A stretch of DNA of 64,000 bases from the human T2T-CHM13v2.0 reference genome, Homo sapiens: the NCBI RefSeq assembly GCF_009914755.1, contig NC_060930.1; one strand, written 5' to 3'. The notes below the pieces were generated by a model. It had not been told where the DNA came from and did no database searches. It worked only from the letters and a program-made list of their open reading frames with translations. How positions within the stretch are numbered: position 1 is the stretch's first letter; each line of letters begins with the position of its first letter. Below are positions 1-64,000 of the stretch, piece after piece. The translations under genes were made by a program, and so were the position numbers.

Positions 1-780
1 CACAGAAGCCACCCTGAAGGAGCTCCCACTGCCCAAACCTGGGACAATTTAAGCTTCAAAGTAAATTAAATAATGTGTTATAAACCATTGAATAAAATAG
101 GAAACCATAAGTCCATACTCATGTAAATCAGCAAGTGGATAATTGAAGAAGTTTGGAGAAAAAGAAAATGTTTACATGATTTCAGAGTAGCTACTCCCAA
201 ATTCCTTCATAATGACAAAGGGAAAGAGTGTAATTTTACAGTGGAGACTGTTGGAAGACACTAACTTAAGCTAGTGACCAAGTGGTCAAAGTAAACACCG
301 TCAGTAATAGGACAAATGGACACAGCATCATTTTTATGATATTTCCCCCAGCAGGCATCACTTCGATCTAACCATGAGTATATACCAAAACAGACTCAAA
401 CCAAGAGACAATCTTTAAAATCATTTGCTCAAAATCTTCAAAACCACAAGTCATGGAAGCCCACGAAAGACTGAGAGGTTGCTCCAGACTGAAGGAAACC
501 AAAGAGACAAATGCTATGTGTGGTTCTGGAACAGATCTTTTTGCTATCAAAGATGTTATTAGAACAACTGACAAAACCTGAATGAGATTTGAAGATTAGA
601 TGGTAGAGATGTATCACGATTATTTTCCTGATTTTGGTAGTTGTAAGGTGATCAATGTAAGAGAATGTCTTGGTGTGTAGAAAATGCACACTAAATTATT
701 TGGGGTAATGGTTCAGACAAAAAAATTTCTACTGTACATGCATGTTTTATATAAGTTTGAGATCATTTCAAAATTTAAAT
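1..780 (+). mobile_element. Old L1 3' region (L1MC3/L1MC4-like)
   Basis: Motifs gagctcccactgcccaaacctgggacaattt, gtccatactcatgtaaat and ttttacagtggagac typical of L1MC 3' ends. Confidence 0.6.
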
Positions 781-1134
781 ATGTTTTTTAAAATATCCAT
801 AACAGTTATCATATATAAAAAAACTGTTTAAAAGATTTAATAGAAGAAATGACTCCATTTATAAGTTCAATAAAAAGGTAAACATAGCTAAAAATAAACT
901 TAGAGGAAAGAAGCCATATCTATATGAAGAAAACTTTGAAACAGTACCGAATTAAACAAAAGATTTATTTCTTGTTATATATCTTTTTGTCTTTTGAATT
1001 TTTGCCAATTGCATTTATTTTTTATTTAAGAATAAGTGAATAGAATTACAACAACAAAAACAGTGCATTGGAGAAAGTATTATCAGAACATGAATTGGAC
1101 CCCATTATTCTGATAATGAAAAAAAAATTTTTCA

Positions 1135-1420
<286 letters not shown>

Positions 1421-3406
1421 GGAAACTTCCAATTTGCTTTTTGAACCTAGTAGAAATCGCTATAAAGAAATCACTGTTAAATTTTTTTTAAATGGCACAG
1501 AAATGGATTCTGATTGTTAAATACATGATTGAACATGATGGAGACCCCTCATTGACTCGTGAGCACCTCAAGCTGGAAGTTCAAGGCCATCCATGATTCA
1601 ATTCAGTCAAGCTTAGGAGAAATGATTCACTCCCTTCCAGAAACCTCTGCAACACACTGGACGACCTCACTTAAGGGCTCATGCCACACCTTCTTACCTT
1701 CCTATAAGACTGAAAATTCCTTCAGGGCTGGGAAAATAAACTCTTGCCCATCATCCATTGCCACTTTCTGGGTCTTTGCACACAGGAAACATGTGACTGT
1801 GCGACTGTACGTTTCATTTTCATTTCTCTCTTGGTCCAAACTCAGGCCCAGACTGTCAAAAGTGCCTTGCCAATTAAGAACCAAGTTTTACGTATGTATT
1901 TTACTGAAGATGGGAGAAAAAGAAGAAGCAAAACAATAGTAATTTACTGCTTCTGATTTTTCAAAAGAGAATGCAAAAGTTTAAATCTTCAGGCCTGGGA
2001 TTGGAAGCGGTACTGCAAACCACAACCATTCCAGACATTTCCAAAGATAACTTGGCATTAATTTTGAAAACTGGCATTTTGGCAGCCACAGAGCTTTTAT
2101 TTATTTATTTTATTATTTTTACCTCTGTACCTATCAAATCTAGACTACCCAGATTTCACTCTTGAAGGGGAAAATAAAGAACTGTATGTACCCATGGCGT
2201 TGACTTGGGCTTAACTTTAAACCTGTTAAAGTATAGAATAAGGAGTGATACCTGACACAGTAGCAATCACGGCATAAATAACAGAGGCTGCAGTCCAGCC
2301 TCCTGGGGTGTGAGGGGGTGAAAGAAAAGGTACACGCTGTAACAAAGGAAGCCTGAAAGAATCTCACTTAAAGAAAATACATAATTACTCCCCAAGCACA
2401 TTGGAATAAGGATTGAGAATTAGGTGTGAAAAGTTTTAAGAGCATAAAAATGATTTTAGAAAGGAGAGTGCACCTTTCACTCTGTGGTAGAAGGTGGGGA
2501 ACATTCTGTTCTGCTGGCCGGGATGGAGCTGCTGGGAAGTGAGAACTCGCGGTACCAGCAGGGTGGCCACCTGCGCAGGTGGACGGGGATTCTGCCCCTG
2601 GGTCCTCCACACTCTCTCTGCTGGCCACGGGCACCCAGTATGGCTCTCTTGTCTTCCTCTCCTCTCACCCTACCCTGCCAGGTGGTATGACCTATGGCTG
2701 AGATGTGTCCCAGTCTCTGTCATGAAAAAAAATTATTTGTGAAACACCTACTCTACTTATTCCCCGAAGAATAACTGAGACAAAGAGTTGGTTGTACCCT
2801 TAAAATGTTTTCAATCCAGCTGGGGAGACACAGCGCACCCAAGCAGCTTTAGACACTGTCAGCCAGCAGGGACAGTGATGACAGGAGTCTCCAGTGGCAC
2901 TGAGGCTCGGGTGCTGAGATGCAGGTGCGTGCCCCTTCAGTGAACAAAGGAGGCTGAGAGCCCTTTAAGGGACAACCCTTCATCCAAAGTAACTGGCTTC
3001 AATTAATTAAATAATGTATTATTTTTCGCCAAGAGGCCAGAACAATTCTGGCATTGGTGCTCTGTTTATTGTGACCAAGATACCTGTAAAATATGGTCTC
3101 GGCCAGGGATTTTATTACTGTTTTCACTCACAATAAAAAATGTGTTTGACAAGAGTACCAAATACACACATACACAAGTCCCTGTACAACACCAGCTCAT
3201 TCTCCTCTCCCCTCCATTCCCACCCTCTCTCCTTCTCTCTTCTCCCCTTCCCCTCACCGTCTCCCTCCCCTTCTCTTCCATTCCATTCAGCTGCTTAAAA
3301 ACATAGTTAGGACTCAGTAAAAATAAATCGATTTCATAGCTCACAAATAGGTTGCTCTCCATAATTCAAAAAAATACTGGTTGAGCCCAATCCAAAATGT
3401 GATGGA

Positions 3407-3709
<303 letters not shown>

Positions 3710-5595
3710 GTGATGGAATTGAGGTCTCTTAGGATCCCTGCATATGTTTTGTGAGTGAAAGATAAAAGGAAGTTTTATTGAAGTTAGTTGAGATTGACTA
3801 AGGAATGTATTACATTAACAAAAGCTTAAAATCTTTTTTATGAAAAAAAAAAAATTCTGAAGAAAGACTCAGTTGTTCCTGGCAGTCTGAAGATGGCTGT
3901 GATCGCTGACGAGGCCCCAGGGAAGAGGCAGACAGATGAGAAGCACCGCCGCGTGGGCCCCAGACTGGCCCATCCCAAACAAGGGGTGAGGTCAGGACGT
4001 CGCAGGAATATCCAGACAGATGTGAAATGGCTGGACCGCAGCAGTGTTCATTTATGAATACAGTAACGTAGCTTTTCATGTAAAGTTTTTTTATTCCTTT
4101 ATCACAATTCATCTTCTTTGATACTTGGGCAATTTCTTTCTTCAATAACATGCAGAATTTCTTAACAAAACTAAAGCATTTTGCATAAAAATTACCCACC
4201 TTGTGCACCAGTCATTGTCTGAAGCAAGATAGTTTTATCCTTATATTTTCTATCATCTACAAAGTACCATTTGAATCAGTCCATTAAATTATTAAATTCA
4301 CGTTAAATAATGCTAAACATATCAATTACAAGTTTGAAATTGCCTTCTCATACTGTATACTGATATCACTAGTAGCTAGAGGAGAGCTTCTTATCAATGC
4401 AGATATGTAGAGTTTTATTTCTTTACATCTTTCCTCCTCTTTCATCCATACATTTTTGACAAGTGGCAACTTTCACAAATGTATGTCTCTATTCCATCAG
4501 AAAATGGTCATGGGCCTTCTACACAAATAGTGACTCCAACGACTGCAAGAATGTGCATGAAACAAATCTCTTCTCTAGAATCCTTCAGGCTAATGGGAGA
4601 AAGAGGGATCTAAAAATGATTGGAACAATCCTCATGCACCAGGGGGTATAGTAAGTGCCTGGCACACCACCCAGAGCCCTGGAGTTCTGGAGGAAAGAAC
4701 CTGTCTGCCCCTTGTGGGGATGGCCATGCTTCCTGGAGAAGGTAGAAATTCACAAGGGCCTCCAAGGATGCTTAAGGCCTACACAAAGACATAGTGGAGA
4801 ATGGGAGTTCTGGAAGAGAAGATATCATAAGCAATAATTAAAAGTAAGTATCAATTTTGCTGAATGATAAAGAGTGCAGAACCTGATGGACATAAGATAT
4901 TAAGACTTTACCAGTTGATAGCGCATTGCACATCTGTTTTACATCTCATTGGTACCTTCTCTGGGACCACAGTATGCTAGATTCTATTGCTGAAGGAGAA
5001 CATTTGTACTAAATTTTACTAGACAATAAAAGAAACATTGGCAAGTTCCCTACAGCCAGAAAGGACAGCAATGGTGCCACCTTTACTCAGTGAGAGGGAT
5101 CTGGCAGGAGGAACAGAGGGTGACTGTCGTGCCTCTCTGCACAGTTTTCTCTTGAACTTTCTTTTAGGAACACACCTGCCCTATCTATAGAAATGGGAGT
5201 GTCTGCCTTTGGGATATTTTGGCTGGGTTAACCGGGACAAGGTATTCTTTCCTGGCTGCGCAGGGATTGTGAGGGTGTTACCTTGAGCTGCACTTCATCT
5301 CATTGTCTGGGAGAACAATGGAGGCAGGAGAAGGAGCCCGGGTCCAGACCCTGGAGGTGGCTGCTTTCTGTACACTCCTCTGCTGTGGCCTCTCCCCAGG
5401 ACTTGCTGATAAACCGCCTTTCACTTAAGTTTATTCTCTTTGCGTGTTGCCACTTGCAACTGAGACTGACTGAGAGCCGGGAGGTATTCAGGCTATCTGG
5501 GGAGCTCTTCTAAAAGTCCCCCTTAGCCTTTTTCTATAAAGCTTTTGATTCACCCTAACTGAAGGGAAAAGTTCCATTAAAAAGACAATTTATTC

Positions 5596-5715
5596 CAGGT
5601 GCAGTGGCTCATGCCTGTAATCCCAGCATTTTGGGAGACAGAAGTGGGTGATTAGTTGGGCTCAAGAGTTCGAGACCAGCCTGGGCAACATAGCGAGACC
5701 TCATCTCTATTAAAA
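5596..5715 (+). mobile_element. FLAM/Alu left monomer
   Basis: Single Alu arm ending in an A-rich stretch. Confidence 0.85.
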
Positions 5716-8029
5716 TTTTTTTTTAAAGGAGAACTCAATCATTCAGTCACACATTCATTCAACAAAAAGTTTAAGAGCACTTAACATTTGCCAGGCTTTA
5801 GTCCAACTGCTAGAGGTACACAGGAAGAAAGCACAAAGAAGTTTCCAACTTTAATGAGAATATATTTTCATGGGGAGAGGCAGACAATAAAAGTAAGCAA
5901 AATAAGAAATTATCAGATGACACTTTGTTCTATGAGTTAAATGAAACACCCTCACTATGACTAGCAAGGCTATGCCTGTTCCTGAGACACCATGTGTCCA
6001 GCACTTAGCTTAGTGGATACTTGGCACATTTTTGATGTCTAGAATAGAATGGAATAGAAATATTTGGTAGTAGGGACACAGGATAACCCTCATGGATTTT
6101 CCTTTTTAAGTTCAAAGTCTAACTTGTTTTTTAACGATATTGCGTGTGGGTAGAGCTGTTCCCAGCACCTCTCTTGGATTTAATGAAATCTTGTAATTGA
6201 CAACATTTCACTTCCATGTTGTAATTCTTTTGCATTGTATTTTAGACAATCAAATAATGATGATCTTACAAATCTTAGAATCAGAGACTGAACAACAAAA
6301 ATGGGAGTAAGTAGGCAAATAAAGAACCTGCTATTAAGCATAGAGGGGTATGGATAAAATTAGCATGTTGTCAGTTAGGTATAGATTTTTCTTGTATGCC
6401 ATGACAAATTTATCTTCTCCATATACATTTTGACATTCATAATGAAGCTAAAAAAGACTCCTTTTAAGTTACTGTTATGTGGATATGTTAATTATTATTA
6501 TTATCGTGTAAGATAACAGCTGATGTTGACTCAGCCCCAGTGATTTTAGGCTGAATCACTAAAATCTGTTGGGCCCTGAGTAAAATCAGGCCTCTCACCA
6601 TCTTTGTATACCTAAATCTCAAGCCACAGGTGATTCTACATTGAAAACAGGAGACTAGGCCGTGACTACAATCAAAATGTTCCAATTCACTTCAAGTTAA
6701 GAAAAAAATGGCTTCAATATAGCTCAAAGCCAAGAGTTTGCTAACCCTTGGGGTAGGGTGATTTGCCTTGAATCGCAACATATTCCTACCTGGAGACACC
6801 AGAGCCTTTGCCAAGGTTTCAAAGAATATTCTAGAACCTGAGTCTTCCTGGACTCGCCTGACTCTGGCTACCACTTCACACGCACTCACTCTGGTTTATG
6901 CCACCAAAGCCCATATGTGAAACTCAGACCCTTCACGGGTTTTTCATTTACAAAGCCTCTCTGAATCACTCAAGAATTTGGTAAACTTGACAGAGCACTA
7001 GACTCACACAGAGAGTCACGTCTTCCACCACACACCACACCAGCTCACAATAACTGACAGCTGTTCCTGGGCTCTGCAGTCCCCACCAGCCACCCTGCAG
7101 CAGGGCCCTCCTCGGGCTGTGCGCCATGCCATCCTCCTGTCCCCACCTTCCCCACACGCTCTCCTGGAGCAATCAAACCCTGTGCACCGGAAGCCTTGGA
7201 ATCGCACCCTCTGCTGTCAGCACACATCGAAGCATTGTCCCAAACAGATAGTTCCCTTGGTGAGAGATAGGCTGGAGCCAAATGTGAAGATAACTGAAAG
7301 TTCTCTATCTTGTTACAGAACCTGTTACTTTAAGATGAGATTTATCATTCTGTGGCAAGAGGGTGACATAAAGTTACACTTGTCCCTTTCTACTTCACAG
7401 TTAGTCCAGGCCAGCCCCAAATAAGACCAGCAAGTGGATGTCATTATGCCACATTGATGCAGAAAAATAAAGAAGGTTGGAAATCAAAATCACAATAGCA
7501 CGAAAAAGCAGTTTGGGAAAGATAGCAGATTCCTTCTCTTCTTGAGCTGAACTTACGGACTTTCCTAGGCAGAGATTTCTCAATCTGGTAAGCTTTTCTC
7601 AAACAGAAGTAAAGAAACCCACACTACCAGCAAACTGTACCTCAGGACGGTATAACTTGGTGATGGTCCATCTTTCTTCTTAATACCGTCTCCTTCAGCG
7701 TCCTCAAAGCAAGCACAATACACCACTTAAATGAACAAGCACCAAATTCAACATCCATGGTAGAGAGGGATAATTATATTTGTGAGTCAAAATTAAGCAC
7801 AGACTTCTATTATGGGTAAAATCTAGTTCATTTGTCAAGATTCTATATCTGAATTTTAAGTGTTCCCATGAAGGCACCTGGATTTTTTATGAATATAAGG
7901 TTTGTGATATTCAGACATATTTATAGAAAATCAAACACCTTCATTGATGAGTTCCAATGACTAATAAAGAACATTAAACAAATTATTAAAATAAAAAGTG
8001 GTCTGTAGGATTTGTGCCTCCAATAAATG

Positions 8030-8520
8030 AGGGTCTATGTCCACTAAAGGCATGTACAAAAATGTTGCATAGCAGTTTTATTTGGAGTAGCCCCAAAGTT
8101 GAAACTACTCAAATGTCCACCAATAGTAGAAAAAACAAGTAAATTGTGGAATAGTGATACAACAGAATATTACTTAGCACTTAAAAAGAGCAAGCTACTG
8201 CAACAATGAAGCTGAATCCCACAGATTAAAGTTTGAAGAAAAGAACCCAGGTAACGAAGATGTGCTTTTCCATTCCTACAGAAGAGTCCCAGAGCAGGCA
8301 AATGAATTGATGACAGAGGTCAGAAGGGTGAACAATGGTTACCTGTGGGAAGGGACCTGATGAGGCAAGGGGCACAGGAAGCCTTCTGGAATGCTGGAAA
8401 TGGCTTACATCTTGGTGTTTATTTATGTTAAAATCCACTGAGCTTTTCCCGTAAAATTCACCTAAGCTGTTTAGCTCAGAAAGAGCCCTTTCTAAAATCA
8501 TCACACCTCAATGAAAAAGA
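8030..8520 (+). mobile_element. L1ME-like 3' fragment
   Basis: catgtacaaaaatgttgcatagcagt...gaaactactcaaatgtccaccaatagtaga resembles L1 ORF2 end/3' UTR. Confidence 0.6.
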
Positions 8521-8629
8521 AAAATGTTGTCATGTAAATAAAATCCAAATTTATATAATTATGAATGATATTAAATTAAGGATTTTAGTTGTCAACATTT
8601 TGCACCTTTAGGCAGACATTTTGCCATGG

Positions 8630-9180
8630 CATAAGGGAAGAATAATCAGAGTTTATTACTACTTCTCTTTACAGTGGAGAAGTCTAGCAGAAATTTTCTT
8701 AACCAAGCGATCAAACTTAATGTCACCACGACAGGACCTGCTGACATCAGGTGCTTTCCAATGGGATGCATCGAGAATGGCACAGTGCCACCTATGTGGT
8801 ATCTTTGTCCAAAATATTTAACTTGAGTCTAATCACTAAGAAGCATCATATGAATCCAAATTTGGGATTTCTGAAAGTGGCCTAGATGCTTCAAAAATGT
8901 CAATGTCCTGGAGTTTTTTTAGATTAAAAAAATGACGACTCAACATATGTGTGATTCCCGATTGGATCCTGGATTGAGAAACCAGCTAGGCTATTACTGG
9001 GGACATTTGAATATGTGCTCCCACTAGATAATAACGTTATATCATTGTTAAGCATTCTTAGAATAGGTGTTGAATTGTGGTCATGTACAGGAATATCTTG
9101 CCCTTAGAAAATAAATCTAAAGTATTTAGATTATCAAAATGTTTATAAATAACTCTGAAGTACTTCAGCCAAGAATAATA
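8630..9180 (+). mobile_element. L1MC4/5-like 3' fragment
   Basis: tacagtggagaagtctagcag...aaccaagcgatcaaacttaat motif shared with the element at 1-780. Confidence 0.55.
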
Positions 9181-9259
9181 ATAATTCTGTGTGCCAGAGA
9201 AGAATAAGAAAAGGAGGAGGAGGTGGAGGAGGAGAAAAAGAAAATGTAACAACATGTTT

Positions 9260-9660
9260 GTGATGGGTATTCCATGAGAGTGAGATGGATCTCCCACCCA
9301 AAATTTCATTCAGATGTCAACTCTGATGACACACGCACCAAGAGGACATAAACCGGTTTATTACTCAGAGTGAGGCTTTCTACGCAGAGGAGGGCTAGCT
9401 CCGAGTGTGTCTGAAAATGGCTTGAAAGCAGGGATACAGGCTTGGGGCCTGCTGTGGTTGGGAGCTGGAGCTGGGTAAGGGTTCTTGTTCATTGGCCAAG
9501 ACTTGTGTGGGCTGAACTCCCCATTAGCACCAAGGGAAGGAGCACGTGGGCTTTCTCCCCAGCTGGCCCAGGTATGAAGCAGAAGGGGAAGGGGAACATG
9601 TTTCTGCTTCTCTCTCACCCATTCATACCAGGCATTAGCACCTTAAAATTATGTCCTGAA
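9260..9660 (-). mobile_element. ERVL-class solo LTR (MER54/MER74 group; family uncertain)
   Basis: cccaaaatttcattcagatgtc...cacacgcaccaagagg...ggtttattactca resembles the reverse of an LTR U5/poly(A) region. Confidence 0.4.
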
Positions 9661-10559
9661 GAAAAATGCTTTTACAAATATGTGCTGCTGTGGCATGTTT
9701 AATCTCATAGCAGATTTTATTTCATGAATAAAAAACTTTCACAACTGAATATAAATATTTCTTCTTGTCTATAGTCATTTACAAGTAGAAATATTATAGT
9801 TTCTATTAAATAAGATACTTGTTAATTCAAGTTGCCTCACTTACAAAAACATTCATAATGTCACTCAACAAGAAATGCTCACATGCCCATTAGGTGCCAG
9901 GTACACTGGTAGGAGCAGGGACAAAACGGTACAAGGCAGGGGTTATCAACTCCCACACGGTGGAAATGTCACAGTTAAGACACCACCACTCCCACTCTTT
10001 GAGAGCCAACATTCTGACTGACAAATTGAGGAATCTCGAAATATATAAAATGTGCGAAAGTCACGACACTCAGAGTTACCATTGTGGTTATGAGAACTCA
10101 AGAGTAATACATATACCAATTACAATTCTCACAAATCTCCTCAGAAAGAACATTCATGTCCTATTTTAAAATAATACACATTTTAAAATAACACAATTCA
10201 TTCTCTGTCACTACTTAAATTCCTCAATGTTTATTCTACAGCAAAATCACAAACCTGCGCCTATGTATTGTTACTGAGATGGATGTAATGCAACACCGCC
10301 CATCCCAACATCCACCTTAAGCAGAGAGCAGGAGAAGAAAAAAAGTTGTCTTATGAATCCTAAAATCCATCATAGGTGTAATCACCCTACAGCTGGGACT
10401 TTCTACATTTCAAATACTCTATCCCACTCTTTTGAGAAATATGCTTATACTTACCAAATATCCCAACTTGGGATTTTCAAAATGTAGTGTCTGTACTCAT
10501 GACAGATCAAACTGCATAAGAAAATTACAGCAGGTATGGACAAATGGCCTTCGGTAGAG

Positions 10560-11020
10560 TTCAAATAGTTATCATTTCTTTGACTCAACTTCCATATCTA
10601 GGAATTTACCAACATATACATGTATACATGTGTTGAGAAAGTACTGTGTGGTTGCTTATGAAAGCTTTATTTATAAAAGCAAGAGACTAGTATTTTGAAT
10701 GTCATTCAATAGGGTTTAGTTAAATCAATTATGGCACATTGTACCACGGAATATTATACAGGCAATGAAGGTAGTTTTATATATGCTGATACATTTCCAG
10801 GACACAGGTAAGTGGATAAAGCAAAGTATAAGGGGAACAGTTTAACAGGATACTTGTGTCTGTATATGAAAGGGATGTTACATATATCACCCTGCATGTG
10901 CTCAGGAAATTTCTGGTTGGCTTCATAAGAACCAGGGTCACGTAGGTGACATTTGGGGTTGGAGGAGGACTTACTGTACATCTTCTCATGACCATTGACT
11001 ATTGTTGCCATGTGTGTATA
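10560..11020 (+). mobile_element. L1ME-like fragment
   Basis: ctcaacttccatatctaggaattta and aaatcaattatggcacatt L1 3' motifs. Confidence 0.5.
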
Positions 11021-13334
11021 ATATACTTGCATGTATCTATATGATACATGCAATATATAATATCAAGATATTGGTCATCGTGATTGCTACCTTGTATTCA
11101 TCAAGGAAGGAAAGGGAAAGTCAAAGAGCTCTTAAGAATTTCATGTCACGGTTGGGCAGTTCTTTTTATTAAAAGTGCTCCTCCTGCTAACAGGTGAAGA
11201 TAATTTCTGCTTGCCTGAGAAACGTTTGTTCCATCTGTATTATTTAAGCTAGCCATAGAAGTGACAGGAGGTGGCATTGTTACATAACTTTCACCTCTGT
11301 TTATTTGAAATTCTGTTTTCCCCTGGAGTGGAGGGTCAGGTGCATGTTTGTTGGGGAGCAAGAGTTGGCAAACAGACATATAAATGTAGGTAAATATAGG
11401 CCATTTACAACATAAAGAAGAGTCCCTGCTGTACTCTAGATCAAAAGGTGCTCTACATTATTGAACTGTGATGCTTTAGAGCTTCTGCCAGTACTAAAAA
11501 GAGAGTATCCTCCCAGTTAGTGGCTTCTCAAATAATCCAGTTTTTAGGTAACTTCCTCTCCCCACACTTTCAGATGAATAATTACCCCTCATTTGGTTCC
11601 TTTGTCAGTTATCATTTAGATTGAAGTCCAGTTATGGTTTATGTTCATTTCTTCCCAAAATCATAATCAAAGTCACAGAAATTGGACCACCAAGGCCATC
11701 TAATTCAACCTGAGGGGAGGAGAGAGGCACATGGGGTGACTTTGTCTTTCAGATGTCGGTCATTTTCTTTCCCACTTGAATCAAAAAGGCAGGGGCAGGT
11801 CCAAAGATGAGTGAGGACTGAGGCCTCTGTTCCATTCTGCAGGCTTCATTCTTGAGCTCCTTTTCTCCTCAAAGTCCCCTCCTTCACCTTCTTTGGCCCA
11901 CTGGATGGTAATGGCCTTTCTGGTTTGAAGCCAAAGAAACTATCACAAGAACTTTAAAAAATGTCTAAACGATAACCACCTTTGCCATCAAACTTCTGTA
12001 AAAATGCATGCTTGTATGACTGTTTGTTTGTCTTTAACATTGATTTCCTCTTCCGAGGGCCATGCCCATTTTTTAATATCAATGATGTAAATCACCCTTT
12101 GAGAGATATTTTTGTAAGCTATTTTAGAGATAGGCGATCTGAGAAATTCTATTAGAAACATTAATCTGTTGGAAAGATCAATCCAGCTGATGGTGGGGGT
12201 TAGGTAGATGTAGGTCAGTTAGCAACATACACATTCACTTTTAACTAGTTTTAGAGACATAAAATTGATGCTATTTCCCATACCCAGTTTCAGGCTCTCC
12301 CAATGCTAACTACCCATTATTAATACAGGAAAGCTACAAAATCTTGGTGTTATTGTAATGTCAGAGAGGTAGAGTTATGTGGTTATTGAAAACCATATGT
12401 TCACTCAGTCACTGTTTCATCTGACCACATCATAGCTACCCATATTTCACTATGGCTCAAGAAATTGAAGGAACGCGTGAGTCGGTCATGCCCAAATGTC
12501 CCCTAGATTCATTCAGTCCCAGAGTCTCCCCTTTGGGTGGTTTTAAGCACTACCAAGGCAAGAACCCAGAAAACTGGGCTGGGGAGGATCTTAACCAATT
12601 TCATCCAAAACAGAAACTACTTACTTTTAAAACACTCATGAGATTAATTTAATGTAATAATATACCACTTACGTAATTTCCTAACCTAAAACCATCTTGA
12701 AAGACATGGAGGTTAAAACTAGAAGACAAAGCAAGATAGTCCAATTAGGGTGACATTGGGGAGAGGGGAGAATAGAGATAGATTTCAGAGAAGCTACAGG
12801 TACTAAGAGAACAGGTTTCTAACTACAGTGTAACTGGAAAAATACAGTCAGTATTACTTCTTCGGTGTATAGTAACTAATAAGATATCTTGTGATTAAAC
12901 CAAACTCTTTAAGTAAATACTAATTCTTTGAAAAAAGACTAATATAAAAAGAATGTGAAGAGAATGAAAAAAATTTTCAAGTACTTTCTTATTAGTTATA
13001 AGATCAATAAATACAACTATTCGGGGTTTTCATCAAAGAGTCCTCCCATACAGCTTTCCACATGTCCATTCAGTTATAATCAACCAAACATTGTAACACA
13101 ATCTTATGTCCAAGTTCAAAGCAATTAAGAAAAGAAGAAACAAAACAAAACAAAACAAAAATTGTCATTGGCATAGTCCATTTGCACACCAATTTTCTTT
13201 AAGTTACAAAGGAAAAATGTTTATAAGTTTAACATTTTATGCTAATATCTTCCATCAGTATAGACTGCACACATGTTGGACACAGAGCCAGCTGCTGCCC
13301 ACAAGAGGAATGTATCCTAATCACAATTTTACAG

Positions 13335-13360
13335 ACACACACACACACACACACACACAC
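13335..13360. repeat. (CA)n microsatellite
   Basis: About 13 CA units. Confidence 0.95.
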
Positions 13361-15254
13361 GAGTACATGTGTCAAATAACTTCAATGGACATCCAAGGAA
13401 ACATTCAGTCTAAGCTAGGATAATGTACTTCATCTTTCCTTTTGCCTAGTTAAATTAAGCAGGCCGGATCTATTAAGGTCAGGGAGGAAACCAAAACCAT
13501 CTGAGTGTGTACACAATGACCCATTTACTATCCTACGTTCATCAGCATAAGGAATCTTCTAATGAGAATCTATTAACAATAGAGGGGCCACACAGCACAA
13601 TAGCCAGGAAGTATCAGCACAGGACCTGAAATGAGCACTTAGCAGTTGTGGCCAGAGACCACGAGCACTCTGGCATGGATTGGTGGTAGGGAAGGAGGTG
13701 AACAGGACCGAAGGGCTTTAGTTCTCATGTTCAAAGTTCCCACCACACTCCTCTCTAGGCAGCCTATATGCCTATCAGCTATTTAAAACTTCAAGTCAAA
13801 CCAGCCTGCCAACGTGCCATCTTAAAATCATTGACTACCACTGAAAGTTAATTTCCAGTCGCCTTCATTTCATACATGCTATAATATACTCTCAATGGTT
13901 GAAATGAGCAAACACATAAACCTTCCAAGTTGTTGGCACTTAAAAGATGACCCCTCTGATGTTCCATCCAGGTCAGCAACACCAACATATATACTTTTCT
14001 CTGTTTTACAGTGTGTGTACAGTCACATTTGGCTTAGAGGCCCAAAGGGGTAAAAAACAACAGCACTGAGTTTGAGAGGCAGAGAAAATGCAGTTTCTTA
14101 ATCATGGGTAAGGGGTTATGTGTCATGAACAGCTGTCACTCAAACACTGCCAGCTACCTGGCCTCCCGGTTTCCCATTGTGAAAGCGTGCACAGCCGTGT
14201 ATTCATATAGCCATATACCACAGACATCCACCAGAAATGCACAGATGTGCTCCCGCCACTGCAGGCATGGGCCATGGTTTCCATTTCCCAAAGAAATACA
14301 TTCCCAACTCCATGGTAGTGGAGTGTTCACCCTTCAATGGTTTCTACAGTTACATATTCTCAGACAATTACCAAGTAGCATTTTTAGTTGCCAAATACAA
14401 AGGATATAATAAAATCTTTAGACATTTTTATGCTAAAAAAAACTGTACAACAAATCATTTTGAAATTATGATAATCTCTGAGTACTATGGATATAGGTAC
14501 TTACTGTTGACTATTCTGACTTGCAAAATATCCTCTGTAGACTCTTACTACCTGGGGAATGTGGGAATTACTTGCTACTGGTAGTACAGACTTCCATAGC
14601 ATAGATTTTTTTTAATCCTAATACCAAATATTTCCACCAAAGAGATGAAAAATGTTTGCTGAAATACAATTCTTATTTCTTTTCATAGCTGGCAGTCATA
14701 CATTTATTAATTATTAAAATAGCATTAAAAATATTAAGGTTGTTATTTACCATAATAATGGTTTCAGTTCCCATAGACTTCGTCTGCTCTTAACCAAAAG
14801 AAAAGCCTATGTACCTTTACAGAGCGACCCGAGGTCAAAACCAAATGCTGCGTATGGAGCTGATGAATTTGACAGACACTCATGGTGATATTGAATTATT
14901 TCCCCCAAAGATGGAGAAATACAACCATACAAATAAAGTCACCTGCAGTGCTTGAATTTCTTACCAAATGCCATTTTTTTTTTCAGTAAAAGTAACTTAA
15001 GAAATGCCCTAGCTCTGATCTAAAATCATAACTGAGCAGAGAAAGTCAAAGCCTGCAGTTACTGAAATACCCCTTTTGAGGTAAGCGGTGGGATTCTTCT
15101 CAACTCCTTCCAGTGTAACCAAAATGCCCTTTCCGGGCATGGCCGGAACCCGTCCTTTGTTTGGAAACGGACGCAAGCCATGCTGAAGGTTCCCAGTGCA
15201 CACAAAGACTCATGTTTTCTGGGTGGAAGGACTTCTGTGACTTGGTGTTTCTTG

Positions 15255-15262
15255 TGACGTCA
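15255..15262. promoter_or_regulatory. Perfect palindromic CRE (TGACGTCA) in intron 1
   Basis: Exact 8-mer with its CpG retained, in a locally CpG-enriched unique stretch (15080-15400). Confidence 0.55.
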
Positions 15263-16377
15263 AAGGAGAAGAGCCATTGCCTCCATTTTGGAGACAGGAG
15301 CCCAAGCCAGTCTCTCTGGATACTCTGCCCAGCTCGGCCCCTGCCACAGCCGAGGCCACAGAGCTGGGCTGCAGGAAGGAATCGGTCACACAAATAAGCC
15401 CTCTACCTAGCTGCCTACCTATCCAGACTCAGATTCTCCAACATGCCTGTTCACCTAATTTTCCACAGCTTAGCCAACAACAAAACATCTCCATCTGGTT
15501 CATTTTTCCTTTGCGTTATAACTGCAGCCCAGAAAAAGCCTGACTAGTTCATCGGGGCCTACTTTAAACCAAATCCAGAAAGCTTTAAGGGAAATAACAG
15601 GTGTCTGCCTGGGTTTCTTTTATGTGGAAATCAGATATCCAAGTATCACTTGTGTTTCCACAGGAAATTTTCCATCTTCAGTTTCTCATTGGTGTTATTC
15701 TAGGCAAAGAAGTACCCAATTGCTTTCACCACCACGTCTCTCCTTGAAATCACAGCACATCACCCCATTTGCTTCAAAAACCTCACCTCCAACTTCAGGA
15801 GGAGGCACAGGGCCCTGCCTGTGCAGAGGATGAAGATTTCACATGACGCAGCCCTAAGCATCCCTGGACTGGAGAAGCATGGAAGAAGTAAACGTCCCTC
15901 CCTGCTGTCCCTCATCAGCAAGGAGCCCGAGGGGGATCTCACCGGCACCCCTGCCCTCTGGACACAGGTGTCCTGCACACAGGCATTCATGTAGGCTCTC
16001 CATCCCCAGTACGGTGTGTCCACACCAATGCACATGACAGCCAGGCAGGCATGAGGGAAAACAGTCAGCTGTCCCCAGTCAATACCTCTTGGCCTCTTCC
16101 CTTCCCACCCCACCCTCCCTTCTTCCCCACACAGCTTCAAGTCCACGCAGATCTGGGTCTCCAGCATTATCTAATCAGCTCACTCCCACCCCACTCCCCG
16201 TATCCTGAAGAAACACGTAAAATCCCATCTGTGGGGGAAAAGTCTACTCAAGTTGTCTTGCTATAGGGAGCTCTGATGAAGCGTGGCGAGGGCATTCCTG
16301 CGGAGGGATCTCAACTCCCAAACGTCTTCCTGCATGTGCTCCTGTTCCTTTTTCTCCTCCCCCTCCCCGCCCCCTAC

Positions 16378-16483
16378 CTTGCTCCTCGCTGCTGTCCCCA
16401 AACCAGGCAGTGGGTTCCTCCTCTGGGAGCTGGGGTTCTCCGCCACCTCCTCCACCCTCGAGGGCTTTGCGTTTCTTCGACAT
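16378..16483 (-). CDS. PDE10A: First coding exon of a far-upstream long N-terminal PDE10A (cAMP/cGMP phosphodiesterase 10A) isoform: MSKKRKALEGGGGGGEPQLPEEEPTAWFGDSSEEQ plus 1 nt
   Basis: ATG at 16483-16481 in ggcagagATG context (-3 G); 35 open codons +1 nt, then CAAG|GTAGGG donor (intron starts 16377, phase 1). The peptide matches my recollection of rodent PDE10A11-13 N-termini, and phase 1 fits the shared PDE10A exon starting (G/S)LTDEKVKAY. Downstream exons are not in the window. Confidence 0.78.
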
Positions 16484-16775
16484 CTCTGCCCAGGGCTGGG
16501 GATTTGGGGGTTTTCTTTCCCCACCCCCTGGCCCTCCCCCCTCGGAGAGGAGAGTGAAGGTGGGGTTGGATGGAGGGGAGGGGGTTAGGTGCAGAGGAAA
16601 GGGGTGGGGAGAAGAGACCAGAGAGGGAGATGGAAGAGATTGCTGCTTCAGGAGGGGAAGGGACTTGGGGTGGCAGGAAAGGCAGAGGGGCAGGGACTCA
16701 GTGCAGAAATCCTACAATCCGGTCCATCAATGTAGCCCTACGTCTAGGAGACTGTTTGCTGGTGTTGCGCCTCTC

Positions 16776-16816
<41 letters not shown>

Positions 16817-16880
16817 CTCCCTCTCCCTCTCTCAGTCTCTCTCTCCTTCCTCCTTCCTCCTTTTCCTTCAACTAGAAGGG
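16484..16880 (-). other. PDE10A: Probable 5' UTR/TSS region of the upstream PDE10A exon, with a (GA)n-rich leader
   Basis: GC-rich sequence and a (CT)n tract at 16771-16860 directly 5' of the ATG on the minus strand. TSS position is inferred, not seen. Confidence 0.45.
16771..16860. repeat. (CT)n/pyrimidine-rich tract
   Basis: Direct reading. Confidence 0.95.
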
Positions 16881-17797
16881 TGAGCCGAGAGGGGAGGAGA
16901 GATCAAACCAGAAAGGAGAGGCTCCTTGGGTGCCTCAGCGGATTTCTTCCCCATTTGGGGGGGCGATGGGGTGGGGTGCTATGAGGACTCCTGGCCCTGT
17001 CTAGCTATGAAGGAGTGGTGTCTTATGGTTGGGCTTGGCTTGGCTTGGGGGGAGGGGGGACGGGACAGTGTTTGCAGTGTTTGGTGAGGATGCGATTTCA
17101 ATGGGTTGCAAGGAAAATTGGGTGGCATGAAGAAAATAAAATGCTGCAGAATGCAATCTAGTGATGCTTTCAGGTGCTGGGGACTCCGGACCCCCTCCTC
17201 CCCTATGACATCACAGGATCTTTTGCAGAAGAGACTGGGGGAGGTGGGGGGAGAGAAGAGAGTGGCGGCAGAGGCGAGGATCAAAAGAGCAGGGGGTCCT
17301 GTCCCCACTGAGAACTGGAGAAGGGCGGCTGGCTCGGGAGGAAGGAAGTTGCGGTGCACACACCATCCCTTCTCCAGGCCGCCTCGGGAGGCACCTGCGG
17401 GTCTGGCGCGGCAGCCGCTGCGGTTTGCAGCTGGCGCGCAGCCCTCGCTGGGAACTTGGAGCTCTCAAACTCCTCGGATCAAGCGTTAGCCCCGAGGCTG
17501 TCAGTTGGCGCTGGGGCGGGCTGCAGTCTCTCTCCCCTCCTCTGCAAACCCTTGAGTCTTCGGCTTTATATACTCCCTTTTCTTCTTTCTCGAGTCCACT
17601 CATCACCCTTTCCCCCAAACAGTCACCTCCACAAACACAACACACCACACACGCGCACACGTTTTCTTATTGCCAAAAAGGGTGGAGGGAAAGGACAGGA
17701 AGTTTTTTTAAGTACACGCACACACACACAAAGATTGGGACTAAGTTTTTCTGGACTCTCAAGGGTTAAATAATAGGTAAAAGAACTGTCAACTTAC

Positions 17798-18318
17798 CCG
17801 CCAAAGTATGCTGACGCGCATATCTGCTTTCCGCTTCATTTCGAGTTCATAAATTTAAAAAGAGACAGTGAGAGAAAGAAAAAGAAAAAAAAAGGCAAGG
17901 CGCCGGGAGCACAGTGGGTCCAGGGTTCCATGGAGAACTGCGCAAAGCAAGTTGCCAAGAAAGCCCGCTGGCCAAGTTCGGGACCTGTCCACCACGCTCG
18001 CGCGCTCCGCTCAGCAGGCAGATTCCAAAGGCTTGGGGCACTCTGGGGTGCGCGCCGATCTTCTCGCAAAAGGCGAGTGTGTGGGGTTCCTCCTTCCCTC
18101 CTTTCCATCTGGGGGTCTCGGGGAAAGCTGCACCCAGCGCCTTGGGCGCCCATGAAGACCAGTCCATCTCAGCTCAAGCTCCCAGCAGCAGCAACTTCGG
18201 ACTCAGACCTCTCTCTTTAGAACATGAGTGCTTGTGTGTGCGTGCGTGTGTGTGTGTGTGTGTGTCCGAGTGCACTTCACATTTGGGGGTGCATGTGCTC
18301 TCAGGAACGACTCTCCCG
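17798..18318 (-). ncRNA. LINC00473: LINC00473 (C6orf176) exon 1, a cAMP/CREB-CRTC-inducible lncRNA
   Basis: Strong donor TGGCGG|GTAAGT at 17798/17797. Contains CACAGTGGGTCCAGGGTT (~17910) and the reverse complement of GATGGAAAGGAGGGAAGG (~18092-18109), which I recall as LINC00473 qPCR primer sites. TATA-like CTTAAAG at 18350-18344 and two CREs just upstream. 5' end is approximate. Confidence 0.8.
18233..18265. repeat. (TG)n microsatellite in LINC00473 exon 1
   Basis: Direct reading; interrupted by cgtgcg. Confidence 0.95.
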
Positions 18319-18339
18319 GCTGCCCGGAACTTAGAGAGT

Positions 18340-18720
18340 TTCCCTTTAAGCCGGAGATGCTGCTCGGACACCCCCCCGCGTCCAACAGGAGGCGATGACG
18401 TCTGTAGCCTCGTTGCCAGAACAGTCCCCAGGCTACCGCTGCCGTTCATTGACAGGAGCGGGCGCTCGGACGTCAGCAGCCGGACCTTTGGCAAGGCTGC
18501 TCCCGCGGAGACGGCTCCCACCCCCGCACCTGCCAGCCCGCCCCCCCGGGGGGTGGTCACGAAATCAAAGCCACCAGAGGAGGGGCCCGGGGAGGTGCTG
18601 GGGCTGGGGGAGGGGGATGACTCGGATCTGCCCTCTTTGTCCTGGAGCACCGGAGTATATAAATAGTGCAGTCTCCAGCCAGACTCTCTCCCAGTCTTGC
18701 ACGCCCCCGCAGTCCCCCCA
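18340..18720. promoter_or_regulatory. Bidirectional cAMP/activity-responsive promoter
   Basis: Minus-strand TTAAAG near 18349; CRE 7/8 matches TGACGTCT 18396-18403 and GGACGTCA 18468-18475; GTCACGA (bHLH-PAS/NPAS4-type) 18556-18562; AP-1-like TGACTCG ~18618-18624; TATATAAATAG 18656-18666; EGR consensus CGCCCCCGC 18702-18710. Confidence 0.75.
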
Positions 18721-19890
18721 ACCCGACCCCCGCCCCTTGTCACTACGTGTCGGGCTCGCTCTGCCTGGAGGGAGGCTGGGGTGCGGGGAAGCAGGGAGTG
18801 CAAACAGACATTGGTTCTCTTTCCTCTTCCCATTCATACATTTCTGTTGGAGTCCTAGGGCCGCCGCGCCGGGAGTCGCAATGAATGGATGGATGCCCGC
18901 GCGCTGGGACCACCAGGTCCGCAGAGATGTCGCCGGCGCTAGGGGCGCTCCTCCCGCGTGGGGACAGGCGCCCTCGCCTAGGCGCAGTGTGGGGGGACCC
19001 CAAAAGACCCTTAAGAGGCCAAAGGCCTGCTCTCCCCGTTCTCCCCAACACACACCAGGGGTCTTTTCTGCCCCGGAGAAGTTGGGACGCAAAACGTAGG
19101 GAACTGCGCTCAGTCTCCGCACCACGAAGAGTCGAGATGGGGACCGAGACCAGCACGGACGGTAGCAACAGAGAGGGGAGCGCCCAAGTGGCGCAACGTT
19201 GTGGCTGAAGCCAAGCCTGTCGCCTCCCCCTGAGTACCGCTGGCGGCCCAGGACCGTGCGCTCTCCCTTCCTGAGCACCCAGGGATGCACTGCGCAGGGA
19301 AGGAGGGCACGGCGGGAGGGTGCTTGCAGGGGACTGCTGCGCGGATTCCCCATCCGCACCCGGCTCGCGGGGAATCCGTGGGCTTGCACTCGCCAGAAAG
19401 AGCTGCTGCAGGAGCAGCCGGATGGTGAGGCCCGTTCCCGACCCTGGGTGGGAGGAACTTAAAGGGCTGAGTTCTGAGGCGCCAGGCACAGGGCGCAGCT
19501 TCATAAATGCACCCAAAAGCTTCCATGGACAGACGGCACAGATGTCGCTGAAGTGAACCTAAGGAAGTTTGCTACCCCAAGACCCGGGCTTCGCAACAGG
19601 TGACAACAGACGTCTGGGAGTGTGGTGACACCTGCGCAGAGTCCCTGGTGGTTCAACCTGTCCGAGAAGGTTGCAAGAAGATGCCACTGTCTTACCTTTC
19701 TCCCCTAGTGCTCATGCCCCAGAAAAGGCCACTGGGTCACTAGATCCCAACCCCTTGTGCCATGAGAGGGAAGCCTGCACAACGGCGTTGGCACTCCCCC
19801 ATAAATCGTCTCCTGGGTCCTTCCCATTACGCACACACATAATGTCATTTCTCCAGGGAAAAATAAATAACAACTTTCTTGACTCTCCAC
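18690..19890 (+). ncRNA. LINC00602: Divergent plus-strand lncRNA, probably LINC00602; exon structure only partly inferred
   Basis: Plus-strand TATA box 18656-18664; candidate donor ATG|GTGAGG ~19424/19425; acceptor cttacctttctcccctAG ending 19708; AATAAA 19862-19867. I recall LINC00602 lying head-to-head with LINC00473; its annotated start may be further left, overlapping exon 1. Confidence 0.5.
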
Positions 19891-19989
19891 CTTCTCCCTC
19901 CATCTCTACCCAGGTTCTCTGTTTCCCTTTACAAAAGAATGCAGCTGTCTAGATGGTGGCTCTGGTCTCTCTCCTCTCTCTGGGTCTTG

Positions 19990-20980
19990 AATCGTTCCAA
20001 AACACTTTCTTAAGAGTTCTACTTCTGCTGTCCTGCAATATCTCACTTTTACTGAGGTCACCATTCAACCCAAAACTCTCTATCCAAGAGTCCATTCTTA
20101 GACATCTTAGATGACTTACCCATGACAGTGGACAGAATTCTTCATTCCTGCCTCCTTAGAATACAACCTTGACTCAGCTTTCCAGATGCTCCACTCTGCT
20201 GATTTGTGTCCCACCTTTCTGGATATTCCCCCTTAGACACATTTGCTGAACTCCTCGTCTCCCCACTGTCTTCATGTTGCAGTGTCCCAAGGCTCATCTG
20301 TGGACCTGTTATTTTCCATCACTCCCTGCTCCCTTGGTGATCTCGCTCAGCCTCATGGGTTTAAATCTGAATACTAATGACGCTTGCACTTATATGTTTA
20401 GCCCAGACCCTCCCCTAAACTCTACACTCATGTATCTAGCTACCAGCTCCACTGGGGCATCTAGAAGTTATCTGAAACCTAACATGGCTGTTACTGAGCT
20501 GTTGGTTTTACCCCCATCACAAACCTGCTCTTCCCACAGTTTTTCCACCTTGGTGAATGGAAAGCCCACACCCATCATGTCTGGGTTATAGCTGTTGCCA
20601 CCTCCCTCAGCTCTCACTCTGCCCACGCCTCCTTCACTCTATTCTCAGCCACATGGGCCTTCCTAGAACCCACCAGGCACCCTCCCAACTCAGAGCCTTT
20701 GCAGCTGCTGATTCCTCTCCAGGAACTCCTCTGCCCAATGTCCTGAATATCTGCAGGGCACATTCTCTTCCTCTTTCACATTTTTTCCTCTTGCACCTCT
20801 TCAAGAAGCCTCCAGAGTCCACCCCACCACACACTGCTACACCACCTCTCCCAGCACTTATTCCCGCCTTTCTTTGCTTTACTTCCTCCATGCATTGCTT
20901 GTGGTTGACTTATCTGCCTCGTTTAGTGTAGTTCCCCAGTAAAATGTCAGCTTCCTAATGGCAGGAATTTTGCCTTTGCT
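19990..20980 (+). mobile_element. L2 (L2a-like) fragment
   Basis: Pyrimidine-rich L2 motifs: cagtgtcccaaggctc, cctcatgggtttaaat, aaacctaacatggc, agagcctttgcagctgctgattcctct. Confidence 0.7.
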
Positions 20981-21133
20981 TATAATTGCATAAAAACTAC
21001 ATAACCTCATCAAACTTTCTTTACCTGTCACCACACATTCAGGAGTTCCTGATTCATCTCTTAGAACATAGAAGAAACTGAGCTTGGAGGTTGGCAAAGG
21101 CCATTTCTCTGTCATGGTGATCTCTCACATTAA

Positions 21134-21157
21134 ATGTGTGTGTGTGTGTGTGTGTGT
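21134..21157. repeat. (TG)n microsatellite
   Basis: Direct reading. Confidence 0.95.
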
Positions 21158-21629
21158 ATCTGCCCAAGACCACTGTCACACCTCTGGTGATTCCTGAGAA
21201 ATGCAATCTCTCTACCTTCCTCACTTTCTTCTTCAATCCTTTCTTTGCCTTCCCCTATTTCTTTCTTTTCTCTCCATTAGTCTTCTTTTCTTTTCTGCCT
21301 TAAGCCTCCCATGGGCACCAAGGGGCATGCCTACCTAGCCCTTGGCCACCAAGGAGGTAAAGGGGACCTTCAGGCTTACCTGTGTTCTCAAAGCCGCCTG
21401 CTCCTTCCCATCCATCCTGTTTCAATGCGTTCACATCCCTTCTCATCAGCAAGGAAATATATCCCTGTTTCTAGAGCTTTGGAGTACCCAAATTAGATGT
21501 CAAACATTTGAGTCATTTAATAACTGCTGAGCTCTAGGGCTCCAGAATGAAGTCCTGGGATCTCCCCTCAAGGCTGTCCTAATCCAGTGCAGGAGAGGGA
21601 CAGGCACACTATCAAGGCATCAAGGTGCT

Positions 21630-21809
21630 GACAAGGGTGCTGATGAAGGCAGCCAGTGCGACGAGGGCGCTGATGAAGGCAGCCAGTGCGACGAGGGCGC
21701 TGATGAAGGCAGCCAGTGGGACGAGGGTGCTGGTGAAGGCAGCCAGCACGACAAGGGCACTGGTGAAGGCAGCCAGCGTGCGAGGGCGCTGGTGAAGGCA
21801 GCCAGTGCA
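21630..21809. repeat. 30-bp minisatellite, 6 units (GACGAGGGCGCTGATGAAGGCAGCCAGTGC)
   Basis: Units at ~21631, 21661, 21691, 21721, 21751 and 21781 with few substitutions. Confidence 0.95.
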
Positions 21810-23090
21810 GGAGTTCCTGGAGTCCAGGTCACCGGAAAGGTGGGAGAGAGGACCACAGGGGGAGCTGCATCCAAGATGGGTTTGCAGGCCTTGGGGGAGC
21901 TCAACAGTGGAGGCAGCTGTGCAAGCCCCAGAGGCAGGAGTGAGTGGGATGGTTGGCACGCTGGGCATCAGGGTGGTTTGGGTGCCAGTGCCGGGATGGA
22001 GGGTGAACAGACAATGAAGGGCCTTCAGCCTACGCTGAAGAGAGCCTGCATCCTGAAGGGCTTTATGAAAGAGAAAAAATGGTGTCCTACATGTTTGAGT
22101 CGAAAAGTTGATGAGTGGATCAGGAGGTGAAATCAGAGGCAGGAGGAACAGCCGGAAGAGGCTATTCCGGGGTAAGGCACTAAAGGAGATGAGTTGGCCA
22201 TGTGGGACGAGAGGATGTGGAGGCCCACACTTCCAGTGCACGTGTAACTGCCCACCTTCTGCCGCAGGACCTGAAAATAAGTTAGAGTTTGCTGAGGATT
22301 ACAGGGTCATTGGTGTCGAGGGGGCAGATGCTGCTTCATGCCCGCCCTCTTAGCTGGGCACCACTTTGGTGGTATGAGTGCAGTTTATAATCTGTCACCT
22401 ATCCTGCACATCTGGAAACTCCGTGTCACCAGCTTAACCTGAACAGATCCATGTCAAAGGAGCTTAGATGAAGACTCATGAGAGATTGATGTAGGAGCCA
22501 GAAGCCACCTTGTTACTCTACAGTGGGCAATTAGTCTTTGTGAGCACTAGAATACTCTTTTCCTTTCCTCTGGCCACCTCTACCCATATCAAAGTTATAA
22601 CTGATCAAATTACAGGGCAAATTTCATCTAAGCTATGGTAAGGGCAATACATTTGTCATGTGAGCCTAGGAAATGCAATGCAATTCTCTAAGGATGCTTC
22701 CCCAATTCGTTCCATGCCGGGTATCCACTTGACTGTCAGTGGCCTTGCTTCCTCATCCCTGTGTTACTGCTTCCACACTGACCCATAAGACCTTAAGGAG
22801 GTTCTTTAAGAACAAAAATGCCCTGCGCAAGGCTTCAGCACTTCTGACATGTGGACGGCCTTCGCTTTAGTGTGAGAGCTGCTTCACATAGTCAGACCTT
22901 TTCATTTTCCCTTTTCTTGGAAGGGCGTTTTTAGGTTCTTCTCATTCTGAGAAGAAGAGAGACCTTCAGATAAACGGAGTGTTAATTCTGTCCACTTCCA
23001 AGGAATAGTGCAGAAAAAATGAGCAAAACCAAAGTAGCTTACAGACTACTTTATAAGAACCCATCATTAGACAAACTGATACTTCCCTCA

Positions 23091-23427
23091 TGCTGTAGTC
23101 TGAATGTGCCGTCCAAAACTCATGTGTTTGAAACTTAATCCCCATCTCAACAGTGTTGGAAGGTGGGGCCTAGTGAGAGGTTTAGGTCCTGATGGCTCTG
23201 CCTTCATGAACGAATGAACAGCACTATAAAAAGGGCTTAAGGAGAGGGTTAATCCCTTCTGCCTCCTTCTGCCATGTGGTGAGGAGCAAGAAAGCCCTCA
23301 CCAGAGGCTGGCAACAACTTGATCTTGGACTTCCCAGCCTCCACAACCATGAGAAATACATTTCTGTGCTTTATGAATTACTCAGTCTGAGGTATTCTGT
23401 TATAGCAGCACAAAACAGACTAAGACA
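23091..23427 (+). mobile_element. MaLR solo LTR (MSTB/MSTD-like)
   Basis: TGCTGTAGTCTGAATGT...AAACAGACTAAGACA termini; 5-bp TSD cctca/cccca. Confidence 0.85.
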
Positions 23428-23884
23428 CCCCACTACATTGACCGATTGAGCACAACAATTTCTATACAGAAAAAAATTTCTAACTTATGGGAAACTATTT
23501 TAAAATAAGTACAGGAAACACAGAAAGTCTGGAAGAAGCTTACTTAAAGTTGCAAATGGGTTAGATCTAAAAACATTCAGAATGTAATCATTGATTTTTA
23601 GAGCTACAAGAAACAGTAAGTTATCTAAGAAGGCTAATTCTCCAGCCCCAAAATACTCTGTTATAAATGAGGAAAAGGAGAGCAAATAATATGACATAGA
23701 ACATTTGTTGTAGGCCTTGAAGTAACTTTTTTGGGAAGAAGGACATTATAGCTATGCATTATGCTTGGATTTTAAACTAATCATATAATTGCAGAAATAT
23801 TATATCATATCTGTTCTTCTTCCATAAGTGGCATAGTTTAGTTATTCTATATATGTTCATTTATTTAAATTCCATCACCCACAG

Positions 23885-26600
<2,716 letters not shown>

Positions 26601-26668
26601 TTCTAATTTACTAATCATTTTCTTTTTTAAAGAACAATAAATAAAACTTCCAAGGGGTGATAGAGCTG

Positions 26669-27053
26669 TGTATTAGTCTGTTCTTCTATTGCTGTGTGGA
26701 ACTACCTGAGACTGGATAATTTAGGCAGAAAAGAAGTTTAATTGACTCAGTGTTCCACAGGCTGAACAAGAAGCAGGACTGGGGAGGCCTCAGGAAACTT
26801 AACGATCATGGCAGAAGGTGAAGGGGAAGCAGGCACATCTTCACATGGTGGAGCAGGAGACAGAGAGCAAAGGGGGAAGCACTACATACTTTTACAAAAC
26901 CAGATCTCGTGAGAACTCACTCACTATCACTAGAACAGCAAGGAGGAAGTCGGCCCCCATGATCCAATTACCTCCCCTCAGGCCCCTCCTCCAACACTGA
27001 AGATTACAATTCAACAGGAGATTTGGGTGGGAACACAGAGCCAAACCATATCA
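26669..27053 (-). mobile_element. MaLR solo LTR (MSTA-like)
   Basis: TGTATTAGTCTGTTC...CCAAACCATATCA; TSD agctg/atctg. Confidence 0.88.
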
Positions 27054-27282
27054 ATCTGCATTAATTTAAAAATATTTAATGCATTTTAAGGAAGTAATTT
27101 GGTTCTCCCAGCTGGAATGGTTAGGATCTAAGGCCTACTTCACCCTCAGACAATTTGGGCTCCGGCGAACTTGAGAGTATGGAATACAAAAGCATGTTTC
27201 TATAATACTGGTCTACTAAACTCAGCATATACATTTTCCATCTGGTATCCTCCATGTTATATAATAAAATATACTAGAAATA

Positions 27283-27589
27283 GCCCGGGTGCAGTGGCTC
27301 ATGCCTGTAATTCCAACACTTGGGGAGGCCAAGGCAGGCAGATCACCTGAGGTGACAAGTTCGAGACCAGCCTGGCCAACATGATGAAACCCGGTCTGTA
27401 CTAAAAATACAAAAATTAGCCAGGTATGGTAGTGTGTTCCTGTGATCCCAGCTACTAGGGAGGCTGAGGCAAGAAAATCACTTGAATGTGAGAGGCGGAA
27501 GTTTCAGAGAGCAAAGATTGGGCCACTGTACTCCAGCCTGGGCAACAGAGCGAGATTTCATCTATCTATCTATTTATCTATCTATCTAT
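27283..27589 (+). mobile_element. AluS with a (TCTA)n-converted tail
   Basis: Alu dimer to ~27560, then TCTA repeats. Confidence 0.93.
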
Positions 27590-27599
27590 GAAATAAATT

Positions 27600-27760
27600 G
27601 ATTAGAACCAAATGTGATTTCTGTTCTCAATTCTGACATGTTCTTGTTCTGTGAATTTGGGAAAGTCACTTAATGCTACTAAGCCTCTGTTTCCTTGTCT
27701 GTAAAAGGGGGGAAAATAATAATTTTCATAATTACACAATGAGTTTAAGAATCAAGTGTG
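27600..27760 (+). mobile_element. MIR
   Basis: Core ttgggaaagtcacttaa...aagcctctgtttccttgtctgtaaaa. Confidence 0.75.
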
Positions 27761-27792
27761 TGTGTGTCATTTATAGGCATAATCACAAAGTT

Positions 27793-27797
27793 CTATC

Positions 27798-27834
<37 letters not shown>

Positions 27835-27850
27835 ATCATCTATCTATCTG
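27793..27850. repeat. (TCTA)n tetranucleotide STR
   Basis: Direct reading. Confidence 0.92.
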
Positions 27851-28434
27851 TCATCTACCCATATCTCTATATGTCTATAGTCTTTGAAACATCTCCCTTT
27901 CAAGATAGTGAGAAGATAAAAAAAATTTAACTAAAATTTGGGAAGCCTGGGTTTTTTTGTTCATTTTTATCCTAACCACTGTAAACTCACTGTTTAATTC
28001 TAGAAATGTTATTTCACCTTTCTGAATCTTATCTTCTACATCTGTAAAATGAAAGGGCTAAACTGGTTGATCTGTAAGATTCTTTCTGGTCCTAAAACAT
28101 TTTGATTCTTCGTGTAACCTATGTTAGGTTGGTGGTGAGTGCACTAAGAGAGTGGAAAAGAATTTCACTCCCCGTATTTGAAGATCCTCAGCAAAAATAA
28201 ATTTTTTAAAAATGAAACTTTGAAAAAAGAGAACTAGTACAGCTCCCTAAAGTCATTTTGAAGATCATATTTTCCACCTAGGAGGTGTGAGACCAGCCAC
28301 CTTTGATTCAATGGAAAGTATTTAGATTTTTTTCTTGCCTTTCCATAAGATCTCGAATTTTTTAGTGTAATTTTTGAGTGCAGAATCTCGAGATTTTGAA
28401 TTTTGGGTGTAGTTGGCTAACAAACAAAGGCTGA

Positions 28435-28640
28435 AAAGGAAGAATGGAAGGGAGGGAGGAAAGAAGGGAGGGAGAGGAGAAGAAAAAGGAAGAAAGAAAG
28501 AAGAAAGGAAGATAAAAGAGAGAAGAAAGAAAGAAAGAGAAAGAAAGAAAAGAAAGAAAGAAAAGAAAAGAAAGAGAGAGAAAGGGAGAGAGAGAAAGCA
28601 AAGAAGGAAGGAAGGAGGAAGAAAGAAGAGGAGAGGAGAG
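28435..28640. repeat. ~200-bp polypurine (GA-rich) tract
   Basis: Almost entirely A/G on the plus strand. Confidence 0.92.
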
Positions 28641-31600
28641 GATATTACGTATGTCCACTCCTAACATTCTATGCCCAACTCAGTGACCAGGAAATAAAAG
28701 GGAATCCTCCCACTGGTAAGAGGGAAATGAAGAGTGCAGGTGGAAAGGAAAGAGAATGTATCAATATGGCTGATGTGTACTTTATAAAATTTACCTCTAT
28801 CAAGGACTTTGAAGCTCTGATTCTAAAAGTGCTTCGTCTTCTGGAAGAGGATCGGCCTGGCTATGCTGGCCAAGTCCGTCGAGTCCATGTCACCGTTCCC
28901 TGGGTGACGTAGTGCCCGGTCTCTTGCTTTAAGGCCCTTGCGGTATTTCACTCACAGCCCCTGGGATGTAGGACTGACACAATCTCCAACCCCAGCCAGG
29001 CCCCGAGTGCCATCCTGCTTTCTCATTCATTGTCGCAGGGGCTCCTGTGAAAGCCTCCTTGTGCTTCCCACCCTTTCCCCACCCCGGAAGCCACCAAGGT
29101 CGAGTGTGCCTTTGTCTTCCACCTGCCTCCAATCCTTTGCAGATGCTGCATCACTGTCCTCAGCCAGGCATCACTCGAGCCCTCCTTCTCTCCATTCCCA
29201 GTGGCTGGCGTTAGGCCCTTCTCATTTTCTTCCACTGAGACCCCATGGAGGCCACCTGACACGTCCCCTTCCTCAGTTTTCCCTCTGTCCCAGCCTTCAT
29301 TATAACTGTGTGAAATGGAAATATGAGCAGCTTAACAGCATCCAGAAACTCTCCTCAGTACACAGCCCCAGCCCAGGTGAGCCCAGGAAGCCCTTCAGGG
29401 AGGACCCTGCCCGCTCTTCCAGCTCTGTCCTCCTCCACTGGCCGAGGCCTCCTTCTTCTCCAATCACACAAACACCTGGAGCTCCCAGCATGCCAGCTCC
29501 TTCACGCTTCTCTCTTTTACTGATGCTCAGTCCTCTGCCAGGACATCTTGCCTGGGCTCCTTTCCCAGGCCAAGGTCCGCCGGGCTGGCTGTGCTCCCTC
29601 GGCAGTGCGCCACTCCACTTGCTCCTGGAAGCTCTCACCCTCTGTCCTCCACCTTGGGAGGAAGCTGGATAGCTCCTCAGAATAACCTATACCAGGGCAC
29701 ACTTTATCCCATTGTATTATGGCAGTCGGGGGTGTGTGTGCGGTATCTGCCTGTGCCTGTGTGTGGTAAGAGATGTGATCTAGAACAGAAACCCTAGCCT
29801 CTTGTTCTCACAGAACAGTACGTTCTGAAAGGGGGTGGTTGCTGCTGCTAGTCAGAGGCCCAGCAACGCCAGAGCTGGCCCTTTGGCAGTGCCATTGGCT
29901 CTCTTCCTCCCACTGTTCCTTTCATGGACAAGATTCCCTGTGGAGATCCAGGCCCCATTTTGTGTCCAAGGCATGAAAATGAGGGAAGAGAGGTTGACAT
30001 CAACCGACATCGTTGTTGATGTCGTCAGGAAAAATAAAACCTTTTCCACAAACGTCCAGCAGACAGCTCACACCTCATCGGCCGGGACTGTGTCACAGAC
30101 CACCTCTTCCAAGACCAGAAGATTAACATGACCGTGTCACGTGGGCAAAGCATGCAGCTCCCCCCGCCCCAACAGAACCAGGGATCTGTTAGAAAGGAGA
30201 AGGGAGAACAGAACTTGGAAATGCAATCACTCAGCTTTCTCCCTGAACCCCACGACAGGTCCATGTCCCTCCCTGCTCTCAGTCTCCAGCATTTGGCAGG
30301 CGCCTGGCTCACAAATAAAAATCAAGCAGAAGTCAAAGGGGCTTCTGGTTTATCACTTAAGTTTTCATCTGCCTTAGCATGAATAACATGAATAAATACA
30401 GTAGGCGCTGTGCTCATCATACTGAACATGTTTTGATTTGGTATAAAGTATTTTGTTCAACTACTTCCATTTTCTTGTGAGATTTCACTCTTGCTACCCA
30501 TTAGTGACTACAGATTTGGGCCAATTTGTGAAAAAAAGAGCTATTATATATCGAAACATCTTGACTTTAGAATAGTAACTGATATGCAATAACAGAGACA
30601 GCACTGATCAATTAGAGGCCAAATGTCTTTAAGGAACAGACAAAAGAGTTGTTAAAAAAAAAAAAGGTAAGAGAATTGCTAGGCCCAACTAAATGCCAAC
30701 ATAAAAAATTGTCTTCTTATAAATTACAAAATGCAGAATTTTGCTCAAAGTTAAATTGGACAGCCTATGTTCAACTATGTACGCTTTGGGAATTAATTTT
30801 TTTATATGTAGGCAGCAAATACTAGTGAGCTGCACTGAAAATCGGAGCTGTTTGGGAATGTGCTTTGCTGCTGTTTCTTATTAAGTGTTTGTCTTCCAGC
30901 TCTTCCTCCCCCATGCTATCTGTGACAATGCAACACGAGGGTTTCCTTATGTGAAAAATAAATAATATCGCATTGAAAGTTGTGAAGTTTCTTCTCTCAG
31001 ATTTGAGGCATTTCTCAACACACTAAGGCTTTAAATATTAGGGATTCTCTTGCAAATCTGGAAATTTTCATAAAGAAATGCTAAGATTTTGACTAATGTA
31101 CAAGTAAAAGAACACGTTGCCACGGCATGTAACCCATTTATAATTTGATCTTTGATCCAAAATTTTTTTTGATTACTTCTTTTGGTAACCATAGCAATAT
31201 TAAAAAAAAATAAACATATACAATGAATGCTGTAAGAGAATTATTATGGCGTATATGTGCACATGCTCAGCTTGAACAAAGATCAAAGATGGAAAATCTT
31301 ATATAACCGTGTATCTGAGGAAATTCTATACAAATTGAGGAAGGGTTGCAAAGAACATCTTTAATTTATTTCAGTGTCGCTAAGTCTCTTTTTTTAAAAA
31401 AAATTGCTTGCATCTAACAATTGTCTTTTATATCTTGAGACCCAATTATCTTAAATACATTCTGAAAATAGCTAATAAAATATTTCAACAGCAAGTAATT
31501 GTAAAAGGAAAAGATATAATTAGCAGTGTTCATAGATGATAGAAAATGGGAAACATGCTGCATATGGGTTGAAAAATGAAGAAGCAGAAAGAAAATCGGA

Positions 31601-31799
31601 AGTGTGGCCAGTTATTGCAGCAGCCCATAGGACGTGACTGTAGGGTCAACCCTGGTCCTAGTCCTCAGCTTCGTAGTAGCCATCACTGGGAATAAAGAGT
31701 GGGAATCTGAATTCAGACCTACAAGTAAGCGTTCTCCTGTTGCCTGGTGTAGCTCAGCCTAAGGGCCTAGGATCCCTTTCTGTCATTGTTGAGTTATAG

Positions 31800-32330
31800 A
31801 AAGCACACTTCCTGAGCATTGCCCACGTGCTGGGCACGGAGCACAGGCTGAAAGCAAACAGCACAGCCAGTGCCCGCCAGAGTTTGCAGGGTTGGGGGCT
31901 GGGAAGACAGGCACAGAGCGAAGGGAATAATATATAAGTCAGTACATAACTACAAGTCGTAATATGTGCTGGGAAGGAAAATTACACCATGTAATCATAG
32001 ATCACAATAAAGCCGTGTGTTTGGGGTTGGGATGGAAAATAGGAAGAGAAGATCTCTTTGAAGTGATGTTTCTGGTAGAGCCTCAAAACAGTATGAACCG
32101 CAGCCAGGAGAGAGGTGAGGGAAAGGAGGACCTAGGTGGAAGGAACAGCATGTGAGGTTGCTCAGGACAGAAAGAGCCTTCTGGAGACTGAGAGACAGGG
32201 AGCTGCACAAGGCAGCAAGGGAAGGAAAGGAGCAGATAACATGGGGCCTTGGGATCGACACTCAGACTTGGGTTTATCCTAAGGCAGTGGGTGGTCATCA
32301 AAGAGTTTTAAGCAAGAAGGGTACAATTTG
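31800..32330 (-). mobile_element. L2 fragment
   Basis: ctgagcattgcccacgtgctgggcac and gacttgggtttatcctaaggcagtggg...gagttttaagcaag antisense L2 motifs. Confidence 0.55.
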
Positions 32331-32649
32331 CTCTCTCTTTTGCAAAAGGCCAGCAGTTTCCCTTCTCCCCTAGCCATGCAATCCATCCCACACTACCTTT
32401 GCAAGCTTTTAGAAGGACAGTAAACTGAGAATGCATGGCTGTCTCCTGGCCCTGCACCAAAATCTAGAAAATGAGAAAACACCTTTTAAAAAAAATGTTT
32501 AATTATGGCTGCACTCAAAGGGGGGAGACTGTGAGAGGCAAAGCCAGTGGGAATGAGAAAGGAATCAGAGGATGGGGAACCATGGGGGAGTTGGAGGGGG
32601 TGAAGGGAGACCAACAAGGAAGCTGTTGGTGTGGTGGAGATCCTTCACA

Positions 32650-32960
32650 AAACCCACCTTCCCCTCTGCACCCAAACAATTAGAGCCCAACACAGGCCAT
32701 GCATTTCCCAGGCTCCTTTGCGGTTAGATGTGGCCAGCATGGGTTACCTTTGCTTGAATAATGGGAGTGAAGTTGCTGTGCCCCTGCCCAAGCCCAGTTG
32801 TCTGTTGTACCATCCTTCCTCTCCTTGCAGCCTGGTAAGCCAGGACAAGTGCAGCCTTGGAAACCCGGGCTCCCAGGACCCAGGACTGTAACGCAGGCAA
32901 GAACTCCCTTTGTCATTGAGTCACTTTATTGTGGGGTCACTCTTTACAGCAGCAGAGCCG
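32650..32960 (+). mobile_element. MLT1 (I/J-like) LTR fragment
   Basis: catttcccaggctcctttgcggttagatgtggcca and a terminal ggggtcactctttacagcagc. Confidence 0.6.
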
Positions 32961-33163
32961 TTCTTGCTGACTAAAGAGAGCAGAGGAGCAGCCAGGCCTG
33001 CATCCTCCTCACCCCCAGTGGTGCATTCATGGCAGGAACCTGGAATAACCACTGTGTCTAGGCTCAAGTGTGCTCAGGGCAGAGCTCCTGGTGGTGAGTG
33101 ATGCTCGGGATGGAGAACCCATCTGCGGAGACCCCCCCAGCTGGGTAGCACATCTCATTCACC

Positions 33164-33338
33164 CAGGGCTGGCTATGTGATTTGCAGGGCCCAGTGCAAA
33201 ATGAAAATGCAGGGCCCCTTATTCAAAAATTATTCAGAATTTCAAAAAGGTGACAGCCAAGTAATAAGCAAGCCCGAGACACTACTGAGTAAAAGTTCCT
33301 AAGAGACCACACAGGCCAAGGCCCAGGACACAGGCCTG
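33164..33338 (+). mobile_element. MER91A (hAT-Tip100 MITE)
   Basis: CAGGGCTGGCTATGTGATTTGCAGGGCCCAGTGCAAAATGAAAATGCAGGGCCCC matches the recalled consensus. Confidence 0.8.
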
Positions 33339-33756
33339 TCCCACCCTCTACTATCCTGAAACAATGAGCTCCTGCCTGTGCAGCTGCCCCATCCCCCAGC
33401 AGGCTGCACCCAGGAGCCTGTGAATGTCCATGGCCTCAGCTGCAAAGAGGAGCCCTGAATCCAGGTTCACACTCATTGGAGGAGCACCACCAGTATGACA
33501 GGAGGGACCAAAAACCCTCCTCCAAAAAGCATAACTCACTCAGGGGAAAAGGGAGATAGCAGAGCAACCTCCCCAGGACTCTAGGATGGGATCAAAGCCA
33601 CTAAAAAAAGAAAAAAGAAGTAAAAGTCACTGCAGGAGAGCCTTAGTTAATTTCTACCCTGAATATTTATAAATTGTGAGCAAGCTGGTTTAAATGACTC
33701 TGAGTTCCCATAAGCGATATTCCTTAATATAAAATCATAAACTAGAACAGGTTCCT

Positions 33757-34201
33757 TAGAGTAGACAGAAAGATGGCCCCAGGATGTCCATGTCCTAATC
33801 CCCACAGCCTGTGACTGTCACCTGACATTGCAAAGGGGATTTTTGCAGATGTCAAGGGCATGGAGCTTGAGATGGAGAGACCAACCTAAATGATCCAGGT
33901 GAGCCTGCCCAATTTAATCGTGTGAATCCTGAAAAGAGGAATTCCTTCCTCAGCTGTTCAGAGGGAGAGGGAGCCTGGCAGGCTCTGACCATGGAGGAAG
34001 GGGCTGTGAGCAGAGGAATGCAGGCAGGGGCCAGGAGAGGGATTCCCCGAGAGTCTGCAGGGGAACAGAGCCCGCCCACAACTTCATTTCAGTTTACACT
34101 TCTGACCTGCAGAACTGTAAGACCATAAATCATAGATTTTTGCAGTTCTAAGCTACCACATTTGTAGTAATTTATTACAGCAGCAATAGGAAACTAATAC
34201 A
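33757..34201 (+). mobile_element. MLT1D-like LTR
   Basis: atggcccccaggatgtccatgtcctaatcccc...cagcaataggaaactaataca. Confidence 0.82.
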
Positions 34202-34579
34202 CTTAGGTTAGCAGTAACCAAAAACACTGAAATTACTTGTCTTCACAAAATCCATTCTATGTTCGGCAGTGCACGTGGTGAGGCACTATCGAAGGGAAGA
34301 GCCAAATGATGTAAGAATGTAGTCTGCTCCCCCAAATTCTCAAATAGACAGGGTGATCTTTTTAAAAGACGTAAATGAGCAAGAGAACCCTAGTGGTTTT
34401 TGGTATCTTATCTCACTTTGTTTTTAAGGAGGCAGAGGGTCCATTTCAAGCTGGGGGTGCCTGAGGGTGCTGACACCATGCCTGGGGGTGCTCTTCCCAG
34501 AAGGCAATTTGAAGAGGAAACCTGGGTGAAGCATCTGTGCTAACAGACATTCATGTTTGTTTGTTTGTTTTGTTGTGGT

Positions 34580-34616
<37 letters not shown>

Positions 34617-34662
34617 ACACACACATATATATGTACATATATATAAAATATATATATATATA
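34580..34662. repeat. Compound (TA)n(TG)n(TA)n microsatellite at an L1 tail
   Basis: Direct reading. Confidence 0.9.
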
Positions 34663-35150
34663 AATTTTCCATTGTCGCCATCTTTAAGGATACAATTCAG
34701 TGGCATTGATTAAATTCATGATGTTGTGATATGAGCGCCATGATCTATTTCCAACACTTTTCATCATCCCCAACAGAACAATATTCTACCTATTGAACAA
34801 TAACTCCCGACACCCCTCCCCCAGCTCCTTGCAACCACCACTCTACTTCCTGTCTCTATGAATTTGTCTACTCCAGGGACTTCCTGTAAGTGGAATCCTG
34901 CAGGGTTTGTCCTTCTGTGACTGGCTCGTTTCACTGAGCACAATGTTCTTATCCAGGTTGCGGCACGGGTCAGTGCTCCCTTCCTTAAGGCTGATGCTCC
35001 ATTGCATGGATGCACCATGTTTTGTGTATTCGTTCATCGGTTGAGGGGCACCGGGCTGGTCCCTCCTCTTGACTATGGTGAATACTGGCTATGGCTGTTG
35101 TGAATCCTGGTGTGCAAGCATCAGACATTCCCGTTTTTAGTTCCAGGGAC
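34662..35150 (-). mobile_element. L1MB-like 3' end
   Basis: tacaattcagtggcatt...ctacttcctgtctctatgaatttg...tttcactgagcacaatgtt. Confidence 0.78.
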
Positions 35151-35679
35151 ATGGGGTGCCTTCTGCCCCAGGGGGTTTGAAAGCTCCATGTCCCTGGGAC
35201 ATTATGAATGGCACATCTCCCTCCCCAAGTGGATGTAGTGTAGCGGGATTGATGGGGGAAGTTTAGGCACTGGCTGATTAAAATGTTTATAGAATGACTT
35301 ATGGACTTGGAATTGCGAGGGTTGGACGTACTTGAGCTTTTTAGTTTTTTGGATGTCCACGTGCCAGACGTGCCACGTGCCATTACTACTTTTTGATAAT
35401 TAGTAATGGAATTTTAAGGCCTGTTTTTTGTTTATCAGTCTCTCTAATTCCTTCTCGATCTCGCTACATTTCGAGTAGACGTGTAGAAATTTAAGGCTGG
35501 AGGGCTGAATCAGGGCTAGCCGATACAATTACTTTTCTAGCGTCCTTAGGGGGACATCTTGCCAGTCATTCTGTTCTGAGACCGTGAGAAAACCACTGGT
35601 CTGGAAGCCCAGGTGTTCCATGCCGTCCTTGGCTTGTTTTGCCTGGATATCAGAAGCAGCATTTGTGCGTGGGTCCAGC

Positions 35680-36630
35680 AGTGGCATTTGTCCCCGCACC
35701 ATCTTCGGGGCTGGCCCGGAGCCCAGGTCCTCCTACTGCCCGGGAGCAGTGGCCGCAACTCCAGGCTGAGGCCTGGCTCTGTCCACTGGGAACCACGCGT
35801 GGGTGCAGGCACCGGGCCTTGGATCACACTTGCGCACTCCGAGCACAGCGCATTACTCTTTTTTTCCTGCCCAGATGACTTTAAATAGAAAAATAGCCCT
35901 GACTCTAGCATGTTCTCAGCCCGTGAACAATGGGTATTTGCTGGACAAGCGGCTGCGGGCCCCGTCTGCAGGCAGCTTGGGCCTGTGGGGAGGTTCCCGT
36001 GACTGCAACTCCCCGGGGCCTCGGAACACAGGACCCCAGGCTCCCAGCCCTACCTCCTTCCTCGGAGGGAGGGGAGGGCTGTGACCCCCTTCCTGGGGGG
36101 CTGTGAACTGCCCCCTCCCAGGTGCCTCCCTCTTTCACTCTCCCCTCGGAGGACTAGGGCTCCACAGGGGCAGGGGGATCACATAGGGTGGCACCCGTCA
36201 CTACAGAGGGGTGCAGGGTTGCAGTAGCGGGGGCTGGGTTGCCTGGGGGACTCGAAGAGTCGCGGGAGCCGTGCGGGGACGAGTGCAGTGGTGCGTGGGG
36301 GTCGTGGGGATGGCGACAGCGGGGGCGGGAGCTGAAAAGGCGCGGGGGTGGCTAAGGGACCCTGCGCAGGAGCTGCCGGCCCTCGCGCGCCCCTCGCGGG
36401 CCCCCCGGGCCCCCCGCCCGCCCGCGGCTGCTGCCGTCAGAGCTGCCTGCGTCAATGCTGCTTGGTGACACACACATCTTTTTTTCTTCTGCTCCTTTTT
36501 CTCAATGAGAGGAGCCTAATGGGATTCTTATTATCAGACTCATAAATCAAACCGTTAGGCCGTCACGTCTGGCACGTGGACAACACCCCCATCCCCCGCG
36601 GCAAACGGAGAGGGCTAGAGCTGCGTTTTC
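35680..36630. promoter_or_regulatory. Orphan CpG island/distal regulatory element 1
   Basis: CpG-dense unique sequence; CGTCA half-CREs at 36196, 36435, 36450, 36561; EGR site 36319-36327. Confidence 0.7.
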
Positions 36631-38669
36631 CCCTTTTCAAGAAAAACTTCAAATATTTTATCTTTATATTTTGAAAATCGCAGTAATGCACAGAGCTCGG
36701 CTTGCTGTGGCTGGTGCAGCTCTACACGGATGCAGAGCTGGTCCTCCCGTTCCCTGGAAATGGTTTTGCAAAGTTGTTGGTTTTGCAAACAATAAAAGGG
36801 TAAAAAATGGGGTTTGCAGGCAAATCGGTTGGTTAGAGGGAACCCACAGATATTTCAAGCTACTGCAACACGAATCGATTAAACATTGTATCAGAGGGGG
36901 TTGTGGGCACAGACTTTGGGGCAGCCCTGCCCTGATGCTTGTGCAACTGACACAAAACAAAACCCCAGCTATGAATGCAAATCAAGGAGCAAAGACGTCA
37001 GCAACTAAGGCGATCTGGAGCGCTAGGAATCCTGAAAGCTTCTGCATTCTCATAGCTACTTGCATGCAGATTTCTAATAAGATAAATCGGCACTGGTGTA
37101 TCTAATTAATGGTTGTCCTCCAACAAGCCACTGGATAGCACTTATTAGCCATGGGAGGTAGGAAGCCAGGTTAACCCCCAAAGGAATCTCAGTGCAGCCC
37201 CTTCCTCATTTTGGTCAGAGACTCAACCAGAGTGTGGAAGCGGAGCAAAGTCAAAAGGGGTCCAGGGACTAAGGCGTTGAGGCAAGGACCCTCAGAGAGG
37301 GAGGTCCCAGCTTCCACAGTCGGACACAGAAAAATATTCCACTCTTGGGAATTGCCTCTTGTGCGAAGCCATATATATTTAGGGGTCTTCTACAGGGAAC
37401 TGTGAAAGGTCTGCAAGCCCGTCATCTGGTCACTCTGAAGCCAGGTCTCCAGAGCTTCCCTGATGAAATTGTCCTGCCTGTGATGGGGGAGTGTTCTCGG
37501 AACCTTTGGGACAGCCTCTGCTGGCTCAGATCAAAACTTCACAGAGCTCAAGGCATGGTCTTCAATTAAAAGCTTGGACCACATGTCAGGTGGGCAGAGG
37601 GCTACCGCTTTAGGGTAAAGTGGCTACAAGGAGAGTGGCCTGATATTTTGTATATATTCATGATCATTTTAATTTCCTCTTCCCAGCCTGTGTTCTGCAT
37701 TTCCCCAGATGTCTTCAAAGGACATATATGACGCCCAGGAGCAGAGTTGTTGGGTCTGTTCTTTCTAATTCCAGACCTTTCTGGTCTTGAGTCGTGGTTT
37801 TCTTAGGGTCCAGTGAAAACAGCAGCGCTTGGAGCTGCAGACCCAGGCTGGGAGCTGCCGCGGGGGCGCACGTGTCTGCCTGTAGCCACAGCCTAGGATC
37901 ATTGCCCTGCGCAGTTGGACGGCTTCCAGGCCTCGTCTAGTTCTCACTGCATTCTTATAGCAGGACAAGTTCTCTGGATTTGTGTGAACTTTTTAAATAA
38001 GAGTTAATAAGTCAATGATTGCCAGATGAGAGAGGCAGCTCATGTGTTTTTAAGAAGCATCAAACCCACCCCCCACCCCCCATATTCTTCCACCCCAGCA
38101 AAGAAGGAGCCAGGAAGGCACTGCAAGGGGGAAGCGGGGGCGGGGGGGGGGAGGGCAGGGAGGATCCCTGAGAAAAAAAGATGAATATTTGCATCTTCAC
38201 TTGTGTGCCTCATTTGGGGTGACCCATGGGTGCAAAGGATGATGTATTTTATACTGAACATGGTACTGGCAATTTTGGGTGCGCAATGAAAAAGAAATGG
38301 GCATGAGCATATCTAGCTTTAAGACACGATTTCAAATATAACTTCCGTCATTCACGTCTAGACCCATATTCTGATATGAGTAATAACTATGCTAAGCAAA
38401 AGTAGATTAGGTGCAATAAATATAAGACCTGTATTCCTATGCTGACTGATGGACTTCAGTGGAATATTTCATTTTAGCAACCGATATATTGCATAAATGA
38501 GTTAACATTGGTCCCATTGCAAAACGATTTTTTATACAAAATTAGAGAGGCTGGCATAAGGAATGCTGCTAGAAAATTATTAGCTCACTTTTTACATCCA
38601 AGGGGGTGAAATGATACACTGTGGAAATTTGTACAAATAGAGAAGTGGATGGATGTCGATGTCAGTGGG

Positions 38670-39540
38670 GAGAAACGGGAGGCCAGGTCCCGTTTTGAGG
38701 AGAGGAGATGCGCCCAAGCGGGGGCGGAGGAGCGGGTCGCGCCGCTGACATTCGCCAAGGACAGGATGGGGTGGGCGCCCGCCGGTGGCCGACTCCGCCC
38801 CGCCTCTCAGGGGTGCGAGTCATCAGCGCAGCGGCGGATCCTGGCCCAGGGAGCCACCGGCCCACCCTCGCGCCCAGGAGCCGGACTCGGAGACGTCCAC
38901 CTGGTGGAGAGACGCGAGGGAGCCATGCAGACAGGGGCTGCTCCGTGGAGAGCCCGGGAAGCCTGCGGGGCGCCGGAGGGGTGGGTCCCGGGACAGACCA
39001 GTGACCATCCGCCTCCTGCGTAGCGCTGCCCCCAGGAGAGGAAAACCCATCGGAGGTTGTGCTGTGTGCGTTCTCCAAGAGGGAAGCTCAGTATGAGCAC
39101 TCCCTTCGTCCCCTTAAGGAGGACCGCACAGTGTGTGTGTATGTGTGTGTGTGTGAGTGCGCGCGCGCGCTCATGTGTGCATGTGCCTGTGTGTGCATGT
39201 GTGTATGTGCGTGTGTGCATGTGTGTGTGCATATATGCGTATATGCGTGCGTGTGTGTGGCGCGCACATACGTAAGCACACCCCCGGTACATAGAAACTC
39301 ACAGAAACATACAGTAATCCTGTATAAAGATTATGAGTCTAGAAAACATGTACTGCCCGTCATTTTTCTCGGCTGTCTCTGTGCCTTCTAGATATTTCCG
39401 TGTCCTCCGCGCGCTTCATTTTTATCAGGCTCCTGGGTGTGTGCAGGGAGGGAACGCAGGCACGGAACGCAGGCGCGGAAGATGTAATTTGTGCATTAGG
39501 AAGCCTCCGCTCGAGCGCCACTGACGTCTGCACCTCCGTG
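38670..39540. promoter_or_regulatory. Orphan CpG island/distal regulatory element 2
   Basis: CpG-dense; EGR site 38718-38726; TGACGTCT 39522-39529; embedded alternating purine-pyrimidine tract. Confidence 0.7.
39131..39270. repeat. ~140-bp alternating purine-pyrimidine tract including (GC)6
   Basis: Direct reading. Confidence 0.93.
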
Positions 39541-40422
39541 CTTGGCTCTGCTGCAATACATCAGACTGATGGCATGATCACTGCATCTTTGCTGTAATAT
39601 CTGTGCACTGCTGGTTAGGAAAATCCTCAGCCATACCGTGACTCCAGCTAGCTAGCTAGTCAATGTATTTTAATTTTATTAATTGAAAGGAAGGACTAAG
39701 GAGGGAAAAGAATGCAAAGGAAACATGAAAAGATTTTACAAATTTTTAAATGCTTATTTTTCCAGATGGAAGGTTGAGACAGTAGGATTAGAGACTTCAT
39801 GGCTGCAGATGTTGAAGCTTTTGCTAAATGAACAGCCAAAGTCAGTTCTGTGAAATTGCGTCATATTTCTTTTCCAGAAGACATAAATCTTTTGATGGTT
39901 CTACTTCTCTTTGTATATTATTACTGTTTAAAATTTTGAGGAAAAAATACTTTAATGTGATGTCAATTCTTAGATTTCATCCCTCTCAATTATTTTTGCA
40001 CGGCCTTATCACTGCACTTTCAGTGTGATGACGTTTGCTTTTTAGCGTATTGTCTTGTGTTGAGGTCATGAGAGATGTGAATGAGGCAGGAAGATCGTTA
40101 CAAGTGAACCATAATTAATATTTACATAGTTCTCACGGGTTGGCAGGCAGCCCCCTAGAGTGCTGATTTGCTGGCGAGCTGCTGGGATCACTCTGCAGGG
40201 GCACCGGGCAGGCCTAGAAGTAACTGCAGATTCCACTTTGAGAACTGTCACTGGGCCTGGGTATCCCAATATTAATGCTCTTGCATGAGTAGAAGCAGCA
40301 CAATGTCCTGGGACCTCAAGGAGGGTTTGGGGGTGGCAATGCCAACATGGGGAAACCACTGTAGAAGGAGAATGGTGGGGTTCTATCTTGGGACAGCATT
40401 AGCACCTGACAGAGAGTGGACG

Positions 40423-40853
40423 TTATGCCAGTTTGCTAGGGTTGCCCTAACAAAGTCCTACAAAACTGGGAGGCTCAAAACAAAAGAAACATCTTCTCTT
40501 ACAGTCTGAAGCCTGGAAATCTGAAATGAAGGTGTCAGCAGGGCCAGGCTCCCTCTGAGACCGTGGGTGGATTCCTGCCAGCTTCTTCCAGCTCCTGGTC
40601 CTGGCCAGCCATCCTGGCATTCCTCTGCTCGCAGCTCATCACTAACCCCTGCCTCTGCTGTCAAGGCTGTCTTCTTCCTGAGTGTCTCTATCTCTGACTC
40701 TTGTCCTCTTAAGGGGACACCAGTTGTATTGGATTGGGACCTGCCCAAATGACCTCATCTTAACTTGATTACATCTGCAGAGACCTTATTTTATAAATAA
40801 GGTCATATGGACAGGTGCCCATCTTTTCAAAGGACACAATAGGACCCACAACA
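40423..40853 (-). mobile_element. MLT1B/C-like LTR
   Basis: gtttgctagggttgccctaacaaagt...gacctcatcttaacttgattacatctgcagagacc...cccacaaca. Confidence 0.82.
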
Positions 40854-41589
40854 GATGTTTTGGGATTGTACCTCTGCCTCAGTCAATGAGGAACTTGTCC
40901 TGAGTTTCTCAAAAGAGGTGATGAAGAGTAACAGAGGGAACTGGGCCAGAGTTTCCACACCGTCTAGCATTACAGTGTTCCGTGGCTGATGGCATTAGCA
41001 GGTCGGCATTAGCAGCTGGAGGGAAAGCTGACGGGAGCCAGGACTGGAGGGGCGTCGACAGGGCAGATTTATGGTGGTGAGGGTGGCTCTCAGGCCGCCA
41101 AGAAAAACACCAGGAGCTGCAGGGCCCATGCCAGGGAAAGGAAGGGATGTTGTGGGTCTTTAGGGCCTAGTGTTCCCCCAGATGGGGACCCCAGCCCACT
41201 GCTTTTGTTGTACCCGTTTCTCCTGTCCTTCTTCAGTGACGAGGTCTGGGGAAGCAAGAATGGAAGTCCACATAATGAAGCACCAAATTAATGGAAGGGA
41301 TTGTGGATTTACCGAATCTTTCATTTCAGCCCTATGTGGGATGCATTGTGTCGGGACTTCACGGGTAGCTACGATGGGTGTTAGCTTATAATAATAACTC
41401 ACAGTTAAAGCACAGCCGGGCCAGTGATTTCCAGCTGTATTCCACAGGATCCTAGCGCTCAAACCAAAATACTGCAAAACTGAGGGAACACTGTCAAAAA
41501 TAAACATTTTGTCTTCTTCATTTCTGTATATTTGCTGTGTGTGTGAATTTTGTAAGGAGTTTCATTTGGGGAAATGATTGAACAAATTA

Positions 41590-42700
<1,111 letters not shown>

Positions 42701-42717
42701 AAGCTAAGCCTGAACAT

Positions 42718-43054
42718 TTTTCTAGTCCACTTGGGCAGCTACAACAAATACTTTAGACCAGGTAATTTATAAACAACAGATATTGCTCACAGTTCTGGAG
42801 ACTGAGAAGTCTATGATCAAGGCACCAGCAGGTTCAAGGTCTGGTAGGGCCTCTTTGCTTCATGGTGCCTTGTTACTCTGTCCTCACATGGCAGATGAAA
42901 TGGAAGGGAAAAACAGGCTCTCTCAAGCCTCTTTCTAAGGGCATTAACCCCATTATAATCACCTCACAGAGTCCCAACCACTTAATACCATCACTTTGGG
43001 GGTTAGGATTTCAACATATGAATTTGAGAGGGACACGTACATTCAGACCATAGC
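42718..43054 (-). mobile_element. MaLR LTR (MLT1A/MSTD-like)
   Basis: ctcacagttctggagactgagaagtc...acattcagaccatagca. Confidence 0.8.
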
Positions 43055-43097
43055 AAACATTTTAGCAAGGAACTGAACAATATGAAAAGTAACACAC

Positions 43098-43400
43098 TGC
43101 TGGACACAATGGCTGACATTTGTAATCCCAGCGCTTTGGGAGGCTGAAGCAGGAGGATCACTTGAAGGCAGGAGTTTGAGACTAGCCTAGGCAACATTAC
43201 AGATCCTGTGTCTACAAAAATTTTTCTTAAAAATTAGCTGGACATGGTGGTGTGTGCCTGTAGTCCCAGCTACTCAGGAGGCTGAGGTGGGAGGATCTCT
43301 TGATCCCAGGATCAAGGTTGCAGTGAGCTATGATTGTGCCACTGCACCCCAGCCTGGACGACAGAGCCAGACACTGTCTCTAAAATAATAAATAAATAAT
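43098..43400 (+). mobile_element. AluJ
   Basis: Dimer with gcagtgagctatgattgtgccactgc and a (TAAA)n tail. Confidence 0.92.
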
Positions 43401-43419
43401 TTTAACAGTAACACGTTAA

Positions 43420-44390
43420 TTTGAAAATGAACCAAAAGTCTATTCTAGATTTGGAAAATGCCATAATCAAAAGTAAGAAGCCAGTGGATGAGTCTAAAGT
43501 TTAAAGCCAATGCACAGACACAGTGAAAGAGAAATTATTCAATAAGAAAGTGCATCAGGATAAACTACTCAGACTAGAACACATAGTGACCAAATATGGG
43601 GAATATCACAAAACATAAGAGATATTAAAAGGGTCTAAATTGGTTTACCAAAAATGCCAGAAAAACTGAAATTATCAAATAGGGTAGCGGCAACAATTGA
43701 AGAGATAATGGCTAATAATTTCCCAGAACTGATGAAAAATCAACTCACAGATTCAGAAAGCCCAGTGAATCTTTAGCAGGATAAATAAAAAGATATCCTG
43801 ACCTAAACACATCATGCAAAAAGAGAGTAGGCAGAGTTGAAAAAAATGAACTATCTCCAAAGAAGAAAACACTGACTGATGAATTCTCAAAAAATGAGAA
43901 AGGAAGCCTGAAGACAGAGGACGGACATCGTCAAAGAAGGTGCTGAAATAATGGCCAATACTCAATAATGAAGTGAAAGAAAGACACTGTCATTCAAACA
44001 GTGACTGAAATGGTTTATCATCACAGACTCACACTAAGGGATCTTCTAGAAAATGGGACTATGTTATCATTGGAATGTGGCACCTGAGCTACCTTGTTTG
44101 GTACAGATTCCCCCCAGATTTCCACCTTAGCAAGGGAAAACGACCCTAGATGAAGACAAAGATGCTGGAAGGTAAAGCAAATAAAGAAATATATGAGTAA
44201 GTCTAAGTTAACTTTCACGTTATAGTACAAAAACAATAATGTATTTTGAGTTTAAAATACAGCATTAAAACTCATCAAGATAATACTATGCAAGTTGAGA
44301 TCAGGGTAAATGAAATTAAAAGTATTGTAAGGTCCATTTGAGTGTCTGGGCAAGGATAAAGCTATTGATTAGCATAAGGGTGTGATTAGA
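43420..44390 (+). mobile_element. Old L1M ORF1-region fragment
   Basis: A-rich; gaagagataatggctaataatttcccagaactgatgaaa and attcagaaagcccagtgaatc ORF1 motifs. Confidence 0.6.
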
Positions 44391-44399
44391 TATGGATGC

Positions 44400-46070
44400 A
44401 TTCTGTCTTATCATAAGGAACACTTGAAGGTGGAAACCTTTAAGTGGGAAATAGGGATAATTTCAATTTGCTTTCAAAGGCATCCACCCAGAAGTATTAT
44501 TTAAATATTACCCCATGCATCCTTAACCACTCTCAGACTAAAGGATGCTGTTGTCAGGTTGTAATAAAAAATCTTGTTTAGAGCTATTCTTTTTCTGTAG
44601 TTGGGTTTTGACGGCATTGGCCAGTTCCACAGTACATGGGACAATGTTATCATTGGAAAGTGGGGCATGAGCTACCTTGTTTGGTACAGACTCCTCCCAT
44701 ATTTCCAGTAATCATCATTGATGCAGTCTTTCCCCAGTATCTCAGTAGTTGCATATGATATTGTAGTCTTACGCACCTAAATTGCTCCTTTATAACAAGC
44801 CCCATAATGTGCCAATGTTTATTTGTAAAATACTAAACATCTGCTTCTGTTGGGCTTTTCTTTCAGCAACTCTTCAGAGAATTCCGTTTGGCCTTTTTAA
44901 ACTTAACTTTTTATGTTTTATATATAGATGCCACCACCAGAGTTTTGGTGATTTCATTGCTGTATTACCTAGTGCATCTCTGCAAATAACATTCTCTGAC
45001 TTTAGCATTTTACCACTGATTTGGCTACAAAACTGATGACAGCATATGAAAAGATCATACTTCCAAATAAAGCTGTGAAACTTTTGGCCTTAATTTCTTT
45101 AGAATCACTTTCATCAATATCGCTACATTTACACTATACTACGACATTTAGGAAAGATTCACTGGACTTGATAACTAACAAACAACAACAAAAGGCTAGC
45201 AAACCTGGTTCTACCATCAATACATTGGGGAAATAAAGAAGAAATACGAATTTTACTTCTCTAATCTAGATAATAATATTAAAGTATAAATTTAAAAATT
45301 TGGCTTGGTTAATGTGATGGTTAATATTGAGTGTCAACTGGATTGAATTGAAGGATGCAAACTATTGTTCCTGAGTGTGTCTGCTGCCCGCTGCCAAGGG
45401 AGATTAACATTTGAATAAGTGGACTGAGAAAGGCAGACCCACCCTCAATCTATTCAAGCCAGCATGGCTAGAATAAAGCCAACTGGCTGAGTCTTCCAGC
45501 CTTCATCTTTCTCCGGTGCTGGACGCTTCCTGCCCTCGAACATCAGACTCCAAGTTCTTCAGCTGTTGGACTCTAGGACTTACACAAGTGGTTTGCCAGG
45601 GACCCTTGAGCCTTTGGCCACAGACTGAAGGCTGCACTGTGGTCTTCCCTACTTTTGAGGTTTTGGGACTTGGACTGATCCACCACTGGCTTCCTTACTC
45701 CTCAACTTGCAGATGGCCTACGGTGGGACTTTACCTTATGATGGTGTGAGTCAATTCTTCTTAATAAACTCCCTTTCACATATACATATGTCCTATTAGT
45801 CCTGTCCCTCTAGAGAACCCTGACTAATACAATTAAGATTAAAGTGATTGTAAAAATAAAAGTTATAAGAGAAAATAAATGCTCAAATATTCTTAGATTT
45901 TTATATACTATTTAGTTACTGTTGACTGATTAACCTTAAAATACCATACACAGTATGTGTTTCTATTGCACATGATCAGTTCACAACTAGGAAGCTAGGC
46001 TAAAAAATAACTTATCAGAGATATTAGGGACTGCACAATGCATGGGTGACATATTTCACAGTTCAATTCC
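44400..46070 (-). mobile_element. hAT-Charlie DNA transposon relic with degenerate transposase, interrupted by an MLT2 LTR
   Basis: Minus-strand frameshifted translation gives LGNTAMKSPKL, EILGKDCIND and EIWEESVPNKVAHAPLSNDNIVPCTVELANAVKTQLQ, resembling Charlie/ZBED5/SCAND3-type transposase (MKPSKL...VPLSNDTI). Extent beyond 45830 is less certain. Confidence 0.7.
45313..45831 (+). mobile_element. MLT2A-like HERV-L solo LTR
   Basis: TGTGATGGTTAATATTGAGTGTCAAC...GAGAACCCTGACTAATACA; TSD gttaa/attaa. Confidence 0.9.
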
Positions 46071-46089
46071 AGGTAAGTTAATTGCCTAC

Positions 46090-49000
46090 TTAAAGAACCC
46101 AATAACCTTCAGAAAAGCAAAACAGAATCCAGAGCTGAAGGAACATATTATCTATATCTGGTTTTGATGATGTGTTGAACAGAGCAGAGAAAAACTTCAA
46201 TGCAAGCATTGTAAACAAGTTCACGGAATTAAAACAAAATGTAAAATCAGTGAAGTAACAGACAATCTCAACATAGAAATGGAAACTATTAACAACAGAA
46301 ATCCTAGGACTGACAAGAATGATAACTAAAATAAAATTAAAACAGCACATTAGAAATGACAGAAAAAAAACCCCAATGAATTTAAAGAAAAATCATTAGA
46401 AATTATCCAACCTGAAGAACAGTCATAAAAGACTGAAGATAAATGGATAAAGTCCCAGGGATTCATGGGACAAAATCAAACATACCTAGGTGTGATTGTA
46501 TTCCCAGAAAAAGCAGACAAATACAAAATGGTTAAAAAAATTACTGGAAAATATAATAGCCAAAAACTTCTTAGATTTGAGAAAGAAAAACAAAACATTA
46601 AATCGTACATCCAAGAAGCACACCAAACCCCAAGTAAGAGAAACGCAGCTTACAAAGATGTGTGGTAATCAAACTGCTGAAAGAAAAAGCCAAAGAGAAA
46701 ATATTAAATTAGCAAGGGTAAATAACCCATCACGTACAGTGGGAAAATAATACAGTCAATGACTAACTTCTCATCAGAAACAAGGGAGGCCAGAAGACAT
46801 TGGAATAACTTATTCTAAGGGTTGAAATAAAATACAGACTACTAAGAATTGCATATATAATGAAACTCTCCATCAAACATGAAGGTGAAAAAAAGACATT
46901 TCTAAATAAATAAAAACTGAGAGGATTTGCTAATAGAATACCAATGGTATAACAAATTCTAGAACAAATTACTCAGGCTAAAATGAAATAACACCAGATG
47001 ATAATCATTTAGTAAATATAAAAGATAAGAATAGTGTGTGTGTTTAAGAGCATGTGTTTCTCTTCATTTCTTTGAAAGACATATATTTAAAAAGCAGTTA
47101 ATCACTGTATTGTTAAGGTTATAAAGTGGATAGAGGCTTTATATATGACAATATTAGCACAAAGGAGGTAGTAGGGATTCTACTATATTGGCACAAAGTT
47201 TCTATATTTTACTAGAACAAGGTCAATGTGAAATTAGAGGCTATTTGATTTACGCAAATTGCATATTTTAATCCCTAGAAAAAGTACTAAAATAATAACA
47301 CAAAATATAGAAAAATTTCAATAAATGTATTAAGATTATATATTACAAATGATGTTTAACACACACACACAAATAGGAAAAGCAAAACTCAATGAGATAG
47401 ACCAAAAACAAATAGCAAAATGGCAGATCTAAATACAAACATATTAATTATTGCATTAAATGTAAATGGCCTAAATACTCTAGTCAAATGGCAGAGATTA
47501 TCAGACTGGCTATAAGAGGAAGATCCAATTGTATGTGTTCTACAAGAGATGCACTTCAAATTTAAACACACACACACACACACACACACAGAGATTAGAA
47601 AAAGATACACTATGTAAACAGTAAGCATAAGAAAGCTGGAATGACAATATTAAAGCCAGACAATATAGAATATAAAACTAGGACTATTATTAGAGATTGT
47701 AAAATATACAAACAGGAGTGGAAGTCAATTTAGCCAAACTGGTACTTTGAAAAAAAATCACGTGAAATTGATAAACATTTACCTAAACTGATGAAAGAGA
47801 AGGAAAATAATTAAGATATTATCAATACCAGAAATGAAACAGGAGTACCACTACAGATTCTACAGACATTAAAAGGATGACAAAGGCATATTATAAACAA
47901 TCCTACACCAACAAATTTGATGATTTTTATAAAATAGAAAAATTCTTTGAAAGACATAAATAATCAAAGTTGACACTAACAGATTTATTCTGTGACATGT
48001 TAGGAACGATTTCCAGGTACAAATAACAAAATAAAAGGACCACTTGTGAGAATTTCAAGTTCTCAAATAAATGAACTAAAAATTAAGCATGAGGTAGAAG
48101 ATTCGAACAGATCTATAACATGTAAGTTGAATTAATTATTTAAAATCTTTCCACAAAGAAAAGTCTGATTCTGAATGGCTTCATCATTCATTCTATCAAA
48201 CAATTAAGAAAGAAATAATACCACTCTTATATAGCTCTTGTATAAAACCGAAGAGAAAGGAACACTTCTAATACCAGTAGTGTGCGCTCTCTCTCTTCTC
48301 TCTCTCTCACTTTCACACTCAAACACAAACACTCAAACACTCTCATATACTAAATATTAGTATATTTCTTGACTATAGGTGCAAAATCCTTTAAAAATAA
48401 TAAGCACTTCCAATTTCTGGTCTGATGTGTAAGTAGCTTAGAAATCCTAACAACAAATAAAGAACTGAACATATTGAAAAATCAACAATTCTTCTTAGGT
48501 CCATCAGAGAATTTAAGTGAAATTGCAGGGCAATTTGCTTTCCCACAGTTTGGAGAGATAGACAAACGCATACAGAAATCACAACTTACTGGAGCAGAAA
48601 TTTCATGGGAACTAGTGCTGTTAAGAAAAACTGTATTATTAATGAGATGCTGGAGGTTCACTGTGGACAAATTTGAGAGTTAAGAACTCCAGGGGAGACA
48701 GTCATAGAGGGCCTTCACACTTTTGTGAGTTTTATCTCTAGGGGTCCCACGAGGTCATCACAATGAATATTGGAGAAATACTCCCCCATGCAGGTGGAGG
48801 GAAAATGTAATCCTTTTGTAACATACCAGAGCCTTCTCTTTTTCTCAAAAAGGCCTGCCCTCAGGAGAAACTATTTAATCAGAGCATAACCTTCTGGCAT
48901 TTTATCAGAGCCTACCCTACCTTGGGGGAGAAACATACGCAACTCCAGCCCCCACCAGTACCCTGTCCCACATAAGGGGAGTTACTAAGAAATACTGGTG

Positions 49001-49370
49001 AACCTTACTGTCCATGGCACAGGCTCACTAAAAAACAGACCTAATCATAGGACTATAGAATATTTCCCCTCTCCCTACACCTTACCACCTCATTACTAAA
49101 AGCCTACTTACTGTTGTTCCTTTTACCTAGTACATCATATTCACCTTTTAACAAAAAACTAGAAAACATACTAAAAGGCAAAAAAAACACAATTTGTAGA
49201 AATTGAACTAGAGTCTTATGTTGCAGGTATGTTGGCATTATCAGATAATAGACATGCCTTGCAAGAAATGTTTTTCTCAGAAAACACGATTGCCTACTTA
49301 GAAAATTCTACGATGTTGACAAAAAAAATCTTCTGGACCTAATAAGTGACTATTTCAAAGCTGTAGTTTA
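46090..49370 (+). mobile_element. Fragmented L1M (ORF1, ORF2 endonuclease start ~47440, and a nested L1 5' piece ~48400-49260)
   Basis: ttattgcattaaatgtaaatggcctaaatactc (ORF2 start-like); caacaaatttgatgatttttataaaatagaa. Confidence 0.6.
47566..47590. repeat. (CA)n microsatellite
   Basis: Direct reading. Confidence 0.93.
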
Positions 49371-49371
49371 C

Positions 49372-50130
49372 TTGTATTTTGAGAGCCCCCAGCTAAATTG
49401 GGCTTCCAGGGCATCTGGAAACCGTGCCCTAATGGGAAATGAAGGGGAACTGGACATAGTGTTTTCAGGGTGCCTTTCACATGGCACTGTTACCTGGTGG
49501 AGAGCCTAATGCCCAGCTGTTCTGCCCGTTACTAACGGGATCCCTCACATGGGAAGCTTGTTTATACTGGCAAACGCCCTGTGGCTCTTGTCTGACCAGT
49601 GTCCAGTTTATGCCTGCCCTGGGCTCTTGTCTGATTAGTGTCCAGTTGCTCTGGTACTGGAAGCCTAACCTTCTGTTCTCCCCGGTGTCCAGGGAAAACC
49701 CCAGCCTCGGGCAGCCCCAAGTGCTTTCTTCAGATGGAAGGTGCAAACTCAATTCACCACCACAATAAGAAACTAGTTCAAAGAGTTTACTTACAGATCC
49801 TGGGCAGGGAGGATGTAATGAGTCCAGAGTGCAGTCCTCCATCCCCAGGTCACGCCAGGAAGGAATGGAGGGCCAGGCAGAGAGAAAGGAAAGCCTGTGG
49901 CAATCAGCAGTGTCTATAAGGGAATAGGGTGTGGATCACTTTAAGATTACCGGCAAATGCCTGATTAGTTTGTTTAAAGGAAACAGCGGGAAAGTGGGAG
50001 CCCAGTCCGCTAGGCAGGAGAGATGCCTCTAAGTTCTCATCTCCGGCCACTGGCTTAAGCCATTTGGGTGTGGTATAGAACGGAAACTGTGCCAGGGTTA
50101 GCTGAGTCCTTCCTCTGGATGAGAAAGTTA
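49372..50130 (-). mobile_element. LTR-like insertion (ERVL class, family unassigned) within L1
   Basis: GC-richer block breaking A-rich L1; internal direct repeat ggctcttgtctga..agtgtccagtt twice; reverse AGTAAA-type signal ~49786. Confidence 0.45.
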
Positions 50131-50670
50131 AATTTGCATTCAAAATGGATGCCAAGGAAACATAAAAATTGTAAGAATTCATTACAATCTGGTCAATATA
50201 AGAAATCAAATGCATTTTTATATACTAACAGTGAACATTTGGAAAATGAAATTTTTAAAAATCCATGATTACAATAACAAAAAAAAGAAAAGCGTGCAAA
50301 AATGTGCAAGACTTGAACACTGAAAATTACAGACTACTTCTGAGAGGACTCAAAGAATACCTCCATTTATATGTATGTTCTTGGATTGGTAAATTCAATA
50401 TTGAGATGTTAATTCTCCTATAGTGGTCAAAACAATTACGATCCAACTCTCAGCATACTTTTTTGGAAATTGACAAATCAATTCTAAAGTGTATGTGAGT
50501 ATGCAAGGGACCTGGAGAAACAAAGCAGTTTTCAAAAAAAAGAACGAAGTTGAAAAACTTATAATACCTGATTTTAAGACACATAGTAAAGCAACAATAA
50601 ACAAGATAATGTGGTACTGGTATAAGGATAGACACATAAATCAATGGAACAGAATTAATAATTTATAAAT

Positions 50671-51463
50671 TGTGATGGTTAATATTAGGTGTCAATTTGA
50701 CTAGATCGAGGATGCCTAGGTGGCTGGTAAAGTGGTGTTTCTGGGTGTGTCTGTGAGGATGTTGCCAGAGGAGACTGACATTTGAGTCAGTGAACTGGGA
50801 GAGATAGACCCACCCTCAGTGTGGGTGGGCACCTTCCAACTGGCTGCCAACGCAGCTAGAACAAAGCAGGCAGAAGAAGGTGGAATAAGTCGGCTTGCTG
50901 AGTCTTCTGGCCTTCATCTTTCTCCCCTGCTGGATGCTTCCTTCCATTCCTTCTGCCCTTGGACATCAGACTCCAGGTTCCTCAGCCTTTGGACTCTTAG
51001 ATTTGCACCAGTGGTTTGCCAGGGGTTCTCTGGCCTTCAGCCACAGACTGAAGGCTGCACTGTTGTCTTCCCTGCTTTTGAGGCTTTTGGACTTGAACTG
51101 GGCCACTACTGGCTTCCTACCTCCTCAGCTTGCAGACAGCTTATCATGATGCTTCGCCTTGTGATCGCATGAGCCAATTCTCCCTAATAAACTCCCTTTC
51201 ATGTATATATATATCCATATATATGGATATATATATATAAGGATACATATATATGGATACATATATATGGATATATATATATGGATACATATATGGATAT
51301 ATATATATGGATATATATATATGGATATATATATATGGATATATATATATGGATATATATATATGGATATATATATATGGATATATATATATGGATATAT
51401 ATATTAGGATATATATGTATATATATAATGGTTTTGTCCCTCTGGAGAACCCTGACTAATACG
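50671..51463 (+). mobile_element. MLT2A2/B-like HERV-L solo LTR with an expanded internal repeat
   Basis: TGTGATGGTTAATATTAGGTGTCAA...GAGAACCCTGACTAATAC; TSD taaat/taaac. Confidence 0.9.
51200..51426. repeat. (GGATATATATATAT)n 12-14-mer tandem repeat
   Basis: Direct reading. Confidence 0.93.
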
Positions 51464-51906
51464 TAAACAAACTCATATTTAACATAGTGCATTGATTTTG
51501 AACAAAGAGGGCAAGATAATTCAACAAGTAACAGAAAATCTTTTCAATACATGATTCTAGATTAAATAAATACCTGTATAAAAAAATAAACGTAGAGTCT
51601 TACCTTAAACCATACACAGAAATTAATTACTAATGGATCATAGACTTAAATGTAAGAACTAAAACCATAAAACATCTGGAAGGAAACAAAAGAAAATCTT
51701 CACAATCTTTAGGTAGATAATTATTTCTTAGGACAGAAAAAGCCCAAATCATAGAAGAAAAATGGAAAATTGAACTTCACCGAAATTTTAAGCATTTGCT
51801 TATCATGTAACATTCTTAAGAAAATAAAATGCAAGCCAAAAACTGAAAAAAAATGCTTGTAAAACATACATCTGACAAAGTAGGAAAGCACTTGAGAAAT
51901 TACATA

Positions 51907-51985
51907 TTAGGTTGGTGCAAAAGTAATTGCGGTTTTTGCCATTACTTTCAATAGAAAAACCACAATTACTTTTGCACTTACCTAT
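51907..51985. mobile_element. MADE1 mariner MITE (palindromic)
   Basis: TTAGGTTGGTGCAAAAGTAATTGCGGTTTTTGCCATTACTTTCAAT...CAATTACTTTTGCAC, TA-flanked. Confidence 0.92.
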
Positions 51986-52499
51986 ATCCAGATTGTAGAA
52001 AGAACAATTAAATAATGATAAGACAAACAACTGGGCAAAAGATTTAAGTGGAATCCATAAAAAAAGATATTTGGACTATTAACATGCACATCAAAAGATG
52101 CTCAACGTGGTGATCAGAACAGCTCAAAGCAAATATACCATGAAATAACACTACACACTCACTGGCATAAAGTCAAAAAGATTGGCAATACCAAATATTG
52201 ATGAGGATGCTGAGCTATTAGGACCTTCACACGGTGCATGTGAGAATGGAAAACCATACAGACACTTTGGAAAACAGTGTATCAATTTATTTTAAAATTA
52301 AACATACATTATTTACACAGCCCAGCAGTTCCACTTCTAAAGAAATTAAAACATGTTTCTGCCCAAAGACTTATATGTGTGTGTTAATAACAGCATTACT
52401 CATAAAAGCCAAAAAAAAGATATAATTCAAATGTGTATCAGCTATTAAATGGATAAATAAGACTGTGGTAAATCCATTCAATGGAATCTTAATTTGGTA

Positions 52500-53740
52500 T
52501 ATATATAAAACAGTTCTATATATATTTATATTTATATATTTTATATTTTTATTATCTATATATTGTATTTATTTATAAATTTATATTTTATATATTTATA
52601 TATTTTATTTATATATAAATATATAATATATAAATTATATACAAATTTATCCACTGATCCACCTACTGTTGTGTTGGTTTCACTTCTTGAACATTTCATA
52701 CTAATATAGAAGACATTCTCTTGTGACTAACTTCTTCCAGTAACTATGACGTTTTTGAGATTCATTCATACTGCTGTGGTTATCACTGTTTTTTATATAT
52801 ATAAATATATAAGTATATATATAAATAAAATATATAAATTATGTTTATAAATTTATATATCTTATGTATGTATAAATATATATTTAATATAGTTACATTA
52901 TGTAAATTATAAATATATTGAATATATTTATGTATAAATATATACTTAATATATTATATATGCTATATATATTAAATATGTATTTTTATATATTATATAT
53001 TATATATTTTTATATATTATATGTAATTTATATAAACATATATCTATATGATTTATATATATTTATATATTATATATAAATATATATGTTTATATGAATA
53101 TATATTTATAAAATATATACTCATATAAAATATAAATATATACATTAATATAAAGATATATTTATATATAATTTATATAAAATATAAATATATACATTAA
53201 TATAAAGATATATTTATATATAATTTATATATAATTTATATTTATATATAATTTATATTTATATATAATTAATATATAAAATTTGTATAAAATTATATAT
53301 AATTTGTATATAATTATATATAAGTATATAATTATATATTATGCATTATATTACATATAAATATACAAATAAAATATATATTTATAAATATATAATAAAT
53401 GTATATATTTATAAATATATAAATAAAATATTTTATTTAATATTTATTTATATTAACAAATAAATGAAATAATATATTTATATATAATGTATAATATATG
53501 CTATATTTCGTATAATTTATACATTATATATATTTATATAATGTGTAAATAAATATAATATATAATTATAATATATAAATATATAACATATTATATATTA
53601 TATATAATTTATATATAAATATACATCTATATATAAATATGTAAATAAAATATATATTTATACATAAATATATAAATTTATAAACATAATTTGTATGTTT
53701 TATTTATATATAAATTTATATATTTATATATATATATAAA
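52500..53740. repeat. AT-rich low-complexity region with an inverted duplication
   Basis: Near-pure A/T apart from the 52651-52790 insert. Confidence 0.93.
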
Positions 53741-54367
53741 ACAGTGATAACCACAACAGTATGAATGAATCTCAAAAACATCATAGTCACTAGAAGAAGC
53801 TAGACACAAGAAATTGTCCTCTGTATTAGCAGGAAATGTTCAAGAAGTGAAATCAACACAACAGTAGGTGGATCGGTGGTGGCCTGGAGCCTGGTGAGGG
53901 TCGTGACTGCAGGGAGGCATGAGGTCACTGCAATGCTGTGCACATTTCCCAAAACTCATGAGACTGTACACTAAGCATGGGGAAGCTCCACAACATGTAA
54001 ATTATTTTTCAATAAAGCTATTTTAAAAATACTTCCCACAAAGAAAACTTCAGGCCCAAAAGACTCCAACAGTGAAGTTTATCAAATATTTCGGGGAAAA
54101 AATAACACCAGTCTACCATAAACTTTTTCAGAAAATAGGAGACTAGCATATGCTCCTATGACCCAGCAATTCCACTCCTTGGTATTTCCCCAGGAGAAAT
54201 GAAAGCACATGTACAGTTACATGTTTGCAGCAGCTTCCTTCATAATCAGCCCCAAAGTAGAATCAACCCAAGTGTCCATGAAGGGGTGTGGTCCCTGCAT
54301 ACAGTGGAACACTAGTCAGCTTCCACTGCGATCAGGAGCAAATTGCTTATAAACACGACATTATGGA

Positions 54368-55693
54368 CATCTTAGTTTAGGCTGCTGTAATAGAAATACC
54401 ACAGATCAGGGGACTTAAACAACACACATTTATTTGTCACAGTTCTGGAACTGGAAATCCAAGATTAAGGTGCTTGCAGATTTGATGTCTGGTAAGCGCT
54501 GTTTCCTGGATTTCTGATGGCCACCATCTTATTATTTTCTTACAGGATGGACAGTAGAGGGAGGGAGAGAGAGAAAGAGAGAGAGAGAGAGAAATAGGGG
54601 GAGAGGGAGGCGGATGGGGAAGGAGTGAGGTGGGGGACAGGGAGAGGGAGAAGGAGACCTTGTGCCTCCTCCCCTTTTACATTTCATCCGCAAGACCTAG
54701 TTACCTCCCAAAGGCTCCACCTCCTAATAATGATGCAGGATTTTTCTCAGTCCCTTCATTGTACTCATGAGGGGAGCAAACGTTTACGCGGCCCACCGTG
54801 CTCAATCCCTTGCAGGAAGGAGCATGTGAGCAAGCGAGTGCAGGACCCAGCCAGCTGCTCTGGGCCCCAGCAGGAGCAAGCTCTGTGCAGCAGCGCCCAG
54901 GTAGGGGAGGCAGGTGCCTGCGACCCTAAAGCCCCTGAGGGCATGTTACAGTGCTCTCTTAGTTCTGACATCCATGGATGGTAGTGTATTATCAGTTCAG
55001 TTGGCTCTTTGTCTCATTCTTTGGGGCAGCTGCCCTCTGCCAGCAAACGCAAAGGGCCAGTGTGACAGCCTTTTTTGTGTATCTATACTCGGTGGGTCCT
55101 GAGCTCTTGTCCAGCATCCAAGAAGAATGAGGTCATGTGGACACTTGAAGGGTGGTGAAGGTGGAGAATTTTATTTAGCAATGGAAATGGCTCTCAGCAG
55201 AGAGGGGAGCTGGAGAGGGGGTGGGACAGGCAGGTCATCTTCCCCCAAAGTCAGGCTAGTTCTTCCCTGAAGTTAAGCCATCTCTCCTGTGAAGTCCAGC
55301 TGTCTCTTTGAAGTCAAGTTGTCTCTTTCCAGTCAAGCTGCTTCTCTCTCTAGTCAAGCTGCTTCTCTCCCCTCTACTGACTGAGTCTGGGGTCTTTATA
55401 GACACAGGATGGGGGTGGGGCTGGTCATAGGTAGTTTGGGGAAAGGCAACATTTGATTGGCAAAAGGCATTATCCAGAAAGAACCAATTGGAAAAGAATG
55501 GGCAAACAGGAATAGAAGTTCCCACTTTGGGCTGTGGGTATCAGGATTTTTGGCTTGAAGGTGGGGTTTCACTGGGGACCCACTCCTGTCTGCCTAGACT
55601 TTCTCTGCCTCCTGCCTCTATCAATACCATCACCTTGGGGGCTGGGCTTCAAGCTATGAATTTGAGGGAGACACAAACACTCAGGCCATAGCA
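54368..55693 (-). mobile_element. MaLR LTR (MLT1A/MSTD-like) split by an ERV1 LTR
   Basis: Perfect 5-bp TSD atgga at 54363-54367 and 55694-55698; the halves rejoin as ctcctaata|ccatcaccttggggg. Confidence 0.85.
54731..55623 (-). mobile_element. ERV1 solo LTR (MER52/LTR27 group)
   Basis: Minus strand starts TGATAGAGGCAGGAGGCAGAGAAAGTCTAGGCAG; TG...CA ends; 4-bp TSD ataa/atac. Confidence 0.8.
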
Positions 55694-58409
55694 ATGGATA
55701 AATCTCAAAAACATTCCGTGTTGCCACAGAAGCCTGACCCAACAAATTCCAAAGTGCATGATTCCATTATCAAAAATGCTAGAGAGGAGCATTCCAACCA
55801 CCAAAAGCTGACCCATCCTCGCCCGAAGTGGAGAGCTGATTGCAATGGAACTTTCTAGGGCCAGGGAAATATTCTATAACTGGATTATGGTGTGATTACA
55901 CTGAGGTAGGCTTTTGTCAAAACTAATTCAAATGTACACTTCAGTGGGGTATGTTTCCATGTGTGCAAATTAGATTTTCCCAAAGTTAAACTCAAGTTGA
56001 TGGACTTATTTCGAAAAGAAAATAAGTGACAGTAAACAGCCTAAGTCACTAAGCCAGGCTCTAAGTAATGTGCCAGGTGACATGCCTTCGGGCCCGGTTA
56101 GAGTATGCTTCTGGGAGGGCTGGCCCAAAGCCAGGGCAGCCTAGTACTGAGCACTTCAACTGGAAGTGCTTGCAAAAAACAATCGCAGGCTCTTCCAGGT
56201 CACACTGAAATCAATCTCCAATAAAAGAGAAGGGAGACACCAGTTAGCCGGCAGCCAGAGGACCCCATCCTCATCCTAGTTCTCTGTCCTATGCCTTCTA
56301 CTTGGCACTATGCAGATTTTAGGAGAAATGAAATAGCAAGGCCGTGGAGAGCAAAGCATTGGTGTGGGGCCTGTTTCTCCCCATCCCTCAGCCGCACACC
56401 CGAGTCTGCCCCTTGCTTGGGATCCCTCCCAGCTGTGAGCCCCAGAGGCGGGTAAGGAGTCTACCTGTTCCGTGCTCTGCCAGCCCAGCATCCCCTCTGA
56501 GGCTGAGCTGGCCTGGCTGCCCCTGCTTCCATATCCCTTCTCTTTCATCATAGCGTTGGGTAGAGTCATAGAGACCTCAAGCCACTAAAGAGCAAACATA
56601 TTCAAACTTTGCCACAGCCCACATTAAATACAATTAAATATATATGGGTTGAGTTAAATTGCAGGTAACCAATTGCCATGTTATATTTTGCGGGCATTTA
56701 GTTAAACATTTATTTATTTCAAGTTTTCCCACCCACAAATTAGAACCAACTTTTTTCCAATGTAGGTTCCTAAAAACCTCAAAAACTCTGGGATAGCAGG
56801 GTTTCTCTACCGACCATGCCTCATCTGTAAAATGGAAAATGGTCTCTGGTCTTTCCTTGCCACATACAGGCCTCTGGCTTCCTGCTTAGCCTTTTTTTTT
56901 TTTTTTTTTTTTGAAAGCTTCGACTTCATTGAAAGGGAGCTCCCGTGAAAAGAGCCAGAGAGCTGTGGGGCATGGGCGGAGGTGTGGGAGGGTGGGCGTG
57001 TTCTCCAGCCCCGGCTGCACACCCCTGTGCTGATGAGTAGCCTCTCAGCCCCTGCTCCCAGCGTACACAGACGGCTGGGGACCCATTGCATGCACAGGAA
57101 GAGTCCAAGGCTCTGCTTTCTAACCAGTGCCCCGGCAGTGCTGTGGTCTTAGGCTGGGCTCCTTCCAGGCAGGCTCCTGCCTCCAGGCTGAGCTCTTGCC
57201 TCCTCCTAGCTTCTTGCTTACTTAACTGAGGAAGGGCTCCCAGGGGAAGCTGCCACGGAGTGGGGAGCAGGAGAGGCCAGGAGGGGAGTGAAGTCAAGAT
57301 GTGAGAGCAGCTGGAGACACGCTGTGGCCTGGCTCAAGGCGAGGCTTGGAACCAGCATCCCACCTCAAGGCTGGTCCTGCCTGGAGGCAGAGTCTGAGAG
57401 CTCTCAGACCCCGCTGGGCAATTCTCCCCAGAAGTGCAGCTGTGAGCCATTCACATGGTCACTCACAGCTGTCCTGGCCTAGGAAAGGGGAAGTGAACAC
57501 CCACAGCGCCTACTCCCCAGAGCTGCAGATGTGAGGACCACACTGTGAGGAGAGCTCTGGTTCCTAAAGCCAGTTCTTAGATGGCTGCCACACCAAGTGC
57601 AGACCTTTTACCGCTACAGATTTCCAGGAACCACCCCCAAGGCAAAGGTAATTTCTAGGCGCTTCCCCGGGGCTCCAATTGCAGTGAAGTTTGAGACGCG
57701 CTAAATTTTAGCTAGTGTTTCACAGGCTCTGACTCTTGCCCACGAATGAGTGTCTGCACGGTGTTTCTCACCACCCCTTGCTCTGCCATGCCCAGGCTAG
57801 CTACCACGTGGAGCATGCAGGCTCCACTCCACACTGTTGCCCTCGGTGGGGTGCTGCCCACATCACACATCCCTGTCATAGCTGGGTGCTGGAGCCACAT
57901 TCCCAATGCTCCCGAGAGCCCGAGAGCCAGAGTTTTTGGTTGCAGGGAGACCCTCTCTCCCCTTTGTAATACACTTTGTAAAGCAGAGGTCGTATGAGCC
58001 TAAATGGTGCAGTTTTAGTGAAACATCTTTTTGGGTCTTTTTATCAGACCAAGGCAGATGTGATCCTGGAGAGGTAAGGGGACGCATTTATCCAAGTGAC
58101 AATGTTCTCAGCATTTCCCACACCTCCTGCGATGTAAGGTCTTAGCACCAGGTCAGTCTCTCTAGGGAGGCTCCTCATGCAAATAAAGTCCTGGCAGCCT
58201 CCAGGCTGGGTCCTCAGATATCCCCAGATAGATGTGGATACTCAAGCTTCAGTGAGAAAGTCAAAGAAATGGATTCTGTTCCTTTCCTGGGTTCAGGAGG
58301 TGACCATGAGTAAATCCCTCATCTTCCTCCCTCTCACACTTTTCACCAGAAAGAACAACTTCCTGTAACACATCGAGTGTTAGTCATGGTTGTTTTAGGA
58401 CAGGAAGAT

Positions 58410-58440
<31 letters not shown>

Positions 58441-58444
58441 GTGT
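58410..58444. repeat. (TG)n microsatellite
   Basis: Direct reading. Confidence 0.95.
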
Positions 58445-59744
58445 GCTTTTTACTTTACACATCTTTATATGCTCCAAATTGTCTACAATGAAAGAAAGAG
58501 AGCTTCTATCTCTCCAGGCACTGGGCACATAGAGATGATTTGTAGAGTAGGCAGTAGAGATGGTTTCTAATCACAAGGCCTAGACGAGAAAAGGTAGAAG
58601 CCAGGCATTTCTTGGCGTCCATACTGAGGGGCGTGTGAGTTAAGTCTTGTGAACACTCCTCTTTGAAACCTTTCCACGTGCGAATGAAAAATTAAGAGCC
58701 TGGGCACTAAGAGGTCTTGTAAAAATGTTTCCCTGCATTCAGCCTGCTACATTTGCTATAGAAAAGAAGCATAATGAAAACCTCAGGGCTTTGCGTGAGC
58801 TGTTAATACATTATCTCTAGATTGATAATTATTCCCCTAAAATGAAATGTCTTGTCTGATAGGAATTATCTGTTTATTATACTGTTGAATATCCCACAAG
58901 CTACATGTGATTTCTCCTGACATTCTCAGGTGGAAGATCAGAAAAGCAGAGCAGGAATTGGTTTCATGCATTTTCCAAATTCCTATAAAATGCTCAGGTT
59001 GGGTTTGATGCTGGTTACTTCATCTGCAGTAACTCAAAGTGCAGGTCTGTTTTTCACAGGTGGATTTTATAAGCAGGTCTGAGTAACAAGATGAGAAGTC
59101 CAGATTTAACTCTTATCCTATTAATCTTGTCAATGCAGACACCAAGTTGGATGTGTAAGATTTTAAGAAATTGAGAATTTGTAGTTTAGCTGTCTTCTCT
59201 GATCCCGTATCTGATGGCTAATAATATTCTTCTGCCACTCCTTGGTGGAGATAAAAAGCCCAGGGAGTGTTGCTCTCAGATAACAACAAATTATCCCCCA
59301 CGGATACACAGAAAAGAGGCAGGAGAGTATCAGGGAAAGAGGACGTGGCTAAGAGGGCTGACTGGGGATGGCGTCTTCCCTCTATCGCTCACCAGCTGTG
59401 GGCTTCCGTGTACATCACATCATGGTTGAAGCTGTGGATTACAACAAACCGAGTCCCCTTCCCACTTCTAAAATACCACTCTTATCTTGAGAAAGTTATT
59501 TCTTTATTGATGGAAAATAGAAAATAAAATTCAACTAAAAAGGTCAGAGTTTTATAAAAAGCAGGCAACTGTAACAAATGTGGAAATAAAATATAATATC
59601 TGACTCATCTAGATCTAGATCCTTTCCTTAAACCTTAAAACAGATGCCTGCAATATGTAAACAATCCACTATTTACACATAGAAAAGAATCCTAAAGCTA
59701 GAATAATGAAAAAATTGTAATCCCTGCAGGACCTTAAATTTATA

Positions 59745-60000
59745 ATGGGCTGGATGCTGAGAGACAATTCTGCCTTGGTCTTTCGGGTTTCTGAATGTCT
59801 TGCACACGAGACACTGACAGCCTTGGTTCTGAACTACCTTTTCAAGGATATTCGTGTAGAAGAAACTCCTTCCTGGGCGACGGGTAGGCATGCTTACTGC
59901 CCACTGTAATAGAGTCCCCCTCAGGGCAAATGACACGCATGCCCATTGTAAACATGTGACATTTCCTAAATCAGGGTTCTGCTCCTGTATTGCAAATAAT
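59745..60000 (+). mobile_element. ERVL LTR fragment (LTR47-like)
   Basis: cttttcaaggatattcgtgtag...gcttactgcccact...cctaaatcagggttctgctcctgta resembles the recalled consensus. Confidence 0.45.
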
Positions 60001-61029
60001 GGCAAGTTAATTCTTTTGTCTTGGTTTCTGGGATTTGGGTTGTGGGGGATGAGCTGCTGGCTACCTCAAATGCTGTGAGTAAGAAACTGTCCTTCCTCTC
60101 AGCGAGCATCTGGGGAAATACGCAGGCTGGTTTGTGAGCCTGCAAATAGGGAAAGTCCCAGACCCTTCACCCTTCTTGATTGAAAGTTGAATTTTCACAG
60201 CACACCTCTGGGAATTACTGAAATTACAGCCATAATGATTCATAGGTTTCCTATTCCTCGTAAGTTTTCAAATAGCAGTGCCCTTGTGAGACTGATGCTG
60301 TATGTTGTTTAACACTTTGATCCTTCACCTCCTGATTTATAAATATAGATAATGGTATAATCCTCATAGGAGCTTTGCCTGTGATGTCACACATGGGAAC
60401 ACCCAGACGGCACCTGGATATTACAGTCACTCCATTTTCATTTGTGGATTTTGAATTTGAAATGTCATAAAAATTTATATTAATGATCACACTGGGAAAA
60501 AGAGACTAGATTTACCCTTCAACCTAGAAAACTAAAAAGTTGAAAAACGTACAATTCTCATTTAAAAATGAATTTAAAAGCTATTGATTGTTTAAAGCAA
60601 AACTAATACAATGTATGGTGAGGTTAACAACTTATGAAAAAGGAAAATATCTCAGAATACAAGCAAAAAGGGCAAAGAGGAAGAAAATGAGAGTAAATTA
60701 CTTTAAGTTTCTTCCATATGCCTAATATCATACTATCATAACAACATACTATAACATACTTGATGCTATTGCAAGGTAGATTTGGTAAATTTAAGATAAG
60801 TAAGATATAATAGGTGCTCTCAGAGCAACTGTGCATATAAACAAAAGCTATATGGCTAATAAACCAATTATAGCAATATAATTAAATTCTTAAAAACAAG
60901 TCAAGGTAAAAGAAGACAGGAAAAGAGAGGAATAGTGAAATAACAGATGGAACAAATGAAGAACAAATAAAAAGATAGTAGATTTAAACCCAAACATATC
61001 GATACCAGAGTAAATGTAAATGGTCTACA

Positions 61030-63335
61030 TCAGTTATTTCTACCAAGGGTCAGATAGTATAAACAGTTAAGCCTTGCATGCAGTGTAACCTGTGCTGCTG
61101 CAATAGCAGCAATATATAATAATTACCTATTTATAATACATAATTTAGATATAATATGTAATACATATTTATATGTTATATAATTTATAGATATGTTATT
61201 TATAAATATAAATATATTATATTTATATATAAATATAATATATTTATATATAAATATAAATATAATAATATATTATTATATATGATATATTATATTATAT
61301 GATATATTATATATTATAATATATTATAATATATAATATGTAATACATATTTATATGTTATATAATTTATAGATATGTTATTTATAAATATAAATATATA
61401 TTTATATATAAATATAAATATAATAATATATTATTATATATGATATATTATATTATATGATATATCATATATTATAATATATTATTATATATGATATATT
61501 ATATAATATAATATATTATAATATATGATATATTACATATTATAATATATTATTATATATGATATATTATATATAATAATATATTATTATATATTATTAT
61601 ATATAATTATAATATATTATATATTATAATATATATTATAATATATAATATATTATAATTATATATTATAATATATAATATATTATAAAATATATTATAA
61701 TATATTATATATTATATTATATATTATAATATATTATATATTATAATATATATTATATATTATAATATATTATGTATAATATATTATAATATATAATATA
61801 TTATATATTATAATATATTATATAGTATATATTATATATTATAATATATTATATATTATTATATATTATATATTATAATATATTATATATTATTATATAT
61901 TATATAATATATTATATATTATAATATATAATATATTATAATATATAATAATATATAATATAATTATACATAATAATATATTATAATATATTATAATATA
62001 TAATATATCATATATAATAATATATTATAATATATAATATATTATTATATATGATATATTATATATTATAATATATTATATATATTATATATATAATACA
62101 TTATAATATATTATATATTATATATTATATATAATATATTATATATTATATATATTACATATATAATATATTATATATTAGATATATTATATATTATATA
62201 TATTACATATATAATATATTATATATTAGATATATTACATATATAATATATTATATATTATAATATATTATCTAGTATATATATGTTATAATATATTATA
62301 TAATATATTATAATATATTATATAATATATTATATTATATATTATAATATGTTATATATTATATATTATATATTATAATATATTATATGTTATATATTAT
62401 ATATTATAATATATTATATATTATATATTATAATATATTATATATTATATATTATAATATATTATATATTATATATTATATATTATATACATTATATATA
62501 ATATATTAAATATATAGTATATAATATATTTAATGTATGTTATGTATTTAATATATAATATATTTATTAATATATAAATATAATAAATATATTTATTAAC
62601 ATATGAATATATTATACAGCTATATAATATATTTATGTTATATATGATAGAAATACATAATATATAATATTTATATATTTATATTATGTATAAATATATT
62701 GTGTTCTATTTATGATATATTTAAATATATTTATATCATCATATGTCATGTTTATATACATAAAAATATATAATATATTTTATATAAATATGTATGTATA
62801 ATATATAATAATTATATATAATAATATACATTATAAGTACATATAAGTTGTAAATGATACATAATATATTAAATATATAATTATATATTAGAATTAAATA
62901 TTATAAATGTATAATTCTGCTGTTATAAAAAGTCAGTTATAGTTATAAATATATTTGTAATGTATATATTTATATAATATATTTATATATTAAAATACTT
63001 ATAATGTATACATATTTATATAAAATTAAATATATAAATATAAACATAAATAAATATATTTTATAATATAACATAAATATATGTAAATATATAATATAGA
63101 AATACATTAATTAATTAAATATATTTAATAATATTAAATATATGTAAATATATTTAAATGTATTATGTAAATATATTTATATAATTATATATTATAACAA
63201 TATAATTCTGCTGTTGTAAAAATATCAGTTATAGACATTTCACAAACGAATAGACAAGACTGTGTTTTCATAAAACTTATTTATACAACCAGGTGGCAGG
63301 ATGTGGCCCAGGGGCCATAGTTTGCTGACTTCTAG
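61030..63335 (+). mobile_element. MER58 (hAT-Charlie MITE) split by an AT-rich expansion
   Basis: Left part tttctaccaagggtcagatagt; right part ctgtgttttcataaaacttatttatacaaccaggtggcaggatgtggcccaggggccatagtttgctgacttct. Confidence 0.75.
61111..63200. repeat. ~2.1-kb AT-rich (TATAA/TATAT)-type tandem array
   Basis: Direct reading. Confidence 0.95.
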
Positions 63336-64000
63336 TCTAAACAGTCTAGTCAAAAAGCAAATCAAAACATCTATGTAGCTAGTGAGATAGAGATATGTAA
63401 ATAAAGACACTGAGAGGCTAACAGTAAAATATTGGGAAAAAAACATGCATTATTAGAACACCAATCAAAAGAATGCTGAAGTGGCAAGGTTAACATTAGA
63501 CAAAGTAGATTTCAGAGCAAAGAATTTTACTGTGAATACAGATCTTTTTTAATGATATAGGAGTCAATTCACCATAAAAACATAACAATGCTAAATTGGT
63601 ATGTACTTAACAGGTTTTCAAACTTCTTGAAGCAAAAACTGATAAAACAAAAAAGTATATAAATTCCAAGTATAATTGGAGCTTGCAACTCATCTCTCTC
63701 AATAGTTAATAGAACAAAGAGGCAAAAGAGTAATAAAGTTAGAAGACTTGAGAAGCACTAAACGTCGACTCGTCTTCCTTGGCACCCGGAAAACCACCCC
63801 CAGTTGCAAACTACACATTTATTTCAAGTCCACATGGAATATTTACCAAGACAGACCACACTCAGGGCCAGAAAAATAAGGGCCAGAAAAATAAGTGTTC
63901 ATAATTTAGAAGAGATGAAATTATACAAAGCATATTCTCCGAAAAAAATGGAATTAAATTAGAAGTCAATAACAGAAATATATTGTGTGGTAAATCCTCC

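What the first reader, a model, noticed from the sequence alone, without database searches (positions are those of the whole stretch)
16378..18480. The LINC00473 promoter also serves an intact upstream PDE10A coding exon: a possible CRE-driven cAMP feedback unit
Seen: 1.3 kb inside LINC00473 intron 1, on the same strand, is an open 35-codon exon with a good ATG, a basic NLS-like KKRK and a phase-1 GT donor. CRE-type sites lie on both sides (18396, 18468, 15255). Recalled: the peptide matches rodent PDE10A11-13 N-termini; LINC00473 is described as a primate-specific CREB/CRTC-induced lncRNA; PDE10A hydrolyses cAMP, and its main promoters lie hundreds of kb further down the minus strand. Inference: the lncRNA may be a primate-specific, early-terminating product of an older inducible PDE10A promoter. 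cAMP would then induce both the lncRNA and a differently localised (possibly nuclear) PDE10A isoform. Promoter-level LINC00473 perturbations could be confounded by effects on PDE10A.
Basis: partly seen in the sequence, partly recalled or inferred. Interest (0 to 1): 0.85.

Follow-up and report, generated by a model that had tools for sequence, protein, structure and literature searches.

The report
Conserved upstream PDE10A start exon
This is a real, conserved alternative first coding exon of the PDE10A gene lying just downstream of the LINC00473 promoter, but both the exon and the idea that the lncRNA took over an old cAMP-inducible PDE10A promoter are already annotated and published.

Summary
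On the minus strand, an ATG at 16483 opens 35 codons (MSKKRK...SSEEQ) that end at a phase-1 GT donor after 16378.

The peptide is the N-terminus of predicted PDE10A isoforms in at least seven mammals, and it is 35/35 identical in squirrel monkey. In the human genome it joins in frame to an intact 135-nt second exon 276 kb downstream, and also directly to the common LTDEKV exon. Similarity to other species collapses right at the ATG and at the donor, as expected for a coding exon.

Pruunsild 2023 describes the two conserved 5' exons. Squires 2025 (preprint) proposes that LINC00473 hijacked an ancestral CREB-Pde10a feedback promoter. RefSeq already models the exon.

- This exon behaves as a separate 5' exon that neuronal activity does not induce.
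- CRISPRa at the LINC00473 promoter does not raise PDE10A in 293H cells.
- Nascent transcription drops after LINC00473.

What remains untested is the invariant KKRK motif as a nuclear signal. Verdict: ordinary and already known, with low-to-moderate interest.

The parts
16378..16483 (-). Coding part of the far-upstream alternative first exon of PDE10A. It holds the ATG at 16483, 35 codons (MSKKRK...SSEEQ) and the first base (G, 16378) of a split codon.
   Evidence: Searches give the sequence and translation. It is 35/35 identical to the N-terminus of Saimiri PDE10A isoform X2 (P0004), and 25-33 of 35 (29 of 36 in rabbit) identical in six other mammals. The hub table lists PDE10A 'exons of other transcripts 16378-18384'.
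16372..16377 (-). 5' splice donor GTAGGG of that exon (phase 1).
   Evidence: The split codon G+CC gives Ala with human exon 2', and G+GT gives Gly with the common exon.
16484..16570 (-). 5' UTR immediately upstream of the ATG. It is pyrimidine-rich and shows no reading-frame conservation.
   Evidence: The read-through ORFs P0003, P0008 and P0010 align to the human sequence here only by switching between frames -1 and -2 and with gaps.
17564..17572 (-). TATA-like TATATAAAG between LINC00473 exon 1 and the coding exon. It is a candidate core element of the exon's own promoter, and this role is an inference.
   Evidence: One search gives the sequence. [quoted passage not shown] No TSS data were available here.
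17798..18308 (-). LINC00473 exon 1, the ortholog of the inducible first 5' exon of mouse Pde10a. Its donor is CGG|GTAAGT.
   Evidence: Hub table. It holds 10 ATGs. Orthology and inducibility come from PMC10235438.
18396..18403 (.). CRE-like site TGACGTCT, 88-95 nt upstream of the LINC00473 TSS.
   Evidence: Squires 2025 reports two conserved putative CREB sites in this promoter fragment. Equating those with these exact sites is my inference.
18468..18475 (.). Second CRE-like site GGACGTCA, 160-167 nt upstream of the LINC00473 TSS.
   Evidence: with the same literature basis as the first site.
15255..15262 (.). The only perfect palindromic CRE (TGACGTCA) in the window, 1.1 kb into the intron below the coding exon.
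   Evidence: It is not significant on its own, since 21 of 100 shuffles gave at least one. Its function is unknown.

Best explanation
Window 16378-16483 (minus strand) is the conserved, far-upstream alternative first coding exon of PDE10A.

**What it encodes.** It gives a 35-residue, probably disordered N-terminus: an invariant MSKKRKALEG, a glycine run, then an acidic tail. It splices in phase 1 across about 276 kb to a 135-nt exon (G000:C6:167078081-167078215). That exon in turn joins the common exon that begins LTDEKV. The product would be an N-terminally extended PDE10A of roughly 847 aa, like the squirrel-monkey model.

**How it relates to the LINC00473 promoter.** The exon lies 1.3 kb downstream of LINC00473 exon 1. 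That exon's CRE-bearing promoter is the ancestral cAMP/CREB-inducible Pde10a promoter. In simian primates most output of that promoter is captured by the LINC00473 3' exon and its poly(A) sites. In human, the coding exon is most likely a separate 5' exon fed by its own weaker, non-CpG-island promoter. That promoter would lie between 16.5 and 17.6 kb of the window. The exon is therefore not an obligatory product of the LINC00473 promoter.

**Shown versus inferred.**
- Shown here: the exon anatomy, cross-species conservation, frame compatibility and intactness of the human partner exons.
- Shown in print: promoter inducibility, the mouse feedback loop and independent regulation in human cells.
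- Inferred: the exon's own promoter, translation in human, and nuclear import through KKRK.
For: **Anatomy.**

**Homology.**
- In one search, 11 of 74 scored candidates passed E<=0.01.
- 7 of those 11 are full PDE10A proteins with GAF and PDEase Pfam domains that start with this peptide: Saimiri, Nannospalax, Equus asinus, Vicugna, Camelus, Oryctolagus and Manis.
- MSKKRKALEG is present in 11 of 11 hits.
- Identity to the human exon is 35/35, 33/35, 32/35, 31/35, 30/35, 29/36 and 25/35.

**Boundaries.** The read-through ORFs P0002, P0003 and P0008 lose similarity directly after the donor, with long gaps and stops in the human frame. Upstream of the ATG they switch frame.

**Human partner exons.**
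- The six-frame search of the own genome found query residues 35-84 at C6:167078070-167078219, without stops. It found residues 79-125 at C6:166909483-166909623.
- Reading them shows canonical CAG| acceptors and |GTAA donors, a 135-nt open exon, and junction codons GCC=Ala and GGT=Gly. Ala matches all six species that carry the second exon.

**Literature.**
[quoted passage not shown] The second 5' exon was not induced and has a more divergent promoter. The mouse annotation has two upstream 5' exons, of which only the LINC00473-exon-1 ortholog is induced.
- Squires 2025 preprint, read as abstract, introduction, part 1 of 3 of the results, the sections on mouse neurons and human cells, the discussion and passages.
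- PMC11020935, passages only: ChRO-seq signal is 'markedly diminished' in the ~250 kb gap after LINC00473.

**Local sequence.** Only 17600-19700 looks like a CpG island (o/e 0.63-0.70). The stretch 16500-17000 has o/e 0.17.
Against: - **Predicted proteins only.** All the non-human proteins are computational predictions, which are open by construction. They show sequence conservation, not expression.
- **No dN/dS.** I had no orthologous DNA, so no dN/dS or PhyloCSF test was possible. The exon is more conserved than the neighbouring coding exon 2', which scores 27-31 of 44 outside primates. Part of that constraint could therefore act on the DNA rather than on the protein.
- **Annotation is ambiguous.** The hub table gives one undivided range, 16378-18384, for PDE10A exons. 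A RefSeq model may therefore run from beside the CRE straight through to this donor. That would fit a shared promoter.
- **One joined model.** A Bos mutus model (P0010) joins the LINC00473-exon-1 homolog to about 100 nt upstream of the ATG.
- **Co-elevation under PKA.** PDE10A is raised together with LINC00473 in DNAJB1-PRKACA HEK clones and fibrolamellar tumours. It also rises at 6 h in forskolin-treated human neurons.
- **No direct human evidence.** I saw no human transcript or peptide evidence for this exon.
Confidence: 0.62

Rival explanations
1. The CRE-bearing LINC00473 promoter also drives this coding exon in human. cAMP would then co-induce the lncRNA and an N-terminally distinct, possibly nuclear, PDE10A isoform. 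That would form a live feedback unit and would confound promoter-level LINC00473 perturbations.
For: - The exon lies only 1.3 kb downstream on the same strand.
- The hub annotation gives the PDE10A exon range as one block, 16378-18384, starting 12 nt below the CRE-like site.
- Squires 2025 cites predicted models XM_017010194.3 and XM_011535387.4 that start near p1@LINC00473.
- The mouse homolog of the promoter does drive Pde10a mRNA and protein.
- PDE10A rises at 6 h in forskolin/IBMX-treated human iPSC neurons.
- PDE10A is co-elevated with LINC00473 under constitutive PKA.
- The Bos mutus model P0010 joins the two exons.
- By my crude filter, two candidate acceptors exist between the exons, at 17235 and 16872.
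Against: - In human neurons this 5' exon was not induced by firing, while LINC00473's exons were.
- CRISPRa at the promoter raised LINC00473 about 2-fold with no PDE10A change in 293H cells. Forskolin did not induce PDE10A in 293H or MCF-7 cells.
- Nascent transcription drops after LINC00473 in tumours with constitutive PKA.
- A transcript carrying LINC00473 exon 1 as leader would place 10 upstream ATGs before the PDE10A start. An unspliced leader from 18384 would place 16.
- The mouse annotation also treats the two as separate 5' exons, and only the first responds.
Confidence: 0.2
2. In human the exon is a relic. The sequence is kept by DNA-level constraint, as promoter-proximal or enhancer function for LINC00473/PDE10A. 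It is no longer translated into a PDE10A isoform at meaningful levels.
For: - I found no human transcript or peptide evidence. Two full-text searches for stretches of the peptide gave 0 papers.
- Squires 2025 regards the human long models as unreliable automated predictions, and regards the long transcript as likely not conserved in human.
- Between orders, the exon is more conserved than the adjacent coding exon 2', which is unusual for a disordered N-terminal tail.
Against: - Conservation stops exactly at the ATG and at the donor, and the flanks shift frame.
- The indels within the exon that were seen keep the frame: -3 aa in the bovid sequences P0008 and P0010, and +1 aa in rabbit.
- Human and squirrel monkey share 35/35 residues in this exon and 43/44 in exon 2'. 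Both human partner exons keep canonical splice sites and open frames.
- Pruunsild 2023 states that the shared 5' exons 'can be used in PDE10A mRNAs'.
Confidence: 0.15

Closest known systems
Ancestral CREB-inducible Pde10a promoter 'hijacked' by LINC00473 (Squires et al. 2025, bioRxiv 10.1101/2025.10.02.680088; Pruunsild et al. 2023, PMC10235438)
   Same: It concerns the same locus, the same promoter with two conserved CREB sites, and the same evolutionary reading: LINC00473 is a simian-primate product of an older inducible Pde10a promoter. It also proposes the same feedback logic, that PDE10A lowers cAMP/CREB signalling.
   Different: In the sections and passages I read, neither paper analyses the 35-codon exon's peptide, its frame or its KKRK motif.
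N-terminal isoform diversity of PDE10A (PDE10A1, A2, A3, A19) from alternative first exons
   Same: Alternative 5' exons each supply a short, unique N-terminus joined in frame to the common exon, and the N-terminus sets localisation. PDE10A2 is membrane-bound through Cys-11 palmitoylation, while A1 and A19 are cytosolic (MacMullen 2016, PMC4872433).
   Different: This exon lies about 445 kb upstream of the common exon, far above the promoters studied there. It is conserved across placental orders, unlike the primate-only A19. It carries a basic KKRK motif rather than a lipidation site. MacMullen 2016 states that the three human isoforms it tested are non-nuclear.
cAMP-inducible short-form promoters of PDE4 genes (PDE4B/PDE4D feedback)
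   Same: A CRE-driven alternative promoter raises a cAMP-degrading enzyme with a distinct N-terminus, giving transcriptional negative feedback. Squires 2025 draws this parallel for PDE4B. The PDE4D part is recalled.
   Different: In human, this promoter's output ends mostly as a lncRNA. The inducible exon and the coding first exon appear to be two separate 5' exons.
Classical monopartite nuclear localisation signal (K-K/R-X-K/R, SV40 T-antigen type; recalled)
   Same: KKRK at residues 3-6 fits the consensus. It is invariant in 11 of 11 homologs and sits in an exposed, glycine-flanked N-terminal tail.
   Different: There is no functional test. Short basic runs also occur in many non-nuclear proteins.

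Membership tests
PDE10A alternative first coding exon | Lies on the PDE10A strand, within or upstream of the gene, as an ATG-initiated open frame that ends at a GT donor | tested here: met
   The hub table places the PDE10A span up to 18384 on the minus strand.
PDE10A alternative first coding exon | Donor phase compatible with the common PDE10A exon in the same genome | tested here: met
   The phase-1 donor meets phase-1 acceptors at C6:167078215 (exon 2', 135 nt, phase 1 to 1) and C6:166909616 (common exon). The junction codons are GCC=A and GGT=G.
PDE10A alternative first coding exon | Orthologous peptide found at the N-terminus of PDE10A proteins of other species | tested here: met
   Seven PDE10A proteins from seven mammalian genera start with it. 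All are predicted models.
PDE10A alternative first coding exon | Coding-type conservation (constraint bounded by the CDS, frame kept) | tested here: inconclusive
   Protein-level evidence is positive: boundaries are sharp and the indels seen keep the frame. No orthologous DNA was available, so no dN/dS or PhyloCSF test was run.
PDE10A alternative first coding exon | Human transcripts that join the exon to downstream PDE10A exons, and a translated product | not testable with these tools
   The only evidence is statements in print: 'can be used in PDE10A mRNAs' and the predicted XM models.
CREB-target, cAMP-inducible promoter unit that includes this exon | CRE full or half sites within about 200 bp of the TSS | tested here: met
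   TGACGTCT at 18396 and GGACGTCA at 18468, relative to the LINC00473 TSS at 18308. The motif counts alone are not above chance.
CREB-target, cAMP-inducible promoter unit that includes this exon | Promoter responds to cAMP/CREB | not testable with these tools
   Reported in print: about 5-fold forskolin induction of the human and mouse reporter fragments, and ACREB-sensitive reporter activity for both fragments according to the Fig. 1E legend.
CREB-target, cAMP-inducible promoter unit that includes this exon | The exon in question is itself induced from that promoter | not testable with these tools
   Published human data point the other way. The exon was not induced by firing, and PDE10A did not change on CRISPRa. 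I therefore do not file the exon under this unit.
Classical monopartite NLS | K-K/R-X-K/R motif in an accessible region | tested here: met
   KKRK occupies residues 3-6 and is invariant in 11 of 11 homologs. The consensus is recalled.
Classical monopartite NLS | Sufficient and necessary for nuclear import | not testable with these tools
   No experiment was found. Searches returned no paper whose title or abstract start links PDE10A to an NLS. The two I opened mention the two only in unrelated places.

The most novel reading that the evidence does not exclude
The invariant KKRK at the start of this exon is a working nuclear import signal. The exon would then encode the PDE10A species behind the long-noted nuclear or perinuclear PDE10A staining in non-striatal forebrain neurons. 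Its perfect retention from squirrel monkey to human, together with an intact partner exon, would mean primates did not fully lose the CRE-proximal PDE10A arm. A slow, nucleus-directed cAMP/CREB feedback would persist beside LINC00473. That could also explain the delayed 6-h PDE10A rise in forskolin-treated human neurons.
Probability: 0.2. Interest if true: 0.55.

Novelty: already known. Interest (0 to 1): 0.25.

Why it matters
LINC00473 is widely used as a read-out and effector of CREB signalling in neurons, adipocytes and tumours, and PDE10A is a drug target. It matters whether the two share a promoter, both for interpreting promoter-level perturbations and for mouse-to-human translation of PDE10A inhibitors. 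That question has already been raised and partly answered in print, and so far the two are largely uncoupled in human cells.

This check adds three things:
- The human genome still keeps a fully intact, frame-compatible far-upstream PDE10A start exon and its partner exon.
- The constraint on the start exon is bounded exactly by its coding limits.
- The encoded tail carries an invariant KKRK that nobody appears to have tested.

These are modest additions that sharpen an existing hypothesis. They do not open a new one.

Tried and rejected
- **Peptide too short for the protein search.** The 35-aa peptide was below the 40-aa minimum. I re-sent the window's own 79-aa read-through ORF with region 1-40.
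- **Second coding exon in the window.** tblastn with the N-terminal 130 aa of eight proteins found only exon 1. The exon lies 276 kb away and was found in the own genome.
- **Older origin of the exon.** A second protein search with residues 1-81 of P0004 gave 7 hits among 473 candidates. All are placental mammals. One is a human isoform X2 (P0013) that carries exon 2' behind a different first exon. No marsupial, bird or reptile hit appeared. The word-based search is insensitive, so this does not show absence.
- **CRE motif statistics as evidence.** Rejected. With 0 mismatches there was 1 site against 0.22 expected, reached by 21 of 100 shuffles. Half-sites numbered 29 against 27.9 expected. 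With 1 mismatch there were 24 against 12.8 window-wide, but most of the excess is TGAGGTCA- or TGACATCA-type sites elsewhere.
There were 0 occurrences in the library. The 5 listed of the 8 papers matched only 'PDE10A3'. O'Connor 2004 and MacMullen 2017 are not held.
- **Peptide strings in full text.** 0 papers.
- **Supplementary files of PMC10235438.** The exon-usage tables S1-S4 could bear directly on whether this exon responds to activity.
- **Bacterial promoter/terminator scan, RNA-family scan and structure prediction.** Not run, as they are uninformative for a 35-residue disordered human exon.
Full report
**1. The observation**

Read on the minus strand, the window has an ATG at 16483. It opens 35 codons, MSKKRKALEGGGGGGEPQLPEEEPTAWFGDSSEEQ. 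One further G at 16378 and GTAGGG follow, which makes a phase-1 donor.

The start context, GCAGAGATGT, has a purine at -3 and T at +4. KKRK occupies residues 3-6. The LINC00473 exon-1 donor (CGG|GTAAGT, exon end 17798 in the hub table) lies 1,314 nt upstream, so the exon sits inside LINC00473 intron 1 on the same strand.

None of this is beyond chance on its own:
- 17 ATG-ORFs of 25 aa or more overlap 16200-18600.
- One perfect CRE per window was reached by 21 of 100 shuffles.
- TGACG half-sites number 29 against 27.9 expected.

**2. What it is**

A search of the large protein database used the window's own ORF, scoring residues 1-40 and taking longer proteins. It gave 11 hits at E<=0.01 among 74 candidates.

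- Seven hits are full-length PDE10A proteins with GAF and PDEase domains that begin with this peptide. They come from Saimiri, Nannospalax, Equus asinus, Vicugna, Camelus, Oryctolagus and Manis.
- One hit is a Bos mutus 'hypothetical protein'.
- Three hits are short read-through ORFs from unnamed sources.
- MSKKRKALEG is present in 11 of 11.

Identity to the human exon is 35/35, 33/35, 32/35, 31/35, 30/35, 29/36 and 25/35.

In six of the seven PDE10A proteins the peptide is followed by Ala and a 44-residue segment, then G-LTDEKVKAY. In Manis it joins G-LTDEKV directly.

All these proteins are computational models. They show conservation and plausible splicing, not expression.

**3. Is the human gene still able to use it?**

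The window's own genome is held. A six-frame search with the Saimiri protein found three relevant matches, none with stops:
- residues 1-54 at the window exon;
- residues 35-84 at C6:167078070-167078219;
- residues 79-125 at C6:166909483-166909623.

Reading the two distant places gave this:
- A 135-nt exon at C6:167078081-167078215, with a pyrimidine tract plus CAG acceptor and a CAG|GTAAAA donor. It is open in the required frame and is phase 1 to phase 1.
- The common exon at C6:166909488-166909616, with a phase-1 acceptor.
- Split codons GCC (Ala, matching the other species) and GGT (Gly).

The human genome therefore keeps every piece needed for the long isoform, whether or not the second exon is included. 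That second exon is 43/44 identical to Saimiri, but only 27-31 of 44 identical in other orders. The start exon is the better conserved of the two.

**4. Coding-type constraint**

I had no orthologous DNA, so no dN/dS could be run. A cruder test was possible. Three read-through ORFs and the Bos model carry translated flanks.

- Downstream of the donor, similarity to human collapses at once, with a 12-residue gap and then stops in the human frame.
- Upstream of the ATG, the alignment has to switch between frames -1 and -2.
- Within the exon, the indels seen keep the frame: three Gly fewer in the bovid sequences and one residue more in rabbit.

This pattern is what a coding exon gives. Open frames are guaranteed for predicted proteins, however, so the test is one-sided.

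**5. Which promoter feeds it?**

Local sequence:
- Only 17600-19700 has CpG-island character (o/e 0.63-0.70). The stretch 16500-17000 has o/e 0.17.
- A TATATAAAG sits at 17564-17572.
- A leader that includes LINC00473 exon 1 would place 10 ATGs before the PDE10A start. An unspliced leader from 18384 would place 16.
- My crude filter finds two possible acceptors between the exons, at 17235 and 16872.

Published evidence is more telling.

- **Pruunsild et al. 2023 (PMC10235438; I read sections 4, 5 and 9 and passages).**
  - The LINC00473 5' exon is the activity-induced one.
  - The mouse annotation likewise has two upstream 5' exons, of which only the LINC00473-exon-1 ortholog rises.
- **Squires et al. 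2025 (bioRxiv; I read the abstract, introduction, part 1 of 3 of the results, the sections on mouse neurons and human cells, the discussion and passages).**
  - The mouse homolog of the promoter is cAMP/CREB-inducible and drives Pde10a mRNA and protein.
  - Human CRISPRa at the LINC00473 promoter raises LINC00473 about 2-fold with no change in PDE10A in 293H cells.
  - Forskolin/IBMX does not induce PDE10A in 293H or MCF-7 cells. In iPSC neurons it does so only at 6 h.
  - The authors call the human long models (XM_017010194.3, XM_011535387.4) automated predictions.
- **ChRO-seq in fibrolamellar carcinoma (PMC11020935, passages only).** Transcription is 'markedly diminished' in the ~250 kb after LINC00473.
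- **On the other side.** PDE10A is co-elevated with LINC00473 in DNAJB1-PRKACA HEK clones and tumours (PMC8846505, passages). The hub table also gives the PDE10A exon range as one block, 16378-18384.

**6. Mechanism I commit to**

The segment is PDE10A's conserved far-upstream alternative first coding exon. In human it most likely runs from its own weak promoter just downstream of LINC00473 exon 1.

The CRE promoter above it is the ancestral inducible Pde10a promoter, whose output in simian primates ends mostly as LINC00473. I put about 0.6 on this reading.

**7. The nuclear idea**

KKRK fits the classical monopartite consensus (recalled) and is invariant in 11 of 11 homologs.

- A review (PMC7855852, passages) records that PDE10A immunoreactivity in forebrain neurons outside the striatum is nuclear or perinuclear. 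It also records that hippocampal fractionation confirmed this, and that LTP raises Pde10a mRNA.
- MacMullen 2016 found the three human isoforms it tested to be non-nuclear.
- No paper listed by two searches has a title or abstract start that ties an NLS or this N-terminus to PDE10A. The two I opened mention the two only in unrelated places. Neither of two peptide-string searches found a paper.

The link is therefore a fair, cheap hypothesis, but it is untested.

**8. Comparison and novelty**

The exon is already in RefSeq models. The two conserved 5' exons are described in Pruunsild 2023. The 'old inducible PDE10A promoter captured by a primate lncRNA, breaking a CREB-PDE10A feedback loop' idea is the title claim of Squires 2025. 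The finding is therefore already known.

This check adds the frame-level verification in the human genome, the sharp coding boundaries of conservation, and the untested KKRK motif.

Those names have 0 occurrences in the library, and O'Connor 2004 is not held.

**9. Limits**

- I had no mammalian genome alignments, no expression data, and no supplementary tables (closed).
- The word-based protein search cannot exclude the exon in marsupials or sauropsids.

Noticed in passing
window 36196-37733: Seven TGACG half-sites fall within 1.5 kb, including AGACGTCA at 36993-37000. They coincide with the RefSeq enhancer 36720-37252 and the CAGE cluster 36952-37200 in the hub table. This may be a CREB-responsive upstream element about 18.5 kb above the LINC00473 TSS.
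   Followed up: no
window 15255-15262: The only perfect palindromic CRE in the window lies in the intron 1.1 kb below the coding exon, in a locally GC-richer patch (GC 0.51-0.53 at 15050-15500). No annotation covers it.
   Followed up: partly
window 17564-17572 (minus strand): A strong TATA-like element, TATATAAAG, sits between LINC00473 exon 1 and the PDE10A coding exon. A CRE-variant TGACATCA lies at 17206-17213. Together they could mark the 'more divergent promoter' that Pruunsild 2023 assigns to the second 5' exon.
   Followed up: partly
G000:C6:167078081-167078215 (outside the window): The human second exon contains an in-frame ATG (…AQMSDDPAEG…). Transcripts that skip the MSKKRK exon could therefore start translation there. 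A human predicted isoform X2 (P0013) puts a different first exon (MPKPWLG…) in front of this exon.
   Followed up: partly
window 16780-16865 and 18240-18270 (minus strand): There are two simple repeats: a long (GA)n/(GAGA) tract about 300 nt upstream of the PDE10A ATG, and a (CA)n tract inside LINC00473 exon 1. Both are possible sources of length polymorphism in the leaders.
   Followed up: no
window 18267-18449 (minus strand): The Bos mutus model P0010 translates the homolog of the LINC00473 promoter and start of exon 1 as protein (MNGSGSLGT…), and then joins it about 100 nt upstream of the MSKKRK ATG. After EEQ it continues into non-PDE10A sequence, so the model looks unreliable. It does hint at exon-1-to-exon-2 splicing in bovids.
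   Followed up: partly
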